64,000 bases of DNA, from positions 832,001 to 896,000 of the forward strand of contig OZ246423.1 of the NCBI GenBank assembly GCA_965231215.1, given 5' to 3'. Below are positions 1 to 64,000 of this stretch, one piece after another. Position 1 is the first letter of the stretch; every line of letters starts with the position of its first letter. The notes beneath the pieces are model-generated. The model did no database searches. It was given only the letters and a program-made list of their open reading frames with translations, and was not told the origin of the DNA. This DNA comes from Candidatus Altimarinota bacterium. Lineage in GTDB: Bacteria > Patescibacteriota > Gracilibacteria > UBA4473. The position numbers and the translations under genes were made by a program.

Positions 1-2
1 GA

Positions 3-3000
3 AATTATCAAGTGTGTGATAATGTAGGGAACTGTGTTACCCTTGCTGATGTGGGGCTTGAAATTGACTGGTATGATCCAGTAGAGCCAGGCATTTCTGT
101 GACTCAGCTCATCCGTAATAAAGATAACGTTGGAGGCATTCAGGCCACAGTAGATGGACAGACTGCTGGTGATAGTTTAGCGGCTGATGATTTATTCCAC
201 TTTCAGATATCAGCAGCAGACCCAGAAGGGGCTAATGCGACAACGCACCCAACACTTTTTGATGGGAATGTATGTGGAAGTGGGGGGACTGCGGCCTTCT
301 TTAAAAGCCAATCGACTGATACTTTCTGTACTCAAAAAGAAGTGGCTTGTGCCCTTTCTTCAACTCTCCGAGGAAGAAAAAATCAACAATCAGGGGGCGC
401 TTGTGCAGCCGGATGTCCTGATGGGTATCTACTAGACGGAAATGTTTGTGTTCCCGGATGTGATTATCGACTTTTTGATGGTTGTTTCCCCTTCTTTTTG
501 ATTGGAGAATCCTGTGACACTTCTACCTGGGCACCCCCCGAATTTGCAGTACCACAAGGACAAGTATTTGTTCAAACCAGTAACTGTGGAGAAACTCGAA
601 ACTGGGTTGGAACTAAACCAATAACCGGATCTATTAAGCACTTCCTAGAAGGAAAACACACTTTTGGAATCTTCTTCTATGATACCTTTAACGATAGTAG
701 TATCTTTAGTAACTTTATGCTGAATACTGGATTTTCTTCTTCAACAGAAGGATTTACCGGAATCAAATCTACACCAGCCGCAACGTCACTTTTCACCCAT
801 CAACCAGGGTATTCGCCGCAGGGAGGGAACTTGCTTAAAATTGAAAGTCAGACACTCTCTGGTGGTTACGCTGCCTGGAAAAAATCAAATATTCCGGTTA
901 TTGCTAATCGGGATTATGTGCTCACTTATTGGCTTAAAACAAATGCCCTCAATAACCAAAATAGTGATGGTCTATGGCCTGTGATTACTGGTAATGGGTC
1001 TTCCCCGAATATTTATACGCAGTATGCTTCAAGTTTAGAGGGAACTCCATCAGATCTTCTTTGGTACAGAGTTGAAGTGCCCTTCACAGTGGATGCTAGT
1101 ACCACGAGTTTAGACTTAGAGTTTCGTTTTGACGGTCAAAACAATAAAGTGGCCTTCATCGATGATGTGCGAATCTTTGAAAGAAATTGGCGATATAACA
1201 CCTCTAAATCTTGGTATAGCGAAACCAAAGATGATGTTAGTGATAATATTTGTGATTATATGGTAGGGGATGGAGATGGAGATCCGCGAGCTGGAGCTGA
1301 TGACCGATGTGGTACTTCGAGCTTCCCAGAGAAAGCGGTTATTGCGTTCACTTCCGATGGGATGTATGTCTTTGACGCAGTGGCAGGAAGCCTTTGGATG
1401 AGTTCGCTTAGAGAGAATAATCCAAGTGTTTGGGGAAGGTTTGTATGGAATGCGCTTCAGACTGGAAGTACTTTTGCTCGAAACGGGAAAATATACTTAG
1501 CGCATCGTTTCAATCAGGGTTCATTTAGTTGTAGTAACTGTAACGGAGCTGTGGTTGTAGGGGATCTGATTGCCGATACTATGTATAGTCATCGGATGAG
1601 TAATTGTTTTAACCTTTCTGGGTATAAAGGAATAGGCAGTTCTTATTCTACTTACTATCCATCTGGCTGTGGACAGCATGCCTATAATTGGAATAATTTT
1701 ATAAAGGATACAATTGATCTGCGAAACTTCCCAGCGCGGGAGCCTTGGACTACCGTGATGCCTGCCAACTTACGAGTAGCGACACATCAAATAAATGATT
1801 CAAGTGTCGCCATTATTGGGGGGAAAACGTACGTGGCAATAGCTACAGACTTTGGGGTAACGCTTTTAAATAAAACAGATAATACCAATCAACACATAGA
1901 ATTTGGAGGTCATAATTCTTCTAACTATAACTGGGACTATCTGCCTTCTACGGCTAATAAATATCGAAGAGTCCATCTTTCTGATGATGGGAAACTTTAT
2001 TATCTGTGGGATTACTATAATGATAGCAAAGCTCGTATTTGGGGTTTGAACGATATTACAACACTGCCTTTTAACAGTAGTATTATTTCCGGATCGAGTG
2101 TTTATACCCATATTATTCAGCCAAATAATGCGAGTGTGAGTTACCCAACAACCGCCCTACCAGATACATCAGATGCTTTTGCGGTGGAAGACACCAGAAT
2201 TTTGGCTGGAGGGAGTGGAGGATTTGAACTCTTTGGAGGGCAATTTGCCACAGGGGCTGAACATCCAAATGTATATAAACAAAGGGTCAACAAAATATTT
2301 GCTGGAGCGCCACTCTATGGAGACGTGTTAGGGCACTGGGTAAACAGTGTACAGGATATTAGTGGTAAAGCTAATGACCTGTCTAACAATGGAGCTACCG
2401 TTTCGGTGGTAGCCCCAAATACAGATTTACAACAGTTTAACTTTGATGGGACTAATTGGATGTTTACCAATGACAGTGACTTTAATGTGAATGGTAAACT
2501 TACCTTTGGAGCTTGGGTTAAAACTACCGCCACCGAAGATACGGATGGGGGATATATTATGTCTAAAAAAGATCAAACCAATACAGACTTTGCTCTCTAC
2601 CGAGACGGGGATTATAAACTCAGATCTGAGGGGGCCGCAGACACACTTATTGATTACACCTTAGATGGTTGGGATTTTGTAGTCACCACCTTTGATGGAA
2701 CTAAAAAGCGGACTTATATTGATGGCCAGAAGGTAAGTGAAGTAGAGGATACAACCACGCTCTTTAATACAGTAGGAGAGCTGGTCATAGGAGCAGGAGA
2801 GGGACTGGGGAGTGGAGACGGAAGTTGTGCTACTAAACCTAGCGGTTTTGCTGGAGGGGATGGAAGTATAGGCAATCCATATCAGATCTGTAGTGTGGAT
2901 CAATTGCAGAATATGAGCAGTAGTCTTTCTTCTCACTATAAGCTTATCGCTGATATTGACGCAAGTGCTACTAGTGGGTGGAATGGAGGCAACGGATTTA

Positions 3001-5204
3001 CTACGATTTCAGGGGGCGCATTCACGGGAACTTTTGACGGAGACGGTTTTATTATTAGTGACTACTACTCAAAAGTTGGGGGATTGTTTTACTCTGTGAC
3101 TGGTGCAGGGGCTTCAGTAAAAAATGTAACGTTTCGAAACGCTCAGCTTGATATTTCGAGCAGTAATAAGGGGCTGGTGGCCAACCAAGGGGGTCAAAAT
3201 GCTGTTTTTGAAAATATTTTGATCGATGGTCTAGATATGAATTTTTCTGGCGGAGGGTCTAGTAACAAAAATCATGGAGGGTTATTGGGGAGCCTGTTTG
3301 AAAACGGAACGGTCAGGGATGTCAAAATTAAAGATATGACCATGAATTTCACCAGTGGGCAACCTTCCGATGTAGGAGGACTGATTGGTTATACTCGAGA
3401 TGTTGGCAGTGTAACTAATATTACAATAGAGAATTTTATAAAAAAGGGTGGTACTAGTTCAACATTTGGTGGATTGATTGGCTCTGCCAGTGTATATACA
3501 GCTTCATTGACAATGAATATTCAAAATATAATTGTTGATTTTAATTTTGATCAGGTTGGTAAAAATACAGCAGGAGTAATCGGTATTTGTGGTAGGGGAG
3601 TAAGCTTCAATAATATTACCGTTTCTGGAGTGATGAGTAATGTGGAAGACGGTAAAATTGGGGGAGTTTTAGGAAGTGGTTCAGCGGATTTCTCTAACAT
3701 TACGATCAATAGTCTTGATATCAGCAGCAAAAGTGATGCTGACTTAGATGAATTTTTAGGAGGAGTTGTTGGAAACTGGACAGGAAAAATAATGAATGGA
3801 ATTAAAATAAATAGTGTCAAAATTATTGGTAATAGCAGCCAATCCGTGTTTGACCTAGTCGGAGGAGTGTTTGGTTCGGCTGCTTCTGGGGCGAGTATTA
3901 CCAATGTAGTGGTGGATATGGTCGAAATTAAATCTCAACGGAATTCTTATTATAAAAAATATGGAAGACATATCGGAGGGGTCGGAGGATATATGGATTG
4001 TGATGCCTCTCTTTGTACAATTTCTAATATTGCGATTAATGGAGGTATCCTGGAAGGAGAAAGGTATATTGGGGGTGTAATTGGAGAAGCTAGGCAGGGG
4101 GTTAACGGATCTAATATTTACATAGATTCGATGGTGTTGAAGGGAAACCTGATAGAAAGTCATCAGCAATTACTTATAGGAGGGATTATAGGAAGGGTTT
4201 ACGATACGGTAGACCTGCGGAATATAGAAGTCTCAAACATAGATATTAACGTGCTTATTAGTTCGGCTGTTGATAGTTATGCTAGTGCTAGTCTTGGGGG
4301 AATTTTGGGAGGATCGCAACATGGAGGTTTTGATCTTAATGATTTCAAGGTGAGCGGATCGCTGAGCGTAAACCGTCCTGGAGGCTGGTGGGGCCCTAGT
4401 GACCAACCGGATAGTATCGGAGGAGTTGTCGGATTTGGAGGGGGGGGGATTACTAACGGAGATATTTCTGGGGTAACGGCTTCGGGGATGTATGTTGGGG
4501 GAGTGTTTAGTAGTTTCTCCGGAATAGTGACCGATATTAATAGTGCCGGTGTAAGTGTAACCGCTACAGGTAGTTGTGAATCTAGATTTGGTAATATCGG
4601 ATGTCGTGGAACAGGGACGATTACCAACACGGCAGATCCGACAGCGGGAATCAGTGGAGTAGATACTTCATCCTGGGCAAGTGCTGGGTCTTCAGCTGTA
4701 GGAGCTCCGACCAATGTAGGTTCCGGCAGTCGATCTGGTTCCAGTTCTGAACCTTCCAATAGTACCGGAGATAAAGTTTTGGAAGGGGCTATAGCTATGC
4801 CATTTGTAGTCAACACGGCCTACACTGATAAACAAATAAAGAACCTCTATAATATCACTCGAGATTGGTTTAATACCGAAACCAAAATCACCCTTCAGGG
4901 AAGCTCAGACGAAGTCGTAGACGTAGCCTTCGGAGATTTTGGAGCTTACTTTGTGGCTACCGGCAGCGGAGTGACACAGTTTGATCTTTCTGGAAGAGTT
5001 CTGAGAACCTTTAGTACCGACCTTCCAAGTACGGACAACGTGCATATTGTTTCCAATAATATTAGCGAGATTGATTATAAAAATGGATGGCTTATTATCG
5101 GATACAATGACAACGGAATCGAAATCGTAAACATTGCTCCAGAAGTAACCGAAATCTTATCTAAATATGATGAATCGTATTATGATCCATATTTCTTTTA
5201 TTAA
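3..5204 (+). CDS. Giant surface/adhesin-like protein, 5'-truncated by the window edge: Cys-rich N-term, CBM-like, LamG and GLUG-repeat domains
   Basis: Frame is open from the window start. Motifs: FAGGDGSIGNPYQI followed by many xGGLIG/IGGV repeats, LamG-like TFGAWVK...WDFVVTTFDG...YIDG, and CBM-like FIDDVRI. Confidence 0.75.
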   Translation, partial: NYQVCDNVGNCVTLADVGLEIDWYDPVEPGISVTQLIRNKDNVGGIQATVDGQTAGDSLAADDLFHFQISAADPEGANATTHPTLFDGNVCGSGGTAAFFKSQSTDTFCTQKEVACALSSTLRGRKNQQSGGACAAGCPDGYLLDGNVCVPGCDYRLFDGCFPFFLIGESCDTSTWAPPEFAVPQGQVFVQTSNCGETRNWVGTKPITGSIKHFLEGKHTFGIFFYDTFNDSSIFSNFMLNTGFSSSTEGFTGIKSTPAATSLFTHQPGYSPQGGNLLKIESQTLSGGYAAWKKSNIPVIANRDYVLTYWLKTNALNNQNSDGLWPVITGNGSSPNIYTQYASSLEGTPSDLLWYRVEVPFTVDASTTSLDLEFRFDGQNNKVAFIDDVRIFERNWRYNTSKSWYSETKDDVSDNICDYMVGDGDGDPRAGADDRCGTSSFPEKAVIAFTSDGMYVFDAVAGSLWMSSLRENNPSVWGRFVWNALQTGSTFARNGKIYLAHRFNQGSFSCSNCNGAVVVGDLIADTMYSHRMSNCFNLSGYKGIGSSYSTYYPSGCGQHAYNWNNFIKDTIDLRNFPAREPWTTVMPANLRVATHQINDSSVAIIGGKTYVAIATDFGVTLLNKTDNTNQHIEFGGHNSSNYNWDYLPSTANKYRRVHLSDDGKLYYLWDYYNDSKARIWGLNDITTLPFNSSIISGSSVYTHIIQPNNASVSYPTTALPDTSDAFAVEDTRILAGGSGGFELFGGQFATGAEHPNVYKQRVNKIFAGAPLYGDVLGHWVNSVQDISGKANDLSNNGATVSVVAPNTDLQQFNFDGTNWMFTNDSDFNVNGKLTFGAWVKTTATEDTDGGYIMSKKDQTNTDFALYRDGDYKLRSEGAADTLIDYTLDGWDFVVTTFDGTKKRTYIDGQKVSEVEDTTTLFNTVGELVIGAGEGLGSGDGSCATKPSGFAGGDGSIGNPYQICSVDQLQNMSSSLSSHYKLIADIDASATSGWNGGNGFTTISGGAFTGTFDGDGFIISDYYSKVGGLFYSVTGAGASVKNVTFRNAQLDISSSNKGLVANQGGQNAVFENILIDGLDMNFSGGGSSNKNHGGLLGSLFENGTVRDVKIKDMTMNFTSGQPSDVGGLIGYTRDVGSVTNITIENFIKKGGTSSTFGGLIGSASVYTASLTMNIQNIIVDFNFDQVGKNTAGVIGICGRGVSFNNITVSGVMSNVEDGKIGGVLGSGSADFSNITINSLDISSKSDADLDEFLGGVVGNWTGKIMNGIKINSVKIIGNSSQSVFDLVGGVFGSAASGASITNVVVDMVEIKSQRNSYYKKYGRHIGGVGGYMDCDASLCTISNIAINGGILEGERYIGGVIGEARQGVNGSNIYIDSMVLKGNLIESHQQLLIGGIIGRVYDTVDLRNIEVSNIDINVLISSAVDSYASASLGGILGGSQHGGFDLNDFKVSGSLSVNRPGGWWGPSDQPDSIGGVVGFGGGGITNGDISGVTASGMYVGGVFSSFSGIVTDINSAGVSVTATGSCESRFGNIGCRGTGTITNTADPTAGISGVDTSSWASAGSSAVGAPTNVGSGSRSGSSSEPSNSTGDKVLEGAIAMPFVVNTAYTDKQIKNLYNITRDWFNTETKITLQGSSDEVVDVAFGDFGAYFVATGSGVTQFDLSGRVLRTFSTDLPSTDNVHIVSNNISEIDYKNGWLIIGYNDNGIEIVNIAPEVTEILSKYDESYYDPYFFY

Positions 5205-5343
5205 AGCTTGGTCAATGCTGAAATACTCTACGAATTTTATGAGGCGTTTGATTTCCTTAGAAAAGAAAGGGGGACCTAAGGTTAAACAAGCTTTGGGAAT
5301 TGGGGGATTGATTAGAGATAAAGCAAACAATAGATTCCCTATA

Positions 5344-6261
5344 ATGAAATTTGGTCTGGGAATGTATGTTTTTCTCCCTTTTCTCGCGTACGCTTCAATC
5401 ACTATTAACACGGCTACAGTAGAGCCCGGAGACCTGATCAGGGCGGAAGACTGGAACAGAATGCAGCTAGACTTGAAAAGCCTAGCCAATGCAATAGATA
5501 TCTTAGGCGCCCAAAACTGGGTGCCAAACGGGAATGACCTCTATTACAATGGTGGAAAAATAGGAATTGGAGTTACTAGTCCAGAAGCCAGTTTGCATAT
5601 TTATGAGGGAACACCGCAGGCTAATCAAGTGATTTTTAAAGTCGCTACCTCTAGCGATGCAGAACGTTTTAGTTTAGATGAAGATGGAGATGTTTCTCTG
5701 GACGGAGACTTGCTGGTTCGAGGAAGTGATATTTATGATAGTGCTGGAAATTTGGAACTCAGTGCCGAAGATAATATGTACCTAGGGATTGATTGGAATG
5801 ACGATGACAATGCGGATACTGGTTACATTGCCTTTGGTAAAAATAGTGCGGGAGACAGTGCCACCTGGGTTGATTTGATGCGCATTACAGAAAGTGGACT
5901 AGTAGGCATTGGAACCACCAGCATAAGTGCAGGGCTTACACTAGATATAGCTGGGGCTATAGGAGCCACAAGTTTCTGTGATCCAGATGGCAACAACTGC
6001 CACGGGGCCGAAACCTTAGGAGTTTCTAATTGCCAGGTACAGAATAGTGCTTTTACTATACTGGGGAATGATTATGGTCAGGGCACTTACAACTGTCCAT
6101 TAGATTTCCCAAACTTAGTCACAGGGGGATGTGATAGAGGGGGGAACGATCTTATCTTTGATCAAAGCGTTCCCACCGCTACTAATGGATGGACGTGTCG
6201 TTTTTATAATAACGAAGCCTCAGATAGAACGGCTTTTGCCTACGGAAAATGCTGTAAGTAA
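5344..6261 (+). CDS. Secreted tail-fibre-like protein with GxIGIGxTSP repeats and a Cys-rich C-terminal tip domain
   Basis: Signal peptide MKFGLGMYVFLPFLAYA at ATG 5344; GKIGIGVTSP and GLVGIGTTS motifs; C-terminus CP...GGC...GWTC...CCK. Confidence 0.65.
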   Translation: MKFGLGMYVFLPFLAYASITINTATVEPGDLIRAEDWNRMQLDLKSLANAIDILGAQNWVPNGNDLYYNGGKIGIGVTSPEASLHIYEGTPQANQVIFKVATSSDAERFSLDEDGDVSLDGDLLVRGSDIYDSAGNLELSAEDNMYLGIDWNDDDNADTGYIAFGKNSAGDSATWVDLMRITESGLVGIGTTSISAGLTLDIAGAIGATSFCDPDGNNCHGAETLGVSNCQVQNSAFTILGNDYGQGTYNCPLDFPNLVTGGCDRGGNDLIFDQSVPTATNGWTCRFYNNEASDRTAFAYGKCCK

Positions 6262-6406
6262 ACCCTGAATTAGGGTTTAATAAATTTTGTAAAAAGAACA
6301 GAAATGAGTCAGAAAGAGGCGGTATGGTTTTGGATCAAGCTATAAGACCGACATTTTTGTTTTTTAAAACCACTCATTTCCTATAGTATTACACCTGAAA
6401 ACAAAA

Positions 6407-8593
6407 ATGAGACCACTCAAACATCTTGGCTTGGCTTTAGGACTTCTTTTTCCAGTCATTGTTTCAGCTTCTGGAATAGACTGGGAAAATTCCATCATGA
6501 TGGTGGAATTTAGTCCAGAGAGTAATTATGTTCCTTCTTTTTCTTGTTTTGGATATACCGATAGGAATACAGCGACCTCTCACTTTAGTGCCTGTAATGG
6601 TTATGCTGGGCCAGAAAGTCATTGCGTCTGGGAAGATTTAGCAACCCTGGGATACGATGATGAAAATAATGATCCAGAGATAGATGATTGTTTTCAACAG
6701 GCCGGAAACTATAAAACTTCAATTTATTTAATTGATTATGCTTTAAATACTCAAGGGCCTGATGTTAGTGAATTTTTGATCAAAGCTGGGCCACCAGACT
6801 CGGACATAAGTGAACTAGAGGTAGATACTACTTGTACCGACCTTTCAGTTGCGGCTAATGGGATAAATACCTGCAATATAACACTGAAAGTTAAAGATGA
6901 GTTTGGAAATCCAGTGACTCAACTTAAAAACCAAACCGGTACTGTTTATTCAGATTCTTCGTTTGCGAGTGATGCGAATTCTGGAGATTATGATTTTCGA
7001 GGAGGAACCAAAATCAATGGTATTACAATTCCTGATTCTACGGGCACTCCTATTGGATTCAGCATCAATAATAATGACGAAGTGACCGCCACTTTAGCGT
7101 TAAGTGCTTGGGCTCCGTCTATTCGAAAAGTAGGAGACTATCTCGGGAAAAACGAAACCTTTAACTATGCTTTCACCTTTGAGGTGCCAGGAGTAGATGA
7201 AGATGGAGATCTCGATTTGACCAACCCTGTAACATTACAGTACAACCAATTTACACCTTCAATTGGGTTTGCGCCTTGGGCCAAAACTATCTTGGAGAAT
7301 ATGGTGACACCACCAGCCTTTATTTTGGATACTCAAATCCCCTTTAAATTAGTGAGAAACGTGGTAGCGCCTACGAGTGGGGGCCCTAATAATTTAGTAT
7401 CAATATTTTTAAAAACAGTAAACCTGCCATCTGGACTATACTTTGAAGGCGTAAGTTTTGATCCCACCTCTATAGATACAACTCAACAAGAAACGATTAT
7501 ATATCCAACCTTAAAAGTTGCTTCAGCAGGATCTGTAATTAGTGGGTCGGTATCTTTTGCTAGTGATATTGCTTATGATATTATCGATAATGGCGTTAAA
7601 ACCATTCGATATCCTTCCGGAGCCGTAGGTGTTGGCTTTGGACAAGATTGTGTTGATGCCGATGATTGTGACGATACCGCCATTGAATTAGGATCGGTAG
7701 GGGCGTCTATTGAAGGGAAATTGGTAGGAGAAAAAGACAAAGGGATTTTGCAGGATTTCAATACCGTGAGATTAGGGAATATTGATTCAGTCGAAGATAT
7801 ACGTGAAGAAGTGTTTGCTAATGCTTTCATTATCACTCGTAGTGCGGCTCCAATATTACAAAGTGGAGAACAAGCGCTCTCATTCAATAGCAGTTGGTTC
7901 ACGAATAATGATGTAGCGTATGTAGAGAATGCCGATGTTAAAATTGGAAGCTCTGGGAGTACGACCAATCTTCCAGCGGGGAAGAAAACACTCGTTATTC
8001 GTAATGGGAATCTGATTATAGAAGGAGATATTGCTTATAGTGATAATCTAGATTCTTTTGGGTTTATACTGGTTAATGACTTAATTGCTCAATACCCAGA
8101 TACGGGAAATATATTCGTTAAAAATAACGTAAAACGAATGGTAGGAACCATATTTGCAGAAGGTACTTTGGCCACTATCCCTAGTACCACTATCGTTGTA
8201 AATGATGGAGATGTAACCCCTGATGATATTTCTAATGGACAAAACGCGAGCAATGATACTCAGCTTCTGTTTGAGGGAACATTGCTGACGCATAATACTC
8301 TTGGGGGCGCTTATTTGATCCAATTTGATACCAACTACTTTACTCCTTGGGGCGATACTACGGGAACCACTCCCACCGATAGAGCTCTGGCTGAAAAATA
8401 CGATTTACACTTTATGCGATACTACCAACCAGTTTATTCTGGGGGGGTTCAGTTAAACGTCTCAGACTGTGTATCAGGAAGCGATCCTTATGGGTGTGAT
8501 AGAAACCCCAATGCCTTTGTGATTCGGTATGATGGAAAAGCTGTTAAATTGGCCCCTCCAGGGTTTGAAGGCGCTTCATTCTTCGGGCGATAA
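6407..8593 (+). CDS. Secreted protein with an invasin/Ig-like domain and a beta-helix-like C-terminus
   Basis: Signal peptide; ANGINTCNITLKVKDEFGNPV is an invasin-like motif. Confidence 0.6.
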   Translation: MRPLKHLGLALGLLFPVIVSASGIDWENSIMMVEFSPESNYVPSFSCFGYTDRNTATSHFSACNGYAGPESHCVWEDLATLGYDDENNDPEIDDCFQQAGNYKTSIYLIDYALNTQGPDVSEFLIKAGPPDSDISELEVDTTCTDLSVAANGINTCNITLKVKDEFGNPVTQLKNQTGTVYSDSSFASDANSGDYDFRGGTKINGITIPDSTGTPIGFSINNNDEVTATLALSAWAPSIRKVGDYLGKNETFNYAFTFEVPGVDEDGDLDLTNPVTLQYNQFTPSIGFAPWAKTILENMVTPPAFILDTQIPFKLVRNVVAPTSGGPNNLVSIFLKTVNLPSGLYFEGVSFDPTSIDTTQQETIIYPTLKVASAGSVISGSVSFASDIAYDIIDNGVKTIRYPSGAVGVGFGQDCVDADDCDDTAIELGSVGASIEGKLVGEKDKGILQDFNTVRLGNIDSVEDIREEVFANAFIITRSAAPILQSGEQALSFNSSWFTNNDVAYVENADVKIGSSGSTTNLPAGKKTLVIRNGNLIIEGDIAYSDNLDSFGFILVNDLIAQYPDTGNIFVKNNVKRMVGTIFAEGTLATIPSTTIVVNDGDVTPDDISNGQNASNDTQLLFEGTLLTHNTLGGAYLIQFDTNYFTPWGDTTGTTPTDRALAEKYDLHFMRYYQPVYSGGVQLNVSDCVSGSDPYGCDRNPNAFVIRYDGKAVKLAPPGFEGASFFGR

Positions 8594-8671
8594 AAAGGGT
8601 CATTTTTTAGTTTAATAAACTTGTTAAAATCGTTTTAACTAGTAACATTTAGGGGATTTTTACCCACAAAA

Positions 8672-11338
8672 ATGTCCGAAGAAGAAAACGCGAATCTTGA
8701 AGGGGCTGAGGCCCCTGAAAATAACGAAGAAAATACCCCTGAAAATACAGAAGTTGAAAGCGAAGAAGCAAGGGCTTCCACTCAACAGCTTACATTTACT
8801 GAATCAGATGGCCATATTACACAGAAAGGGCTGATTCCTGAAATTGAGGAGTCTTATTTGTCCTATGCCATGTCTGTAATTGTTTCGCGGGCGTTGCCAG
8901 ATGTGCGTGATGGATTAAAACCAGTACATCGAAGAATTCTTTATGCCATGCATGAAAATGGCCTTCGAGCTGGAGCCAAGTACCGAAAGTCAGCTAACGT
9001 CGTTGGGGCGGTGCTGGGGAAATATCATCCACATGGAGACACGGCTGTATATGACTCCATGGTGCGAATGGCTCAAGACTTTTCACTTCGATATCCACTG
9101 GTAGATGGGCAGGGAAACTTTGGCTCTATCGATGGGGATAATGCTGCAGCTATGCGTTATACAGAGGCTCGAATGACTCGAGTTTCTGAACTCATGCTGG
9201 AAGATATTGAAAAGAAAACAGTAGATTTTAGAGATAATTATGATGCGACGGCTCAAGAGCCAAGTGTGTTACCGAGTGTGGTGCCACAGCTTTTGCTTAA
9301 CGGAACGATGGGGATTGCCGTTGGGATGGCTACCAACATTCCGCCACATAATCTAGGAGAAGTCATAGAGGCCACTTTGGCTTTGCTTAAAGACCCAGAA
9401 ACAACGATTGATCAACTCTTAGAGCATATCAAAGGGCCGGATTTCCCCACCGCAGGAGAAATTTATGACGGAGGCATTATTAAAGAAATGTACCACACGG
9501 GAAGAGGGGGCGTGATTATGAGAGCCAAAACTACAATTGAAGAACTCAAAGGCGGTAAAAATGCCATTATTGTAACCGAAATTCCGTACCAAGTGAACAA
9601 AGCCGAGCTGATCATCAAAATTGCAGATTTAGTTCGAGACAAAAAAATTATTGGAATTTCAGATCTTCGTGATGAATCTAACCGTGAAGGCATTCGCGTG
9701 GTTATTGAACTTAAAAAAGACGCCTTCCCGAAGAAAATTTTGAACCAACTCTTTAAAAATACGACCTTACAAAAAAGCTTTAACCTTAACATGATTGCCT
9801 TAGTGGATGGGATTCATCCACGATTACTCAATCTTAAACAAGTCCTTAGCTATTTCCTAGATCATCGGTTTGAAGTGATTGTGCGTCGGACTCAATTTGA
9901 ATTAGACGTAGCTGAAGCTAGAGCCCATATTCTGGAAGGTCTCAAAATTGCGCTTGATGATATTGATCGAGTCATTGAAACCATCAAGGCCTCTCCCACC
10001 AAAGAAGAAGCCGGAGAAGCTTTACAGAAAAAATTTGGTCTTTCTGAGCTTCAAGCCAAAGCGATTTTAGAAATGAGACTTCAGACGCTGGCCGGACTTG
10101 AACGACAAAAAATTGAAGACGAACTTGCTGAAAAGCTAAAACTCATCCAAGCGCTTAAATCTATTCTTGAAGACAAAACCAAGCAAGCCGACATTATCGA
10201 AAAAGAATTACTACACGCTAAAGATAAATTTGGAGACAAAAGAAAAACACTCGTGCACGCTCATGGACTTGGTAAATTTAGTGCCAAAGACACCATCCCA
10301 GATGAGGAAATGTTGACCGTGTTGACCGAACAAAACTACATTAAACGAATGAGCCCCAGCAACTTCCGAGCTCAGCGACGTGGGGGAGTCGGAGTCAAAG
10401 GTGCCCAGACCAAAGAAGAAGATATTATTGCCAAATCCGTGTATGGAACTAATCACAATGACTTGCTGTTTTTTACTAACTTTGGACGGGTGTTCTCACT
10501 GCCAATGTATGAAATTCCGGAAGCATCACGAACCGCTAAAGGCACTCCTGTAATTAATTTACTTCAACTTCAACCGGAAGAAAAAGTGACTGAAATTCTA
10601 AATCTCAGCCGATCAGAAGGCAAATACATTGTAATGTGCACCACTGGTGGAACTATCAAAAAAACAGATCTAGAACTCTTCAAAAATATCCGAAGAAGTG
10701 GCCTTATTGCCTGTGGAGTAAAAGAAGGCGAAACGCTGCAATGGGCACGAATGTCTACGGGTGAAGACGATATCTTTGTCGTAACTCATGAAGGGAAATC
10801 GATCCGATTTAATGAAGGCGATGTTCGAGCCATGGGACGAGCCGCCGCTGGAGTACGAGGAATCAGACTCAAAGGAAAAGATCATGTAATCCAAATGGAC
10901 ATTCTTAAAAGTGACGAGGCCAGGCTCCTCACCGTTATGGAAAATGGACTTGGGAAAATGTCGGCTGTATCTGAGTACCGAAACCAATCACGGGGTGGCG
11001 CTGGAGTAAAAGTAGCGAACATCACTAAAAAAACAGGGAAAGTGGCTGGAGCCAGAGTGATTGGATCAGAGGCCAAAGGCGATCTTCTTATCGTCACACA
11101 AAACGGACAAACACTACGAACCCCACTTGAAGGGATTAAAACAGCCGGTCGCGCTACTCAAGGAGTAATTTTGATGAAATCTAAAGACGATACAGTGTCT
11201 TCTATTTCAATTATTCACGAAGAAGACCCAAACAAAAAAGAGCCTGAAGCGCCAAAAGCAGAATCGAAAGACACTCAACCACAACTTGAAATAAACAACT
11301 ATCAAGACGAAAACACCGATGAAGCCGATAAAAGTTAA
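8672..11338 (+). CDS. gyrA: DNA gyrase subunit A
   Basis: [29 protein letters not shown]; GyrA-box-like QRRGGVG. Confidence 0.98.
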
Positions 11339-12353
11339 GGTGCCAGCCAAACCAAGCGAGTATGAAATTGCCTTTCATGATTCCTTTGGGGCACTTGTAA
11401 AAACGCTGAGGGCACAAATTGGAGACCGGAAATTTATTATTGTTTCTGATCACAATGTGATAGAAAAAACAGCTTTTTTTGCTAAAGATTTAGATCTGGA
11501 TGACACAATATTGGTTTCACTTAAACCCGGAGAAACAGAGAAAAATTGGGAGTCCATTGATCATATCCTTCATTCGGCTTTTGATGCGGGACTTGATCGA
11601 GGGAGTGTGATGGTCGCAGTAGGAGGAGGCGTTATTGGCGATATGACGGGGTTTGCCGCGAGTATTTTTATGCGTGGAATTCCGTTTATTCAGGTGCCTA
11701 CCACTTTGTTGGCCATGGTAGACGCCTCAATTGGGGGAAAAACAGGGATTGATTGTCAGTATGGAAAAAACCTCATTGGAGCCATTCAACAACCAGAGGC
11801 GGTGATGGTTTGTCCTAAATTTTTAGAGACCCTGCCTGAAATTGAAATTAAAAACGGTTTAGCGGAAATGGTAAAACACGGTGTGGTCGCTGATAAAAAA
11901 CATTTTGAAGATTTAGAAAAGCTGGCTCAAGAAGATTTTAGTACGATTCGTTCCAAGATTTTTGATTATGCTCCGGCTTCAATCAATATCAAAAAAACCA
12001 TAGTAGAATCAGATGAAAAAGAATCTGGAAAACGAAAATTCCTCAATTTTGGACACACCTTTGGACACGCTATTGAGCTATGTTCCAATTTTGAAATTCC
12101 TCATGGACGGGCGGTAGCGATTGGCTGCGTTATGGCCTCTCAGTACGCCTATGAACACGGGTTGTGTGAGGATGAAACCGTAGATCGAATCGAAAACATT
12201 TTCAATCAGTTTGAAGTAGATCTCACCTGTGAGATTTCGGAAGCAGATATTTGGAACGCAATGAGCCGCGACAAGAAAAAATTTGGCTCTACACTCACGC
12301 TTATTCTTCCCAAAAAGATTGGAGAAGTAGATTATTTTAAGGTTGAAGTTTGA
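11319..12353 (+). CDS. aroB: 3-dehydroquinate synthase
   Basis: [44 protein letters not shown]. Confidence 0.95.
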
Positions 12354-12378
12354 CATAAAAAGTTAACTTCCCTAGGCT
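12350..12378 (+). promoter_or_regulatory. Sigma70-type promoter for the leader-ppcA-aspC transcript
   Basis: TTGACA (12350-12355), 17-bp spacer, TAGGCT (12373-12378). Confidence 0.6.
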
Positions 12379-12388
12379 TAGCAAGCGC

Positions 12389-12448
12389 ATGTTTTTAACC
12401 AATATTAAAACCGCAAATAATAATCGAAATGTGTTTCGAGCGGTTTAG
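12389..12448 (+). CDS. Putative attenuator leader peptide MFLTNIKTANNNRNVFRAV
   Basis: 19-codon ORF with five AAT (Asn) codons, four of them within codons 10-14, overlapping alternative RNA stems. Confidence 0.65.
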   Translation: MFLTNIKTANNNRNVFRAV

Positions 12449-12480
12449 TTGATGCGTTAAAATTTTTTACCTCTTCACCC

Positions 12481-12506
12481 ACCGCTCAAACAGAAGCGGC
12501 TTTTTT
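12481..12506 (+). terminator. Attenuator terminator hairpin immediately before ppcA
   Basis: CCGCT-caaacaga-AGCGG followed by CTTTTTT, ending 3 nt before the ppcA ATG. Confidence 0.65.
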
Positions 12507-12509
12507 CAC

Positions 12510-14024
12510 ATGGCTCACAGACACATACCGGCAACGATGGCAACTCAACATCCAGACAATAGTTTTCCCTCTGTTTTTACAGGTAGTGCATTTGTCTCTA
12601 GCCGAGAAGAAATAGATGAATGTTATGAATGTTTTGATTCTCTGGGAGTAGAAGAGTACATGTGGGATTGGGAAGGAAAGTTTGTAGATGAAGCCGTTAT
12701 GGAGCGGCTTTTTACCCAATACCATGACTATTTTAAACAAAACGCCATTGGAAAAGATAAATTTCTGACCTTTAGAATCCCTAATATTTGGGAAGAACCT
12801 TCAGCTAAATTGCCGCGTGCTTTTATGAATTTAGTATCAGCCGAACAAGCGGCTAAAAACTATGGCATGCACAGACCCCCATTGTTTGAAGTGATTCAGC
12901 CAATGACCACGTCCAGTGAACAGCTCAAATACCTTCAACAAAAATTTACCCAAATTGCGGAAAGTACCTCTGATATTTTTGAACTCAAACAACACCTCAA
13001 ACATGTGGAGCTTATCCCCCTGTTTGAAGCGATTGAAAGTATGGCTGAGTCGGACCAAATTTTGGGGGAGTATGTTGACTTTATGGAGTCGGAATATGAT
13101 TACACTCCTGAATATTTGAGAGTGTTTATTGCTCGATCAGATCCAGCGATGAATGCCGGCATCATTCCAACCATGCTAGCGGTAAAACATTCACTTTCTA
13201 GCTATCATGAATTTGGTAAATCTAGGGGGATTGAAATTTATCCCTGGATTGGAGGAGGCAGTCTGCCCTTCCGAGGCGGTATTAACCCCGATAATGTAGA
13301 ACCAACTCTAGAAGAATACAGAGGAACCGCTTCGGTCACTATTCAATCGGCTTTCCGGTTTGATTATGAGTTTAACAGGGTAAAAAAAGCTATTGATACC
13401 TTTAATAAACGTCTCCCTGAAATGCGAACTACTTATAGAAAAGTAACACCGGTAGAAGGCCAAGTGATTAAAAAATTTAATGCTCAAGCCAAAACCTATT
13501 TTACAGAAGTGATAGAACCTATGGCTGATTTAATTAACCAGGTGGCGGGTACCCTCCCAAATAATCGAGAAAGGGTGCAACACGTGGGAATCTTTGGATA
13601 CGCACGTGGCGTGGGGAAAGTAAAACTGCCTCGAGCCATAAAATTCTGTGGAGCCTTTTATAGCTTAGGGATTCCGCCAGAACTTATTGGCACTGGTAGA
13701 GCGCTCAAATTGGCTCAAGAAACGGGATGCTTGGATTTGGTTTTGGATTTATATAAAAACATTAAAGCAGATCTCATTCATGCCGGGCATTACCTGAATC
13801 GTGAAAATTTGGAACTAGTAGCTAAGTCGTATGATGCGGCGAAACTTATCCTCCAAGATATTGAACTCATTGAGGAAATCTTAAATATAAACATTGGCCC
13901 AGAATCAGAGAAGCACCTGATTCACCGCAACATAGCCTCAAACATCTATCACAAATTGAATCTAGATTATGACCTTGAGTTTGATCTATTAGAGGCGGCT
14001 AAAATTAGACAATCTATTGGTTAA
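12510..14024 (+). CDS. ppcA: Archaeal-type phosphoenolpyruvate carboxylase
   Basis: IPATMATQHPDN, EYMWDWEGK, RVFIARSDPA, GSLPFRGG, LPRAI; about 500 aa. Confidence 0.92.
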   Translation: MAHRHIPATMATQHPDNSFPSVFTGSAFVSSREEIDECYECFDSLGVEEYMWDWEGKFVDEAVMERLFTQYHDYFKQNAIGKDKFLTFRIPNIWEEPSAKLPRAFMNLVSAEQAAKNYGMHRPPLFEVIQPMTTSSEQLKYLQQKFTQIAESTSDIFELKQHLKHVELIPLFEAIESMAESDQILGEYVDFMESEYDYTPEYLRVFIARSDPAMNAGIIPTMLAVKHSLSSYHEFGKSRGIEIYPWIGGGSLPFRGGINPDNVEPTLEEYRGTASVTIQSAFRFDYEFNRVKKAIDTFNKRLPEMRTTYRKVTPVEGQVIKKFNAQAKTYFTEVIEPMADLINQVAGTLPNNRERVQHVGIFGYARGVGKVKLPRAIKFCGAFYSLGIPPELIGTGRALKLAQETGCLDLVLDLYKNIKADLIHAGHYLNRENLELVAKSYDAAKLILQDIELIEEILNINIGPESEKHLIHRNIASNIYHKLNLDYDLEFDLLEAAKIRQSIG

Positions 14025-14035
14025 CCCCTAGAAAT

Positions 14036-15178
14036 ATGTTTGATAAAAACCTGACATCGCTCCCAATGGACCCTATTTTTAAAGTGGTTAAAGCGCATAA
14101 AGATGATCCCCGTTCTGAAAAGGTTAATTTGGGGATCGGTATTTATCGGGACACAGAAGGGGCTCCCTTTGTTTTTAAATCCGTTCAAGAAGCCGCTCGT
14201 CGGGTATTAGTGGATAATTTTGAGTATGACACTATGCAGGGGAGCGCTTCTTTCTTAGAAATGGCTACCAACTGGGTGCTTGGAGAGGGCTCCTTTGCCT
14301 ATACAGCCGTACAACAATCAATTGGCGGAACTCACGCCTTGCGCCTGGTTGCAGAGTTTTTTGAAGCCCAAAAATCTAAGCCCAAGCTACTGGTTGGAAC
14401 GCCTACCTGGTCAAACCACTTTGATGTGTTTGGGGCTTTTGAAGCCGTCACTTTTGATCATTTAACTTCGGATTATCGGCTTAATGTTGAGGCTTATCTG
14501 ACCGCTATAAAATCGAATCCTCAGTCTTGTTTAATTCTCCATGGCGGAGCAACCCATAATCCGACGGGAATAAATCTGAGTGTAGCAGATTTAGACCAAA
14601 TATTAATAGCGGCTAATGAGGCCGAAGTTTTTGTAATTATTGATGCGGCTTATATAGGATTTGGAGAGGGATTAGAAGCCGATATAAATTGGGTTCGTCG
14701 CGCTTTTGAGGCTTGTAATCAAGGCACTTTGGCGATTTCTTTTTCAAAAAACGCTTCTCTGTATAACCAGCGTTTGGGACTTCTTTGTTGGAAAACTGAG
14801 ACGGCTCAATTAAAAAGGGTTCTAGAGTCTCATTTGCAGCAATTAGTTCGAGCGACGATTTCAAATTTACCAGCCTACGGTGCGGCTATAATGGAGCAGG
14901 TGCTTCGTGATAATCGAGCACAATGGATTGAGGAATTAGAGCAAGTGCGTCTTGATGTAAACGAGCGCAGAGTTCGGCTTGTGGAGATGATTCCCGATAC
15001 TTTTAATTTTTTGATCAATACAAAAGGACTTTTTGGATTGAGTGGGTTAACCCCTCTGCAAGTTAAAAAACTTAGGACGGATTCAGCGATCTATATGCCG
15101 CCAAATGGGCGAATAAATTTTGCGAGTATTCGTACCCAAGATTTTGAAGTTTTAGGAAAAGCCCTAAGGGAGGCTTGA
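14036..15178 (+). CDS. aspC: Aspartate/aromatic aminotransferase (class I)
   Basis: KVNLGIGIYR, HNPTG, DAAYIGF, SFSKN (PLP lysine), GRIN. Confidence 0.88.
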   Translation: MFDKNLTSLPMDPIFKVVKAHKDDPRSEKVNLGIGIYRDTEGAPFVFKSVQEAARRVLVDNFEYDTMQGSASFLEMATNWVLGEGSFAYTAVQQSIGGTHALRLVAEFFEAQKSKPKLLVGTPTWSNHFDVFGAFEAVTFDHLTSDYRLNVEAYLTAIKSNPQSCLILHGGATHNPTGINLSVADLDQILIAANEAEVFVIIDAAYIGFGEGLEADINWVRRAFEACNQGTLAISFSKNASLYNQRLGLLCWKTETAQLKRVLESHLQQLVRATISNLPAYGAAIMEQVLRDNRAQWIEELEQVRLDVNERRVRLVEMIPDTFNFLINTKGLFGLSGLTPLQVKKLRTDSAIYMPPNGRINFASIRTQDFEVLGKALREA

Positions 15179-15365
15179 TGATTACAGGTTTGGTTGAAAA
15201 CTTTTTAATACTATTTGTTTAAAAATCCCTACATTAAATAGGCAAAGGTAACGAGGAGGAGGAAATTCTACGGCCTCTTCCCGTTGCATTTAAGATTTTA
15301 ATTTTCGTTGCTCAGGGGAGCGGCTTTGAATGCGGTCGAAATTGCCGAAGCGATTATGAAGCGTG

Positions 15366-16019
15366 TTAGTTAAATTTTTGAACTTCAAAGCAAGACCTGA
15401 GGGTGTCAAAAACCAGCTGTAAGTCTTTTTCTTCAATAAAAAAAATAAGCTCAGTAAAAGTTGAAGAGAGCTCAATCACATTCACTTTTTGGATCATGAG
15501 TTTCTGCATAATGAGGTAGAACAATCCCGGTTCATAAAAGTAGTGTTCGTCGAACTTTACGGAAACGGCGGTGATATGTTCGTTTTTGTACTTGGGCTTA
15601 TCTCGGACAATATTTCCAATGACTGACTTAAACTTTTTATTAAAGAATATCGTTATTTCACTGGTACTTTCACTATAAACAAAGTATTCCCGTTGTTTTT
15701 GAATCGCATTATAAGCGAGGTTGATGCACTCATGGTTTTGATTAGATTTCTCGTAGGTGTGCGTTATGAGGTTGTGTTGGATTGAAAGGGTCTCAATTTC
15801 GAAGCTTTCTCCAATAGTAATATCGGCTTGTATTTTTTTTTGTAGTCGAGAGAGGGCCATAACCAGAGCGGTTTTATGTATAGGTTTTTCTAACCGAACT
15901 TCTAAGATCGGTTTTATGAATTTAGCCATTTCACTCAGATTGTAGAGCCTGTGAGCGAGCCCAAATTGAAGGAAAGGGTTACCGTAAACGATTTGCTCTA
16001 AAGCGTCAGAAGTTTTCAT
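15366..16019 (-). CDS. Helical-N-terminus plus ACT-domain protein, a putative amino-acid-sensing regulator (family often labelled aspartate kinase, but no kinase domain)
   Basis: NPFLQFGL...NLSEMAKFI...ALVMALSR N-terminus; ACT-like PGLFYLI...VNVIELSSTFTELIFFI. Confidence 0.65.
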   Translation of the reverse strand: MKTSDALEQIVYGNPFLQFGLAHRLYNLSEMAKFIKPILEVRLEKPIHKTALVMALSRLQKKIQADITIGESFEIETLSIQHNLITHTYEKSNQNHECINLAYNAIQKQREYFVYSESTSEITIFFNKKFKSVIGNIVRDKPKYKNEHITAVSVKFDEHYFYEPGLFYLIMQKLMIQKVNVIELSSTFTELIFFIEEKDLQLVFDTLRSCFEVQKFN

Positions 16020-16128
16020 TTGTTTTATTTATAACAAAATTTGTTAAAAAAACACTTTTTTATTCAACTTTTATTTTTATTTTTTTTTGAGCTTTATAAA
16101 CGAGCCATACTTTTTAACTTTTTTAATT

Positions 16129-17292
16129 ATGCAGTTTTTGCACCACCGGCTTTCGACATCCACTAATGCACGGTGGATTAAAAAATTAGAACTGGGTGAT
16201 TTTGAGGGTTTAACTGAAGGAGCAGATATGCCGACTTTAGCAGAGGCTCCTCTTGAAGACCTAGAAGCTTTAGGGGAATCCCTCTTGGCACAAACCCGTG
16301 ATCGAGAGGCTAGAGGAGAATCTTTGTTACCGGTCAATCCAAACTTGCCGAGTGTCATGCCCGCTTTGCCGACTATGTTTACGGAAGACAATCGTTTGAA
16401 TCTTCCGGCTCAAGCGGACTTAATGCGTGAGCTTGTCGGGCAGGGTATCCAAGGGTTTGTCATTATGGGGACGACGGGAGAGAGCTCCCTGGTGAGCTTT
16501 GAAGAACATCAAGCAGCGGTCGCTCATGCGGTTCAGACGGCTCGAAAAATCGAAGCAGAGACGGGGCAATCAATCTCGATTGTAGCGGGAAGCGGAGCCA
16601 ACTGGACCGCTGAGCAACACCACTTATCAAGAACGGCTATTGAGTCAGGAGCTCAAGCAAACTTGCTTTTGCCGCCTTACTACATTAGAGAGCAGTCACC
16701 AGGCAATATGCTTCGCCACTTTTGGGAGGCTCTGGATGAAGGCCCTGGAATTGTCTATCGGGTTCAGGCGAGAAGTGGGCGAGCCGTTCCTTCTGAAATA
16801 ATTGAACAGCTGATGCTCCATCCTAATTTCTTAGGGATTAAAGAATGTGATGGGCAAGTCAGAGACTTGGCTCGTATGTTTGAAAATTCAGATCGTAATT
16901 TAAGAGTCTGGTCTGGAGAAGATGGAGAAGTGGTTCGTGATAGAAGTCAGGGAGCTTATGGAAGCATTTCGGTTACAGCGAATATGCATCCAGAATTGGT
17001 TCTTACGGCCAATGATATTGACCAAACCACCTATGCAGCGGATAGAACTGCTGAAAGAATCACGGCATTGCTCTTTCATTCCCAAATTGGAAGTCCTAGC
17101 TTGGTTCATTCTGCTCGAGAGATGCAGAGAGACCCAGAATTGATGAGAGGCTTTAGAGCCCCCTGTCGAGCGATTCTGAATGCTCAAAGAGCGTGGTTGA
17201 TTAGCGGGCTTCATCAAGTAGGGGTTACGGGCTTACGAAATTTTGAAGATGATAGAGCTATTAATTTTTTAAGACACTTAGAAAATGACTAA
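16129..17292 (+). CDS. dapA: Divergent dihydrodipicolinate synthase with N-terminal extension (alternative start 16228)
   Basis: GTTGE, PPYY, catalytic Tyr in IVYRV, Arg in ARSG, Schiff-base Lys in GIKE, SGED. Confidence 0.75.
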   Translation: MQFLHHRLSTSTNARWIKKLELGDFEGLTEGADMPTLAEAPLEDLEALGESLLAQTRDREARGESLLPVNPNLPSVMPALPTMFTEDNRLNLPAQADLMRELVGQGIQGFVIMGTTGESSLVSFEEHQAAVAHAVQTARKIEAETGQSISIVAGSGANWTAEQHHLSRTAIESGAQANLLLPPYYIREQSPGNMLRHFWEALDEGPGIVYRVQARSGRAVPSEIIEQLMLHPNFLGIKECDGQVRDLARMFENSDRNLRVWSGEDGEVVRDRSQGAYGSISVTANMHPELVLTANDIDQTTYAADRTAERITALLFHSQIGSPSLVHSAREMQRDPELMRGFRAPCRAILNAQRAWLISGLHQVGVTGLRNFEDDRAINFLRHLEND

Positions 17293-18019
17293 TTTACTAC
17301 TTGGTTATCGAGAAAGCGCCCCAGAACCGGGGCGCTTAGCGTCTTCACTTTTGGAAGGCGTTTCAGATTTGGATTTGGTTGAAGATCTGACAGGTCAAAA
17401 TCCTGAAGGCGTTTCATCGGTTGTTTATGCTCGGAAATCAGCCCAATCTATGTCAGCGGCTATTGATTTTTGTCAGCGAAATGGGATGCCTCTGATTAAT
17501 CTATCAACAGGATTTAGTCCCGAACTACCACCTCATTTAGATTTTTTGTGCCTTGAGTGTCCGAATGTATCGTTAGCAGTTTTGGATTTTATGGAACGGG
17601 TTCATCAAGCCTGCGCAGAAATGGATGTTCCTTTTCATCTAGATATTACGGAACATCATCAACGAGCCAAAAAGGATCGTTCTGGAACGGCTCAAAAAAT
17701 GCATGATCGAGCCTCAGAATTCGACCTTTGCCAAAACCCTCAAGGAGATTATTGTCAGCATATAATATCGGTCAGAGACGTATCAGAAACTCGTAAAAAT
17801 TTTGATATACCACCGGAGCATGAACAAGGATTTGCGATTCACGAAGCGACACTTGTCGCTGAAGGTGAAGAGGAGATATTACGTTCTTTTGATCCTTTAG
17901 TTATTTTAGGCCGACGAACCTATGCCGAAGGTTTGGCCTGGGTACTTGAGACTTTGTCGAGAATCGAGCCAATTACGGGGAAAGTTTCGATTACCGATTT
18001 TCGAGCACAGTACCGTTAA
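17285..18019 (+). CDS. dapB: Divergent dihydrodipicolinate reductase
   Basis: STG, PNVSL and EHHQRAKKDRSGTA motifs; overlaps the dapA stop. Confidence 0.65.
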   Translation: MTNLLLGYRESAPEPGRLASSLLEGVSDLDLVEDLTGQNPEGVSSVVYARKSAQSMSAAIDFCQRNGMPLINLSTGFSPELPPHLDFLCLECPNVSLAVLDFMERVHQACAEMDVPFHLDITEHHQRAKKDRSGTAQKMHDRASEFDLCQNPQGDYCQHIISVRDVSETRKNFDIPPEHEQGFAIHEATLVAEGEEEILRSFDPLVILGRRTYAEGLAWVLETLSRIEPITGKVSITDFRAQYR

Positions 18020-18020
18020 G

Positions 18021-18047
18021 AAAAAAGCGCCGAAAGGCGCTTTTTTT
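18021..18047. terminator. Bidirectional intrinsic terminator
   Basis: AAAAAAGCGCC-GAAA-GGCGCTTTTTTT between convergent genes. Confidence 0.9.
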
Positions 18048-18049
18048 AT

Positions 18050-19363
18050 TTAGGCTACCATTCTTTCAAGGCCTCTCGGGACCAAGTTTCGGAAGGCTTG
18101 TTCGATAGACTTACAAGTTACATCTCGTCCAGCTCCTGGCTTCTTGAGGATGACCGTTTCTGTATCATCTTCAATGATGATTACATTTTGCTCAGAAGTT
18201 GCAAATTCTGAGTCACGAGGCACTTGTTCAAGACCAACAGAAATGGATTCAGTACCATCTTCATTAAAGGTAATCCGGGCAATGTGTCGAACGGTACGGG
18301 TCTTAGTAATAAGTTTTTGTACTTCTTCTCTGAATGGTTGGTCAACTTTTTCACGAATAGCCTGTAAATAGTCTTCCATAGTTTCTTTGCTGAACTGTTC
18401 TCCAATAAATTTTGGAACAAATGGAAGTCCGGCTTTGATATTTTCTGGTAGGGCTTGGAGACCCGCACTCATAGCCATAATTCGGGCTTTAACCCAGGTA
18501 TCACTTTCTGATTCACCAACATCAGTGTCGGCATATGGCTCTGTGTCTCCAGCCTTCCAGGCTTGTTCAATCAAGTCAGAAAGTTCAATTTCACCTCTTT
18601 GATATTCTTCAGATTCAAGCCCCTTACAAATACTTAAGTTCGTTCCAGAGACCATGGCTTCAACTCTTTTTAGTCGTTCACGGCTTTCTGGGTAATTAGC
18701 TAAATGAGCAATAGCATCAGATCCAGCCCCGACCGTTGGTAAATACTCAATTCGGCCAGTATTTTTGTATCGATCAAAATTTTCTTTTGAGGCATAGCCT
18801 AGTACTTTTTTACTAACGGCTACCACTGCGCTTTGTGTATCATTAATTACATGGTCATATAGTTCTCTAGTGTTTTGAGAATCAGTCAAGTCAACATATC
18901 CGATGTTTGCTTCTTCGATAGGGGGGGGAGTTGCTTCTAGAATTTGCTTTTTGACCTCAGATGGAATAGCCGTTAGATTTCCTCCATGAGCTGTTCCTTT
19001 TTCTGCTAAAATCCTTTTTACGTTGGCCTTGGTAATAGTACTCTGATATTCAGCTTCGTTTTCATATTCTTCTCGACTTTTAATCTTATCTGATACAAGA
19101 TCTTTATTTCTTAGTTCATCTGCTGCAATCCCATTGATATTTACGAAGTATTTTGTACTGTCTGAGATCGCAATAATTTTGGTTGGATGCTTATGGGGGA
19201 TCGGATTTTTATTCTCTAGAAGATCCGGGTTAGGATGGTGCTCACCTTGTGGATAATCACTTTCAGTTACTCTTTCTACTAAACGAGTTCCGATATTTCC
19301 TGAGGCTCCTAAAATCACCATTCCTTGGTAATCAAAGTCTCGGTTTTCCATATTTTCAGCCAT
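18050..19363 (-). CDS. hom: Divergent homoserine dehydrogenase
   Basis: GASGNIG, PTVGAG, VSGT, GDTEP...DTWVK, PGAGRDVT; resembles the HSDH domain of ThrA. Confidence 0.65.
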   Translation of the reverse strand: MAENMENRDFDYQGMVILGASGNIGTRLVERVTESDYPQGEHHPNPDLLENKNPIPHKHPTKIIAISDSTKYFVNINGIAADELRNKDLVSDKIKSREEYENEAEYQSTITKANVKRILAEKGTAHGGNLTAIPSEVKKQILEATPPPIEEANIGYVDLTDSQNTRELYDHVINDTQSAVVAVSKKVLGYASKENFDRYKNTGRIEYLPTVGAGSDAIAHLANYPESRERLKRVEAMVSGTNLSICKGLESEEYQRGEIELSDLIEQAWKAGDTEPYADTDVGESESDTWVKARIMAMSAGLQALPENIKAGLPFVPKFIGEQFSKETMEDYLQAIREKVDQPFREEVQKLITKTRTVRHIARITFNEDGTESISVGLEQVPRDSEFATSEQNVIIIEDDTETVILKKPGAGRDVTCKSIEQAFRNLVPRGLERMVA

Positions 19364-19453
19364 GTTTTTGTGGGATAATTTCTTGCTTAAATTAAACTTT
19401 AATAAAAAAATGTCAATTTGTGTGCGCTTATTATAAAACTAGTATTACTGTTG

Positions 19454-20044
19454 ATGATTATAGCGGGAGTAGACGAGGCCGGAAGGGGAGCCTTAGCCGG
19501 GCCAGTAGTGGCTGGGGCTGTGTGTTTTTCAGAACCCCTAACGGCTGAAAACTGTCCGGTCTTTGGCCTGATTAAAGATTCAAAGTCACTGACGGAAAAA
19601 CAAAGAGCAGCAGCCTATGAATGGCTTACAAGCCATGTTGATTTTGGGGTGGGGATTTCTTCGGCTTCGGTTATTGATGAAGTCGGGATTCGCCTAGCGA
19701 ATGAACAAGCGATGAATCAGGCGGTTCAAGCTTTGAAACAGACCCCTGAAAAATTAATGATCGATGGACGAGACAAATTCAAGTTTAGTATACAATCAGA
19801 AGACGTGGTCAAAGGGGACGAAAAAATATTAGAAATTTCAGCCGCTTCCATCATCGCCAAAGTATCTCGGGATCGATACATGGTCGAACTCAATCAAAAG
19901 TATCCAGAATTTAAATTTGCTGAAAACAAGGGCTACGGAGCCAAAACTCATTATGACTTACTCGATCAAGGAATTTTCTGTGAAGAACACCGTAAAACCT
20001 ACGACCCGCTTAAAACCTGGTTGAATCAGGGGCGGTTGTTTTAA
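19454..20044 (+). CDS. rnhB: Ribonuclease HII
   Basis: AGVDEAGRGALAGPV, DSK, IDG, AASIIAKVSRD, KGYG. Confidence 0.95.
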   Translation: MIIAGVDEAGRGALAGPVVAGAVCFSEPLTAENCPVFGLIKDSKSLTEKQRAAAYEWLTSHVDFGVGISSASVIDEVGIRLANEQAMNQAVQALKQTPEKLMIDGRDKFKFSIQSEDVVKGDEKILEISAASIIAKVSRDRYMVELNQKYPEFKFAENKGYGAKTHYDLLDQGIFCEEHRKTYDPLKTWLNQGRLF

Positions 20045-20340
20045 TTACCCCTTCCAGGCCCAGGAGAGCCAGTATTATAGAGATTTGTACCAGTGTTATG
20101 ATGGTAGGGATAATAAAAGCCAGGCTTATTGAGACCTCCAACTTCCCCTTGGCTCGTTGGATCTTGAAGTTTTTCCCCTAAATAGTTTTGATCTATGCGT
20201 ATTTGTAGAGCCGTTTCCCATTGACCAACGGCATCTGCAGTATTGCCGTTACGGAAACAAGAGCTTTCTCGCCTAGAGGAGTCGCCCCATTCGGGGTAAT
20301 TTCCCTGTTTGGGGGAGTGAATATTTTTGATTGTTAGCAT
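20041..20340 (-). pseudogene. Fragment paralogous to the C-terminal domain of the upstream pilin
   Basis: ALQIRIDQNYLGEKLQD aligns without gaps to pilin QLQLRSEADSCREAYQD; no prepilin N-terminus. Confidence 0.35.
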
Positions 20341-20374
20341 TTCTGTGATAATCAAAGGGGGCGTTTTTGCAAAT

Positions 20375-21049
20375 TCAACGGTAATAAATGTAGTCCTGAT
20401 AAGCCTCCCTGCAGCTATCGGCCTCTGATCGGAGTTGCAGTTGTCCGGGGAGAGAAGAATGTCCTCCGACCCAAATAGTTTTTCCTCGAACACATTCCGA
20501 GAGTTCCCCAGGGTTGCTTTCGGTAAAGGTGAAATCTGGCCCCAATCGGTACCGGGCGTAGGAGGTGAGGGTTGTAGATTCGGCGGAGATATTTTTAGGC
20601 CATAAATCACGGCACTCGATGCAAGTACCTGCAACAATGTCGGGATCGGCGGCGCCCCAGGCTTGTCGTTCGCTTTCATTAGAGAGGAGAGCGCGGATTC
20701 GTGTCCAGCCACCGTTTTCCATATCGCAATACACTCCCACAGGGAGAGAGTTTGGGCCAGCTTTGATCATGTAATAGTTGTTGATAGCGCTGGGATTGTT
20801 GGTGAGAATATCTTGGCAAGAGGTTCCCGCATCACAGTCTATGAGACCTTTGAGGGTGCATTCGGCCATGAGTTCTTGTTGCCATTGTACTTCCTCAGCA
20901 ATGATTTTTGTGAGTTTAGCGTCTTTTGAATAATCACTGAAAAGCATTGCGGATATCGTAGTCAAAATACTAGTAATCCCAATCACCACGAGTAGTTCAA
21001 TAAGGGTGAATCCCCGAACCATTTTTATTTTTTTCAAAATTAGAGACAT
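20375..21049 (-). CDS. Type IV pilin-like protein with a fibrinogen-like domain
   Basis: GFTLIELLVV prepilin motif; SCQDI...YY...VYCDMENGGWT. Confidence 0.85.
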   Translation of the reverse strand: MSLILKKIKMVRGFTLIELLVVIGITSILTTISAMLFSDYSKDAKLTKIIAEEVQWQQELMAECTLKGLIDCDAGTSCQDILTNNPSAINNYYMIKAGPNSLPVGVYCDMENGGWTRIRALLSNESERQAWGAADPDIVAGTCIECRDLWPKNISAESTTLTSYARYRLGPDFTFTESNPGELSECVRGKTIWVGGHSSLPGQLQLRSEADSCREAYQDYIYYR

Positions 21050-21129
21050 AGTAACAAAGAAGAGGGGGGATGTTAAGATAATTTTTTTTTACTTCAAAGA
21101 AAGTGAAAGAAGCCTTATTGGGACACCAG

Positions 21130-21164
21130 AAAAAAGAGCTAGTGCAATGCACCAGCTCTTTTTT
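21130..21164 (-). terminator. Terminator downstream of the 16S rRNA gene
   Basis: Minus strand GAGCTGGTGC-ATT-GCACTAGCTC followed by a T-tract. Confidence 0.75.
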
Positions 21165-21376
21165 GTTAGTTCTCTTTCACTTCGAACGCAGATCCCTCAG
21201 TCTTTCCCACTACTTAATTCAGTGATCTTAAAAGATGTGAATAGGTCAGTGAGAAAAACAGAGGGACGACCAATAAGGAATTTACACTTTGATTGAAATC
21301 AACCAAACAATAAAGCTTCTTGAGCGACCTCGACGAGCGAGGGTTAATAAAAATGCTCATACCTTAAAGCCTTGGA

Positions 21377-22852
<1,476 letters not shown>

Positions 22853-23211
22853 GAAGAGGGCCAGTGTACTAAACTGACCACTGATATTGGCATCAGATAG
22901 AACGCGTGACATTAAAATGTTCGCGTTTGTTATCCGAAATGTAGATTTTTGAAGAATCTACGAAACTTATAAATTCAAAAAGAATAAACGTTGATTTGTT
23001 TGTTGCGTATAGATTCCCGACTAGAAAATCTATACAGTTGCGTTCGAAATGAAAAAGAACTCCGTCGAATCTTGATCAGCGCTAAAGCTGACTGCGATTT
23101 CGATTGTTAGAAACCTCTAGAGGGCTTCTCATCCTTTGTCCTACACTTTGGAGAACCAGTTGATGAGCCTTGATTGTGAACTAAGTGGTTTAGTTGCCTC
23201 AAAGCCGAGCG

Positions 23212-23240
23212 ATCTTATGAATGAAGCAGCGGTCTGTCAA
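23212..23240 (-). promoter_or_regulatory. 16S rRNA promoter
   Basis: Minus strand TTGACA-17 bp-TAAGAT followed by GC-rich CGCTCGGC. Confidence 0.7.
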
Positions 23241-23344
23241 AACTTTTTTGAGGAAAATTTTCAGAGCCGCTACCACCCTCATCAATAATGTGCCTTAAAT
23301 TTATTTGCGTCCATTTTGCAGTCGCCTATCATTTGGGTGTTATC

Positions 23345-23668
23345 ATGCCGAAAGTACGAAGATATCATCTCAAAACAGTGGCCACCCAGACCAAGCATTT
23401 ATTACTGCTTTTGCTGGTGAGTCTGGCTTGTGTGCTTTTTGTCCTGCAACTTTTTTTGATGAATCGACTTTCTATGGCGGGGTATGTACTGACTCGGGAA
23501 GTAGAACAAAATGCTGAATTAGCATTGGCACACGAGAAATTTGATTCTCAAATTGCTAAAGCGCAGACTCAAGAGTACGTTACAAAAACCTCAAGCAAAC
23601 AGCACATGACGGTTAAAGAAAACCAGCAGTTTGTGTATGTGCCGCTTAATTTTACGGCCAAAAGATAG
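23345..23668 (+). CDS. Single-TM coiled-coil protein, FtsL-like
   Basis: Basic N-terminus, one TM helix, then a coiled coil. Confidence 0.45.
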   Translation: MPKVRRYHLKTVATQTKHLLLLLLVSLACVLFVLQLFLMNRLSMAGYVLTREVEQNAELALAHEKFDSQIAKAQTQEYVTKTSSKQHMTVKENQQFVYVPLNFTAKR

Positions 23669-23807
23669 CGCTCCACAAAACAGCAGAATCAATTATGGGA
23701 AAAACATTAATGTATCAAATTTCCATGTTCTTTGTGTCACGACAACTAAACTTCCTTGTCTAATAAATACAAAGCTGTACAATCGCTTGAAAACTTAATA
23801 AATTTTT

Positions 23808-26582
23808 ATGGCTAACTCGCACTTCGATTCCTTTACTCACTTTGCTAAGAATACAATCATATTGGCTCAGGAAGAAATAAAAAAATTAGAAGAATCTCAG
23901 ATTCAGACTCAACATTTGTTACTTGGTATTCTCAGACAACCCAAATCACTTGGCGGCTCTATCCTCAGGAACTTTGGAGTGAATTATGAGAATGCTTTTA
24001 GGCTAGCTGAAGAATTAAAAAATCCCATTACCGATGAAGTAGACGAAGAGACAGAAGCCGAAAACATTCTTTCTACCTTTGGGCAAAGAGCTATTGAGTT
24101 AGCGGCGCAAACGGCTTTAGATTTCGGTCACTCAATGGTGGATTCAGAACACATTCTCTATGCACTACTCAAACAGCCAAACTCAGGAGCCAATCATATT
24201 TTAGAAGCACTTATGGTGCGTCCAAGCCACCTCATTGAGTATCTGGAAAACTTATTCCGACAATCAAATCAGCAAAAACGATCCGAAGAGGGTAAAGCAG
24301 AAGAAAATGCAGCACAAAATAGCCAAATGCCAGCCCCAAGTAATGAACAAATTGACAATTTTCTTAACGGACTTCAAGGGGTGCTGGCTGGACTCTTTAT
24401 TGAAAGAAATGGGGCCAATGGTCAAATGCCAGGGGCTGGAGGGGGTAACCTAATGGGACAAGATCGAGACGAAATGATGGGCGAAGAGGTAGGAGAAGAC
24501 GGATCTTCACGCAAGAAAAAACTCGCGCTGGATTACTTTTGTACAGATTTCACGGAAATGGCGTTCAATGGAAAATTAGAACGCATTATCGGACGACAAA
24601 AACAAATTAACCGAATGGTTCAGATTTTGTGCCGAAAAACCAAAAATAACCCAGTACTTTTGGGAGATCCAGGAGTAGGGAAAACCGCGATTGTAGAAGG
24701 TCTGGCTCAACGAGTAGCGGAAGGGAAAGTGCCAGATAGTCTTTTGGATAAAAGAATCCTCTCCCTTTCTATGGCCAATCTGGTGGCGGGAACCAAATAT
24801 CGAGGAGAATTTGAAGAACGACTTAAACGTATCATTGAAGAAGCCTCGGACAGCGAAAATGAAATCGTACTTTTTATTGATGAACTTCATACCATTATTG
24901 GTGCTGGAAGTGCTGAGGGCACTCTAGATGCTGCCAATATTCTTAAACCAGCCCTTTCACGAGGTCTTATCCAAGTAGTAGGAGCCACAACGTATGAAGA
25001 ATACCAAAAATATATTGAAAAAGATGCCGCGCTTACCAGACGGTTCCAAGGGGTTGAGGTTCCAGAACCGACTCAGGATGAAGCGCTAGAAATTCTCCAA
25101 GGGGTTCGACCACACTACGAAAAATACCACAGTGTAGAAATTTCTGACGAAGCCTTAGAGATGGCCGTAAAACTATCAACCAGATATATTACAGACCGGT
25201 TTTTGCCAGACAAGGCTTTTGATGTGCTGGATGAAGCCTGCGCGTCAAAATCAATCATGAATAGAAAGCATGGGAAAGACATTCGTGACCTGCGTAAAAA
25301 AATATCTGATATTCAGAAAAAGAAAGAAAATGCCGTAGTGAATCAGAATTATCAAAAAGCCAATGACCTGCATCAAGAGCAACAAAATCTAGAAGCTGGA
25401 ATTTTGAAACTCAAACAACAAAAAGTAGATCCACAGAAAGTACAAACTGTAGACAAAGAAACCATTGCCAAAATTATCCACCAAAGCACTGGTATTCCCA
25501 CTTCAGCTTTGATTAGCTCAGAGTTGAAATCATTACAAGATTTAGAATCGACACTGCAAAAAAATATTATCGGACAAGACGAAGCTATTGACGAGATTTC
25601 AAAAGCTATCAGACGATCCAGAGTCGGACTTAACAACCCCAAGAGACCCTTAGGGGCCTTTATGTTTCTGGGGCCTACAGGCGTAGGGAAAACAGAGCTG
25701 GTAAAACAACTTGCGAAGGAAGTGTATCATGACGAAAAAGCGCTGATTAAAATTGATATGTCAGAGTTTTCTTCTGGCCACACATCTTCTCGATTAGTTG
25801 GAGCCACCGCCGGATATGTAGGGCATGAAGAAGGCGGTGATCTTACCGAAAAAGTACGCAAAAAGCCCTACTCTATTGTACTTTTTGATGAAATTGAAAA
25901 AGCACACAAAGAAGTCCATAATATGCTTTTGCAGATTTTGGATGAAGGTATTTTGACGGATGGAAAAGGGCGAAAAGTTAATTTCAAAAACACCATCCTC
26001 ATTATGACCTCTAATATAGGAGCTCAAAAATTCCAGCGTGAAGCCAATAGTATTGGATTTGCTGAATCAGAAAAAGATCTAGCCGAACATGATCATGAGT
26101 TTGATGTTATAAAAGAAGAAGTCACCAAAGAACTTAAAAAACAATTTGCTCCAGAATTCTTAAACCGGCTGGATGGAACACTCGTATTTCGCCCCCTCAA
26201 CCGAAACCATATTAAAGGGATTATTAAACTCCATGTTGAAGAATTCCAATCTCGACTCGCGGAAAAAGAGATCGTCATTAAAGTAGGAGGCTCTACCCTG
26301 AATGCCCTGGCTAAAGCCTCATACAAACCAGAATTTGGAGCTCGTGAAATTCGTCGAGTACTTCAGGAAAAACTTGAAAATCCACTCGTTGAAGCCCTTG
26401 TTTCTGGTGATATACATGAAAATATGACCTATCATGTAGGCTATGATGGCAAAATAGAAAAGTGTACTTTTACGCCTGAAATAAAAAAAGTTTCTAAACC
26501 CAAGGCCCAAAAAAAAGGGGTAAAAAAAGCAGCCCCCAAAACTAAAAAGACCGCTATAAAAGCCAAGAAAAAGACTCCTTAA
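23808..26582 (+). CDS. clpC: Clp protease ATP-binding subunit ClpC
   Basis: Two Clp-N repeats, GDPGVGKT, GPTGVGKT, IDMSEF, UVR-like middle domain. Confidence 0.93.
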   Translation: MANSHFDSFTHFAKNTIILAQEEIKKLEESQIQTQHLLLGILRQPKSLGGSILRNFGVNYENAFRLAEELKNPITDEVDEETEAENILSTFGQRAIELAAQTALDFGHSMVDSEHILYALLKQPNSGANHILEALMVRPSHLIEYLENLFRQSNQQKRSEEGKAEENAAQNSQMPAPSNEQIDNFLNGLQGVLAGLFIERNGANGQMPGAGGGNLMGQDRDEMMGEEVGEDGSSRKKKLALDYFCTDFTEMAFNGKLERIIGRQKQINRMVQILCRKTKNNPVLLGDPGVGKTAIVEGLAQRVAEGKVPDSLLDKRILSLSMANLVAGTKYRGEFEERLKRIIEEASDSENEIVLFIDELHTIIGAGSAEGTLDAANILKPALSRGLIQVVGATTYEEYQKYIEKDAALTRRFQGVEVPEPTQDEALEILQGVRPHYEKYHSVEISDEALEMAVKLSTRYITDRFLPDKAFDVLDEACASKSIMNRKHGKDIRDLRKKISDIQKKKENAVVNQNYQKANDLHQEQQNLEAGILKLKQQKVDPQKVQTVDKETIAKIIHQSTGIPTSALISSELKSLQDLESTLQKNIIGQDEAIDEISKAIRRSRVGLNNPKRPLGAFMFLGPTGVGKTELVKQLAKEVYHDEKALIKIDMSEFSSGHTSSRLVGATAGYVGHEEGGDLTEKVRKKPYSIVLFDEIEKAHKEVHNMLLQILDEGILTDGKGRKVNFKNTILIMTSNIGAQKFQREANSIGFAESEKDLAEHDHEFDVIKEEVTKELKKQFAPEFLNRLDGTLVFRPLNRNHIKGIIKLHVEEFQSRLAEKEIVIKVGGSTLNALAKASYKPEFGAREIRRVLQEKLENPLVEALVSGDIHENMTYHVGYDGKIEKCTFTPEIKKVSKPKAQKKGVKKAAPKTKKTAIKAKKKTP

Positions 26583-26583
26583 T

Positions 26584-27486
26584 TCACTTTTTTTGCACTT
26601 GTCTTCTTTTTTGAGAAAGAGAGGCCAGAACATTGTCTCTTTCAGAGATAGCTTTCCTGAATAGTCCGGTTACCTTAGGCTTAGACTCGTCTACTAGGAA
26701 TTCATAAATTTCTATAAGTGTTATTAGCTCTGCGTCGTTTAGCTTGTTTAGTACGAATTTAAGATTGTCTAAAGCTGATCGGGAATTTCTAATTTGGCTT
26801 AGGCTTAAGCAGAAAAGCTGTAGAAGTTCATACTTGTTTTCTGAAAAGGACGCTCCTTTGTTAAGCGGTTCAAAATCTTCACTAGAGGTAGTTTGAATAG
26901 TTTTTCTAACCACATCATCCATTTCATCTACAACCTTATTTTGTGTTGATAATATGAGAGACTGTATAGTTAAAGCTATATTTCGTAATTCGTTATTATC
27001 TTCTGACTCCTGAATTATTTCAACCCACTTATCACCTTGTTCTGCATGCAGGATTTCTGCCTCAAAGACTTTGCCAGGCTCTGGAGCAAATATTTCCTCA
27101 AATATTTCCTCAAAGTCCCCCAAGGGGGCCTGAATGGCTTTGAGGAATTCATCTTTGAGTTTAGCAAGAAGTTTTGTGAGTTTTTTCTGATTAGGATCTT
27201 GTGTGATTACACAATTATAAATATTAAGAAGCCGCTGCTGGTCAAAAAGATCTAAAGCCTTAAAGATTTCTATGAAATTAGATAGGTAATATTCGTAGCT
27301 TTCCCTGCCTGCAGCTGCTAAAAATATTTGATCTTCTTGTGGGTTGTTTAGATCATCAATAGCAGAAATAGCAGATTTAATCTCTTTGGCTAGATTCTCA
27401 ATAGTTTCGCCTGATTTCATACGATCGAACCACTGATCAAATCGATCAAGGCCTTCTTCGTATGCTGCTTCTGATATTTCGCACAT
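26584..27486 (-). CDS. Hypothetical helical protein
   Basis: 300-aa ORF with no recognised motif. Confidence 0.55.
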   Translation of the reverse strand: MCEISEAAYEEGLDRFDQWFDRMKSGETIENLAKEIKSAISAIDDLNNPQEDQIFLAAAGRESYEYYLSNFIEIFKALDLFDQQRLLNIYNCVITQDPNQKKLTKLLAKLKDEFLKAIQAPLGDFEEIFEEIFAPEPGKVFEAEILHAEQGDKWVEIIQESEDNNELRNIALTIQSLILSTQNKVVDEMDDVVRKTIQTTSSEDFEPLNKGASFSENKYELLQLFCLSLSQIRNSRSALDNLKFVLNKLNDAELITLIEIYEFLVDESKPKVTGLFRKAISERDNVLASLSQKRRQVQKK

Positions 27487-27568
27487 CAGAAGTTATACTA
27501 TAAAATTTTTTCTTAAATTGCAAAGATATCGTTTTATTTTCCGCTTTGAGTATGATAGAATAAACAGA

Positions 27569-30022
27569 ATGGATATAGGTTTTTGGCTGAAGGTAATGGT
27601 AACTGGCGTAATCGTTGGAGGAGCCGTTATTTTTTGGCTTTGGTATGTTCGCCGGCAGCATGATGTGGCGCGAACTTTGGATTTTGTATTTTTACGTGTT
27701 TTGATTCCCAAGAAAGATTCAAAAGACGATTTTGAAAAAGAGCGAGACCAAACCAATGAAATCCGAAAAGTAATTGGAATTGGAGAACATTTTTTTTCAG
27801 CTTTGCACGGAGTTTATAGCTCAGACTGGGATAGAGCCTGGAAAAACCAGGATTTTATGTCTCTGGAATATATTGCTACAGACGGACAGATTGAATTTGT
27901 TATGGGATGTCCGCGTGATATTAAAGATTTGGTAGAAAAACAAATTACCTCTTTTTATCCAGAAGCCCTTGTGGAAGAAGGAGAAATGCCCTCGCTGTTT
28001 CAGGAAAAAACCAAACAAGCGACCGGATATCTGGTTGCCGCCGGAAAATATTTTTACCCGATGAAGACTTATACCCGGTTTGAATCAGCTGACCCCATGA
28101 ACAATGTATTAAATGCGTTGTCTCAAGCCTCAGATGAACATGGGAATGCCGCTGCAATTCAATTTATGATTCGCCCAGCTAAGGATAAGTGGCAGCAAAA
28201 AACTCGAGATAAATCCAAAGAACTTGGAAGTGGAAAAAAAAGTATTTCTTGGTGGAATCCAATTTCTATTTTGGGGGGATTATTCCAGGTGATTATTGGT
28301 CGAAATGAGGAAAATAACAGTAATAATGATGAAGGAAAGGAAACCAATGAATCTCAAGAACTCACTAAAGCCATGGATGAAAAAGCTGAAAAAAGTGGGT
28401 TTGAAACCATTATTCGGTGTGTGACATCGTCGCCTGATCAACGCCAGGCAGAGGTGAATTTGGCCAATGTTTTAAACGCCTTTACCCAATTTGGAACCCC
28501 CACTATGAATGGGTTTAAAAAGAAAAAATACCATTCAAAAAATGCCCTTATTCAGAACTTTGTATGGCGAGCCTTTAAACGTTCTTGGCACGTTCAGAAT
28601 AAGATGATTCTTTCGACAGAGGAACTGGCTAGTATGTATCACTTTCCGCATATTAAGTTCAACAATATTCCATCAGTAAAATGGCAAAATTATAAAATTG
28701 TTCAGGCGCCAGCCAATATTCCCAAAGAAGGCTTGTTGTTGGGACATAATTTGTACCGTGGTAAGAACACGCCCATTTATATGAAACGGGATGATCGGTT
28801 CCGTCATTTCTACGTGATTGGACAAACCGGTACCGGGAAATCCTCCATTTTTCAGACAATGATTCGTCAGGATATGGCCAATGGTGATGGACTGTGTGTG
28901 GTAGATCCGCATGGGAGCTTGGTAGAAGATCTTTTACCTTTTGTACCAAAAGATCGAGTGGATGATGTTATTATCTTTGATCCCTCAGACCTAGAGCGTC
29001 CTATGGGACTTAATCTACTAGAAGCCGATACAGAAGAAGAACGAGATATGGTAGCACTAGATGCCATGAATATGATGATTAAACTCTTTGACGAAGAGGT
29101 GTTTGGTCCTCGTATTCAGGATTATTTCCGGAATGGAGTCTTGACCCTTATGGCCGATCCAGCAGGGGGGGCCATCACCGACATCATGCGTATTTTTACC
29201 GATGATGCGTTTCAGCGTTCAAAAGTGAAACACCTTAAAAACCCAGTCGTGAAAAGTTTCTGGACCAACCAAATGGCCAAAACTGGAGCCCGAGAGAAAC
29301 AAGAAATTATTCCCTACTTTGCGGCTAAGTTTGGTCAATTCTATACCAATGGAATGATCCGAAATATTATTGGGCAGACTAAATCTTCCTTTGATTTCGC
29401 GGATGTAATGGATAATAAAAAGATCCTCTTTATGAATCTTTCTAAAGGAATGACTGGAGATTTCAACTCCAAGCTGTTGGGGCTTATCATTGTGTCTAAA
29501 ATTCAGACAGCAGCACTGCGAAGGCAAAAACAAGAAAAAGGTGCCAGAACCGATTTTTTCCTCTACATCGATGAATTTCAGAACTATGTCACCGACTCTA
29601 TTGAATCTATTTTATCTGAAGCTCGTAAATACCGTCTGGGGCTAAATGTAGCCCATCAGTACATGTCACAGATTGACACCTCTGGACAAAAGAAAGGTGT
29701 AAACCTAAAAGATGCCATCCTGGGAAATGTGGGCACCATGATGTGTTATAAAATTGGAGCTCAAGATGCTGAAATTATGGGCAAAGAAATGGCTCCGGCC
29801 TTTACCGACCAAGACTTGATTAACGTAGATAAATATAAAGCCGTGATGAAACTCTCTGTTGATACGCAGCCATCGCAGCCATTCTCTATTACGCCGTGTA
29901 ATCCGTATATAGAAAAAGGAGACCCAAAAATGGGAACAGCCCTTAAACAAATCTCTCGCCTCACTTATGGGCGGAGTAAAAAGTTCGTAGAAAAAGAGAT
30001 ATTTGCTCGATTAGATGTTTAA
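27569..30022 (+). CDS. Membrane-anchored VirD4/VirB4/HerA-like ATPase (CPR T4SS-like)
   Basis: N-terminal TM; RHFYVIGQTGTGKS, VVDPHG, LYIDEFQ, LSEARKY. Confidence 0.85.
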   Translation: MDIGFWLKVMVTGVIVGGAVIFWLWYVRRQHDVARTLDFVFLRVLIPKKDSKDDFEKERDQTNEIRKVIGIGEHFFSALHGVYSSDWDRAWKNQDFMSLEYIATDGQIEFVMGCPRDIKDLVEKQITSFYPEALVEEGEMPSLFQEKTKQATGYLVAAGKYFYPMKTYTRFESADPMNNVLNALSQASDEHGNAAAIQFMIRPAKDKWQQKTRDKSKELGSGKKSISWWNPISILGGLFQVIIGRNEENNSNNDEGKETNESQELTKAMDEKAEKSGFETIIRCVTSSPDQRQAEVNLANVLNAFTQFGTPTMNGFKKKKYHSKNALIQNFVWRAFKRSWHVQNKMILSTEELASMYHFPHIKFNNIPSVKWQNYKIVQAPANIPKEGLLLGHNLYRGKNTPIYMKRDDRFRHFYVIGQTGTGKSSIFQTMIRQDMANGDGLCVVDPHGSLVEDLLPFVPKDRVDDVIIFDPSDLERPMGLNLLEADTEEERDMVALDAMNMMIKLFDEEVFGPRIQDYFRNGVLTLMADPAGGAITDIMRIFTDDAFQRSKVKHLKNPVVKSFWTNQMAKTGAREKQEIIPYFAAKFGQFYTNGMIRNIIGQTKSSFDFADVMDNKKILFMNLSKGMTGDFNSKLLGLIIVSKIQTAALRRQKQEKGARTDFFLYIDEFQNYVTDSIESILSEARKYRLGLNVAHQYMSQIDTSGQKKGVNLKDAILGNVGTMMCYKIGAQDAEIMGKEMAPAFTDQDLINVDKYKAVMKLSVDTQPSQPFSITPCNPYIEKGDPKMGTALKQISRLTYGRSKKFVEKEIFARLDV

Positions 30023-30341
30023 TCAATGGCCCATCATTGTTTTTTCACCAGAGCTTGACCTATTGTACTTAGGAGTTCTGGTTAATAGTTTGATGTATTT
30101 AGTGGTCTATCCTATGTGGGCCAAAAGTGACTGGAATCGTTTAGTTATAGGGGACACCATTGCTGGGCTTGGAGTTTTGACAGTAGTATTGGTTAATTAC
30201 TGGGGCAGTGAAATTAATATCCAAGTATTTGGAAATATATTCTTGAGTTGGTGGGTGTATTTTATTCTGATCTATTTTGTACTAGATAGTGTTTTCTTTG
30301 GTGTGTATTGGTGGCAGTTTCTAAAAATTGATAAAAAGTAA
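30015..30341 (+). CDS. Small 3-TM membrane protein
   Basis: Hydrophobic segments; overlaps the ATPase stop. Confidence 0.6.
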   Translation: MFNQWPIIVFSPELDLLYLGVLVNSLMYLVVYPMWAKSDWNRLVIGDTIAGLGVLTVVLVNYWGSEINIQVFGNIFLSWWVYFILIYFVLDSVFFGVYWWQFLKIDKK

Positions 30342-30362
30342 AAAAAGTGTTATTATTATGAA

Positions 30363-30872
30363 ATGGGTTTAAATAAACTAACTTCATTTCCAGAAACAAT
30401 TAAGTTAGGTGAAGAAGTCTTATTTTTGGAATTCTCTCCAATCCTTGGTAAAATTGAGTCGGATGTGAAGGACTTTGTGGCTGAGTACTATATTAAGCCC
30501 GTAGGTCTTAGTGAAACTCGAATTAAGCAACTTGATAAAGCATTATGTTTAGAAGACCTGCTTATTGTTAGAAACCAAGAAAGGGAAATTGTTGGTTGTT
30601 TGGCTTCAGAGATTGAAGATAATGAACTTGGTTTAGTTGCTGTATGCCCAAAATATCAAAGGCGTGGGCTAGCCTTGCAGATGGGTGAGCTTGTTGTAAG
30701 TGAAATGTTAAAGCAAGCTAATGATGAATCAATTGAGATTTCAACTAGAGTGCAAACTGAAGCAGGAATGAAGCTGGTTGAGGAATTACAAAACAAAACT
30801 CCTGCTTCAGTTTCTATAGTTATTACTGAAGACCTGAGAGCTTTCTATCGAGAAAGAAAGAAAAAAAATTGA
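30363..30872 (+). CDS. GNAT-family acetyltransferase
   Basis: VAVCPKYQRRGLA acetyl-CoA motif. Confidence 0.7.
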   Translation: MGLNKLTSFPETIKLGEEVLFLEFSPILGKIESDVKDFVAEYYIKPVGLSETRIKQLDKALCLEDLLIVRNQEREIVGCLASEIEDNELGLVAVCPKYQRRGLALQMGELVVSEMLKQANDESIEISTRVQTEAGMKLVEELQNKTPASVSIVITEDLRAFYRERKKKN

Positions 30873-30955
30873 GTCGCTCAAAAAGACCGTTTTGAAATAA
30901 ATGATTCGCCATGGTTCACAGGAATTTATTTTATATGGATATTTTCTCTCCTTAA

Positions 30956-31924
30956 CTACTTATTCCATGGCATTCTTTCCATCAAATGGGTGAAAAGCAT
31001 TTTGCCCGTTACTCCAATGAAGAGCAGCATAATCGCAATCGCAAAGATGATGATTTTTCCAATAAAAATACTTCCCGGAAGAGCCATTCCAATAATTAGA
31101 AAAAGCCCAAGGACAATATAAATTTGTCTTTGAGGGCCAGCATCAACAAATCCTTTTTTACTATTGCCGAGTTTGTGTTTGGTTTTGTTCCAAAATCCTT
31201 TTGGCTTTTCTTCCTTTTGGGTTGCCTGATCAGTTTCACTTTTAGGTTCGGTTTCTTCAGTTTTAGGTGCTGGCTTTGGTTCGGTTTCTTTTTTGGGTTC
31301 TTCTGCAGGCTTTTCGGTTGTTTTTTCTGCCTCTTGGTCGTTTGCTTCTGGTTGAGGTTCTTCTTTCTTTACTTCGTTTTGGGTTTCATTACTTTCTGTG
31401 TTTTCTGTCTTTTGCTCTTCTTGAGGGGCTTCTGGTTTAGAGTCTTCCCCGGTTTTGGCTTCGCTTTCTTCTTTTTTGGCAAAAGGGTTAATTTTGTTAA
31501 GGCCTCCACTTACGGCTCCAAAGGCATTTGAGGCTCCTTCTTTTACCTCACCTCCAGGATTATTGGCTTGAAGTGGTTCATTCCCAACAACGAGAGACTT
31601 TTGGGCATGACTCCAGGCTTCGATCCCTCCAGCGAGAATAAGGATAGATTTTTCTTTTTCAGTTCCATGAATGATATCTACGGCTTTTTCAACGCTTACT
31701 CCTTGGTTATGTGAGGCCAAAATAACCGTTTTTCCCTCAAAAGCGATTAAGTTATCTTTAAGGTCATCAAGTGGACAGTTTTTAAACCCCTTAATATGAC
31801 CTTGTTCAAACTCCTGTAGGCTCCGGATATCTACAAACAGATCATCAGAGGCAGCATTGTTGATTCGGTTTTCTAAGGCAGAAATTTCAATTTCTTCGGA
31901 AACGATTTGGATGTCATCAGCCAT
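30956..31924 (-). CDS. YgaP-like protein (rhodanese plus DUF2892-type TM domain) with a long charged linker
   Basis: VDIRSLQEFEQGHIKG, LAGGIEAW, C-terminal MPWNK. Confidence 0.75.
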   Translation of the reverse strand: MADDIQIVSEEIEISALENRINNAASDDLFVDIRSLQEFEQGHIKGFKNCPLDDLKDNLIAFEGKTVILASHNQGVSVEKAVDIIHGTEKEKSILILAGGIEAWSHAQKSLVVGNEPLQANNPGGEVKEGASNAFGAVSGGLNKINPFAKKEESEAKTGEDSKPEAPQEEQKTENTESNETQNEVKKEEPQPEANDQEAEKTTEKPAEEPKKETEPKPAPKTEETEPKSETDQATQKEEKPKGFWNKTKHKLGNSKKGFVDAGPQRQIYIVLGLFLIIGMALPGSIFIGKIIIFAIAIMLLFIGVTGKMLFTHLMERMPWNK

Positions 31925-32017
31925 TTTAAGGGCAATTGTTTACAAAATGTATCTAATCATTATATCACATGAGGTATGAAAAATAAAGGCTTAAACTCTA
32001 GAAAATTTATTGAAAAT

Positions 32018-32959
32018 ATGGCACAACCACTTTTGGTGCTCGCCCCTATGGCGGGATATACTGAAAGTCCTTTTAGAAGGCTTATAAAAGAGATTGAACC
32101 TTCTACTATTTTGGTATCAGAATTAGTTTCGGCTGAAGCCCTGCGTCGGCGAAATGAAAAAACGTTCCGGATGATTGAGTTTGTAGAGGATGAAAGTCCT
32201 TTTTACGGAGTTCAGCTTTTTGGGAGCGAGGTCTCGGCCTTTGTTGAAGCGGCTAAAATAGTAGAAGAAATTGGGGCTGATTTTATTGACCTTAATTTAG
32301 GTTGTCCTTCCCCAAAAGTGGTAGGTTCTGGCCATGGATCGGCTTTGCTTCAAAACCCAGGGGCTACCGCCAAGATGATTGAAGCCCTGGTTAAATCTAC
32401 AAATCTTCCAGTAACGGTAAAAATGCGTCTGGGATTCTATGATGATTCAGGGCTTATTGATACCGCAAAAAGTTTTGAATCGGCGGGCATTTCGTGGTTG
32501 GCGATACATGGTCGAACTACCAAACAAAAATTTACCGGCAACGCTGACTGGACCAAAATTTATGAAGTAAAAGAACACCTCAATATTCCGGTTATTGGAA
32601 ACGGAGATGTCACTTCGGCCAAAATAGCTCAGCAGTGGCTCAAAAACTTAGATGGCATTATGATCGGACGAGCTAGTTGGCGAAATCCTTGGATTTTTAA
32701 ACAAACGAGAGAGATTTTTGAGGGAAAACCAGTTTCGCCAAAGCCAACTATGACAGACCAAATCAAGTTCTTTCAGCGACATGCCGATCTGGCCATTGAA
32801 TTCAAAGATGAAAAGTGGGCCATGATAGAATTGCGGAAACACTTTGCCCACTTCTGCAGAGGATTTAGAGGGGCTTCACAGTTCCGTGATAGACTCATCA
32901 AAGTTGAATCTAGAGCCGAAATGGAGCAAATTTTTTCAGAAATTTTAAGCGAGCTTTAG
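32018..32959 (+). CDS. dusB: tRNA-dihydrouridine synthase
   Basis: LAPMAG, QLFG, DLNLGCP, PVTVKMRLG, IHGRT, GNGDV. Confidence 0.92.
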   Translation: MAQPLLVLAPMAGYTESPFRRLIKEIEPSTILVSELVSAEALRRRNEKTFRMIEFVEDESPFYGVQLFGSEVSAFVEAAKIVEEIGADFIDLNLGCPSPKVVGSGHGSALLQNPGATAKMIEALVKSTNLPVTVKMRLGFYDDSGLIDTAKSFESAGISWLAIHGRTTKQKFTGNADWTKIYEVKEHLNIPVIGNGDVTSAKIAQQWLKNLDGIMIGRASWRNPWIFKQTREIFEGKPVSPKPTMTDQIKFFQRHADLAIEFKDEKWAMIELRKHFAHFCRGFRGASQFRDRLIKVESRAEMEQIFSEILSEL

Positions 32960-33036
32960 CTTAGTCTGGAAAAAGGAAAAGGGGTTGCAGTTTTGTGCTT
33001 TTTGTGGTACAATGGAGGGATAATTTTTATTTCTCT

Positions 33037-33384
33037 ATGAGCATTGCCAACTCTGTGCCTGAAAAGACTCATGTTCTAAGCCTCTTAGAACAATCAAAGC
33101 TGTTTGGTGATCGGCAGAAAAAATTTTTGAATTTAGCCTGGGATAAGCTCCCGAAAGCTAATCAAACTGAGCTTTTTTCGCTTTTAGAAAAAGAGACAGA
33201 ATACCACAAAAAACATGCTGAAGATCTAGAAAATAATTATCGAACACTTCTTCAGAATGCGATTGCTCGTTTGACTGGCGTGAAGCGCGTGGTTCAACGT
33301 CGTCTAATTTCTAGCTCGGAGAGCGTACAAGATTCTGCAAAGAATCCTGATCAAGAATTAATGGAAGCCTTAAAAGACCTCTAA
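33037..33384 (+). CDS. Small helical hypothetical protein
   Basis: ORF ends 3 nt before the next gene. Confidence 0.55.
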   Translation: MSIANSVPEKTHVLSLLEQSKLFGDRQKKFLNLAWDKLPKANQTELFSLLEKETEYHKKHAEDLENNYRTLLQNAIARLTGVKRVVQRRLISSSESVQDSAKNPDQELMEALKDL

Positions 33385-33387
33385 ATC

Positions 33388-36300
33388 ATGAATCAAAACA
33401 GCCCAGAAGAACGGTTTGCGAATGTGCTTAATAAAGTAGAATTTGAAAAGGCTGAAAATTTAGAAAAGGAATTTGCTCAGCTTCGAGAATCTCAAAAGGC
33501 CGTGGTTGCTGGAGACTCTGAGCTTCAAGCTTTGCTTGACAAGGCTCTTTTGGAGTCGATAGATAAATTGGAAGAAAAAATGTCTGGAGGTGAACTGCCT
33601 CGAGAGCTTATTGAACAGTTTTTAACTTTTTGGGAAAACCTCAACACGGTACCAGCTATTAGAGCCTTGGCTGCCGAGCAGGGATTGGACACCCAAGACG
33701 TGGCCGCTCCTGCTCCAGCAATGAGTATTGGTTTTTCTTTTGAGGTAACCGCGGCAGAAAATTTGAGAGATCCACTCAACCACAATACTCTTTTAGGTCG
33801 AGCTGAAGTGGGACAAATTTTCAAAGTTGTGGGGGAGTTGCCCGCGAGAGGTCAATATGAATATCGTTTGGTTGAGAATCAAAAGGGACAACGGTTTAAG
33901 ATTTGTATTAATGATGATCTTAAATACCGTCTGGCGGCTGAACCGGTTCGGGGAGATGGAAATGATGAAGATAAAGCCGAGTTAGTGTCAGCAGCACCTG
34001 AGCAAGTTGAAGCTCAGCCTTTTTCTGCTCAGGGAGTTGCGCCTGGTCAAAAAATACGGGTATCGGCAGCTGATACTTTAAGAACTTTAGATGGATCAAG
34101 ATCAGGAGTTGCACTTAACGTTGGTGATGAGGTCACGTTTGTGAAAGCTATGGAGGTCAGCTCAAAGGGGTATGAATACTGGGAAGTAGAAGTAAATGGT
34201 GAGCATTATAAGCTGTGTATTAACGATACGTTGGGAGGCACAATTTTATCTGATTCTGAGCGAGTGGTGTCTGGAGCTCAGGCGATTTATATTCCAGACT
34301 CCTCTGGAGGCACTTCTGTCCCGGAAGTTTCTGAAAGAGATCCTAAAACTGAAGCTTTGAGAAAAGCGAACTTGGAAGCATCGGAGTCACTTTTGTCAGA
34401 ACCATTAAGAGCGGTTTATACCGATTTGGTAAATCAAATTCAGGGTTTGAATATTGAAGATAAAAGCACTTTGGGAGCCTCTCCTGTGCACATTACTACG
34501 TTCCGAGGCAGACCAGAGATTTCCTCTGGAAGTTGGCGTAAAGCCGATACTTCATTGGTTTCTGAGACCTGGAATGATCTGACTTCAGAGCAGAGAAAAG
34601 AAGTGGTAGATATGGTCAATCTGTGGTGGAACAGTAATCACGCTGATCTGCTAGAGCCAGGAACCGAGAACCGTAATAGTTACATTACAGATTCGATTTT
34701 GCGATCGCAGTTTTCGGCTTTATCTGCTTCTCCAGAGGCCGAGAATGCAGGGAGCTTAGCCGATCAGGTGATAGAGGGTTTGGTCAACTATGCAGAGACT
34801 AATCTAAATGGAAGATCGGTTTCTTTGGTGGCGGAGGGGTTCCAATTATTAACGGCTAAGATGGGAGCCGAGTACGGAACTAAACTGGCTCAAGCGGTTA
34901 AATCTAATCCTAAAATTGCAATTAGTGAGTTGTATAGCAATTTTTGTGAGGCGGTTGGTAGTGTTGAGACCTCGGCCAATATTCAGGACTTAATTAATGG
35001 CGTTAATTTTTCTGAACTCGGAATCCCGGCTACCTCAAGACCCTTTGTCGTTTCGGGGGATAACTTGGTATACATGGCTAGGACAGGAAAAGTTCAGATT
35101 GATTTAGGCGGCCAGTGGCCAGGGTTGTCAGTAGTAGACAAAGCCGCTGTAATTGGAGGACTAAATGATAAGATTCAGGTTCATGCCAATCGGTACGATC
35201 GATTTGAGGAGGCTTTAGCTAAAGATATTTTAGATCTGTTTAGTGATTATAGTGTAACAGACGCAACTCAAGCGGTTCTGGCTCGTTTACGGCAAGAACC
35301 AAATTTTTTGAATACGTTGCCAGCGGATCGTCAGGACGAGGCTGCCTGTGCCGCTTTTCTGACTCGTTATTTTGATAATGTTTATGGATCAAGGTTTTCT
35401 AGCTTCTCTAATTTAGGAGGAAAGAACGCTTGGGAATATGCTAAGACGCTCATTGATTCTGGCTATGGAAACATGGGGACCGATATTTCTTCTTTTTACA
35501 ATATTGATTCTGTTCGAGCCCAAAACGAAAAAGATAAATCAGCGATTACGCTTGATGATGGCTCACCAGAGTTCCAGGCGAAAATGGAGGAATTTATGCA
35601 GAGCGCTTTTGATCCACAGGCCAATGGTGGAGTAGTAACGTTCCACTATCGATTAACCAGTGCTAATGATAATATTGTTAACACGCCTCATGCTTCTCCG
35701 AATTCTCATGTGACGACTTCTCTGGGCGAAAAAAGTTATGAAGTTGCTTCTACAGGGCGGGCAGTTACTGCTGAGTTAATGCGGTATTTTGCTCAGAAAA
35801 TTGGCCGTCATAGTGTTGGAAAACCAGAATATCTGCAGTATCTGAAAAATGTTAAGGCTGGTGATACACCGCTGATCTACGATTCTTCGAAAGGTGATTT
35901 CGTGGGACCGGATGGAAAAGTCTTCCGTCCACAATCTGGAGAACCTATTACCTTTGATGATGTTGAATTGGCTCATTTTTATCATAAGCACCCAGATGAC
36001 GCAGACCCGGTACGAAGAGATGGATTGGTGGCGCTTATGTCAACAGGGCTGTTTGAGCCGGTTCAGGTGATCAACCTAAATCCTGATGCGGTATCTGTGC
36101 CACCAGCCGGGCGACAATTTAACGAAAGTTTTGTGACGTCTGTTCATCATTCAGAAAAACCAATGAGTCAGACAGATATTGAATCGCTGTATCGACAAGA
36201 ATATGAATCGCTCCTATCTAAACAACCAGGAGGCTCTGAAACCGTTGATTCCTTGGTTGAAAAATCAATGCAATACCTAACTGAAAATTTATACCAAAGT

Positions 36301-36390
36301 ATTTTGGCTCGATCAGATGATCCGACTGAAAAAGTATTTCCGGCAGATTCTCCGCTGCCCATTATAGATTGGAGACAAAAACCTGTTTAG
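33388..36390 (+). CDS. Large protein with two SH3b-like repeats and a putative CHAP/NlpC-like Cys-His domain
   Basis: Repeats of NLR/TLR...G...V...YEY...CIND; CAAF...NAW...SHV. Confidence 0.5.
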   Translation: MNQNSPEERFANVLNKVEFEKAENLEKEFAQLRESQKAVVAGDSELQALLDKALLESIDKLEEKMSGGELPRELIEQFLTFWENLNTVPAIRALAAEQGLDTQDVAAPAPAMSIGFSFEVTAAENLRDPLNHNTLLGRAEVGQIFKVVGELPARGQYEYRLVENQKGQRFKICINDDLKYRLAAEPVRGDGNDEDKAELVSAAPEQVEAQPFSAQGVAPGQKIRVSAADTLRTLDGSRSGVALNVGDEVTFVKAMEVSSKGYEYWEVEVNGEHYKLCINDTLGGTILSDSERVVSGAQAIYIPDSSGGTSVPEVSERDPKTEALRKANLEASESLLSEPLRAVYTDLVNQIQGLNIEDKSTLGASPVHITTFRGRPEISSGSWRKADTSLVSETWNDLTSEQRKEVVDMVNLWWNSNHADLLEPGTENRNSYITDSILRSQFSALSASPEAENAGSLADQVIEGLVNYAETNLNGRSVSLVAEGFQLLTAKMGAEYGTKLAQAVKSNPKIAISELYSNFCEAVGSVETSANIQDLINGVNFSELGIPATSRPFVVSGDNLVYMARTGKVQIDLGGQWPGLSVVDKAAVIGGLNDKIQVHANRYDRFEEALAKDILDLFSDYSVTDATQAVLARLRQEPNFLNTLPADRQDEAACAAFLTRYFDNVYGSRFSSFSNLGGKNAWEYAKTLIDSGYGNMGTDISSFYNIDSVRAQNEKDKSAITLDDGSPEFQAKMEEFMQSAFDPQANGGVVTFHYRLTSANDNIVNTPHASPNSHVTTSLGEKSYEVASTGRAVTAELMRYFAQKIGRHSVGKPEYLQYLKNVKAGDTPLIYDSSKGDFVGPDGKVFRPQSGEPITFDDVELAHFYHKHPDDADPVRRDGLVALMSTGLFEPVQVINLNPDAVSVPPAGRQFNESFVTSVHHSEKPMSQTDIESLYRQEYESLLSKQPGGSETVDSLVEKSMQYLTENLYQSILARSDDPTEKVFPADSPLPIIDWRQKPV

Positions 36391-36404
36391 TAAATTAAAA
36401 ACTC

Positions 36405-37565
36405 ATGTCTAACGAGTATTCACCATCGAATTCAGAAAACCCTCATGATTCAGAGAGAGATAAGGCTTGCGCTGAATTTAGTGCTGAGTGTGCAGATTTG
36501 AGTTCGAGTATTTCGATGGCTAGTACTCAACCAGAAATGAGTGAAGCTTTTAGAGATAACATAAGTTATATTAAGCCTTTTATTGAAGATAAAGTTGATC
36601 TGTCTTATCCGAAGGCCCCTTCTCCGAGGGAAGCCGCGATTCTATTGCAGCCTGAGACGGCTAGAATGGTAGCGACTCTTTTTCAACATTTAGAGGCCGA
36701 AGGTTATCCGAAGTGGTTAATTGATGGAGCGGTGACTATTACTAGTACAGTTCGATCTAAAGAATATACTAATCATATTTATGATCAGTATATTGCTGAG
36801 GCCAAAGCGGCCGGAGATACGGCTACCGCTAATCGTTGGAAAAGGATTAAGGCTCGTCTAGCTAGTGGAGCTCAATTATCTCATACAACGGGGAGAAAGG
36901 TGGACATTGTTGTTTCTCAGAGAAGATTGAATTCTTTGAGTGAGTTTTGGAACCCGAACGGTATTTTCGCGTCTGTAGAAAATTTCTTTAAATCTGGAAA
37001 AGCTTCAGGTTTTAATGCCGATTTTCATGCTGGTCACTTTGATATTTATCCGACCACTCCTAATCCTCGGGACATTCCCTTTGAAACTGACGCCGACATT
37101 AATAATGCTATTGCCGCTCGTAATAACACTTCGCAGAGAAGGGCCTCAGGTAATTATGTAGCAGAGGCGTCTCAAGGCGTTCCGGTGGTGGCCGATTCTG
37201 TTGAACCTGAAGGAGCAGGGCCAGCGGATAAAGTTAGTTTATTCGCTGGACAGGTTGAACCAAAAGGTTCGTCGATAGTTGAGGGAAAAGACCTTCATCG
37301 ATCAGTGATAGTTGATTCTAGAGTCGTTCAAACTCGGCTTAATCTAAGAGATATAGATAATCCAAATAAGGTATTACAGAAGGCTAAAGCTAATGATGTT
37401 TTTGAGTGTTCTCAACCCCCAGCGGTTAAGACTGGTAAAGAATTAGGTCTTGCTGATGAGGATCTTGCTGATCTTAAATTTGTATGTCTTAAGTCTTCGA
37501 AAGGAAAAGTTTGGGCTTGGCTTGATGCTTTTAAACAGGAAGAAGGACCAACAGCAGTTGCTTAG
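36405..37565 (+). CDS. Peptidase M15-like Zn peptidase with a C-terminal SH3b-like domain
   Basis: ITSTVRS, SHTTGRKVD, GHFD; LNLRD...VLQKAKANDVF. Confidence 0.55.
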   Translation: MSNEYSPSNSENPHDSERDKACAEFSAECADLSSSISMASTQPEMSEAFRDNISYIKPFIEDKVDLSYPKAPSPREAAILLQPETARMVATLFQHLEAEGYPKWLIDGAVTITSTVRSKEYTNHIYDQYIAEAKAAGDTATANRWKRIKARLASGAQLSHTTGRKVDIVVSQRRLNSLSEFWNPNGIFASVENFFKSGKASGFNADFHAGHFDIYPTTPNPRDIPFETDADINNAIAARNNTSQRRASGNYVAEASQGVPVVADSVEPEGAGPADKVSLFAGQVEPKGSSIVEGKDLHRSVIVDSRVVQTRLNLRDIDNPNKVLQKAKANDVFECSQPPAVKTGKELGLADEDLADLKFVCLKSSKGKVWAWLDAFKQEEGPTAVA

Positions 37566-37664
37566 TTTTTATTTAGAAGCCTCGCTTCTTGATCTTTGTT
37601 CAGTTCGGTCTTGAGATTTTTATTTCAATCCGCATAATTTGGGGGATTTTTCCTTGAATTTTTT

Positions 37665-40301
37665 ATGTCTGAAGAAAACCATCTGATTACCGAACGAAAA
37701 GCTAAAATACAGGCCTGGAATGATCTAGGTTTTCCTGGGTATGCCAAAGATTTTGAACGCACTCACACAGCAGCTGAAGCCGTTGAAGACATAAAATCTA
37801 ATGAAGGCGCCTTGCGCGAGGCTCCAGCCATTATGGCTAAACCTCAGCAGGCTCGATCTATGGCCGGTCGTATTGTGGCGAGCCGTGAGATGGGGAAGTT
37901 GGCCTTCCTCAAAATTCGGGATGTATCAGGGAATTTTCAGATTTGTTTGGCCCAAGATTTATTAGGAGCTAATTTCAAAGCGTTATTAAAAGCGTTAGAT
38001 TTGGGAGATTACTGTGGTTTTGCCGGAGAGTTCTTCACGACCAAAAACGGAGAACCTACCCTTATGGCGGTGGAAGTGACGCCTCTTTCAAAGTCGCTAC
38101 GACCGCTGCCCGAAAAATGGCATGGATTAACAGACAAAGAACACTGTTACCGAGAAAGAAACTTAGATCTAATTTCAAATCAAGAATCATTTAAACGGTT
38201 TAAGATTCGGAGTGAAGTGGTAAAAGCCGTACGTAATTTTTATGAAGCACGGGACTTTATAGAAGTGGAAACCTCTATCTTGCAAGCTCAAGCTGGAGGC
38301 GCTATGGCCAAAACCTTTGAAACGCATCACAATGCCTTGGATCATAATTTTCATCTGCGGATTGCGCTAGAACTACCGCTCAAAATAGCCTGCTCAGGAG
38401 GATTTGAACGCATCTTTGAAATCGGAAAATGTTTTCGGAATGAAGGAACCGATCCGTCTCATTTGCAGGAATTTACCATGCTTGAATGGTATGCGGCCTA
38501 CGTCAGCTTTGAACAAAACATGGAATGGAATGAGCAAATGCTGCGTGAAATTGCGACCAAAGTTTTTGGCAAAACGGTTTTCACCGTCAAAGACAAAAAT
38601 GAAACAGATCATGAGATTGATTTTGAAAAGCCCTTCGCCAAGAAACGTTTTGCTGATCTACTCAAAGAGTACGCTGACTTTGATATGTTTAGCGCGAGTG
38701 ATGATGAGGTTCGGGCTAAAGCGGCGGAAGTAGGCGTGGAACAAATCGATGGAGTGGGACGAGCTAATTTGCTCGATGATATCTATAAAAAAACCGCTCG
38801 GCCAAATCTGATTCAGCCAACTTTTGTGTTAGATTACCCAGAAGATCTCAAACCTTTAGCTGCTCCAAACGGAGACGGAACGGCCAGCTGTTTCCAAGTG
38901 CTCATTGCCGGGTGGGAGGTGATTAATGCCTATGGAGAATTGATTGATCCACAAATCCAAAGAGCCTTGTTGGAAAAACAAGCCGAATTCAAAGCCAGTG
39001 GAGACGATGAAGCTATGGAGGTAGATGAAGTTTTTCTCAAAGCCATGGAACACGGATTCCCGCCAATGGCTGGGCAAGGAATGGGGATTGATAGAATTGT
39101 GACCCTGCTTACCGGACAAGACAATCTCCGAGAAGTAGTACTCTTCCCAACGATGCGTCCAGAAACGGGTAAACAAGATAAGGAAACCAAGCTCGCTACA
39201 GCTATTATCAATACCGATCTGATATCTGAAGACTGGCAGGCGCTCAACTCTGTGGGGCATCTGTGTGCGGCCTTTGGAGCGAGAGAAGGAAAATCTCTGT
39301 TCTATCAAGACGAAGTAGAAACCAAAGACGGAAAGACCATTAAACTTAACACCACTCAGGCCATTATGATTAAGGGATGTGACAAAAATCTATCCCTCAT
39401 TGACCTAGCTCAAAAAGCGAAAGCACAAGGATTGCAAGTAGCTGAATTTACCCGAGAAATGCTAGCAACATCAGATGACGCTAAAGTGGCCGAAATTACC
39501 AAAACTAAAAACCTATCTGAGATAGATTTTTACGGCATATTAGTATTTGGTAAAAAATCTGTAGTGGAGAATATGACTAAGGAGTTTGAACTATTAAGAA
39601 GCTTAGAAAATGCTTCCACTAGTCATCCCCATGAAGATGGGGATCCAGATAATAAGAATTCCGATTTAGAAGTAGATTCCCGTATGCACGGAAATGACAA
39701 TTCAGGAGGCGGTTTTGAAATTTTCGATGGAGAATTTGATAGGGATAAAGCTTGGAAGATGGTTAAGTCCCGATGTGATTGGGCCCTCCAAAGACACTTG
39801 GCTCATGTGGCGGTCAGTATGGAAGCTTTAGCGGTGCATCTAGGACACCAAGACCAAAAGGAAACCTGGTACTTAACGGGGCTGCTACATGATATTGACT
39901 GGAATCAAACTATTGAAACGCCAGAACTTCATTGTGGCGAACCTACCATGCAGTACCTGGAAGCCAACGGAGTGCCAGAAGTAATCTACAGAGGAATTCA
40001 ATCTCATCACGAAATCTTTGATCTTCCAATAGATTCAGATCTGCGGAAAGGGCTTTTAGCCGTCGATGAAATCTCTGGATTTGCCGTAGCCGTAGCCCAA
40101 ATGCGCCCCACCAAAATGGAGGGAATTTCACCAAAATCCATTACCAAAAAAATGAAAGACAAGCAGTTTGCAGCTAGCGTAAGCCGTGAGCATATGAAAT
40201 ACTGTGAGCCTTATTTTAACATCCCCGTATCAGAATTTTTACAGATCCTCATTCCCGCCTGGGAGGCTATTGCTCAAGACTGGAAGTTAGTAGGCGAATA
40301 G
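37665..40301 (+). CDS. lysS: Class II lysyl-tRNA synthetase fused to DUF2000-like and HD-hydrolase domains
   Basis: LRPLPEKWHGL, FRNEG, GMGIDR...VVLFP; then WQALNSVGHL; then LLHDID...DEISG...RP. Confidence 0.92.
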   Translation: MSEENHLITERKAKIQAWNDLGFPGYAKDFERTHTAAEAVEDIKSNEGALREAPAIMAKPQQARSMAGRIVASREMGKLAFLKIRDVSGNFQICLAQDLLGANFKALLKALDLGDYCGFAGEFFTTKNGEPTLMAVEVTPLSKSLRPLPEKWHGLTDKEHCYRERNLDLISNQESFKRFKIRSEVVKAVRNFYEARDFIEVETSILQAQAGGAMAKTFETHHNALDHNFHLRIALELPLKIACSGGFERIFEIGKCFRNEGTDPSHLQEFTMLEWYAAYVSFEQNMEWNEQMLREIATKVFGKTVFTVKDKNETDHEIDFEKPFAKKRFADLLKEYADFDMFSASDDEVRAKAAEVGVEQIDGVGRANLLDDIYKKTARPNLIQPTFVLDYPEDLKPLAAPNGDGTASCFQVLIAGWEVINAYGELIDPQIQRALLEKQAEFKASGDDEAMEVDEVFLKAMEHGFPPMAGQGMGIDRIVTLLTGQDNLREVVLFPTMRPETGKQDKETKLATAIINTDLISEDWQALNSVGHLCAAFGAREGKSLFYQDEVETKDGKTIKLNTTQAIMIKGCDKNLSLIDLAQKAKAQGLQVAEFTREMLATSDDAKVAEITKTKNLSEIDFYGILVFGKKSVVENMTKEFELLRSLENASTSHPHEDGDPDNKNSDLEVDSRMHGNDNSGGGFEIFDGEFDRDKAWKMVKSRCDWALQRHLAHVAVSMEALAVHLGHQDQKETWYLTGLLHDIDWNQTIETPELHCGEPTMQYLEANGVPEVIYRGIQSHHEIFDLPIDSDLRKGLLAVDEISGFAVAVAQMRPTKMEGISPKSITKKMKDKQFAASVSREHMKYCEPYFNIPVSEFLQILIPAWEAIAQDWKLVGE
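39622..39698. repeat. Palindromic REP/RPE-like element lying in frame within lysS
   Basis: GTCATCCCCATGAAGATGGGGATCCA...TAGATTCCCGTATGCACGGAAATGAC. Confidence 0.75.
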
Positions 40302-40487
40302 TTTGGGATTTTGAATTTTGCCACGTAGAATATTGTTCTCTGTTAGATTAACAAACGTTTTGGATCAGGTGTTCTGCGAGATACCTACTCCGACATTAAG
40401 TTGCTTGGGCTTTCACTGTCTAGCTTTAGAGCCTGAATTTTTGTCACGACAAAATTTTGTAGACGTATACAATGGGCATAAACACAC

Positions 40488-41597
40488 ATGAAGAAATTAG
40501 TTCTAAGTTTAGGGATTCTATTATTGCCACTTCAGGTATTGGCTGAAGTAGAGCTTTTTCAGTTGGTTATGTTTGATTGGGAGGGAGAAACTAAAAAACT
40601 AAAACTGGTTTCACTGGGTTCAGGAACCTCTATTGGGAAGGATCTTATTATCACCAATAAGCATGTAGTAGAAATTAATGATGAGCCAGCGGATCTTATT
40701 CTACTCTGTCAGGCCAAACAAAAAGCCACGCACAAGGTAGAGTGTAATATCCCAGCAGGAATCTCGATCCTCCATAGAGACTTTGATGTGGCGCTGGTAA
40801 AACCTATTGTTTCAGGAGCTTTTATTCCTCAAGTACGAACCTCTACCGCCATTAAAAGAAAGGGAGATGTGGTGCGAATTGTTGGATTCCCAGCCCCAGA
40901 CGGACAACGGCAAAATTTTGGAGGCCAAGCGACCCTGAACGCCTTTAAAACCTGGGAAGCCGATCCGACCACACCACTGCAAATACGAGGCGATAAACCT
41001 ACCATTACCCGTGGAGAAATCTTGGCGCGGTATAAACTAGAAAATACGGGAGAAACCTTTGCGCTGACTTCAGCCAAAGTGAATTTTGGAAACTCAGGTG
41101 GAGCCGCGTTTGATCAGTTTGGAGATTTTGTTGGGATTCCTTCTTTAAAAGATCGCGAAGGAAATGCCTTTATATTAGAGTACGCCCAAATCTATGATTG
41201 GGTGAATAAAAATTCAGCTAAAAAACCTCAGTTTGATCAGGACGCATTGAATTTTTATAACCAGATATCGAACGCTAAAGCCGCTTCTAAATCCAGCCGT
41301 TGGGCAGGAAGACTTAATAATAAAAGCAGTTCTGCTACCACTGCTACTACTTCAAAGTCAGACCTCAGGGCCAAGCTAAGAGCTCGGTTGCTCGCGCGTA
41401 AAAATGGAATTTCTACCAGCGTTCAAAGTTCTAACACTACCACTAGTAGGGCGAGGCAGAGTTTGAGAGAGCGGCTCAAGGCCCGTTTAGCCGCTAAGCG
41501 AGCACAACTAAAGGCGTCTAAACATAATACAATTTCAACGAATCGATATAACCGGTCTTATTATTTCAATCAGTACCGCCAAGATTTAGCGGATTAG
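40488..41597 (+). CDS. Secreted trypsin-like serine protease with an Arg/Lys-rich tail
   Basis: Signal peptide; TNKHVV, DVALV and GNSGG catalytic triad. Confidence 0.85.
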   Translation: MKKLVLSLGILLLPLQVLAEVELFQLVMFDWEGETKKLKLVSLGSGTSIGKDLIITNKHVVEINDEPADLILLCQAKQKATHKVECNIPAGISILHRDFDVALVKPIVSGAFIPQVRTSTAIKRKGDVVRIVGFPAPDGQRQNFGGQATLNAFKTWEADPTTPLQIRGDKPTITRGEILARYKLENTGETFALTSAKVNFGNSGGAAFDQFGDFVGIPSLKDREGNAFILEYAQIYDWVNKNSAKKPQFDQDALNFYNQISNAKAASKSSRWAGRLNNKSSSATTATTSKSDLRAKLRARLLARKNGISTSVQSSNTTTSRARQSLRERLKARLAAKRAQLKASKHNTISTNRYNRSYYFNQYRQDLAD

Positions 41598-41648
41598 CCT
41601 TTTATTTATCAGTTTTTGTGGGGTTTCTAAAAAAGCTCACAAAAGTCC

Positions 41649-41676
41649 TTGACACTCGGTACTAGATTCATATTAT
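41649..41676 (+). promoter_or_regulatory. Promoter of the rplP-rplO operon
   Basis: TTGACA-16 bp-TATTAT followed by CGGCCGG. Confidence 0.75.
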
Positions 41677-41681
41677 CGGCC

Positions 41682-41758
41682 GGCTTTAATACGGTATTGC
41701 TACGGACATTACACGTTTTAGCAGCGATCCAAATTTACAGGGGTCAACTATTAAAGCC
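41682..41758 (+). ncRNA. Candidate three-way-junction 5' leader of rplP
   Basis: GGCTTTAATA/TATTAAAGCC closing stem plus two inner hairpins. Confidence 0.55.
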
Positions 41759-41784
41759 AATTCGTTTAGTGCTTTTATTTAGCT

Positions 41785-42201
41785 ATGCTTCAACCTAAAA
41801 AAACCAAATTCCGAAGACTGCACCGACTACGTTCTCAGCGTAAAGGAGTAGCCAATCGTGGCAATAAAATTGCCTTCGGGGAAGTAGGACTTAAAGCTAC
41901 TACAGCTGGTGAGATTAACGCTCGTCAGATTGAAGCGGCTCGTCGAGCGATTGCTCGGGCTGTAAAACGAGGAGGAAAAATTTGGATTCGAGTTTTTCCA
42001 GACAAAGTACTTACCGCTAAATCAGGGGAAGTACCAATGGGTTCAGGGAAAGGAGCTCCAGATAAATGGGTAGCTCAGGTGCTTCCAGGAAAAGTCCTTT
42101 TCGAAATGGGAGGAGCCGATCCAGAACTTATGAGAGAGGCACTAAAACTCGCTTCATACAAATTATGCGTGAAGTGCAAAGTAGTAACTAATGAAATCTA
42201 G
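41785..42201 (+). CDS. rplP: 50S ribosomal protein L16
   Basis: [26 protein letters not shown]. Confidence 0.97.
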
Positions 42202-42204
42202 GCA

Positions 42205-42396
42205 ATGACTATTCAAGAATTACGTCAGCTCACTCCAAGCAAGTTGTTAGCTCAACTAAAGAAAACTCGTAGAGAGCTAGCCGTTACTCGTTTTCATATT
42301 AAAACGGGTCAAAGCCAAGATACAGCGAGCATCAAAAAATTAAAAAAAGTGATTGCTCAGATCCAAACGCTCATCAATAACCTTAAGCAAAAATAA
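42205..42396 (+). CDS. rpmC: 50S ribosomal protein L29
   Basis: ELR...IAQIQT; synteny. Confidence 0.92.
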   Translation: MTIQELRQLTPSKLLAQLKKTRRELAVTRFHIKTGQSQDTASIKKLKKVIAQIQTLINNLKQK

Positions 42397-42635
42397 TGAT
42401 TAGTAAAAAAGGGACGGTTGTGAAAAAATCAGGGGATAAAACTATCCGAGTTGAGGTAAATGAAAGACGACCTCATCCTAAGTACAAGAAACAATACCGA
42501 ATCACTACTAATTACTTAGTACATGATGAAGAAAATAAAGCTAAAGATGGAGATGAAGTGGTAATTACTCAAGCTCGACCAACGTCTAAAAAGAAATCTT
42601 GGAACCTAACTTCTATAGAGAAAAGCGCTCAATAA
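42396..42635 (+). CDS. rpsQ: 30S ribosomal protein S17
   Basis: [25 protein letters not shown]. Confidence 0.95.
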
Positions 42636-43003
42636 TGATTCAACATATGACTCGTCTTCGTGTAACAGATAACACTGGTGCTAAGTGGGCACAGTGTGTA
42701 AAAGTCTTGGGAGGCTCTAAGAGAAGATACGCCCAAGTAGGAGACGTAATTGTTGTGGCCATTAAATCAGCCGCTCCTAAAGGAGTTGTAAAGAAAAAAG
42801 CGGTAGAAAGAGCCGTGATCGTAAGACAGACTAAAAAAATGAAAAGACCAGATGGGTCTTATATAAGCTTTGATGATAACGCTGTTGTGATCATCAACCA
42901 GCAAGGGCAACCTAAAGGAACACGTGTTTTCGGGCCTGTGGCTCGTGAACTTCGTTCTAAAGGGTACCAACCAATACTTTCTAAAGCGCCTGAAGTACTT
43001 TAA
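42635..43003 (+). CDS. rplN: 50S ribosomal protein L14
   Basis: [25 protein letters not shown]. Confidence 0.97.
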
Positions 43004-43006
43004 AAC

Positions 43007-43372
43007 ATGAAATTCAGAATAGGAGACGACGTCGTTGTGATTACAGGGAGTGATAAAGGGAAAACCGGAAGCATTACCCGTATCCTAGAATCAGAAAACA
43101 AAGTGATTGTTGAAGGCATAAACATGAAAACAAAACACGTAAAAGGACGAGATGGAGTACCAGGAGAAAAAGTTCAATTTGCGGCTCCTATTCAGGCTTC
43201 AAATCTAGCGGTTATAGACGCTAAGACAAAAAAGCCAAGCCGAATAGGATACCTTATCGACAAAAATGGTAACAAAACTCGAATTACTAAAGCTTCTGGT
43301 CAAGAAGTGGTAAAAGCCGCTAAAAAAGAAAAGACCAAAGAAGACAAAGGACCTAAAACTATTAAAGCGTAA
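43007..43372 (+). CDS. rplX: 50S ribosomal protein L24
   Basis: GDDVVVITGSDKGK KOW motif. Confidence 0.96.
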   Translation: MKFRIGDDVVVITGSDKGKTGSITRILESENKVIVEGINMKTKHVKGRDGVPGEKVQFAAPIQASNLAVIDAKTKKPSRIGYLIDKNGNKTRITKASGQEVVKAAKKEKTKEDKGPKTIKA

Positions 43373-43378
43373 TTAAAA

Positions 43379-43975
43379 ATGACTGCAAAAGCCAAGAAAA
43401 CTTCCAACGCACATAAGTCACTCCTATTAGAGCGATATGCAAAAGAAATTGCGCCTCAACTTCAAAAAGATTTGGGGATGAAAAACGTAATGGAAGTGCC
43501 TAAGATTGAAAAAGTATGTGTGAATGTAGGTATGGGATCATACCTTCAAAGACTTGGGACGAAAGATTACAGCTTAGTAGAACAAACGCTGCTCCAAATT
43601 ACAGGACGAAAACCTGTCCTGAGAAAAGCTCGACTTTCGGTGTCGAACTTTAAACTCAGAGAAGGGATGCCTGTGGGATTAAGTGTGACGCTTCGAAAAG
43701 ACGAAGCTTACATCTTCCTGGATAAAATAATTAACATTGTGTTTCCTCGGGTGCGAGGCTTCCGTGGTATAAAACGAAACATCTTTGATAAAAGTGGAAA
43801 CTGTTCCTTCGGTTTTGCTGATCACTCTGTATTTCCAGAGATCGATCTAGAAGATGCTCGAAAAGCTCACGGAGTCCAAGTAACCGTTGTTACAAATGCA
43901 AGAGAATCAGCCCATGCCGAAAAATTAATGGAAGCTATGGGTTTCCCTTTTATAAATAATAAGGCTAACAATTAA
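43379..43975 (+). CDS. rplE: 50S ribosomal protein L5
   Basis: [23 protein letters not shown]. Confidence 0.96.
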
Positions 43976-43986
43976 TATTTAACTTT

Positions 43987-44241
43987 ATGGTACGAAAAGC
44001 CCTCCTGATCAAACAACAAAAAATGCTCGCACGAGCTATGGCTAAACGTGAAGATGGTACTTACAACCAAAAAAAACACGCCACAAAGCCAAAAGACAAG
44101 TACAAAACTCGAGCCTACAATCGGTGTAAAGTCACCGGACGCTCTGGTGGATATATGCGAGATTTTGGAATCTCACGTTGTTTGTTCCGGGAATTGGCTG
44201 AGAAAGCTGAAATTCCAGGAGTTCGTAAGAGTAGCTGGTAA
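43987..44241 (+). CDS. rpsN: 30S ribosomal protein S14, lacking the full Zn-ribbon Cys set
   Basis: NRCKVTGR...[12 protein letters not shown]...IPGVRKSSW. Confidence 0.95.
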
Positions 44242-44335
44242 GCTGCTGTAACTCCAAAGCCGGTTAAGCCAGGCCAGGAGTTCACTCAATAATAAACTTA
44301 ATGGCTTAAACATTTAAACACTTAAACGCTCAAAA

Positions 44336-44710
44336 ATGGTAGACCCAATTGGTGACTTTCTAACTCGAATGCGTAATGCTCAGATGGCTGGGCAAGCAAC
44401 CGTTGTAGCTCCTTACTCAAAACTAAAAGAGCAAATTGCAAAGGTAATGCTAAAAAATAAATTCTTGGACAACGTTGAGGTTGTGGAGAACGGGAACAAA
44501 AAAGATCTCAAAGTAACTTTGCCTGAGAAATCACTCACGCTAAAACGAGTGTCTCGACCAGGGCAAAGAATCTACTGCGGAAGCCAAGATATTCGAAAAG
44601 TGCTTAATGGTCTTGGAATCGCTATTGTTTCGACTTCAAAAGGAGTTATTACTGGGTACGAAGCAAGAAAGCTTGGCGTCGGAGGTGAAATTTTATGTGA
44701 AATCAGCTAA
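44336..44710 (+). CDS. rpsH: 30S ribosomal protein S8
   Basis: DPIGDFLTRMRNA, RVSRPGQRIY, STSKG. Confidence 0.97.
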   Translation: MVDPIGDFLTRMRNAQMAGQATVVAPYSKLKEQIAKVMLKNKFLDNVEVVENGNKKDLKVTLPEKSLTLKRVSRPGQRIYCGSQDIRKVLNGLGIAIVSTSKGVITGYEARKLGVGGEILCEIS

Positions 44711-44727
44711 CTATATAACTATTTAAA

Positions 44728-45279
44728 ATGTCTAGAGTAGGTAATAAGCCAGTCGTTATCCCCGAAGGAGTAGAAGTACAATTGAGTGACAATGTGCTTA
44801 CAGCCAAAGGGCCCAAAGGAGAACTGTCTCAAAGTTTTGAACCCGCATACGTGGAAGTCAAAATAGAAGGGAATGAAATTTTAGTTTCTCGAAAAAACGA
44901 AACGAAAGAGGCTAAATCTAGACATGGCCTATACCGAAGTTTATTTGAAAACATCGTAGTCGGAGTCAAGACAGGATTCTCTAAATCGCTTGAAGTTCGC
45001 GGGGTTGGATACCGAGTAAATCCAAAAGGAAAAGCTCTGGAATTCAATCTAGGATACTCTCATTCTATTACTTACGATCTACCAGAAGGCGTAGAAGTAA
45101 AATTTGATGAACAAAACCAAAATATCTTTACGCTCTCCGGAGCTGATAAACAGTTAGTGGGACAAACCGCCGCTAACATTCGAAAACTCAGAAAACCTGA
45201 ACCTTACAAAGGAAAAGGTATCAGATACTCAGATGAACATGTAATTATTAAAGCTGGTAAATCTGCTAGCGCTGCTTAA
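44728..45279 (+). CDS. rplF: 50S ribosomal protein L6
   Basis: [24 protein letters not shown]. Confidence 0.97.
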
Positions 45280-45284
45280 TTAAA

Positions 45285-45626
45285 ATGAAATCTATTATAA
45301 AACAGGCACGACTAAAAGCACGAGCAAGGCGTACGCACGCTAAAGCTCGAATTGCCCAACGACCAAGACTCGTAGTATTCAGATCTGGTAAAGCTATTTA
45401 CGCTCAGATTATAGATGATATTCAGAACAAAGTGCTCTGTGGAACCTCAAGCCTTAAAAGCAAAAAATCAGGGATTGAAGCTGCCGCTGAAGTAGGAAAA
45501 GCGCTTGCAGAAATGGCTAAAAAAGCCAAAGTCACTGAAGTCGCTTTTGACCGAAATGGTTATCAATATCACGGGCAAGTGAAAGCGCTCGCTGAAGCCG
45601 CTCGAGAAGGGGGTCTTAAATTTTAA
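45285..45626 (+). CDS. rplR: 50S ribosomal protein L18
   Basis: [18 protein letters not shown]. Confidence 0.96.
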
Positions 45627-45670
45627 ACCGCTCAATAAACTAATTAAAAAATTCTATACTGCCGGTAGGC

Positions 45671-45705
45671 CAACTACCAACTAATAACTACCTACTACCA
45701 ACTAA
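45671..45705 (+). repeat. Five-unit heptamer tandem repeat upstream of rpsE
   Basis: CAACTAC CAACTAA TAACTAC CTACTAC CAACTAA. Confidence 0.7.
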
Positions 45706-45708
45706 TAA

Positions 45709-46470
45709 ATGTCAGAAGAAAAAAATGACGCTCCCGTAACGCCTGAGATGGCGGCTCCAGAAGCCACAGAAAACACTGAAAGCACTGAAGCTGCACAAGC
45801 TCCAGCTCAAGGTGGTGATAAAGCTCAAAATGATGCCAAAGACGGTAAAAAAGATCGTCGAGATGGGAACCGTCGTGGACGAGGACGACGTGAAAACCGA
45901 GGAGACAGACAACCAAAAGAATTTGAAGAATCAATCATTCAGATTGACCGAGTAACCCGAGTAACCAAAGGAGGACGACAGCTTCGATTTCGAGTTTCTG
46001 TAATCATCGGAGATCAAAAAGGACGTGTTGGATTTGGAATTGGAAAGTCTTCTGAAGTAATGACTGGAGTACAAAAAGCGATTACTCAGGCTAAAAGAAA
46101 CCTGATTACAGTACCCATCTTTGAAGACACGATTCCTCACAGTGTAACCGCTAAATTTAAATCTTCTAAAGTATTTTTGCTTCCAGCACCAGAAGGTAAA
46201 GGAGTAATTGCTGGAGGAGCCGTGCGTAAAGTTTTGGAACTGGCTGGTATTAAAAATGCCCTTTCTAAAATTCACGGATCACGAAACAAAATTAATACTA
46301 CTTACGCCACTATTCAAGCCCTTCAAATGCTACAAAACAGAGCGCCACATAAAAGCGCTGAAGAGGCTGAAGACACCCCCAAAGAAGAAAAAGCCGAAGC
46401 TAAAGCCGCTGATAAAAAGCCAGCTAAAAAAGCTCCGGCTAAAAAAACGACTAAAAAGAAAGACGCTTAA
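45709..46470 (+). CDS. rpsE: 30S ribosomal protein S5 with long N- and C-terminal extensions
   Basis: RVTRVTKGGR, GVIAGGAVR. Confidence 0.97.
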   Translation: MSEEKNDAPVTPEMAAPEATENTESTEAAQAPAQGGDKAQNDAKDGKKDRRDGNRRGRGRRENRGDRQPKEFEESIIQIDRVTRVTKGGRQLRFRVSVIIGDQKGRVGFGIGKSSEVMTGVQKAITQAKRNLITVPIFEDTIPHSVTAKFKSSKVFLLPAPEGKGVIAGGAVRKVLELAGIKNALSKIHGSRNKINTTYATIQALQMLQNRAPHKSAEEAEDTPKEEKAEAKAADKKPAKKAPAKKTTKKKDA

Positions 46471-46488
46471 TCTAAATTATTCATTCTC

Positions 46489-46956
46489 ATGAAAGTTCAT
46501 CAAACCGCTCCGAATCTAAAAAAACCAGCTCGAAAAAGAAAAGGCCAAGGAAACGCTACAGGTAATGGTACCTATGGTGGTCGTGGTATGAATGGACAGA
46601 ATGCACGAGCCGGAGGCGGTGTGCGACAAGGTTTTGAAGGAGGTCAAACCCCCTTGATCCAACGAATGCCAAAACGACGAGGATTTAAAAACCCAAACCG
46701 AGTAGAAACCCAAGCTGTTGATTTAGGGCAGATTGAAGCCGTATATAAAGACGGGGAAAGCGTAAACCTCGGTACTCTTATTGAAAAAGGGTTGGTCAAT
46801 AATCCTAATAAAAAAGTAAAAATTCTCGCTTCAGGGGAACTGAGCAAAAAAGTAACCGTAGAAGGTGTTCCAGCGTCTAAAACAGCCGTAGCCGCTATTG
46901 AAAAAGCTGGCGGAAAATTTGTCGCTCCAAAAGTAGAAAAAGCCGAAGAAAAATAA
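46489..46956 (+). CDS. rplO: 50S ribosomal protein L15
   Basis: GFEGGQTPL, PKRRGF, IEKAGG. Confidence 0.96.
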   Translation: MKVHQTAPNLKKPARKRKGQGNATGNGTYGGRGMNGQNARAGGGVRQGFEGGQTPLIQRMPKRRGFKNPNRVETQAVDLGQIEAVYKDGESVNLGTLIEKGLVNNPNKKVKILASGELSKKVTVEGVPASKTAVAAIEKAGGKFVAPKVEKAEEK

Positions 46957-46981
46957 GACTTATACTAAAGAACTAAATCAG

Positions 46982-47004
46982 AAACGCCTTCGGGCGTTTT
47001 TTTT
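46982..47004 (+). terminator. Terminator after rplO
   Basis: AAACGCC-TTCG-GGCGTTTTTTT. Confidence 0.9.
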
Positions 47005-47098
47005 ATTTCGCAAAGAAGTATTGACATTTTTTCAAAAATATTTATTTAAAATATAATAAAAGAAACATCAAAAGAAAAAACCTTTAATCAACCTTTTG

Positions 47099-47941
47099 AT
47101 GTTGTCTTTGATGCTTGGAATTGCGGCCTCAGTACAAATGGGAACTGTTAGTGTAGAAAACTACCATGCGGTTCACTCTAATGTGATACGTCGTTATAAG
47201 ATCTATAAATCACGTAATATTACGCCTCAATCCACAAGCCGAACCTCAGTGGATCTAAAACCTAAAACGACTCAAAAAAAGAAGCCTTTGAATCTACCTT
47301 GGGACGGGCATTTTTCAGCCAAAAATTTTACAACCTCTACGGATAGAATTGATTTGGAGGGGATTAAGGGAGCTCTTAAAGCGTCAATCTTGATGCTACC
47401 GAAAAACCACACAGGAACTTTAAAAGAACTTGAAATCAGAAATGTAACACATGTATCAAGAGGGCTCGCTAACTCTAAAAAGATTATTCTCCATACCGAT
47501 TCTGTAGAAACAGAGGCAGAGTTGAAGTCAGTGTTTGTCCATGAAATGGGGCACATTGTGGATTTAGGATATTTAAAGGGGCAAAATGGGAACGTTTCTA
47601 CCTTTAAAGACGGGAGACGAGTTATTTATACGGATGATCCGAGTTTGATTTTTTATACCATTTCTTGGCAGGATGAAAAGACGCGTAAAAAAGGAACCCT
47701 CAGAAATGATTTTGTTTCCGGTTACGCTATGCAGAGTCCGTTTGAAGATTTTGCGGAGAGCTATATTTTTTATCGATTACACGGTGAAAAGTTTCGAAAA
47801 ATTGCCAAAGAATCTGACGCCCTTGATCAGAAATACAACTTTATGAAATACCAGGTATTTGCCGGAGTGGAGTTTCAGAAAGAAAAAAATGGGAAGTTTC
47901 TTCACAACCTGATCTGGGATGCTACATTAGTAAAGTCTTAA
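47099..47941 (+). CDS. Putative secreted Zn metallopeptidase (HEXXH)
   Basis: VHEMGH and VSGYA...EDFAES. Confidence 0.7.
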   Translation: MLSLMLGIAASVQMGTVSVENYHAVHSNVIRRYKIYKSRNITPQSTSRTSVDLKPKTTQKKKPLNLPWDGHFSAKNFTTSTDRIDLEGIKGALKASILMLPKNHTGTLKELEIRNVTHVSRGLANSKKIILHTDSVETEAELKSVFVHEMGHIVDLGYLKGQNGNVSTFKDGRRVIYTDDPSLIFYTISWQDEKTRKKGTLRNDFVSGYAMQSPFEDFAESYIFYRLHGEKFRKIAKESDALDQKYNFMKYQVFAGVEFQKEKNGKFLHNLIWDATLVKS

Positions 47942-47949
47942 AAAATTTG

Positions 47950-48513
47950 ATGAAAATAAGTGGAGTACCAGTGGAAATAAAAGGCAATTTTATAAGGCCT
48001 ATTCCAGATAAACCTTTAGATACAGTACCTGTCCCTACAAATGAGAAATCTGCTTTTGGAACATTTCAGTCTCTTCGTTTAGAGATATTGAATCATCCAA
48101 ATTTTGAATTGGTTGCGAAGAAACTAAAGGTTGGTAATTCTGTCCCCACGACGTTGATGTTAAATTTTTTAGTGATGTTGGAGAAAGGATTCATACCTAA
48201 CTCTAATCCTAACTCTGTACAGGCTCAGAACCAGTTAATTCGACTAAAAATAATTCTAACGCGATTTATCTGTAATGAAAATTCTTTTGAATTATCACAG
48301 GCTGAGATTGAGTTTTTAAAAACACTAACAACAGAAATTGGAATGCAGAATTTAGCTCAAAGTGGGGCTTGGTATGATTTTTGTAGCCAATTGTATAAAG
48401 GAAATCCAGTGGAAGTGGCTGATGAAATTTTGATTCAGGTTCGAATGCTTTTTTCTCTTCAGATAAGAGATAGGGTAGAAAAAACTCATTTGAGAATAAG
48501 TTTGGTTCAATGA
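47950..48513 (+). CDS. Hypothetical protein
   Basis: ORF in an operon-like arrangement. Confidence 0.5.
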   Translation: MKISGVPVEIKGNFIRPIPDKPLDTVPVPTNEKSAFGTFQSLRLEILNHPNFELVAKKLKVGNSVPTTLMLNFLVMLEKGFIPNSNPNSVQAQNQLIRLKIILTRFICNENSFELSQAEIEFLKTLTTEIGMQNLAQSGAWYDFCSQLYKGNPVEVADEILIQVRMLFSLQIRDRVEKTHLRISLVQ

Positions 48514-49139
48514 AAAAATCTCACTGGAGAAAAACCTACAGAGACAAAGCGCACTTTTGGGCGAAGATTTTGGGAAAATGTCCAGGAGTAGAGGCTCTAT
48601 TTTTATCAGGGAGTTTAGCCCAAGGGAAAGCAAAGCAATCATCGGATATAGACTTTTTTATTATTGCCAAACCAGGGCAAATCTGGACGGCGCGGTTTTG
48701 GACTTTTTCAATCCTTAAATTTTGTGGCCAAATTTCAACAGAGACACATCATTCAGGGAAAATCTGCCCCAATCATCTGATCACTTCAAACGCTCTAGAA
48801 ATCGAAGAAAAAGACGCCTATAGTGCTCATCTTTTTAGTCATAATATCCCCCTTTGGGATCCTCAAAATATTTTTCCCCATTTTGCCGAAGCCAACACCT
48901 GGGTGTGGAAATACAAATATGAGTTTCCTCTGCAGATAGAAACGGGAGAGACTCCCAAATACGAAGCTCCAAAGGTGAAAAAATCATGGAGTGAAGGGTT
49001 TTTAAAATGGATTCAACAAAAGAAAGTTCAAAACAATCCAGATTTTAAAAGACCTGGAGCCAAAATAATTATGACCGATACTGAATTACGGTTTCACCCA
49101 GATCCCAAAAATCAGTACTGGAAAGAAATTAAAAGATAA
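48510..49139 (+). CDS. Pol-beta-superfamily nucleotidyltransferase domain protein
   Basis: LSGSLA...SDIDFFII. Confidence 0.75.
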   Translation: MKKSHWRKTYRDKAHFWAKILGKCPGVEALFLSGSLAQGKAKQSSDIDFFIIAKPGQIWTARFWTFSILKFCGQISTETHHSGKICPNHLITSNALEIEEKDAYSAHLFSHNIPLWDPQNIFPHFAEANTWVWKYKYEFPLQIETGETPKYEAPKVKKSWSEGFLKWIQQKKVQNNPDFKRPGAKIIMTDTELRFHPDPKNQYWKEIKR

Positions 49140-49155
49140 CGCCTAGTCTCGGGGG

Positions 49156-49258
49156 GCATTGCGAGGCAAAATTAATTTAAAGAAGTAATCTACTGCCGAA
49201 ATAAAGAATTAGATTGCCATGCTCTTATGCACAATTTTTAACCCTCGCTCTCCATGAC
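49156..49258. repeat. Degenerate palindromic element of the CATTGCGAG...GAAGCAATCT...AGATTGC...ATGAC type
   Basis: GCATTGCGAG...GAAGTAATCT...AGATTGCC...CTCGC...ATGAC. Confidence 0.5.
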
Positions 49259-49288
49259 AAAGAGATAAATTTTTGTTATGGTTAAAAT

Positions 49289-49699
49289 ATGAAATATGCA
49301 ATTACAATCCTGGCTACGGCCATAACGATTTTGCTTATGGATATTATCTGGCTCAAATACATTGCTGGGGGATTTTTTACCAAACATTTAGAAACAATTG
49401 GTCGGTTTAATGCAGATGGAACTTTCAATGTGGAATTAAAGGCCGCGGCTTTAGTCTACGTTACGATGATTGCGGCCATTATTGTGTTTGTAGTTCCGAG
49501 AGCTTCAAACAGCTTAGAAGCGGCAATGTATGGAGGTCTGATGGGATTAGTGCTCTATGCGGTGTTTGACGGGACGAATCTGGCCATCCTCAAAGACTGG
49601 TCTTGGAACTTCGCCGCGGTTGATATAGCGTGGGGGACTTTTCTTTGTGCGGTGACGGGACTGGTGGCGTGGAACGTCTTTCATTACTTTAGCCAGTAA
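49289..49699 (+). CDS. DUF2177-family membrane protein
   Basis: DIIWL, YAVFDGTNLA, DIAWG. Confidence 0.8.
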   Translation: MKYAITILATAITILLMDIIWLKYIAGGFFTKHLETIGRFNADGTFNVELKAAALVYVTMIAAIIVFVVPRASNSLEAAMYGGLMGLVLYAVFDGTNLAILKDWSWNFAAVDIAWGTFLCAVTGLVAWNVFHYFSQ

Positions 49700-50577
49700 T
49701 GTTTTGGTTTTGGGCGGTTGTGTCAATGCTGGGATATGCCACCCAAAATGTGCTAATGGCTCGTTATGTCAGAAGTATGGATGTCTTGTCCGCTGGGTTT
49801 TATAGAAACCTTACTTTTGTGGTGAGTTTTTTACCCCTGCTTTATTTTGTCTCCACTGAAAAGTACCAAATGATGATCTCCTTTTTGCCACTGATTATAC
49901 TGGCTGGTTTTCTGGGGGCGGCTTCCCAGTGGACTAGATTTTTGGCTTTAAGGTATTTCCCTATAGGGGTTTCGAGTAGTGGTATTATGGGATTTAACGT
50001 GGGTTTAGCCTGGCTTTTGGGGTGGTTTTATTTTGGAGAAGCTTTGAGTTTGCCAGTGTTATTTTCTTTAGTGTTGATTTTGGCAGGGAGTGTTACGTTA
50101 TCGGCGACAAAACAGTGTATGCCACACCTTGAAAGTACTTCAGTCTTGAGGGGGGGGAGTCTTATTTTTGTTACTAGTTTATTGATCACCACAGCTTTTG
50201 TTATTGTGGCTAAGGTAAGTCGTGAAGTAGATCCGCTACTTACGGCTTATGTATGGGAGGTTTTGATTGCCCCAGCGGCTTTAATTTTTATTGGATTTAG
50301 GAAACTGGCTAGAGGCAATGGGTTAGAAAAAATTTCACTTAAAGTCTTTCATAAAATCTTTTGGTGTGTGGCCCCTACGGCTGTTGGTACAGCTGGATTT
50401 GCTTTAGCTGTAACGATGGGGCCAGTAGCGATAGTATCAGCTATATCGGCTACAGGAGTATTAGTAGCAACGTGGATGGCCGTCATTTTGTATCACGAAA
50501 AACTCCAAAAGATTCATTACATTGCTATGGGCATAACCGTACTAGGAGTCATTTGCTTGAAGTTACTCTCCAGCTAA
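49699..50577 (+). CDS. DMT/EamA-family transporter
   Basis: About 10 TM segments in two EamA repeats (FGEAL, YHEKL). Confidence 0.8.
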   Translation: MFWFWAVVSMLGYATQNVLMARYVRSMDVLSAGFYRNLTFVVSFLPLLYFVSTEKYQMMISFLPLIILAGFLGAASQWTRFLALRYFPIGVSSSGIMGFNVGLAWLLGWFYFGEALSLPVLFSLVLILAGSVTLSATKQCMPHLESTSVLRGGSLIFVTSLLITTAFVIVAKVSREVDPLLTAYVWEVLIAPAALIFIGFRKLARGNGLEKISLKVFHKIFWCVAPTAVGTAGFALAVTMGPVAIVSAISATGVLVATWMAVILYHEKLQKIHYIAMGITVLGVICLKLLSS

Positions 50578-50964
50578 AAAGAGGTCTTTATCAGTAATGT
50601 AGTTTGCTTCTCCAGGAAGATAGTGGGTAGAAGAGAAGCAGAGCATTACCGCGTCTTTAGAGAACTCATAAAATTCATGCCAACACCCTTTGTGCACCAG
50701 TAAGGCTTTACTGGGATGATCGAGTTGGATTTCTTCTTCGTTGTTGCCATTATGAACTTTGGCGGTGATCGTGCCTTTGGCCGCTACAAAAACTTCAGAT
50801 TCTATTTTGTGAGCATGCCCCCCTCGAACGGCTTTTTCGTTCCCAGTTACTAAATACACTCGCTTGGTTTCAAACGGAAAATTTGCATCCAATTCAAAGG
50901 GAGTCAGGGTCCCACGTGAGTCTTCAAAGTGTGGGAAAGTGAGAATTTGGTATTTTTCAGACAT
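50563..50964 (-). CDS. FdtA/QdtA-family cupin (sugar 3,4-ketoisomerase)
   Basis: DSRGTL, PFETKRVY, RGGHAHK, WHE. Confidence 0.85.
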   Translation of the reverse strand: MSEKYQILTFPHFEDSRGTLTPFELDANFPFETKRVYLVTGNEKAVRGGHAHKIESEVFVAAKGTITAKVHNGNNEEEIQLDHPSKALLVHKGCWHEFYEFSKDAVMLCFSSTHYLPGEANYITDKDLFLAGE

Positions 50965-51030
50965 ATCATTGATACTTTAGTGTTCATTTTTTGATTGGTC
51001 AAAAAACGAAGCAAAAAAGACCGCCTTGAA

Positions 51031-51142
51031 AAGATTTTTGAAAAAAACAATCGATCAAATTCTATAAAGACCAAAGTCGCTTCGCTCCGAAATGCAGGCT
51101 CTTTTTAATGAATTATTCACGGGTTTTTTGGTTCAAAAATCT
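51031..51142. repeat. Miniature inverted-repeat element
   Basis: AAGATTTTTGAA...TTCAAAAATCTT termini with a central CGCTTCGCTC. Confidence 0.45.
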
Positions 51143-51167
51143 TCAGACGCGAAAATGAGGAATAGAA

Positions 51168-52091
51168 TTAATTATTGAGATACTGGTTGTGAGTTTTCTT
51201 TAAATCTGCATTGGCCACATGGGTATAGATCTGTGTGGTGGAAATATTAGAGTGGCCGAGCATTTCTTGGACAGACCTGATGTCAGCTCCATTCCGAAGT
51301 AAGGTTGTGGCAAAAGTATGTCTTAGTTTGTGGGGGGTAACAGGCTTGGTAATACCACACTTTCGGCCTCTATTGCGGATCATAATTTCTATAGCGGTAC
51401 GACTAAGACGGCGAGATTCACCATGATTTTCAAATTCATCTTTTCGTGTTCTTGCATTGATAAAAAACGGTCTAAAATTGTCATTCCGGAGGTCTAGATA
51501 GCTCTGGAGAATACGAGTGCAAAGGTCGGTCAAATACACAGTTCGGACTTTGTTGCCTTTCCCTATAATCGAAAATTCTTTGGTTTTCAGGTTTACGTGT
51601 TCGAGGTTGAGCGCACAGAGCTCAGATATCCGTAAACCGGTGGAAAAGAGCATTTCTACAAGCCCTCTATCACGAGCATCTATGAAAGCGTTTTTGCCTT
51701 CACGGTAGTTTCTGAGCGTATCAAGCTCGTCGAGAGTTAGCCCAGAGACATCACTGGGGTTGGTTTTGAGCAGTTCAATTTTTTCTGGATTCATGATGGG
51801 ATCATCCAGTTCTCGTTTGATGGCAAACTTTAAAAAACTCCGAAGGGGAATCAGGTAAATATTTCTCGTCTTTGAAGAGAGTGGCTGTCCTTTGCGGTTG
51901 GTCTTTTGAAACACAAAGTCCTGGTAATCATCTACCGTATGCAGATTTAGGTCTTTTATATGCGCTTTTTCCCCCATAACTTCAACCAAAAACCCCAAAC
52001 TCTTGCTATAGTTTCGGAGCGTATAAGGAGAACTATTTTTTACGTTTTTGAGGTAACGCAAATATTTTTCAATGCCTTGGGTTATAAGCAT
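51168..52091 (-). CDS. XerC/XerD-family tyrosine recombinase
   Basis: TGLRISEL, GKGNK, TPHKLRHTFAT, LGH...TTQIY. Confidence 0.92.
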   Translation of the reverse strand: MLITQGIEKYLRYLKNVKNSSPYTLRNYSKSLGFLVEVMGEKAHIKDLNLHTVDDYQDFVFQKTNRKGQPLSSKTRNIYLIPLRSFLKFAIKRELDDPIMNPEKIELLKTNPSDVSGLTLDELDTLRNYREGKNAFIDARDRGLVEMLFSTGLRISELCALNLEHVNLKTKEFSIIGKGNKVRTVYLTDLCTRILQSYLDLRNDNFRPFFINARTRKDEFENHGESRRLSRTAIEIMIRNRGRKCGITKPVTPHKLRHTFATTLLRNGADIRSVQEMLGHSNISTTQIYTHVANADLKKTHNQYLNN

Positions 52092-52193
52092 ACAAAGATT
52101 ATATTGTGTTAAGTTAATTGAAGCTAGAAAATTAAAGAATGATATCAAATTTTCTGTTGATGAAATTATCTCAGTGTAGGTTGAGAGCTAGAG

Positions 52194-53111
52194 TTAATGC
52201 ATCATTTTAGTCACGTTTTGGACTTCTTCTTTAGATCCTAAAAAGACGGGACTGGTTTGATGATAGTGTTCCACTTTAGTATCCAAGATATCTGTTCCTT
52301 CTTGATCTTGTCCAATGCCACCGGCTTCTTTCATGATGAAGCTCATCGGAGCACATTCAAACAGCAACCTTAGTTTGCCACTTTCATGTTTAGAATCTCT
52401 TGGATAGCTAAAGACGCCCTGTCCTTTGCATAAAATATGATTAATATCTGGTACCATACCTCCAGAGTAGCGTAGCTTTCGTTGTTGACTGAGCCAGAAA
52501 TCTACCACGGCTTTATACTTAGGGTCTTCGCCATAAGCCCTAAGGTTGCCTGGGGCAAAATATTTTGTATGGGGCTCAATCTGAATATCTGACTGGGTCA
52601 AAATAAACTCTCCTACATCATTGAGTTCAAATTCATGTGTTCCTTTGTCTTTGAGTGCGATAATCAGAGTGATCCGTGGTCCATAAACAGCAAAGCAGGC
52701 AGCAACCATGTTATCGCCCACACGGTGCCCCAAAAGCTCAGGTTTTTCCCAAATTCCAAAGATAGAGCCAATAGAGAGATTGGCATCCACTAGTGAACTT
52801 CCGTCTAATGGGTCATAGGCCACAAAGTAGTTTCCTCTATGCGCTTCGTATTCAATACAGGTTTCTTGTTCTTCACTGGCAATAACTTTAGCGAGTTGAG
52901 ATTTTTCTAGCTCGGTTGAAATGATTTTATCAGCCAGTACGTCCATAGCCATTTGATCTTCGCCAAAGGTATTTTGGGTGGCAATTTTTTCAGTATTTCC
53001 GGCTCGGATAGAGAAGTTAATGTATTTAACGCTTCTGGCTACGTGGTAGAGCAAACTACGAACGTCCCATTCCGCACCGCGTTCCCGAAGAAAATGATTG
53101 AAAGAAAGCAT
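52194..53111 (-). CDS. fbp: Class I fructose-1,6-bisphosphatase
   Basis: SEE, DPLDGSS, LRYSGGMVPD, GKLRLLFEC. Confidence 0.93.
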   Translation of the reverse strand: MLSFNHFLRERGAEWDVRSLLYHVARSVKYINFSIRAGNTEKIATQNTFGEDQMAMDVLADKIISTELEKSQLAKVIASEEQETCIEYEAHRGNYFVAYDPLDGSSLVDANLSIGSIFGIWEKPELLGHRVGDNMVAACFAVYGPRITLIIALKDKGTHEFELNDVGEFILTQSDIQIEPHTKYFAPGNLRAYGEDPKYKAVVDFWLSQQRKLRYSGGMVPDINHILCKGQGVFSYPRDSKHESGKLRLLFECAPMSFIMKEAGGIGQDQEGTDILDTKVEHYHQTSPVFLGSKEEVQNVTKMMH

Positions 53112-53175
53112 GGATCAAATAGATTTGTGAGTAATTTTAGATTATATTTTTTGAGCTAAAAATAAACTTTTTTAA

Positions 53176-53634
53176 ATGAAATACTGGTTGTTTAAGTCGG
53201 AGCCTAGTTGTTATTCAATAGACGATTTAAAACGCGATAAAGTGGAACACTGGGATGGAGTACGAAACTACCAAGCCCGAAATATGCTCAGAGATGAATG
53301 CGGGGTAGGGGATTTAATAATTTATTACCACTCTAGCTGTAAAGTGCCCGCCGCTGTAGGCATAGCTGAAGTGGTGACAAATGGGTATCCAGATCATACG
53401 GCTTTTGACCCAAATTCCGCCCATCCAGATTTATCTTCTGATCCCGAAAATCCACGGTGGTATATGGTAGACGTAAAGTTTGTGTCTAAGTTTGCCCGTC
53501 CTGTTAGCCTCAAAGCCATGAAAGACAGGGCAGAATTAGCTGATATGCGGTTGCTACAAAGAGGGAATAGATTGAGCTTGTTTCCCATAGAAAAAGCCCA
53601 TTTTGAGCTGATTAAACATTTGGGGAGGGCATAA
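53176..53634 (+). CDS. EVE domain protein
   Basis: YWLFKSEP, WDGVRNYQARN, YHS, RLS. Confidence 0.92.
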   Translation: MKYWLFKSEPSCYSIDDLKRDKVEHWDGVRNYQARNMLRDECGVGDLIIYYHSSCKVPAAVGIAEVVTNGYPDHTAFDPNSAHPDLSSDPENPRWYMVDVKFVSKFARPVSLKAMKDRAELADMRLLQRGNRLSLFPIEKAHFELIKHLGRA

Positions 53635-53658
53635 AAAAAGCGCCAGATGGCGCTTTTT
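53633..53658. terminator. Bidirectional terminator ending the rpsJ-rpsC transcript
   Basis: AAAAAAAGCGCC-AGAT-GGCGCTTTTT. Confidence 0.88.
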
Positions 53659-53681
53659 ATTTAATTCAGTATTTTGAGGGA

Positions 53682-54326
53682 TTATTCCCCTAGTTTTTCG
53701 TTTTTGAATACGAGTCCGTGATATACCCATACTTTGATCCCGATCATCCCGTACATGGTAGGAGCTTCGGCTGTAGCGTAATCAATGTTAGCTCGCAGGG
53801 TATGGAGTGGCACGGTTCCATGGTTGTAGGTTTCTTTTCGGGCAATGTCTACTCCGTTGAGACGTCCAGAAACAATTACTTTTACCCCTTTTACTCCAGA
53901 ATCTTTAGCTTTATCAACGGCCATTTTTACGACTCGTCGGTACGGGAAACGTCGACTGATTTGGTCGGCGATATTATCGGCAATAAGCTGAGCGTTAGCT
54001 TCTGGTTTTCGGATTTCTTGTACATTGGCTTCAAAGATTTCACCAAAGGTAGCTTTAAGATCTTTTGAGAGTTGTTGGATTTCTTCTCCACCTCGTCCTA
54101 CGATCATTCCTGGTTTAGCGGCGTGAAGGACAACACTAATTTTTCCAGCACTTCTAATGATTTCAATCTTAGAAACACCAGCGTTTTTGTAACGCTTTTT
54201 GAGGTATTTTTTGATCTCTAGATCTTGTAGAAATTTATCTTGGTAATCTCGTTTTGCGTACCATCGAGAATTCCAGGTACGAGTGATTCCAATACGAAGC
54301 GAATGCGGTGAAACTTTTTTTCCCAT
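53682..54326 (-). CDS. rpsC: 30S ribosomal protein S3
   Basis: MGKKVSP, SGRLNG, VPLHTLRA. Confidence 0.97.
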   Translation of the reverse strand: MGKKVSPHSLRIGITRTWNSRWYAKRDYQDKFLQDLEIKKYLKKRYKNAGVSKIEIIRSAGKISVVLHAAKPGMIVGRGGEEIQQLSKDLKATFGEIFEANVQEIRKPEANAQLIADNIADQISRRFPYRRVVKMAVDKAKDSGVKGVKVIVSGRLNGVDIARKETYNHGTVPLHTLRANIDYATAEAPTMYGMIGIKVWVYHGLVFKNEKLGE

Positions 54327-54658
54327 TAGGCTTTTTTAGGTTCTAGAGTAATAGAAATATTAGAAGTAGGTTTTTGGATTGGTAGAGCTCTTCCTCGAGC
54401 TGAAGGTTGGTATCTTTTGTAGGCAGGACCTTTATTTATAATGATTTCCTTAATCACTAAGTTTTCTCTTTTTTGATTATCATTGTTTTCAGCATTAGCT
54501 ACGGCTGAAGTCAGTACTTTGAACAGTACTTGCGCCGCTTTTTTGGGGGTAAATCGAAGAATATCAAGGGATTCTTCCGCGTTTTTTCCACGAATGAGTC
54601 CAGCCACAATATTGGCTTTCCTTGGGGATATCTGAATTCGTCTGAGATGTGCTTTCAT
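54326..54658 (-). CDS. rplV: 50S ribosomal protein L22
   Basis: ISPRKA, SAVANA, ARGRA. Confidence 0.96.
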   Translation of the reverse strand: MKAHLRRIQISPRKANIVAGLIRGKNAEESLDILRFTPKKAAQVLFKVLTSAVANAENNDNQKRENLVIKEIIINKGPAYKRYQPSARGRALPIQKPTSNISITLEPKKA

Positions 54659-54685
54659 TTAAGTTTTAGTTGGACTGATTTTTAA

Positions 54686-54955
54686 TTATTTAGCGAGTTT
54701 TCCTCCATGAGCTCGGAACCGTCTGGTTGGAGCAAATTCTCCGAGTTTATGACCTACCATGAATTCTGTACAGAATACGGGGATATGTTCCTTCCCATTG
54801 TGAACACCGAAAGTGTGACCAATAAATTCAGGAGAAATAGTAGATTTTCTAGACCAAGTTTTAATCACTCGTTTTTGTCCAGAAGCGTCCATCTCCTTAA
54901 TTTTTTTAAGAAGAATTGGATCAATATACGGGCCTTTTTTTGCGGAACGGGTCAT
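54686..54955 (-). CDS. rpsS: 30S ribosomal protein S19
   Basis: [22 protein letters not shown]. Confidence 0.97.
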
Positions 54956-54972
54956 GAATGTAAATTAATTAA

Positions 54973-55818
54973 TTATTTCTTTTTGGCTCTGTGACGAGAG
55001 ACAATAATAAGTTTATCACTGTTTTTATGTCGTGCTCGGGTTTTAACGCCTAGAGCGTGAGCACCCCATGGTGTTTTTGGGTATTTCATCCCGATAGGAG
55101 AACCTCCTTCACCCCCTCCATGTGGATGGTCATTCGGGTTCATGGCTTTACCACGAACGGTAGGTTTACGACCAGCATTTCTTACTCTTCCAGCTTTACC
55201 AATTCGCTGTTGGTTGTGTTCTTCGTTAGAGACAATACCAATAGTGGCAAAGTTGGTTTTTTCAACGTATCTAATTTCTCCAGAAGGGAGTTGTACTTGC
55301 GCTTTTTCTCCGTCCAGAGAAACGAGGGTCGCATATTGACCAGCCGCACGTACGACTTGTCCGCCTTTGTTTGGAGTAATTTCTACGTTGTGGATACTGT
55401 ATCCTACGGGAATGCTCTGAAGTTGCATTCGGTTTCCTTCTTTAATCTTAGCTTTAGTATCTGTAACGGTCTCATCTCCTACTTTGGCGTTTTTATGAGC
55501 CAGAATATACCTTTTGTCACCATCCTTGTAGTGGACAAGTGCGATAAAACACGTTCGTTTTGGATCGTATTCAAGAGCAGCGATCTTCCCTGGGATTCCC
55601 AGTTTTTCAGTTCCGCTAAAGTCTACTTTTCTCCAGTGAGAGCGAGTACCACCCCCTCGGTGTCGAATGGTAATAGTTCCTTTAGATCTACCAGCTAGTT
55701 TTTTACTCTTTTTGAGAAGCGCTTTGTTGGTAGGTTTTTTGGCTGTGACCTGAGCATTATCAGTATAGCTCGTGTCTCTTTGTCCATTCGTAGTCGGTTT
55801 TCGATTTACAATAGCCAT
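54973..55818 (-). CDS. rplB: 50S ribosomal protein L2
   Basis: RHRGGG, EYDP, VRGKAMNPNDHPHGGGEG. Confidence 0.98.
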   Translation of the reverse strand: MAIVNRKPTTNGQRDTSYTDNAQVTAKKPTNKALLKKSKKLAGRSKGTITIRHRGGGTRSHWRKVDFSGTEKLGIPGKIAALEYDPKRTCFIALVHYKDGDKRYILAHKNAKVGDETVTDTKAKIKEGNRMQLQSIPVGYSIHNVEITPNKGGQVVRAAGQYATLVSLDGEKAQVQLPSGEIRYVEKTNFATIGIVSNEEHNQQRIGKAGRVRNAGRKPTVRGKAMNPNDHPHGGGEGGSPIGMKYPKTPWGAHALGVKTRARHKNSDKLIIVSRHRAKKK

Positions 55819-56105
55819 TATTTCATATCATTAAAGTTGAGAGTGCTCCCAGACTTGAGCGTTACAGTTGCTTTTTTGTAAGCCGCTCGTTTTTCAATAA
55901 GTCTTCCACGTCCAACCATTCTTTCTTTTGGTCGAGCGTTAGTGATGTTTACCGCTACGATGTCTACACCGTAGAAATGTTCTACGGCCATCTTAACATC
56001 TTTTTTATTAGCTTCTGGGTGTACTTGGAAAGTATATTTCCCAGGCGCAGCCACCGTTTTTTCTGTGACGATTGGAGCGATAAGAACGTTATCTGTACGG
56101 ATCAT
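55818..56105 (-). CDS. rplW: 50S ribosomal protein L23
   Basis: PIVTEK, YTFQV, KKATVTL. Confidence 0.95.
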   Translation of the reverse strand: MIRTDNVLIAPIVTEKTVAAPGKYTFQVHPEANKKDVKMAVEHFYGVDIVAVNITNARPKERMVGRGRLIEKRAAYKKATVTLKSGSTLNFNDMK

Positions 56106-56107
56106 GA

Positions 56108-56743
56108 TTAGTTACTTTTAGATAAGAAAGTTTGTTCTACTACTTCAAGGGAATCCTCTAGGAAGATTACTTGGTCAGCGAGCAATACATCGTATGGGTT
56201 TAGGTAAGAAGCTAGAATTGTGCTTACCCCTGGAATATTGTTACAAGATTTTTCAAAGTTCTCGTCTTTAGCTCCAAGGACGAAAAGATGTTTTTTACCT
56301 TCTGGAAGTTTTCCCAGTAGTGAAACCATCGTTTTAGTTTTTGGAGTTTCAAGTTTAAGATTTTGCAGTACTGATACTTTTTCATCTTTTACTTGAGATG
56401 AGAGCGAAGCAAAGAGGGCCGCTCTTCGTTCTTTTTTGGGCATAGACTTCTCAAAGTGAGCGGTGTTTCGTGGACCATGAGTGACCCCACCACCCCGAAG
56501 GATGTTTGTGCTTCGAGCGCCTCTACGGGCGTTCCCTGTCCCTTTTTGTCGAAAGAGTTTTTTAGTAGAATAGGCGACTTCTCCTCGAGTCTTAGTATGA
56601 GCGATAGGATTTCTTCGGTTGGCGAGTCTCATAACAATCGCACGATGCATAAGATCGGCATTGATTTTGGCACCAAAGATTGCGTCAGACACGTCCTTGC
56701 TTCCTTTTTTACTTCCGTCAGCCGCGTATAGGTTAACTTTCAT
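56108..56743 (-). CDS. rplD: 50S ribosomal protein L4
   Basis: TKTRGEV, RQKGTGNAR, GGGVTHGP. Confidence 0.96.
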   Translation of the reverse strand: MKVNLYAADGSKKGSKDVSDAIFGAKINADLMHRAIVMRLANRRNPIAHTKTRGEVAYSTKKLFRQKGTGNARRGARSTNILRGGGVTHGPRNTAHFEKSMPKKERRAALFASLSSQVKDEKVSVLQNLKLETPKTKTMVSLLGKLPEGKKHLFVLGAKDENFEKSCNNIPGVSTILASYLNPYDVLLADQVIFLEDSLEVVEQTFLSKSN

Positions 56744-56747
56744 GAGA

Positions 56748-57338
56748 TTAGTCTGCGCGAATAAATACAAAACTATTTTTAGCTCCAGGAACAGCCCCTT
56801 TTAGAGCAATCAGATTATTTTTTGAGTCAATGTGAATCACTTTTACTCCTCGGAGAGTTACTTGATCACTTCCATAATGCCCCGGAAGTTTTTTCCCTTT
56901 GTTTACTCGGGCTGGTTTAGCACAAGTACCAATAGATCCAGGTTCACGATGATGATGAGAACCATGAGTTTCAGGCCCTCGAGAAAAGTTGTGTCGTTTA
57001 ATGACTCCGGCAAAACCACGCCCTTTAGAGGTTCCAGTGATTTTAACGGTTTCCACGCCTTCAAGTTGAGCGACCGTCATTTTGTCTCCCTTTTTGCAGG
57101 CTTGAGTGTCATCAAGTTGTAGTTCTTGAATGTGTTTATAGTTCTTGTTCGTGTTCTTTCTTTGTTTCGTACGAGGAAAACCAGCAAGTACCGCCGCACT
57201 GTATCCATCACGGTCTTGAGTTTTTACTTGAAGCACGGTGTTTTCAGGCGCTTCGAGTAGTGTCACAGGTGTTACTTTCCCAGATTCTGGGCAAATCACT
57301 CGAGACATTCCGACTTTTCGGGCAATAATTCCTTTCAT
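56748..57338 (-). CDS. rplC: 50S ribosomal protein L3
   Basis: KVGM, SKGRGFAGVIKRH, HGS...PGSIG. Confidence 0.97.
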   Translation of the reverse strand: MKGIIARKVGMSRVICPESGKVTPVTLLEAPENTVLQVKTQDRDGYSAAVLAGFPRTKQRKNTNKNYKHIQELQLDDTQACKKGDKMTVAQLEGVETVKITGTSKGRGFAGVIKRHNFSRGPETHGSHHHREPGSIGTCAKPARVNKGKKLPGHYGSDQVTLRGVKVIHIDSKNNLIALKGAVPGAKNSFVFIRAD

Positions 57339-57426
57339 GGTTTAAATCTTATTTTATGAGGGGATGTGTGAGAGGTTGTAAAGGTTCCAACATCACGCCT
57401 CGGAAATTCAATTGATTTTGTATAAT

Positions 57427-57789
57427 TTAGGCGGTGAGCATTTTAATTTCTACGTCTACTCCGCCAGGAAGGCTTAGATTTTGTAACGATTCGATCGTTT
57501 TTGGTGTAGGTTCTTTAATATCAATGAGCCGTTTATGAGTACGAATTTCGTACTGATCACGAGCGTCTTTATTAACAAAAAATGATCGATTCACTGTGTA
57601 TTTCTTAATTTTAGTAGGCAACGGAATCGGGCCAGAAACAATAGAACCGTTTCTTTCAGCCGTTTCTACAATTGACTTAGCGGCTTCATCAATGATGGTG
57701 TAATCGAATGATCTAACGATAATTCTTACACGAGAAACTGTAGTTTCTTTAGTTTTTGCCGAATTCTTGGTAGTTGATTTTGTTGCCAT
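57427..57789 (-). CDS. rpsJ: 30S ribosomal protein S10
   Basis: [16 protein letters not shown]. Confidence 0.97.
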
Positions 57790-57813
57790 GTGCCTATACA
57801 AAAGAGCCAGCGG

Positions 57814-57841
57814 AATATAGGTTTCCGGTCTTTACTGTCAA
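57814..57841 (-). promoter_or_regulatory. Promoter of rpsJ-rpsC
   Basis: Minus strand TTGACA-16 bp-TATATT followed by CCGCTGG. Confidence 0.7.
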
Positions 57842-57852
57842 ATCTTTTTTAT

Positions 57853-57980
57853 GTAAAAACACTGAAAAATGCCGAACTTTGGCGTTGCCCTAAAAGTTTC
57901 CTCAAACGCCTATGCTAAACTATAGGCTTATCTGCGGTACTTTTGGGCGCCTTAAATTTCTTGTTTTTGAGTGTTTTTAC
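57853..57980. repeat. Palindromic RPE-like miniature element between divergent promoters
   Basis: GTAAAAACACT...AGTGTTTTTAC termini; inner GCCTAT/ATAGGC hairpin; CCTCA...CTGCGG core. Confidence 0.55.
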
Positions 57981-58058
57981 TGCAAAAAGTACTCTATTTC
58001 ATTTTTTGTTTTTTCTACAAAAGTGTGTTATAATGCAGGGTGATTAATTTTTAAAACC

Positions 58059-58430
58059 ATGGCCGACGAAAACCAAAACCAAAATAACGCTGAAGCTCCT
58101 CAGCCAAATGAAAGAGAGCAAGAAAAAGAACAGATCAAAGCCGCCATCGAAGATTCAAAAAAAACGAAACAGCAAGAAATAACCGAAATTGTCCGATATC
58201 CAGCTCTAAAGATGGTTATCCGATTTGCTAAAATGGCCGGAATCATCCTTCTTGTATTTTTCTGGATCGTAGCGATTGTTCAGCTTTTTGTAGCTGAAAC
58301 TTGGGGGGAAGCTATCTTTTACTTCTTTATCTGTTTTATGTTCGGGATCCTTCACTTTATATTGGGGTGGTTCCTAGGGGATTATGTTCAACTTCAGATT
58401 GATATTGAAGAAAATACCCGAAATAAATAA
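58059..58430 (+). CDS. 2-TM membrane protein, paralog 1
   Basis: EIVRYPALK, two TM segments, IDIEEN. Confidence 0.75.
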   Translation: MADENQNQNNAEAPQPNEREQEKEQIKAAIEDSKKTKQQEITEIVRYPALKMVIRFAKMAGIILLVFFWIVAIVQLFVAETWGEAIFYFFICFMFGILHFILGWFLGDYVQLQIDIEENTRNK

Positions 58431-58460
58431 ACCCTTTTTAAAACCAATAACTTAAAAACC

Positions 58461-58832
58461 ATGTCAGACGAAAACCAAAACGAAAATACTGCACCAGCTG
58501 CAGATCAAAAAGCTGAAGAAAAGGCTCAAGTAGAAAAGGCGATTAATGAATCGCGAAAAACTACAGAACAAGAGCTGGCCGAGATTGTAAGGTATCCAGC
58601 CCTTAAATTTATTATCCGATTCGCCAAAGTAATGGCTATTACTTTCGCTATCCTTTTTGTGATCATCGCCATTGTGATGTTCATTAGCGGATGGTTCCTC
58701 GAAGGGTTAGTAAACTTTATTCTTTTTCTCTCTATTGGCGTTGTGCTTTCAGCACTTACTTGGTGTTTTGGAGACTTCTTCCAATTGCTCATCGATATTG
58801 AAGAGAATGGCCGGAAAAACATAAAAAAGTAA
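58461..58832 (+). CDS. 2-TM membrane protein, paralog 2 (tandem duplicate)
   Basis: Same length (123 aa) and the same motifs as 58059..58430. Confidence 0.75.
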   Translation: MSDENQNENTAPAADQKAEEKAQVEKAINESRKTTEQELAEIVRYPALKFIIRFAKVMAITFAILFVIIAIVMFISGWFLEGLVNFILFLSIGVVLSALTWCFGDFFQLLIDIEENGRKNIKK

Positions 58833-58881
58833 TTTATCAATTTGGAGGGGGAGGCTTTTTCGGGCTTCCCTCTTTTTTACA

Positions 58882-59976
58882 ATGCAAGAAGCAACGGAGC
58901 AGAGTGGTTTTGAGATTCCTGAGTCGATTAATGAAAACTCAGTGGCTCTTTTTATGGCTGAACATCCAGATTTGCACTCGGGAGTTCCACTTAATATAAC
59001 TAAAGGAATCGCCTTTTTTTTAGTAAAAAAAGACTATTTGAATTCAGAAAATTTTTTAGCCGTTACTGCTAGAGCTGTGAAGCTTATCAATACTTTATAT
59101 TCTTTGATAGGAGAGGACTACTTTAAGTCTAATGTCTTTAGGTATGTTACTGATCGTGAGAACCCATTTGAGGTCTTGGACAGTATTAAAAGTAATGCGC
59201 AGTTCTGGGTTGATATTTATGGGCCGGATTTTTTTAAACGTTATAGTCCTCGTTCAAAAGAGCGAAAAACGCAACTAAGAGCTGATATTGATGATGATTT
59301 TTATTTATCGGCTAAAGGGGGTAACGGTGTGACTAATTTTGGCTTAGATTTGGCTATTGGGGTAAAGTCTCATAAAGTGGCTCCTAATATTCCGAAAGGG
59401 GAGATTTGGCGAATGGGGATGGATACTGAGGTAGTTGAGGATGAACGAATCTTAAGAGTGATTCAGAGTGGATCAGGCGTTCGCCAATCAGCCAAAGGGT
59501 TCGAAGATAAGTCGAAAATGTTTGATAAGTTTAAGAAGCGCTACAAGATTACGCCGCAACGATTATTGGCTTTAATGTCACTGTATGTTGGACATGATTT
59601 GGGATTTGAGCGTGCCCGATCGGTAACACTTTATGGTATTCGGCAAAAGCGTTTAAATTTGACTCAAGGAAGTTGGATTAACTTTGACTATGATGGCCTA
59701 TTTGGGGGTGTTGGATTTCAGAAAACTGACAGTCTTATTTGGAGGGAAACCAACGTTGGTAAGGGATTTTATGATGGCTTAACTGGCAGAGATGGTAGTT
59801 GTTCAGGGCTACAGATACATGAAGTTAAGGCTTTAGATTTAGCCATCAGATCTTTTAATGAATTAAGAGATGTTCTAGATGAAACCCATAGAAATCCAAT
59901 TAGGCTATGTGAAGATGACACCCGAGAGTCTGTGGCAGAGGCGATGAAAGCTTTTGCGAAAATTCATAGAAAATAA
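58882..59976 (+). CDS. Hypothetical protein with a possible VirK/YbjX (DUF535)-like C-terminus
   Basis: PQRLL...LGF...V...FDYDGLFGGVG. Confidence 0.4.
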   Translation: MQEATEQSGFEIPESINENSVALFMAEHPDLHSGVPLNITKGIAFFLVKKDYLNSENFLAVTARAVKLINTLYSLIGEDYFKSNVFRYVTDRENPFEVLDSIKSNAQFWVDIYGPDFFKRYSPRSKERKTQLRADIDDDFYLSAKGGNGVTNFGLDLAIGVKSHKVAPNIPKGEIWRMGMDTEVVEDERILRVIQSGSGVRQSAKGFEDKSKMFDKFKKRYKITPQRLLALMSLYVGHDLGFERARSVTLYGIRQKRLNLTQGSWINFDYDGLFGGVGFQKTDSLIWRETNVGKGFYDGLTGRDGSCSGLQIHEVKALDLAIRSFNELRDVLDETHRNPIRLCEDDTRESVAEAMKAFAKIHRK

Positions 59977-60005
59977 AAAGACCGCCAACTTGGCGGTCTT
60001 TTTTT
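59975..60005. terminator. Bidirectional terminator ending tuf
   Basis: AAAAAGACCGCC-AACTT-GGCGGTCTTTTTTT. Confidence 0.9.
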
Positions 60006-60025
60006 ATAGTTAAGCGGTCTAAGAA

Positions 60026-61222
60026 CTACTTAAGAATTTTAGTTGCTACTCCGGCTCCTACAGTTCGACCTCCTTCTCGGATGGCGAATCGAGTTCCTTC
60101 GTTAAGGGCAATAGCTTTTCCAAGTGTTACTTTGAATTTAGCGTTGTCCCCAGGCATAACCATTTCAACTCCGTCTGGAAGGTGAATTTCACCAGTCACA
60201 TCCGTAGTTCGGATAAAGAATTGAGGTTTGTAGCCTTTGAAGAATGGAGTGTGTCGTCCTCCTTCTTCTTTTTTAAGTACGTATACTTCAGCTTCAAATT
60301 CAGTATGTGGTGTGATAGTTCCAGGTTTAGCCAGTACTTGTCCACGTTCAATATCTTCTCGTTCAACCCCTCGTAGTAGAAGACCGGCATTATCTCCAGC
60401 TTCTCCTTGGTCTAGAAGTTTTCGGAACATTTCTACTCCAGTAACAGTCGTAGAGGTAGTGTCTTTAAGTCCTACAATTTCAATAGTATCACCCACTTTA
60501 ATGATTCCTTGTTCAATACGTCCAGTAGCCACGGTACCTCGTCCTTTAATAGAGAATACATCTTCAACTGGCATAAGGAAGTCTTTATCAGTGTCTCGTT
60601 TTGGTTCTGGAATTTCAGAATCAAGAGCATCTAGAAGTTCTTTAACTTTGTCTCCCCATTCGCCTCCTGGTTCTTCAAGTGCTTTAAGGGCAGATCCATG
60701 AACGATGATAGCGTTATCACCATCGTATTCTCGTTTAGAAAGTTCTTCTCGAATTTCCATTTCAACCAGTTCGATCATTTCAGCGTCATCAACCATGTCA
60801 CATTTGTTCAGGAAGACCACGATTTTTTCTACCCCTACTTGCCGAGCCAGAAGGATGTGTTCTTTAGTTTGCGGCATTGGACCATCAGTCGCAGCACACA
60901 CAAGGATGGCTCCGTCCATTTGGGCGGCACCCGTAATCATGTTTTTAACGTAATCGGCATGACCAGGACAATCTACATGAGCGTAGTGACGTCCTTCGGT
61001 TTCATACTCTTGATGAGAAGTAGCAATAGTAATACCTCGAGCTTTTTCTTCTGGAGCGTTATCAATTTGATCGAAAGCTACAGATTTGTTACCCGGAAGG
61101 TCTGGATAACGATTGTGAGCTACAGCTGTAATAGCGGCAGTCAAAGTTGTTTTACCGTGATCCACGTGACCGATAGTTCCCACGTTCACGTGCGGTTTGG
61201 TTCTTTGGTAAGCATCTGACAT
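60026..61222 (-). CDS. tuf: Elongation factor Tu
   Basis: [23 protein letters not shown]. Confidence 0.99.
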
Positions 61223-61282
61223 TTTAGATGTGGGTTAAGAGAAATAAATAAAATGTAAAATAAAGATGATTTTAACGGGCCG

Positions 61283-61310
61283 ATTCTAAAAATGGGCAGG
61301 GTTTTGTCAA
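61283..61310 (-). promoter_or_regulatory. tuf promoter
   Basis: Minus strand TTGACA-16 bp-TAGAAT followed by CGGCCCG. Confidence 0.75.
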
Positions 61311-61331
61311 AGTTTTTTTTGAGCCTAACCA

Positions 61332-61976
61332 TTATAGTAAATAGTCGGGCAGTTCCAAGATATTATTGAGTACTTTTTTGCTTTTCGAAAAATCTTGGCT
61401 TTGAGTCAGTTCTGTAGGGATGACCCAACACTCAATTCCAGCTTTAGTGGCCGCCTCTAAACCTCTGGCAGAATCCTCAATAACTAAGGCTTCTTCAGGC
61501 TTTACTCCAGCTTTTTGCAATGCGAGCAGATAAGGTTCTGGGTCTGGTTTGGTATGCTTAACATCTGCTTGATCTACTACAAAATCAATATAATTGAGGC
61601 ATTGGGTTTGGGCGTGAATGAGCTGAAAGTGCTCCCGTTCAGACCCCGTGACAATTCCAAGAGTGTATTTTTGAGACTGATGAAGTTGTTTGAGTATATC
61701 TTCAGCTCCAGGAAGGCTTTTGAGTTGGGTTCTAATAAAACGGCTATAAAGATCATCCCTCTTTTTTCTCAGGGATGGAGCGGCTGATGTATCGGCTCCT
61801 TGCTGGGTTAAAAACCCCGCTATTCCAGTACAGTGTGACATAAAATGTTGAGCGTAATCCTTTCTGGTAAAATCAAATCCCTGTTCGGCGAGAGCGTCTT
61901 GGGTGGCCTTGCAATAAAGCTCTTCGGTATCAACCAAGATTCCATCGTTATCAAAGAAAATAGCTTTCTTATTCAT
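61332..61976 (-). CDS. HAD-superfamily phosphatase (beta-PGM-like)
   Basis: FDNDGILVDT, KPDPEPY, IEDS..G. Confidence 0.88.
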   Translation of the reverse strand: MNKKAIFFDNDGILVDTEELYCKATQDALAEQGFDFTRKDYAQHFMSHCTGIAGFLTQQGADTSAAPSLRKKRDDLYSRFIRTQLKSLPGAEDILKQLHQSQKYTLGIVTGSEREHFQLIHAQTQCLNYIDFVVDQADVKHTKPDPEPYLLALQKAGVKPEEALVIEDSARGLEAATKAGIECWVIPTELTQSQDFSKSKKVLNNILELPDYLL

Positions 61977-63216
61977 TTAGCGGGGTTATAGTGATGGTTT
62001 TTTCAATGTAAGCAACGAGATCATCTACCGCTCTTTCAAGATCAAATTCATTCGCATAAAATCGAATAGTATAATCGCCTGGAGTCGTATAGGTATGGCT
62101 TCCTAGTGGGATGATAGTAGATTTTAGCCTGCAGCCTTCTTTGGAGATATCGGCTTGAGCGTAGTCGTCTCTCGTATTTTTAGAGTTATCACCCCAATCA
62201 ACTTTGTATTTTAGACAGGTGGGATGGTACGCATTATAAAAAAGCTCAATGGTGTTTTTGCCTTTAGATTTAAAGGTAAATCGATCATTGATACTGGGGG
62301 TTTCGATTTTTCCAATCAGTGCAAACCAATCACTTTCATCTGAGCTGAGAATTTTGTTTTGAGAAATAAGATCCACAACAATTTTGAAATCATTTTTGTT
62401 CTTGAGAAGTTTTTCCAGGTAGAGGGGTTTATTGAGATTTCCTAAAAGCCTAGTGCGAACCTCTCCCTCGTAAGAAACAGGATGAGTTTGTCTCAGGATG
62501 ACATCGCTATCTCGGTTTATAAGTTTGATTTCTACCCGGGAAGGGCGCAGGGTTTTTACGTGCATCACTATTTCTGGAAAAGACTCATAGCCGTAAACGG
62601 ATTTAAAATCTTGGGTCTCGAGGGTGACCTCGGAGGTGCCATCGCCATCGGTTCCGGGTAAAACCAAGACACTCTCTTGACCTTTCCAATCGATAACAGG
62701 GCTCTTTGTTGCGTCTGGATGCCAGAGTTTAGCGGTGACTAGATACGTTCCAGAAGTGTTGTAAGTATGGGAAAGATTTAAGGCACAAGAATCTCCATCC
62801 TCCCAGTGCCCTTTGGAACCATCTCCCCAATCAATCATAAAGCCACAGCCAAACAAGGGGTGGACTGAGCCTTCTCTTAAATTGGTAAGTTCTGTTGGCC
62901 CGGTGACACTTACTGAGATTGGAGCGGTGCCACCTTTATCACTGAGTTGGAGGACTTTCGCACTCAGCGGAATTGGATCGGCTTTAGAGGTCTCAGGAGG
63001 CGTTTTTTTAGGAGTGGATTTGGGTTGAGAACGAACTTCTTCTGGGGGAGCAGAAGTTGTTTCAGGCTCAGTTTTGATTGGTTGTGTTTGAGATAATTCT
63101 AGTTTGGGGGAAGGCTTAGGGCCTTCCGGTGGATGTAAAAAATCAATCACTTTAAAAAAGTAAAGTCCCACCCCTATCAGAGCGCAGAGCACAAAGCCAA
63201 GAAGAAATCCTTTCAT
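61969..63216 (-). CDS. Membrane-anchored protein with two PKD-like domains
   Basis: N-terminal TM, P/T-rich linker, two DWGD...SHTY..G.Y motifs. Confidence 0.7.
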   Translation of the reverse strand: MKGFLLGFVLCALIGVGLYFFKVIDFLHPPEGPKPSPKLELSQTQPIKTEPETTSAPPEEVRSQPKSTPKKTPPETSKADPIPLSAKVLQLSDKGGTAPISVSVTGPTELTNLREGSVHPLFGCGFMIDWGDGSKGHWEDGDSCALNLSHTYNTSGTYLVTAKLWHPDATKSPVIDWKGQESVLVLPGTDGDGTSEVTLETQDFKSVYGYESFPEIVMHVKTLRPSRVEIKLINRDSDVILRQTHPVSYEGEVRTRLLGNLNKPLYLEKLLKNKNDFKIVVDLISQNKILSSDESDWFALIGKIETPSINDRFTFKSKGKNTIELFYNAYHPTCLKYKVDWGDNSKNTRDDYAQADISKEGCRLKSTIIPLGSHTYTTPGDYTIRFYANEFDLERAVDDLVAYIEKTITITPLNE

Positions 63217-63349
63217 TTTTGTTTGTGCTTATTGTACCAGAAATAAATTTAGTACTTTATTTTTTTGTATTGTTTTAATAATTCATGAGTAAGTTTAGGG
63301 TCTTGTGGGTTCCCTAAACGAAGCGAATTCAATATTTTAAGGGGTTTTG

Positions 63350-63374
63350 CGTAAGGGGAAGCATTCCCCTTACG
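63350..63374. terminator. Hairpin (terminator or REP-like) just downstream of guaA
   Basis: CGTAAGGGGAA-GCA-TTCCCCTTACG. Confidence 0.55.
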
Positions 63375-63379
63375 AATGT

Positions 63380-64000
63380 TTACTCCCACTCAATAGTGCC
63401 TGGAGGTTTAGAAGTAACGTCTAAAAATACGGCAGAAACCTCATCATCTTCTAAGATTTCAGTGGACACTTGTTCAAAAAATTCCCAAGGAAGTTTCCCC
63501 ACACTGGCACTCATCGCATCAATAGAGTCAATAGGCCTGAGGATGATAGATTCTTTACCGCTGTGGTTAAAGTTTATGGGCGCCAATACTACTGGAAATT
63601 GCCAGACGTCATTGTAGAGACCCATGGATTGCAGTTTAGAAGTCACAATATGATCAGCCCTTTGGAGTCGAGCCACCCTGGTTTCGTCTACAAAAGACTT
63701 TTCAACATTCATGACCTTAATAGAACCTTCGTAGTTTTTTCCCAGTAGTTTCACGCACCGGTTAATTTCGGTGTAGTGATTGATGAGTTTGGTAGAGAGG
63801 TTCTCTAGTTTAGAAATATCGGTGTCCTGAACCGTCAATAATCCTGGATGGCGGTAGGTTCGAAAATCTCCCTGAACCCCTACTGATTTTAGTGGTAAAA
63901 CCTGGAATGGTTTTTGGCTGGTCTGCAGGGTGAAGGCTTCTACCTTTGGAGCATTGATTTCCTCTATGTTTTCTCCTGCACATAAAATTCTTACTCCCAA
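63380..64000 (-). CDS. guaA: GMP synthase C-terminal region (5' part lies outside the window)
   Basis: SVGVQGD.RTY, WQFPVVL, DVTSKPPGTIEWE. Confidence 0.92.
   Translation of the reverse strand: MGVRILCAGENIEEINAPKVEAFTLQTSQKPFQVLPLKSVGVQGDFRTYRHPGLLTVQDTDISKLENLSTKLINHYTEINRCVKLLGKNYEGSIKVMNVEKSFVDETRVARLQRADHIVTSKLQSMGLYNDVWQFPVVLAPINFNHSGKESIILRPIDSIDAMSASVGKLPWEFFEQVSTEILEDDEVSAVFLDVTSKPPGTIEWE

What the first reader, a model, noticed from the sequence alone, without database searches (positions are those of the whole stretch)
12350..12510. Candidate asparagine-sensing ribosome-mediated attenuator controlling ppcA-aspC
Seen: a promoter (TTGACA-17-TAGGCT) followed by a 19-codon ORF at 12389-12448 (MFLTNIKTANNNRNVFRAV), with AAT at codons 5, 10, 11, 12 and 14. 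Segment 1 AAACCGC (12408-14) pairs with segment 2 GCGGTTT (12440-46). Segment 2 GTTT-c-GAGCGGT (12433-44) alternatively pairs with segment 3 ACCGCTCAAAC (12481-91). Segment 3 CCGCT also pairs with segment 4 AGCGG (12495-99), which is followed by a U-tract just before the ppcA ATG. Established: this 1:2/2:3/3:4 layout matches trp/his/thr attenuators, and PEP carboxylase plus aspartate aminotransferase produce Asp, the precursor of Asn. Inference: stalling on the Asn codons masks segment 1 and frees the antiterminator, while translating to the stop masks segment 2 and allows termination. I know of no described Asn-codon attenuator on an anaplerotic operon, nor of classical attenuation in CPR.
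Basis: partly seen in the sequence, partly recalled or inferred. Interest (0 to 1): 0.88.

Follow-up and report, generated by a model that had tools for sequence, protein, structure and literature searches.

The report
Asparagine-codon leader attenuator before ppcA
A 19-codon asparagine-rich leader and switchable RNA hairpins ahead of an oxaloacetate/aspartate-making gene pair in a tiny CPR bacterium look like a genuine ribosome-sensing attenuator, one of a family of such switches in this genome.

Summary
The leader itself has no orthologue. None of 118 other ppcA loci has an Asn-run leader, the closest one (78% identical ppcA) has only a 32-nt spacer, and no RNA data exist.

The support comes from the same genome. 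It carries at least five more leader peptides with the same promoter geometry, each rich in the amino acid its downstream gene handles:
- VVVV before valS
- TTNTTT before thrS
- LLLLL before leuA
- FFYGFFYFWF before DAHP synthase
- PAPRPP before a proB-like kinase

The thrS and valS leaders are conserved across the family, and both mutually exclusive thrS helices covary.

The ppcA leader aligns codon for codon with the genus' leuA leaders, with AAT replacing Leu codons at the regulatory positions. The genome has no AsnRS and only a marginal AsnB match, but it has GatB, so Asn-tRNA should be made from Asp.

Verdict: probably a real attenuator (about 0.72), a new variant of a known kind. It is unconserved and untested experimentally.

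The parts
11319..12353 (+). aroB (3-dehydroquinate synthase), the upstream gene; its stop codon lies inside the -35 hexamer
   Evidence: Pfam DHQ_synthase and DHQS_C; NCBIfam aroB 343.6 bits against a cut-off of 305
12350..12355 (+). -35 hexamer TTGACA
   Evidence: Read from the sequence. The same hexamer with at most 1 mismatch sits in front of 26 of 32 cognate leaders in the family
12373..12378 (+). -10 hexamer TAGGCT (TAnnnT), 17 nt after the -35 and 10 nt before the leader ATG
   Evidence: It matches TATAAT at only 3 of 6 positions. The spacing is the same as in the valS and thrS leaders
12389..12448 (+). 19-codon leader ORF MFLTNIKTANNNRNVFRAV, stop TAG
   Evidence: It is the only one of 940 small intergenic ORFs with at least 4 Asn in 5 codons. 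Its last four codons, CGA GCG GTT TAG, are identical to those of the leuA leaders of G000 and G004
12416..12430 (+). Regulatory codon cluster AAT AAT AAT CGA AAT (codons 10-14); a further AAT at codon 5 (12401-12403)
   Evidence: These positions (-10, -9, -8 and -6 from the stop) are the ones held by Leu codons in the leuA leaders, with CGA at -7 as in G004
12408..12414 (+). Segment 1, AAACCGC, which pairs with GCGGTTT at 12440-12446
   Evidence: -7.6 kcal/mol alone and -11.8 with the inner hairpin 12424-12439. It is part of the MFE fold of the free leader
12433..12446 (+). Segment 2, GTTTCGAGCGGT(TT): the 5' strand of the antiterminator, lying in the last codons of the leader ORF
   Evidence: The 2:3 helix is -11.8 kcal/mol. 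The best duplex is -14.1, reached by 2 of 2000 shuffles
12449..12456 (+). Segment 2', TTGATGCG: a second stretch complementary to the terminator's 5' arm (CGCTCAA, 12483-12489)
   Evidence: It appears in the masked-fold predictions with a ribosome stalled at codon 10 or codon 14
12481..12491 (+). Segment 3, ACCGCTCAAAC, shared between the antiterminator and the terminator
12482..12499 (+). Terminator hairpin CCGCT-CAAACAGA-AGCGG (5 bp, 8-nt loop)
   Evidence: Listed by the terminator scan. -7.0 kcal/mol. It is the only structure left when a ribosome sits at the leader stop codon
12500..12506 (+). C followed by a T6 tract, ending 3 nt before the ppcA ATG
12510..14024 (+). ppcA, archaeal-type PEP carboxylase (504 aa)
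   Evidence: Pfam PEPcase_2, 445 bits. NCBIfam PEPCase_arch 471.8 bits against a cut-off of 146
14036..15178 (+). AspC/TyrB-type class I aminotransferase (380 aa), 11 nt after ppcA
   Evidence: Pfam Aminotran_1_2. The best NCBIfam match is PRK09257 at 296.4 bits, below its cut-off of 377

Best explanation
Window 12350-12509 is a promoter plus a ribosome-mediated (leader-peptide) transcription attenuator for the two-gene unit ppcA and an AspC/TyrB-type aminotransferase.

Proposed mechanism (inferred):
1. Transcription starts a few nucleotides before the leader ATG at 12389, so the leader is nearly leaderless in a genome that does not use Shine-Dalgarno sites.
2. If charged tRNA-Asn is plentiful, the ribosome runs to the TAG at 12446-12448. 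There it covers segments 2 and 2'. The CCGCT/AGCGG hairpin with its U-tract forms, and RNA polymerase terminates at about 12506.
3. If Asn-tRNA(Asn) is scarce, the ribosome stalls on AAT codons 10-12 or 14. It may also stall on the neighbouring Thr, Ile and Lys codons. Segments 2 and 2' stay free and pair with the terminator's 5' arm, and transcription continues into ppcA.
4. Without any translation, the leader folds on itself (1:2 and its extension) and terminates.

Because no AsnRS and no convincing AsnB were found but GatB is present, Asn-tRNA is probably made from Asp-tRNA(Asn). Asn codons would then report on the aspartate supply that PEP carboxylase and the aminotransferase provide.

Shown: the sequence anatomy, the in-silico switching, the existence of a cognate attenuator family in this genome and its relatives, and the codon-level likeness to the leuA leader.
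Inferred: the transcription start, translation of the leader, termination, and which amino acid is sensed.
For: 1. Anatomy is confirmed.

2. Masked folds. A free leader gives the 1:2 hairpin plus the terminator (-24.8). A ribosome at the stop leaves only the terminator (-7.0). A ribosome stalled at codon 10 or 14 gives alternative folds that use the terminator's 5' arm (-17.9 and -9.8). The thrS, proB-like and aroG leaders behave the same way. The leuA fold switches only with the stall at the last Leu codon. The valS fold switches only with the stall at the first Val codon.

3. A scan for TTGACA (at most 1 mismatch)-16..18-TAnnnT-4..14-ATG followed by a 5-45-codon ORF gave 61 hits. Seven of them are leaders whose enriched residue matches the next gene:
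- valS: MRQPFVVVVNV
- thrS: MQNTTNTTTAKAG (TIGR00418, 680 bits)
- leuA: MKNFSLLLLLTLEIRAV
- DAHP synthase: MQKFFYGFFYFWFNRGLA
- ilvB: MKKLLVVLVK (no terminator)
- proB-like: MKNLIVVPAPRPPQN (65 bits, below cut-off)
- ppcA
The distance from the -10 to the ATG is 10-13 nt in all seven.

4. Family conservation. A Val-run ORF occurs in 7 of 30 valS loci, all 7 with a terminator. A Thr-run ORF occurs in 19 of 30 thrS loci, 12 with a terminator. A Leu-run ORF occurs in 6 of 13 leuA loci, 4 with a terminator. Non-cognate runs are rare, and only one (a Phe run at a thrS locus) is followed by a terminator.

5. Covariation in 17 thrS leaders. Antiterminator: 79% of cells paired, 6 of 7 pairs changed on both sides, score 0.364 against 0.215 in shuffles, 0 of 500 shuffles as high. 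Terminator: 73.5%, 6 of 7, 0.300 against 0.217, 4 of 500. All slid controls scored lower.

6. Aligned from the stop codon:
- ppcA: AAT AAT AAT CGA AAT GTG TTT CGA GCG GTT TAG
- leuA, G004: CTA CTC CTT CGA CTC GAA TAT CGA GCG GTT TAG
The regulatory positions are the same and the last four codons are identical.

7. 26 of 32 cognate leaders in the family have the same promoter form, with the start codon 7-13 nt after the -10.

8. Physiology. asnS: nothing over cut-off, and the two hits are LysRS and AspRS. Asn_synthase: only 22.2 bits. gatB: 506.8 bits. There is a single tRNA-Asn, anticodon GTT.
Against: - There is no orthologous conservation. None of 118 non-redundant other ppcA loci has an Asn-run leader or any residue run followed by a terminator.
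- The closest ppcA (78% identical, L015) follows prs after a 32-nt spacer.
- No same-genus genome searched has ppcA (0 of 4) or the aminotransferase.
- The terminator is the weakest of the set: 5 bp with an 8-nt loop, -7.0 kcal/mol, against -9.1 to -16.0 for the others. Five-bp sites are the commonest class of terminator-like site in this genome, and such sites are barely enriched after genes (1.30 per kb on the sense strand against 0.97 on the antisense strand).
- The -10 TAGGCT is poor (3 of 6) and was not called by the promoter scan.
- The 2:3 pairing ranks only 7 of 237 among real intergenic terminator-like sites. The whole-leader fold has z = -1.69.
- The U-tract ends 3 nt before the ppcA ATG. 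This is closer than in the other leaders, where I read 14-25 nt off the sequences printed.
- The leader has no Asp codon, although the other leaders use the amino acid most directly tied to the gene.
- DNA similarity to the leuA leader is short. BLAST gives only a 16-of-17 match with E about 0.9.
- There are no transcript data.
Confidence: 0.72

Rival explanations
1. The region is a decaying or non-regulatory copy of a leuA-type leader. It was carried to, or assembled at, the junction where ppcA and the aminotransferase entered a variable region downstream of aroB. It supplies a promoter and a leaky terminator, but it does not respond to Asn-tRNA, and the AAT run is incidental.
For: - The leader is unique to this genome.
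- Synteny after aroB breaks within the genus.
- It has the weakest terminator and the weakest -10 of the set.
- The likeness to the leuA leader is limited to the end of the ORF and the terminator arms.
Against: - Drift would not be expected to turn the four Leu-codon positions (-10, -9, -8, -6) into four identical AAT codons while keeping the frame, the CGA at -7, the last four codons, the stop, and a complementary antiterminator/terminator pair.
- Only 1 of 940 small intergenic ORFs has such an Asn cluster.
- The Asn, Thr, Ile and Lys content fits an aspartate-producing operon.
Confidence: 0.13
2. The control is translational rather than through transcription termination. The 3:4 hairpin and U-tract lie within about 28 nt of the ppcA ATG. 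This genome has no Shine-Dalgarno sites, so initiation should need open, A/U-rich RNA. Leader translation would therefore switch ppcA initiation on or off by refolding the start region, with little true termination.
For: - The hairpin ends 11 nt, and the U-tract 3 nt, before the ATG.
- SD-like motifs are depleted upstream of genes: 43 of 1053 against 9.5% background.
- The hairpin is weak for a terminator.
- The ilvB leader in this genome has a leader ORF and a hairpin but no U-tract.
Against: - The hairpin is followed by a T6 tract, as in the valS, thrS, leuA, aroG and proB-like leaders, which have T5-T9 runs.
- U-tracts are near-invariant in the 17 aligned thrS leaders, which points to termination as the family's output.
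Confidence: 0.08
3. The region is ordinary intergenic DNA. The hairpin plus T-tract is merely a weak terminator for gyrA-aroB, or a chance match. The ORF and its Asn codons are a by-product of A/T-rich spacer sequence. ppcA is read from another promoter, for example TAAAAT at 12458-12463.
For: - Intergenic GC is 35%.
- 34 of 940 small ORFs show some same-residue cluster.
- Terminator-like sites are as frequent as in shuffles locally: 12 found against 11.4 expected.
- There is no conservation.
- z = -1.69.
Against: - It would have to match by chance the promoter-to-ATG spacing, the ORF length, the position of the regulatory codons, the ORF end, and the antiterminator/terminator layout of five to six cognate attenuators in the same genome.
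- Identity of the last 9 coding nucleotides between two of seven leaders has a chance of about 8e-5 over the 21 pairs. This is my own arithmetic: 4^-9 times 21.
Confidence: 0.07

Closest known systems
The leuA leader-peptide attenuator of the same genome and genus (G000:C1 about 1119310-1119143, minus strand; G004, G003 and G002 equivalents)
   Same: - Promoter form TTGACN-16/17-TAnnnT, about 10 nt before the ATG.
- ORF of 17-19 codons.
- Regulatory codons at -10, -9, -8 and -6 from the stop.
- CGA at -7 in G004.
- ORF end CGA GCG GTT TAG.
- The 5' strand of the antiterminator lies in the last codons.
- The terminator arms contain GCTC / GAGC(G)G and are followed by a T-run.
   Different: - The regulatory codons are AAT (Asn) rather than CTN (Leu).
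- The target is ppcA plus an aminotransferase, not leuA.
- The terminator is shorter: 5 bp against 7 or more, -7.0 against -16.0 kcal/mol.
- The ppcA leader is found in one genome only, whereas Leu-run leaders occur at 6 of 13 leuA loci.
E. coli thr operon leader (thrL) and other classical enterobacterial attenuators (trp, his, leu, ilv, pheA). Details are recalled from textbook knowledge, not from any call.
   Same: - A short leader ORF with a cluster of regulatory codons.
- A 1:2 / 2:3 / 3:4 layout ending in an intrinsic terminator.
- thrL mixes Thr and Ile codons and controls an aspartate-family pathway, much as this leader mixes Asn with Thr, Ile and Lys.
   Different: - No Rfam leader family matches. 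One search gave only an irrelevant hit with E = 1.4.
- The regulatory residue is Asn.
- The target is an anaplerotic enzyme plus an aminotransferase rather than a terminal biosynthetic operon.
- The leader mRNA is nearly leaderless and the genome lacks SD sites.
- The host is a CPR bacterium.
Predicted classical attenuators in Actinobacteria: trp operons; trpS and leuS in Streptomyces; ilvB leader peptides (Seliverstov et al. 2005, PMC1262725; I read the abstract and outline only)
   Same: - Leader-peptide attenuators outside the Proteobacteria, including ones before aminoacyl-tRNA synthetase genes and ilvB. This genome's valS, thrS and ilvB leaders are comparable.
- In some cases components such as the terminator are missing.
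   Different: - A different phylum.
- The abstract mentions no Asn-codon leader and no ppc target.
- The sequences are unrelated.
T-box riboswitches, the usual tRNA-sensing attenuators before aaRS and amino-acid genes in Firmicutes
   Same: They also sense tRNA charging and switch between a terminator and an antiterminator.
   Different: - They bind tRNA directly and have no leader peptide.
- No T-box was found in this genome (0 matches, 51 candidates scored) or in the region.

Membership tests
Classical ribosome-mediated (leader-peptide) transcription attenuators | A short leader ORF upstream of the operon that carries a cluster of codons for the amino acid(s) tied to the regulated pathway | tested here: met
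   The 19-codon ORF has 5 AAT codons, 4 of them within 5 codons. It is the only one of 940 small intergenic ORFs to reach this. The link from Asn to the pathway is indirect: Asp gives Asp-tRNA(Asn), which gives Asn-tRNA.
Classical ribosome-mediated (leader-peptide) transcription attenuators | An intrinsic terminator (G+C-rich hairpin plus U-tract) between the leader ORF and the first structural gene | tested here: met
   CCGCT-N8-AGCGG followed by C and T6 at 12482-12506. The terminator scan lists it, and it folds at -7.0 kcal/mol. It is weak, at the minimum of the scan's criteria.
Classical ribosome-mediated (leader-peptide) transcription attenuators | An antiterminator helix that is mutually exclusive with the terminator | tested here: met
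   GTTT-c-GAGCGGT (12433-44) pairs with ACCGCTCAAAC (12481-91) at -11.8 kcal/mol. The best duplex is -14.1, reached by 2 of 2000 shuffles, but it ranks only 7 of 237 among real intergenic terminator-like sites.
Classical ribosome-mediated (leader-peptide) transcription attenuators | Geometry in which a ribosome at the leader stop blocks the antiterminator while a ribosome stalled at the regulatory codons does not | tested here: met
   Constraint folds. Masking through the stop plus 9 nt leaves only the terminator. Masking through codon 10 or 14 plus 9 nt gives folds that consume the terminator's 5' arm. The ribosome footprint is an assumed value.
Classical ribosome-mediated (leader-peptide) transcription attenuators | Conservation of the leader ORF and covariation of the helices in orthologous loci | tested here: not met
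   None of 118 other ppcA loci has an Asn-run leader. The closest ppcA lacks any leader, and no genus-level DNA homologue was found. No near relative with this junction is available, so this is absence of data as much as evidence against. The paralogous thrS leaders do meet the criterion.
Classical ribosome-mediated (leader-peptide) transcription attenuators | Read-through that responds to charging of the cognate tRNA and depends on leader translation | not testable with these tools
   No RNA run is listed for this DNA. The organism is known only from assemblies.
Rfam leader families (Thr_leader, Leu_leader, His_leader, Trp_leader and others) and T-box | A match to the curated covariance model at or above its gathering score | tested here: not met
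   cmscan of 11800-13000 at E up to 10 gave one unrelated hit, StyR-143, at 16.5 bits against a gathering score of 176. T-box gave no match in the genome. The other leaders of this genome also match nothing.
The Peribacteria-type near-leaderless attenuator set defined here (valS, thrS, leuA, aroG, proB-like) | TTGACA-like -35, 16-18 nt spacer, TAnnnT -10, start codon 7-13 nt later, ORF of 10-20 codons, and an antiterminator strand at or just after the ORF end followed by a hairpin and T-run | tested here: met
   ppcA has TTGACA-17-TAGGCT-10-ATG, 19 codons, segment 2 in the last 5 codons, and a hairpin plus T6. 26 of 32 family leaders share the promoter form.

The most novel reading that the evidence does not exclude
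An attenuator has been re-coded. A leuA-type leader of this Peribacteria genus was duplicated or copied in front of a horizontally acquired ppcA-aminotransferase module. Its Leu codons were replaced by AAT at exactly the regulatory positions.

The result is an Asn-codon sensor. In an organism without AsnRS or AsnB, Asn-tRNA is made by transamidation of Asp-tRNA(Asn), so this sensor effectively measures aspartate supply and tunes anaplerotic carbon entry.

It would be one member of a lineage-wide regulon of leaderless leader-peptide attenuators (valS, thrS, leuA, aroG, proB-like and perhaps ilvB) in a CPR family. That would show that these minimal, SD-less, probably symbiotic bacteria rely on coupled transcription and translation to regulate amino-acid supply.
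Probability: 0.45. Interest if true: 0.88.

Novelty: new variant of a known kind. Interest (0 to 1): 0.8.

Why it matters
Leader-peptide attenuation is a textbook mechanism, but it is described mainly for terminal amino-acid operons and for a few aaRS genes in Proteobacteria and Actinobacteria. In the open-access library I found:
- no paper combining leader peptide and attenuation with Patescibacteria or CPR (0 hits each);
- none linking leader-peptide attenuation to PEP carboxylase (0 hits);
- no relevant paper on asparagine-codon attenuators (1 unrelated hit).

If the finding is real, it matters in three ways:
1. CPR bacteria, thought to have very little regulation, would be running a family of tRNA-charging sensors built on nearly leaderless mRNAs without Shine-Dalgarno sites.
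2. It would add a new specificity (Asn codons) and a new class of target: an anaplerotic enzyme that feeds the aspartate family.
3. The codon-level likeness to the leuA leader would be a rare view of how an attenuator can be re-programmed for a newly acquired gene module.

The conserved thrS and valS leaders also give a ready comparative data set for building covariance models and surveying CPR genomes.

Tried and rejected
- Rfam. Nothing relevant was found in 11800-13000 or in the six other leader loci. No T-box was found in the genome.

- Orthologue search. ppcA is in 6 of 41 relatives and 10 of 43 family genomes, with best identity 62%. The metagenome scan gave 80 loci, best 78%. The genome-contig scan gave 63 loci. 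None has a similar leader.

- Same-genus aroB downstream regions differ from the window and lack the leader.

- aspC-like genes in the family: 10 of 43 genomes. None of the 9 non-self loci has an Asn leader.

- DNA search with the leader found no significant match in the own genome or in the genus. The best foreign hit, E = 0.006, is an A/T-rich stretch that is not in a leader.

- A motif shared upstream of ppcA in one Peribacteria subgroup looked at first like a conserved RNA. It turned out to be repeats of the 3' end of a neighbouring tRNA gene, so I rejected it as a riboswitch.

- Expression. No RNA holder is listed. Three DNA runs from one study were laid as contigs. They are identical to the window where they cover it, so there are no variants with which to test the stems.

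- A Met-rich small ORF (genome 636660, minus strand) precedes a Pyr_redox_2 protein, which is not a cognate gene. MEMMEMEMMEMM... (near genome 72455) lies inside the 3' end of a long gene. Both were rejected as leaders.

- A second scan of terminator-like sites within 70 nt upstream of genes (48 sites) found no convincing new leader. It recovered the thrS, valS and ppcA leaders already known.

- BLAST-level homology between the ppcA and leuA leaders is not significant on its own (E about 0.9). The paralogy argument rests on the codon-register alignment.

- Supplementary files of papers were not consulted. Of the papers, I read the outline and abstract of PMC1262725. PMC3219751, PMC2659441 and PMC9413887 were seen only in search listings.

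Full report
**1. The observation**

The window is G000:C1:832001-896000 of a single-contig genome of 1.33 Mb, 99% complete. Its relatives are titled Peribacteria, Peregrinibacteria or Gracilibacteria, so it belongs to the CPR.

The local gene order is:

| Coordinates | Strand | Gene |
|---|---|---|
| 8672-11338 | + | gyrA |
| 11319-12353 | + | aroB |
| 12354-12509 | | 156-nt spacer |
| 12510-14024 | + | ppcA, archaeal-type PEP carboxylase |
| 14036-15178 | + | AspC/TyrB-type aminotransferase |
| 15366-16019 | - | weak ACT-domain match (20.5 bits, below cut-off) |
| 16087-17292 | + | DapA-like (below cut-off) |
| 17285-18019 | + | weak DapB_C match (below cut-off) |

The helix energies are 1:2 with its inner hairpin -11.8, 2:3 -11.8, and 3:4 -7.0 kcal/mol.

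**2. Is it more than chance, taken alone?**

Only moderately.
- The Asn cluster is unique among 940 small intergenic ORFs, but 34 of 940 have some same-residue cluster.
- The antiterminator duplex (-14.1 kcal/mol) beats all but 2 of 2000 shuffles. Among the genome's real terminator-like sites it ranks 59 of 1646, or 7 of 237 intergenic sites.
- The whole-leader fold is unremarkable, z = -1.69.
- The hairpin has 5 bp, the commonest class of terminator-like site. Such sites are only weakly enriched downstream of genes, at 1.30 per kb on the sense strand against 0.97 on the antisense strand.
- Rfam has nothing.

**3. Orthologous conservation fails**

ppcA is patchy. It occurs in 10 of 43 family genomes with at most 62% identity, and in none of the 4 other genomes of the genus. 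The best metagenomic relative (L015, 78% identical) has prs, a 32-nt spacer, ppcA and the aminotransferase, with no leader.

Across 118 non-redundant other ppcA loci, none has an Asn-run ORF or any residue run followed by a terminator. The aminotransferase is equally patchy and has no leader elsewhere. Downstream of aroB, synteny breaks within the genus.

The ppcA module therefore sits in a variable region and was probably acquired. No RNA data exist. DNA contigs from one study are identical to the window, so they offer no variants.

**4. The turning point: the genome has a family of such leaders**

While building the null distribution, I listed small ORFs with same-residue clusters. One stood out: MRQPFVVVVNV, 77 nt upstream of an 883-aa gene that is valyl-tRNA synthetase. 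It is followed by AAGCGAG / CTCGCT / AGCGAG and then T6.

A scan for TTGACA (at most 1 mismatch)-16..18-TAnnnT-4..14-ATG with a 5-45-codon ORF gave 61 hits. The downstream genes were identified. Seven hits are leaders whose enriched residue matches the next gene:

| Leader peptide | Downstream gene | Note |
|---|---|---|
| MRQPFVVVVNV | valS | |
| MQNTTNTTTAKAG | thrS | |
| MKNFSLLLLLTLEIRAV | leuA | |
| MQKFFYGFFYFWFNRGLA | DAHP synthase (aroFGH) | |
| MKNLIVVPAPRPPQN | proB-like amino-acid kinase | 65 bits, below cut-off |
| MKKLLVVLVK | ilvB | no terminator, uncertain |
| MFLTNIKTANNNRNVFRAV | ppcA | this finding |

The distance from the -10 to the ATG is 10-13 nt in all seven.

The genome also lacks Shine-Dalgarno motifs: 43 of 1053 gene starts against 9.5% background. 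These leaders are therefore probably translated from nearly leaderless mRNAs. That is an inference.

**5. The family is real by comparative criteria**

I examined the 30 best valS loci and the 30 best thrS loci of 43 family genomes, and all 13 leuA loci. The results are:

| Gene | Loci examined | With cognate-run ORF | Of these, followed by a terminator |
|---|---|---|---|
| valS | 30 | 7 | 7 |
| thrS | 30 | 19 | 12 |
| leuA | 13 | 6 | 4 |

Non-cognate runs were few, and only one (a Phe run at a thrS locus) was followed by a terminator.

Of the 19 thrS leaders, 2 lacked a T5 run by my regular expression and were dropped. The other 17 were aligned. Both mutually exclusive helices are supported:

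| Helix | Cells paired | Pairs changed on both sides | Covariation score (observed / shuffled) | Shuffles as high |
|---|---|---|---|---|
| Antiterminator | 79% | 6 of 7 | 0.364 / 0.215 | 0 of 500 |
| Terminator | 73.5% | 6 of 7 | 0.300 / 0.217 | 4 of 500 |

All slid controls scored lower. 26 of 32 cognate leaders have the same promoter form, with the start codon 7-13 nt after the -10. None matches an Rfam family.

**6. How the ppcA leader fits**

Constraint folds give the same logic for ppcA as for the thrS, proB-like and aroG leaders. The leuA and valS folds switch at only one of the two stall positions tested.
- With the leader free, the ORF folds on itself (1:2 and its extension) and the terminator forms.
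- With a ribosome at the stop, only the terminator remains (-7.0).
- With a ribosome stalled at codon 10 or 14, alternative folds use the terminator's 5' arm (-17.9 and -9.8). A second complementary stretch, TTGATGCG at 12449-56, takes part.

Aligned from the stop codon, the ppcA leader reads AAT AAT AAT CGA AAT GTG TTT CGA GCG GTT TAG. The leuA leader of G004 reads CTA CTC CTT CGA CTC GAA TAT CGA GCG GTT TAG, and that of G000 reads CTG CTG CTT ACT CTC GAA ATT CGA GCG GTT TAG. The regulatory codons occupy the same positions (-10, -9, -8, -6). The CGA at -7 is shared with G004, and the last four codons are identical. The terminator arms are also alike.

BLAST alone does not find this similarity significant (E about 0.9). 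The case rests on the shared register, and I hold the paralogy as likely rather than proven.

**7. Physiological sense**

- No AsnRS was found. The two weak asnS hits are LysRS and a bacterial AspRS.
- Asn synthase is represented only by a marginal 22-bit partial hit.
- GatB is present at 507 bits.
- There is one tRNA-Asn, anticodon GTT.

Asn-tRNA is therefore most likely made by transamidation of Asp-tRNA(Asn). This is established biochemistry of the GatCAB route; its application to this organism is an inference. A run of Asn codons would then report on aspartate supply, which PEP carboxylase (oxaloacetate) and an aspartate aminotransferase provide.

Nine of the eleven codons from 4 to 14 encode aspartate-derived residues (Thr, Asn, Ile, Lys), so multivalent sensing is possible. 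I recall that E. coli thrL works in this way.

Two weak points remain. The leader has no Asp codon, and the aminotransferase could be aromatic-specific, since its best match is PRK09257 at 296 bits, below the 377 cut-off.

**8. Verdict**

The rivals are:
- a non-regulatory relic of a leuA-type leader (0.13);
- translational rather than transcriptional control (0.08);
- ordinary spacer DNA (0.07).

It is a new variant of a known kind: classical attenuation with a new codon specificity, a new type of target, a new phylum, and a near-leaderless format.

Literature searches of the open-access library found nothing on leader-peptide attenuation in Patescibacteria or CPR, nothing on a ppc target, and nothing relevant on Asn-codon attenuators. 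Classical attenuators before aaRS genes and ilvB are known in Actinobacteria (PMC1262725, abstract only).

Noticed in passing
G000:C1:743618-743464 (minus strand; L171, L174), outside the window: A Val-codon leader, MRQPFVVVVNV, with TTGACA-17-TACATT, an AAGCGAG/CTCGCT/AGCGAG switch and T6, lies 77 nt before valS (Pfam tRNA-synt_1 plus Val_tRNA-synt_C). Val-run leaders with terminators occur at 7 of 30 family valS loci, including all four other genomes of the genus.
   Followed up: yes
G000:C1:655287-655442 (plus strand; L207, L233) and 17 family loci in alignment A2: A Thr-codon leader, MQNTTNTTTAKAG, lies before thrS. Thr-run leaders, up to nine consecutive Thr codons, occur at 19 of 30 family thrS loci. 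Both the antiterminator and the terminator helices covary. Several of these leaders start with GTG 7 nt after the -10, so they are probably truly leaderless.
   Followed up: yes
G000:C1:1119310-1119143 (minus), 464143-464314 (plus), 217437-217614 (plus), 249697-249814 (plus); L204-L208: Further cognate leaders: LLLLL before leuA; FFYGFFYFWF before DAHP synthase; PAPRPP before a proB-like amino-acid kinase (65 bits, below cut-off); LLVVLV before ilvB. The ilvB leader has a hairpin but no U-tract.
   Followed up: partly
whole genome G000: Shine-Dalgarno-like motifs are depleted upstream of gene starts: 43 of 1053 (4.1%) against 9.5% at random positions. The upstream regions are A/T-rich. The gene calls were my own rough longest-ORF calls.
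   Followed up: partly
L019, L021, L102, L104, L105, L018/L103, L065/L020/L107 (ppcA loci of other Peribacteria): In this subgroup, ppcA lies just downstream of a tRNA gene, and partial repeats of the tRNA's 3' end (GGGGTAAATCCCTCCCT...) lie between them. This looks like integration scars and fits ppcA being on a mobile or variable segment. Other ppcA loci (L002, L097, L100, L011) also have what look like tRNA genes immediately upstream (read by eye, no tRNA scan was run on these loci).
   Followed up: partly
L183-L202 and others (valS loci of relatives): In most family genomes, the ValRS match is split at about residues 473/484 within one open frame of about 1050-1340 aa. In G000 and G004 it is 883-912 aa. 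Many relatives therefore carry an insertion of about 200-450 aa in ValRS, possibly an intein or an extra domain.
   Followed up: no
window 37665-40301 (+): The lysyl-tRNA synthetase is 878 aa. The LysRS match covers residues 6-500 only, leaving a C-terminal extension of about 375 aa of unknown nature.
   Followed up: no
whole genome G000; AspRS at G000:C1:616507-618291, gatB at 1218445-1219851: No AsnRS was found with TIGR00457. Only a marginal Asn_synthase hit was found (22.2 bits, a 371-aa frame at 632010-632387). GatB and a bacterial-type AspRS are present, which implies the indirect route to Asn-tRNA.
   Followed up: partly
window about 50969 (G000:C1:882969, minus strand): TTGACC-17-TAAAGT, then 4 nt, then a 21-codon ORF, MICLKNTKFSLSHTLKTHVGP, with a terminator-like hairpin 27 nt after it. 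It lies in a stretch my gene calls left empty. There is no residue run and the meaning is unknown. It may be the start of an unannotated gene in another frame.
   Followed up: no
window 12183 (run X3, record 7): One 1000-nt contig from a DNA run matches 12183-12590 exactly, but 592 unrelated letters precede it. This may be a strain-level rearrangement inside aroB or an assembly artefact.
   Followed up: no
L004 1236-1484, L009 (ppcA loci of genus g3): A small ORF of about 82 aa ends 13 nt before ppcA in these relatives. I did not identify it. In the window, the gene before ppcA is aroB.
   Followed up: no
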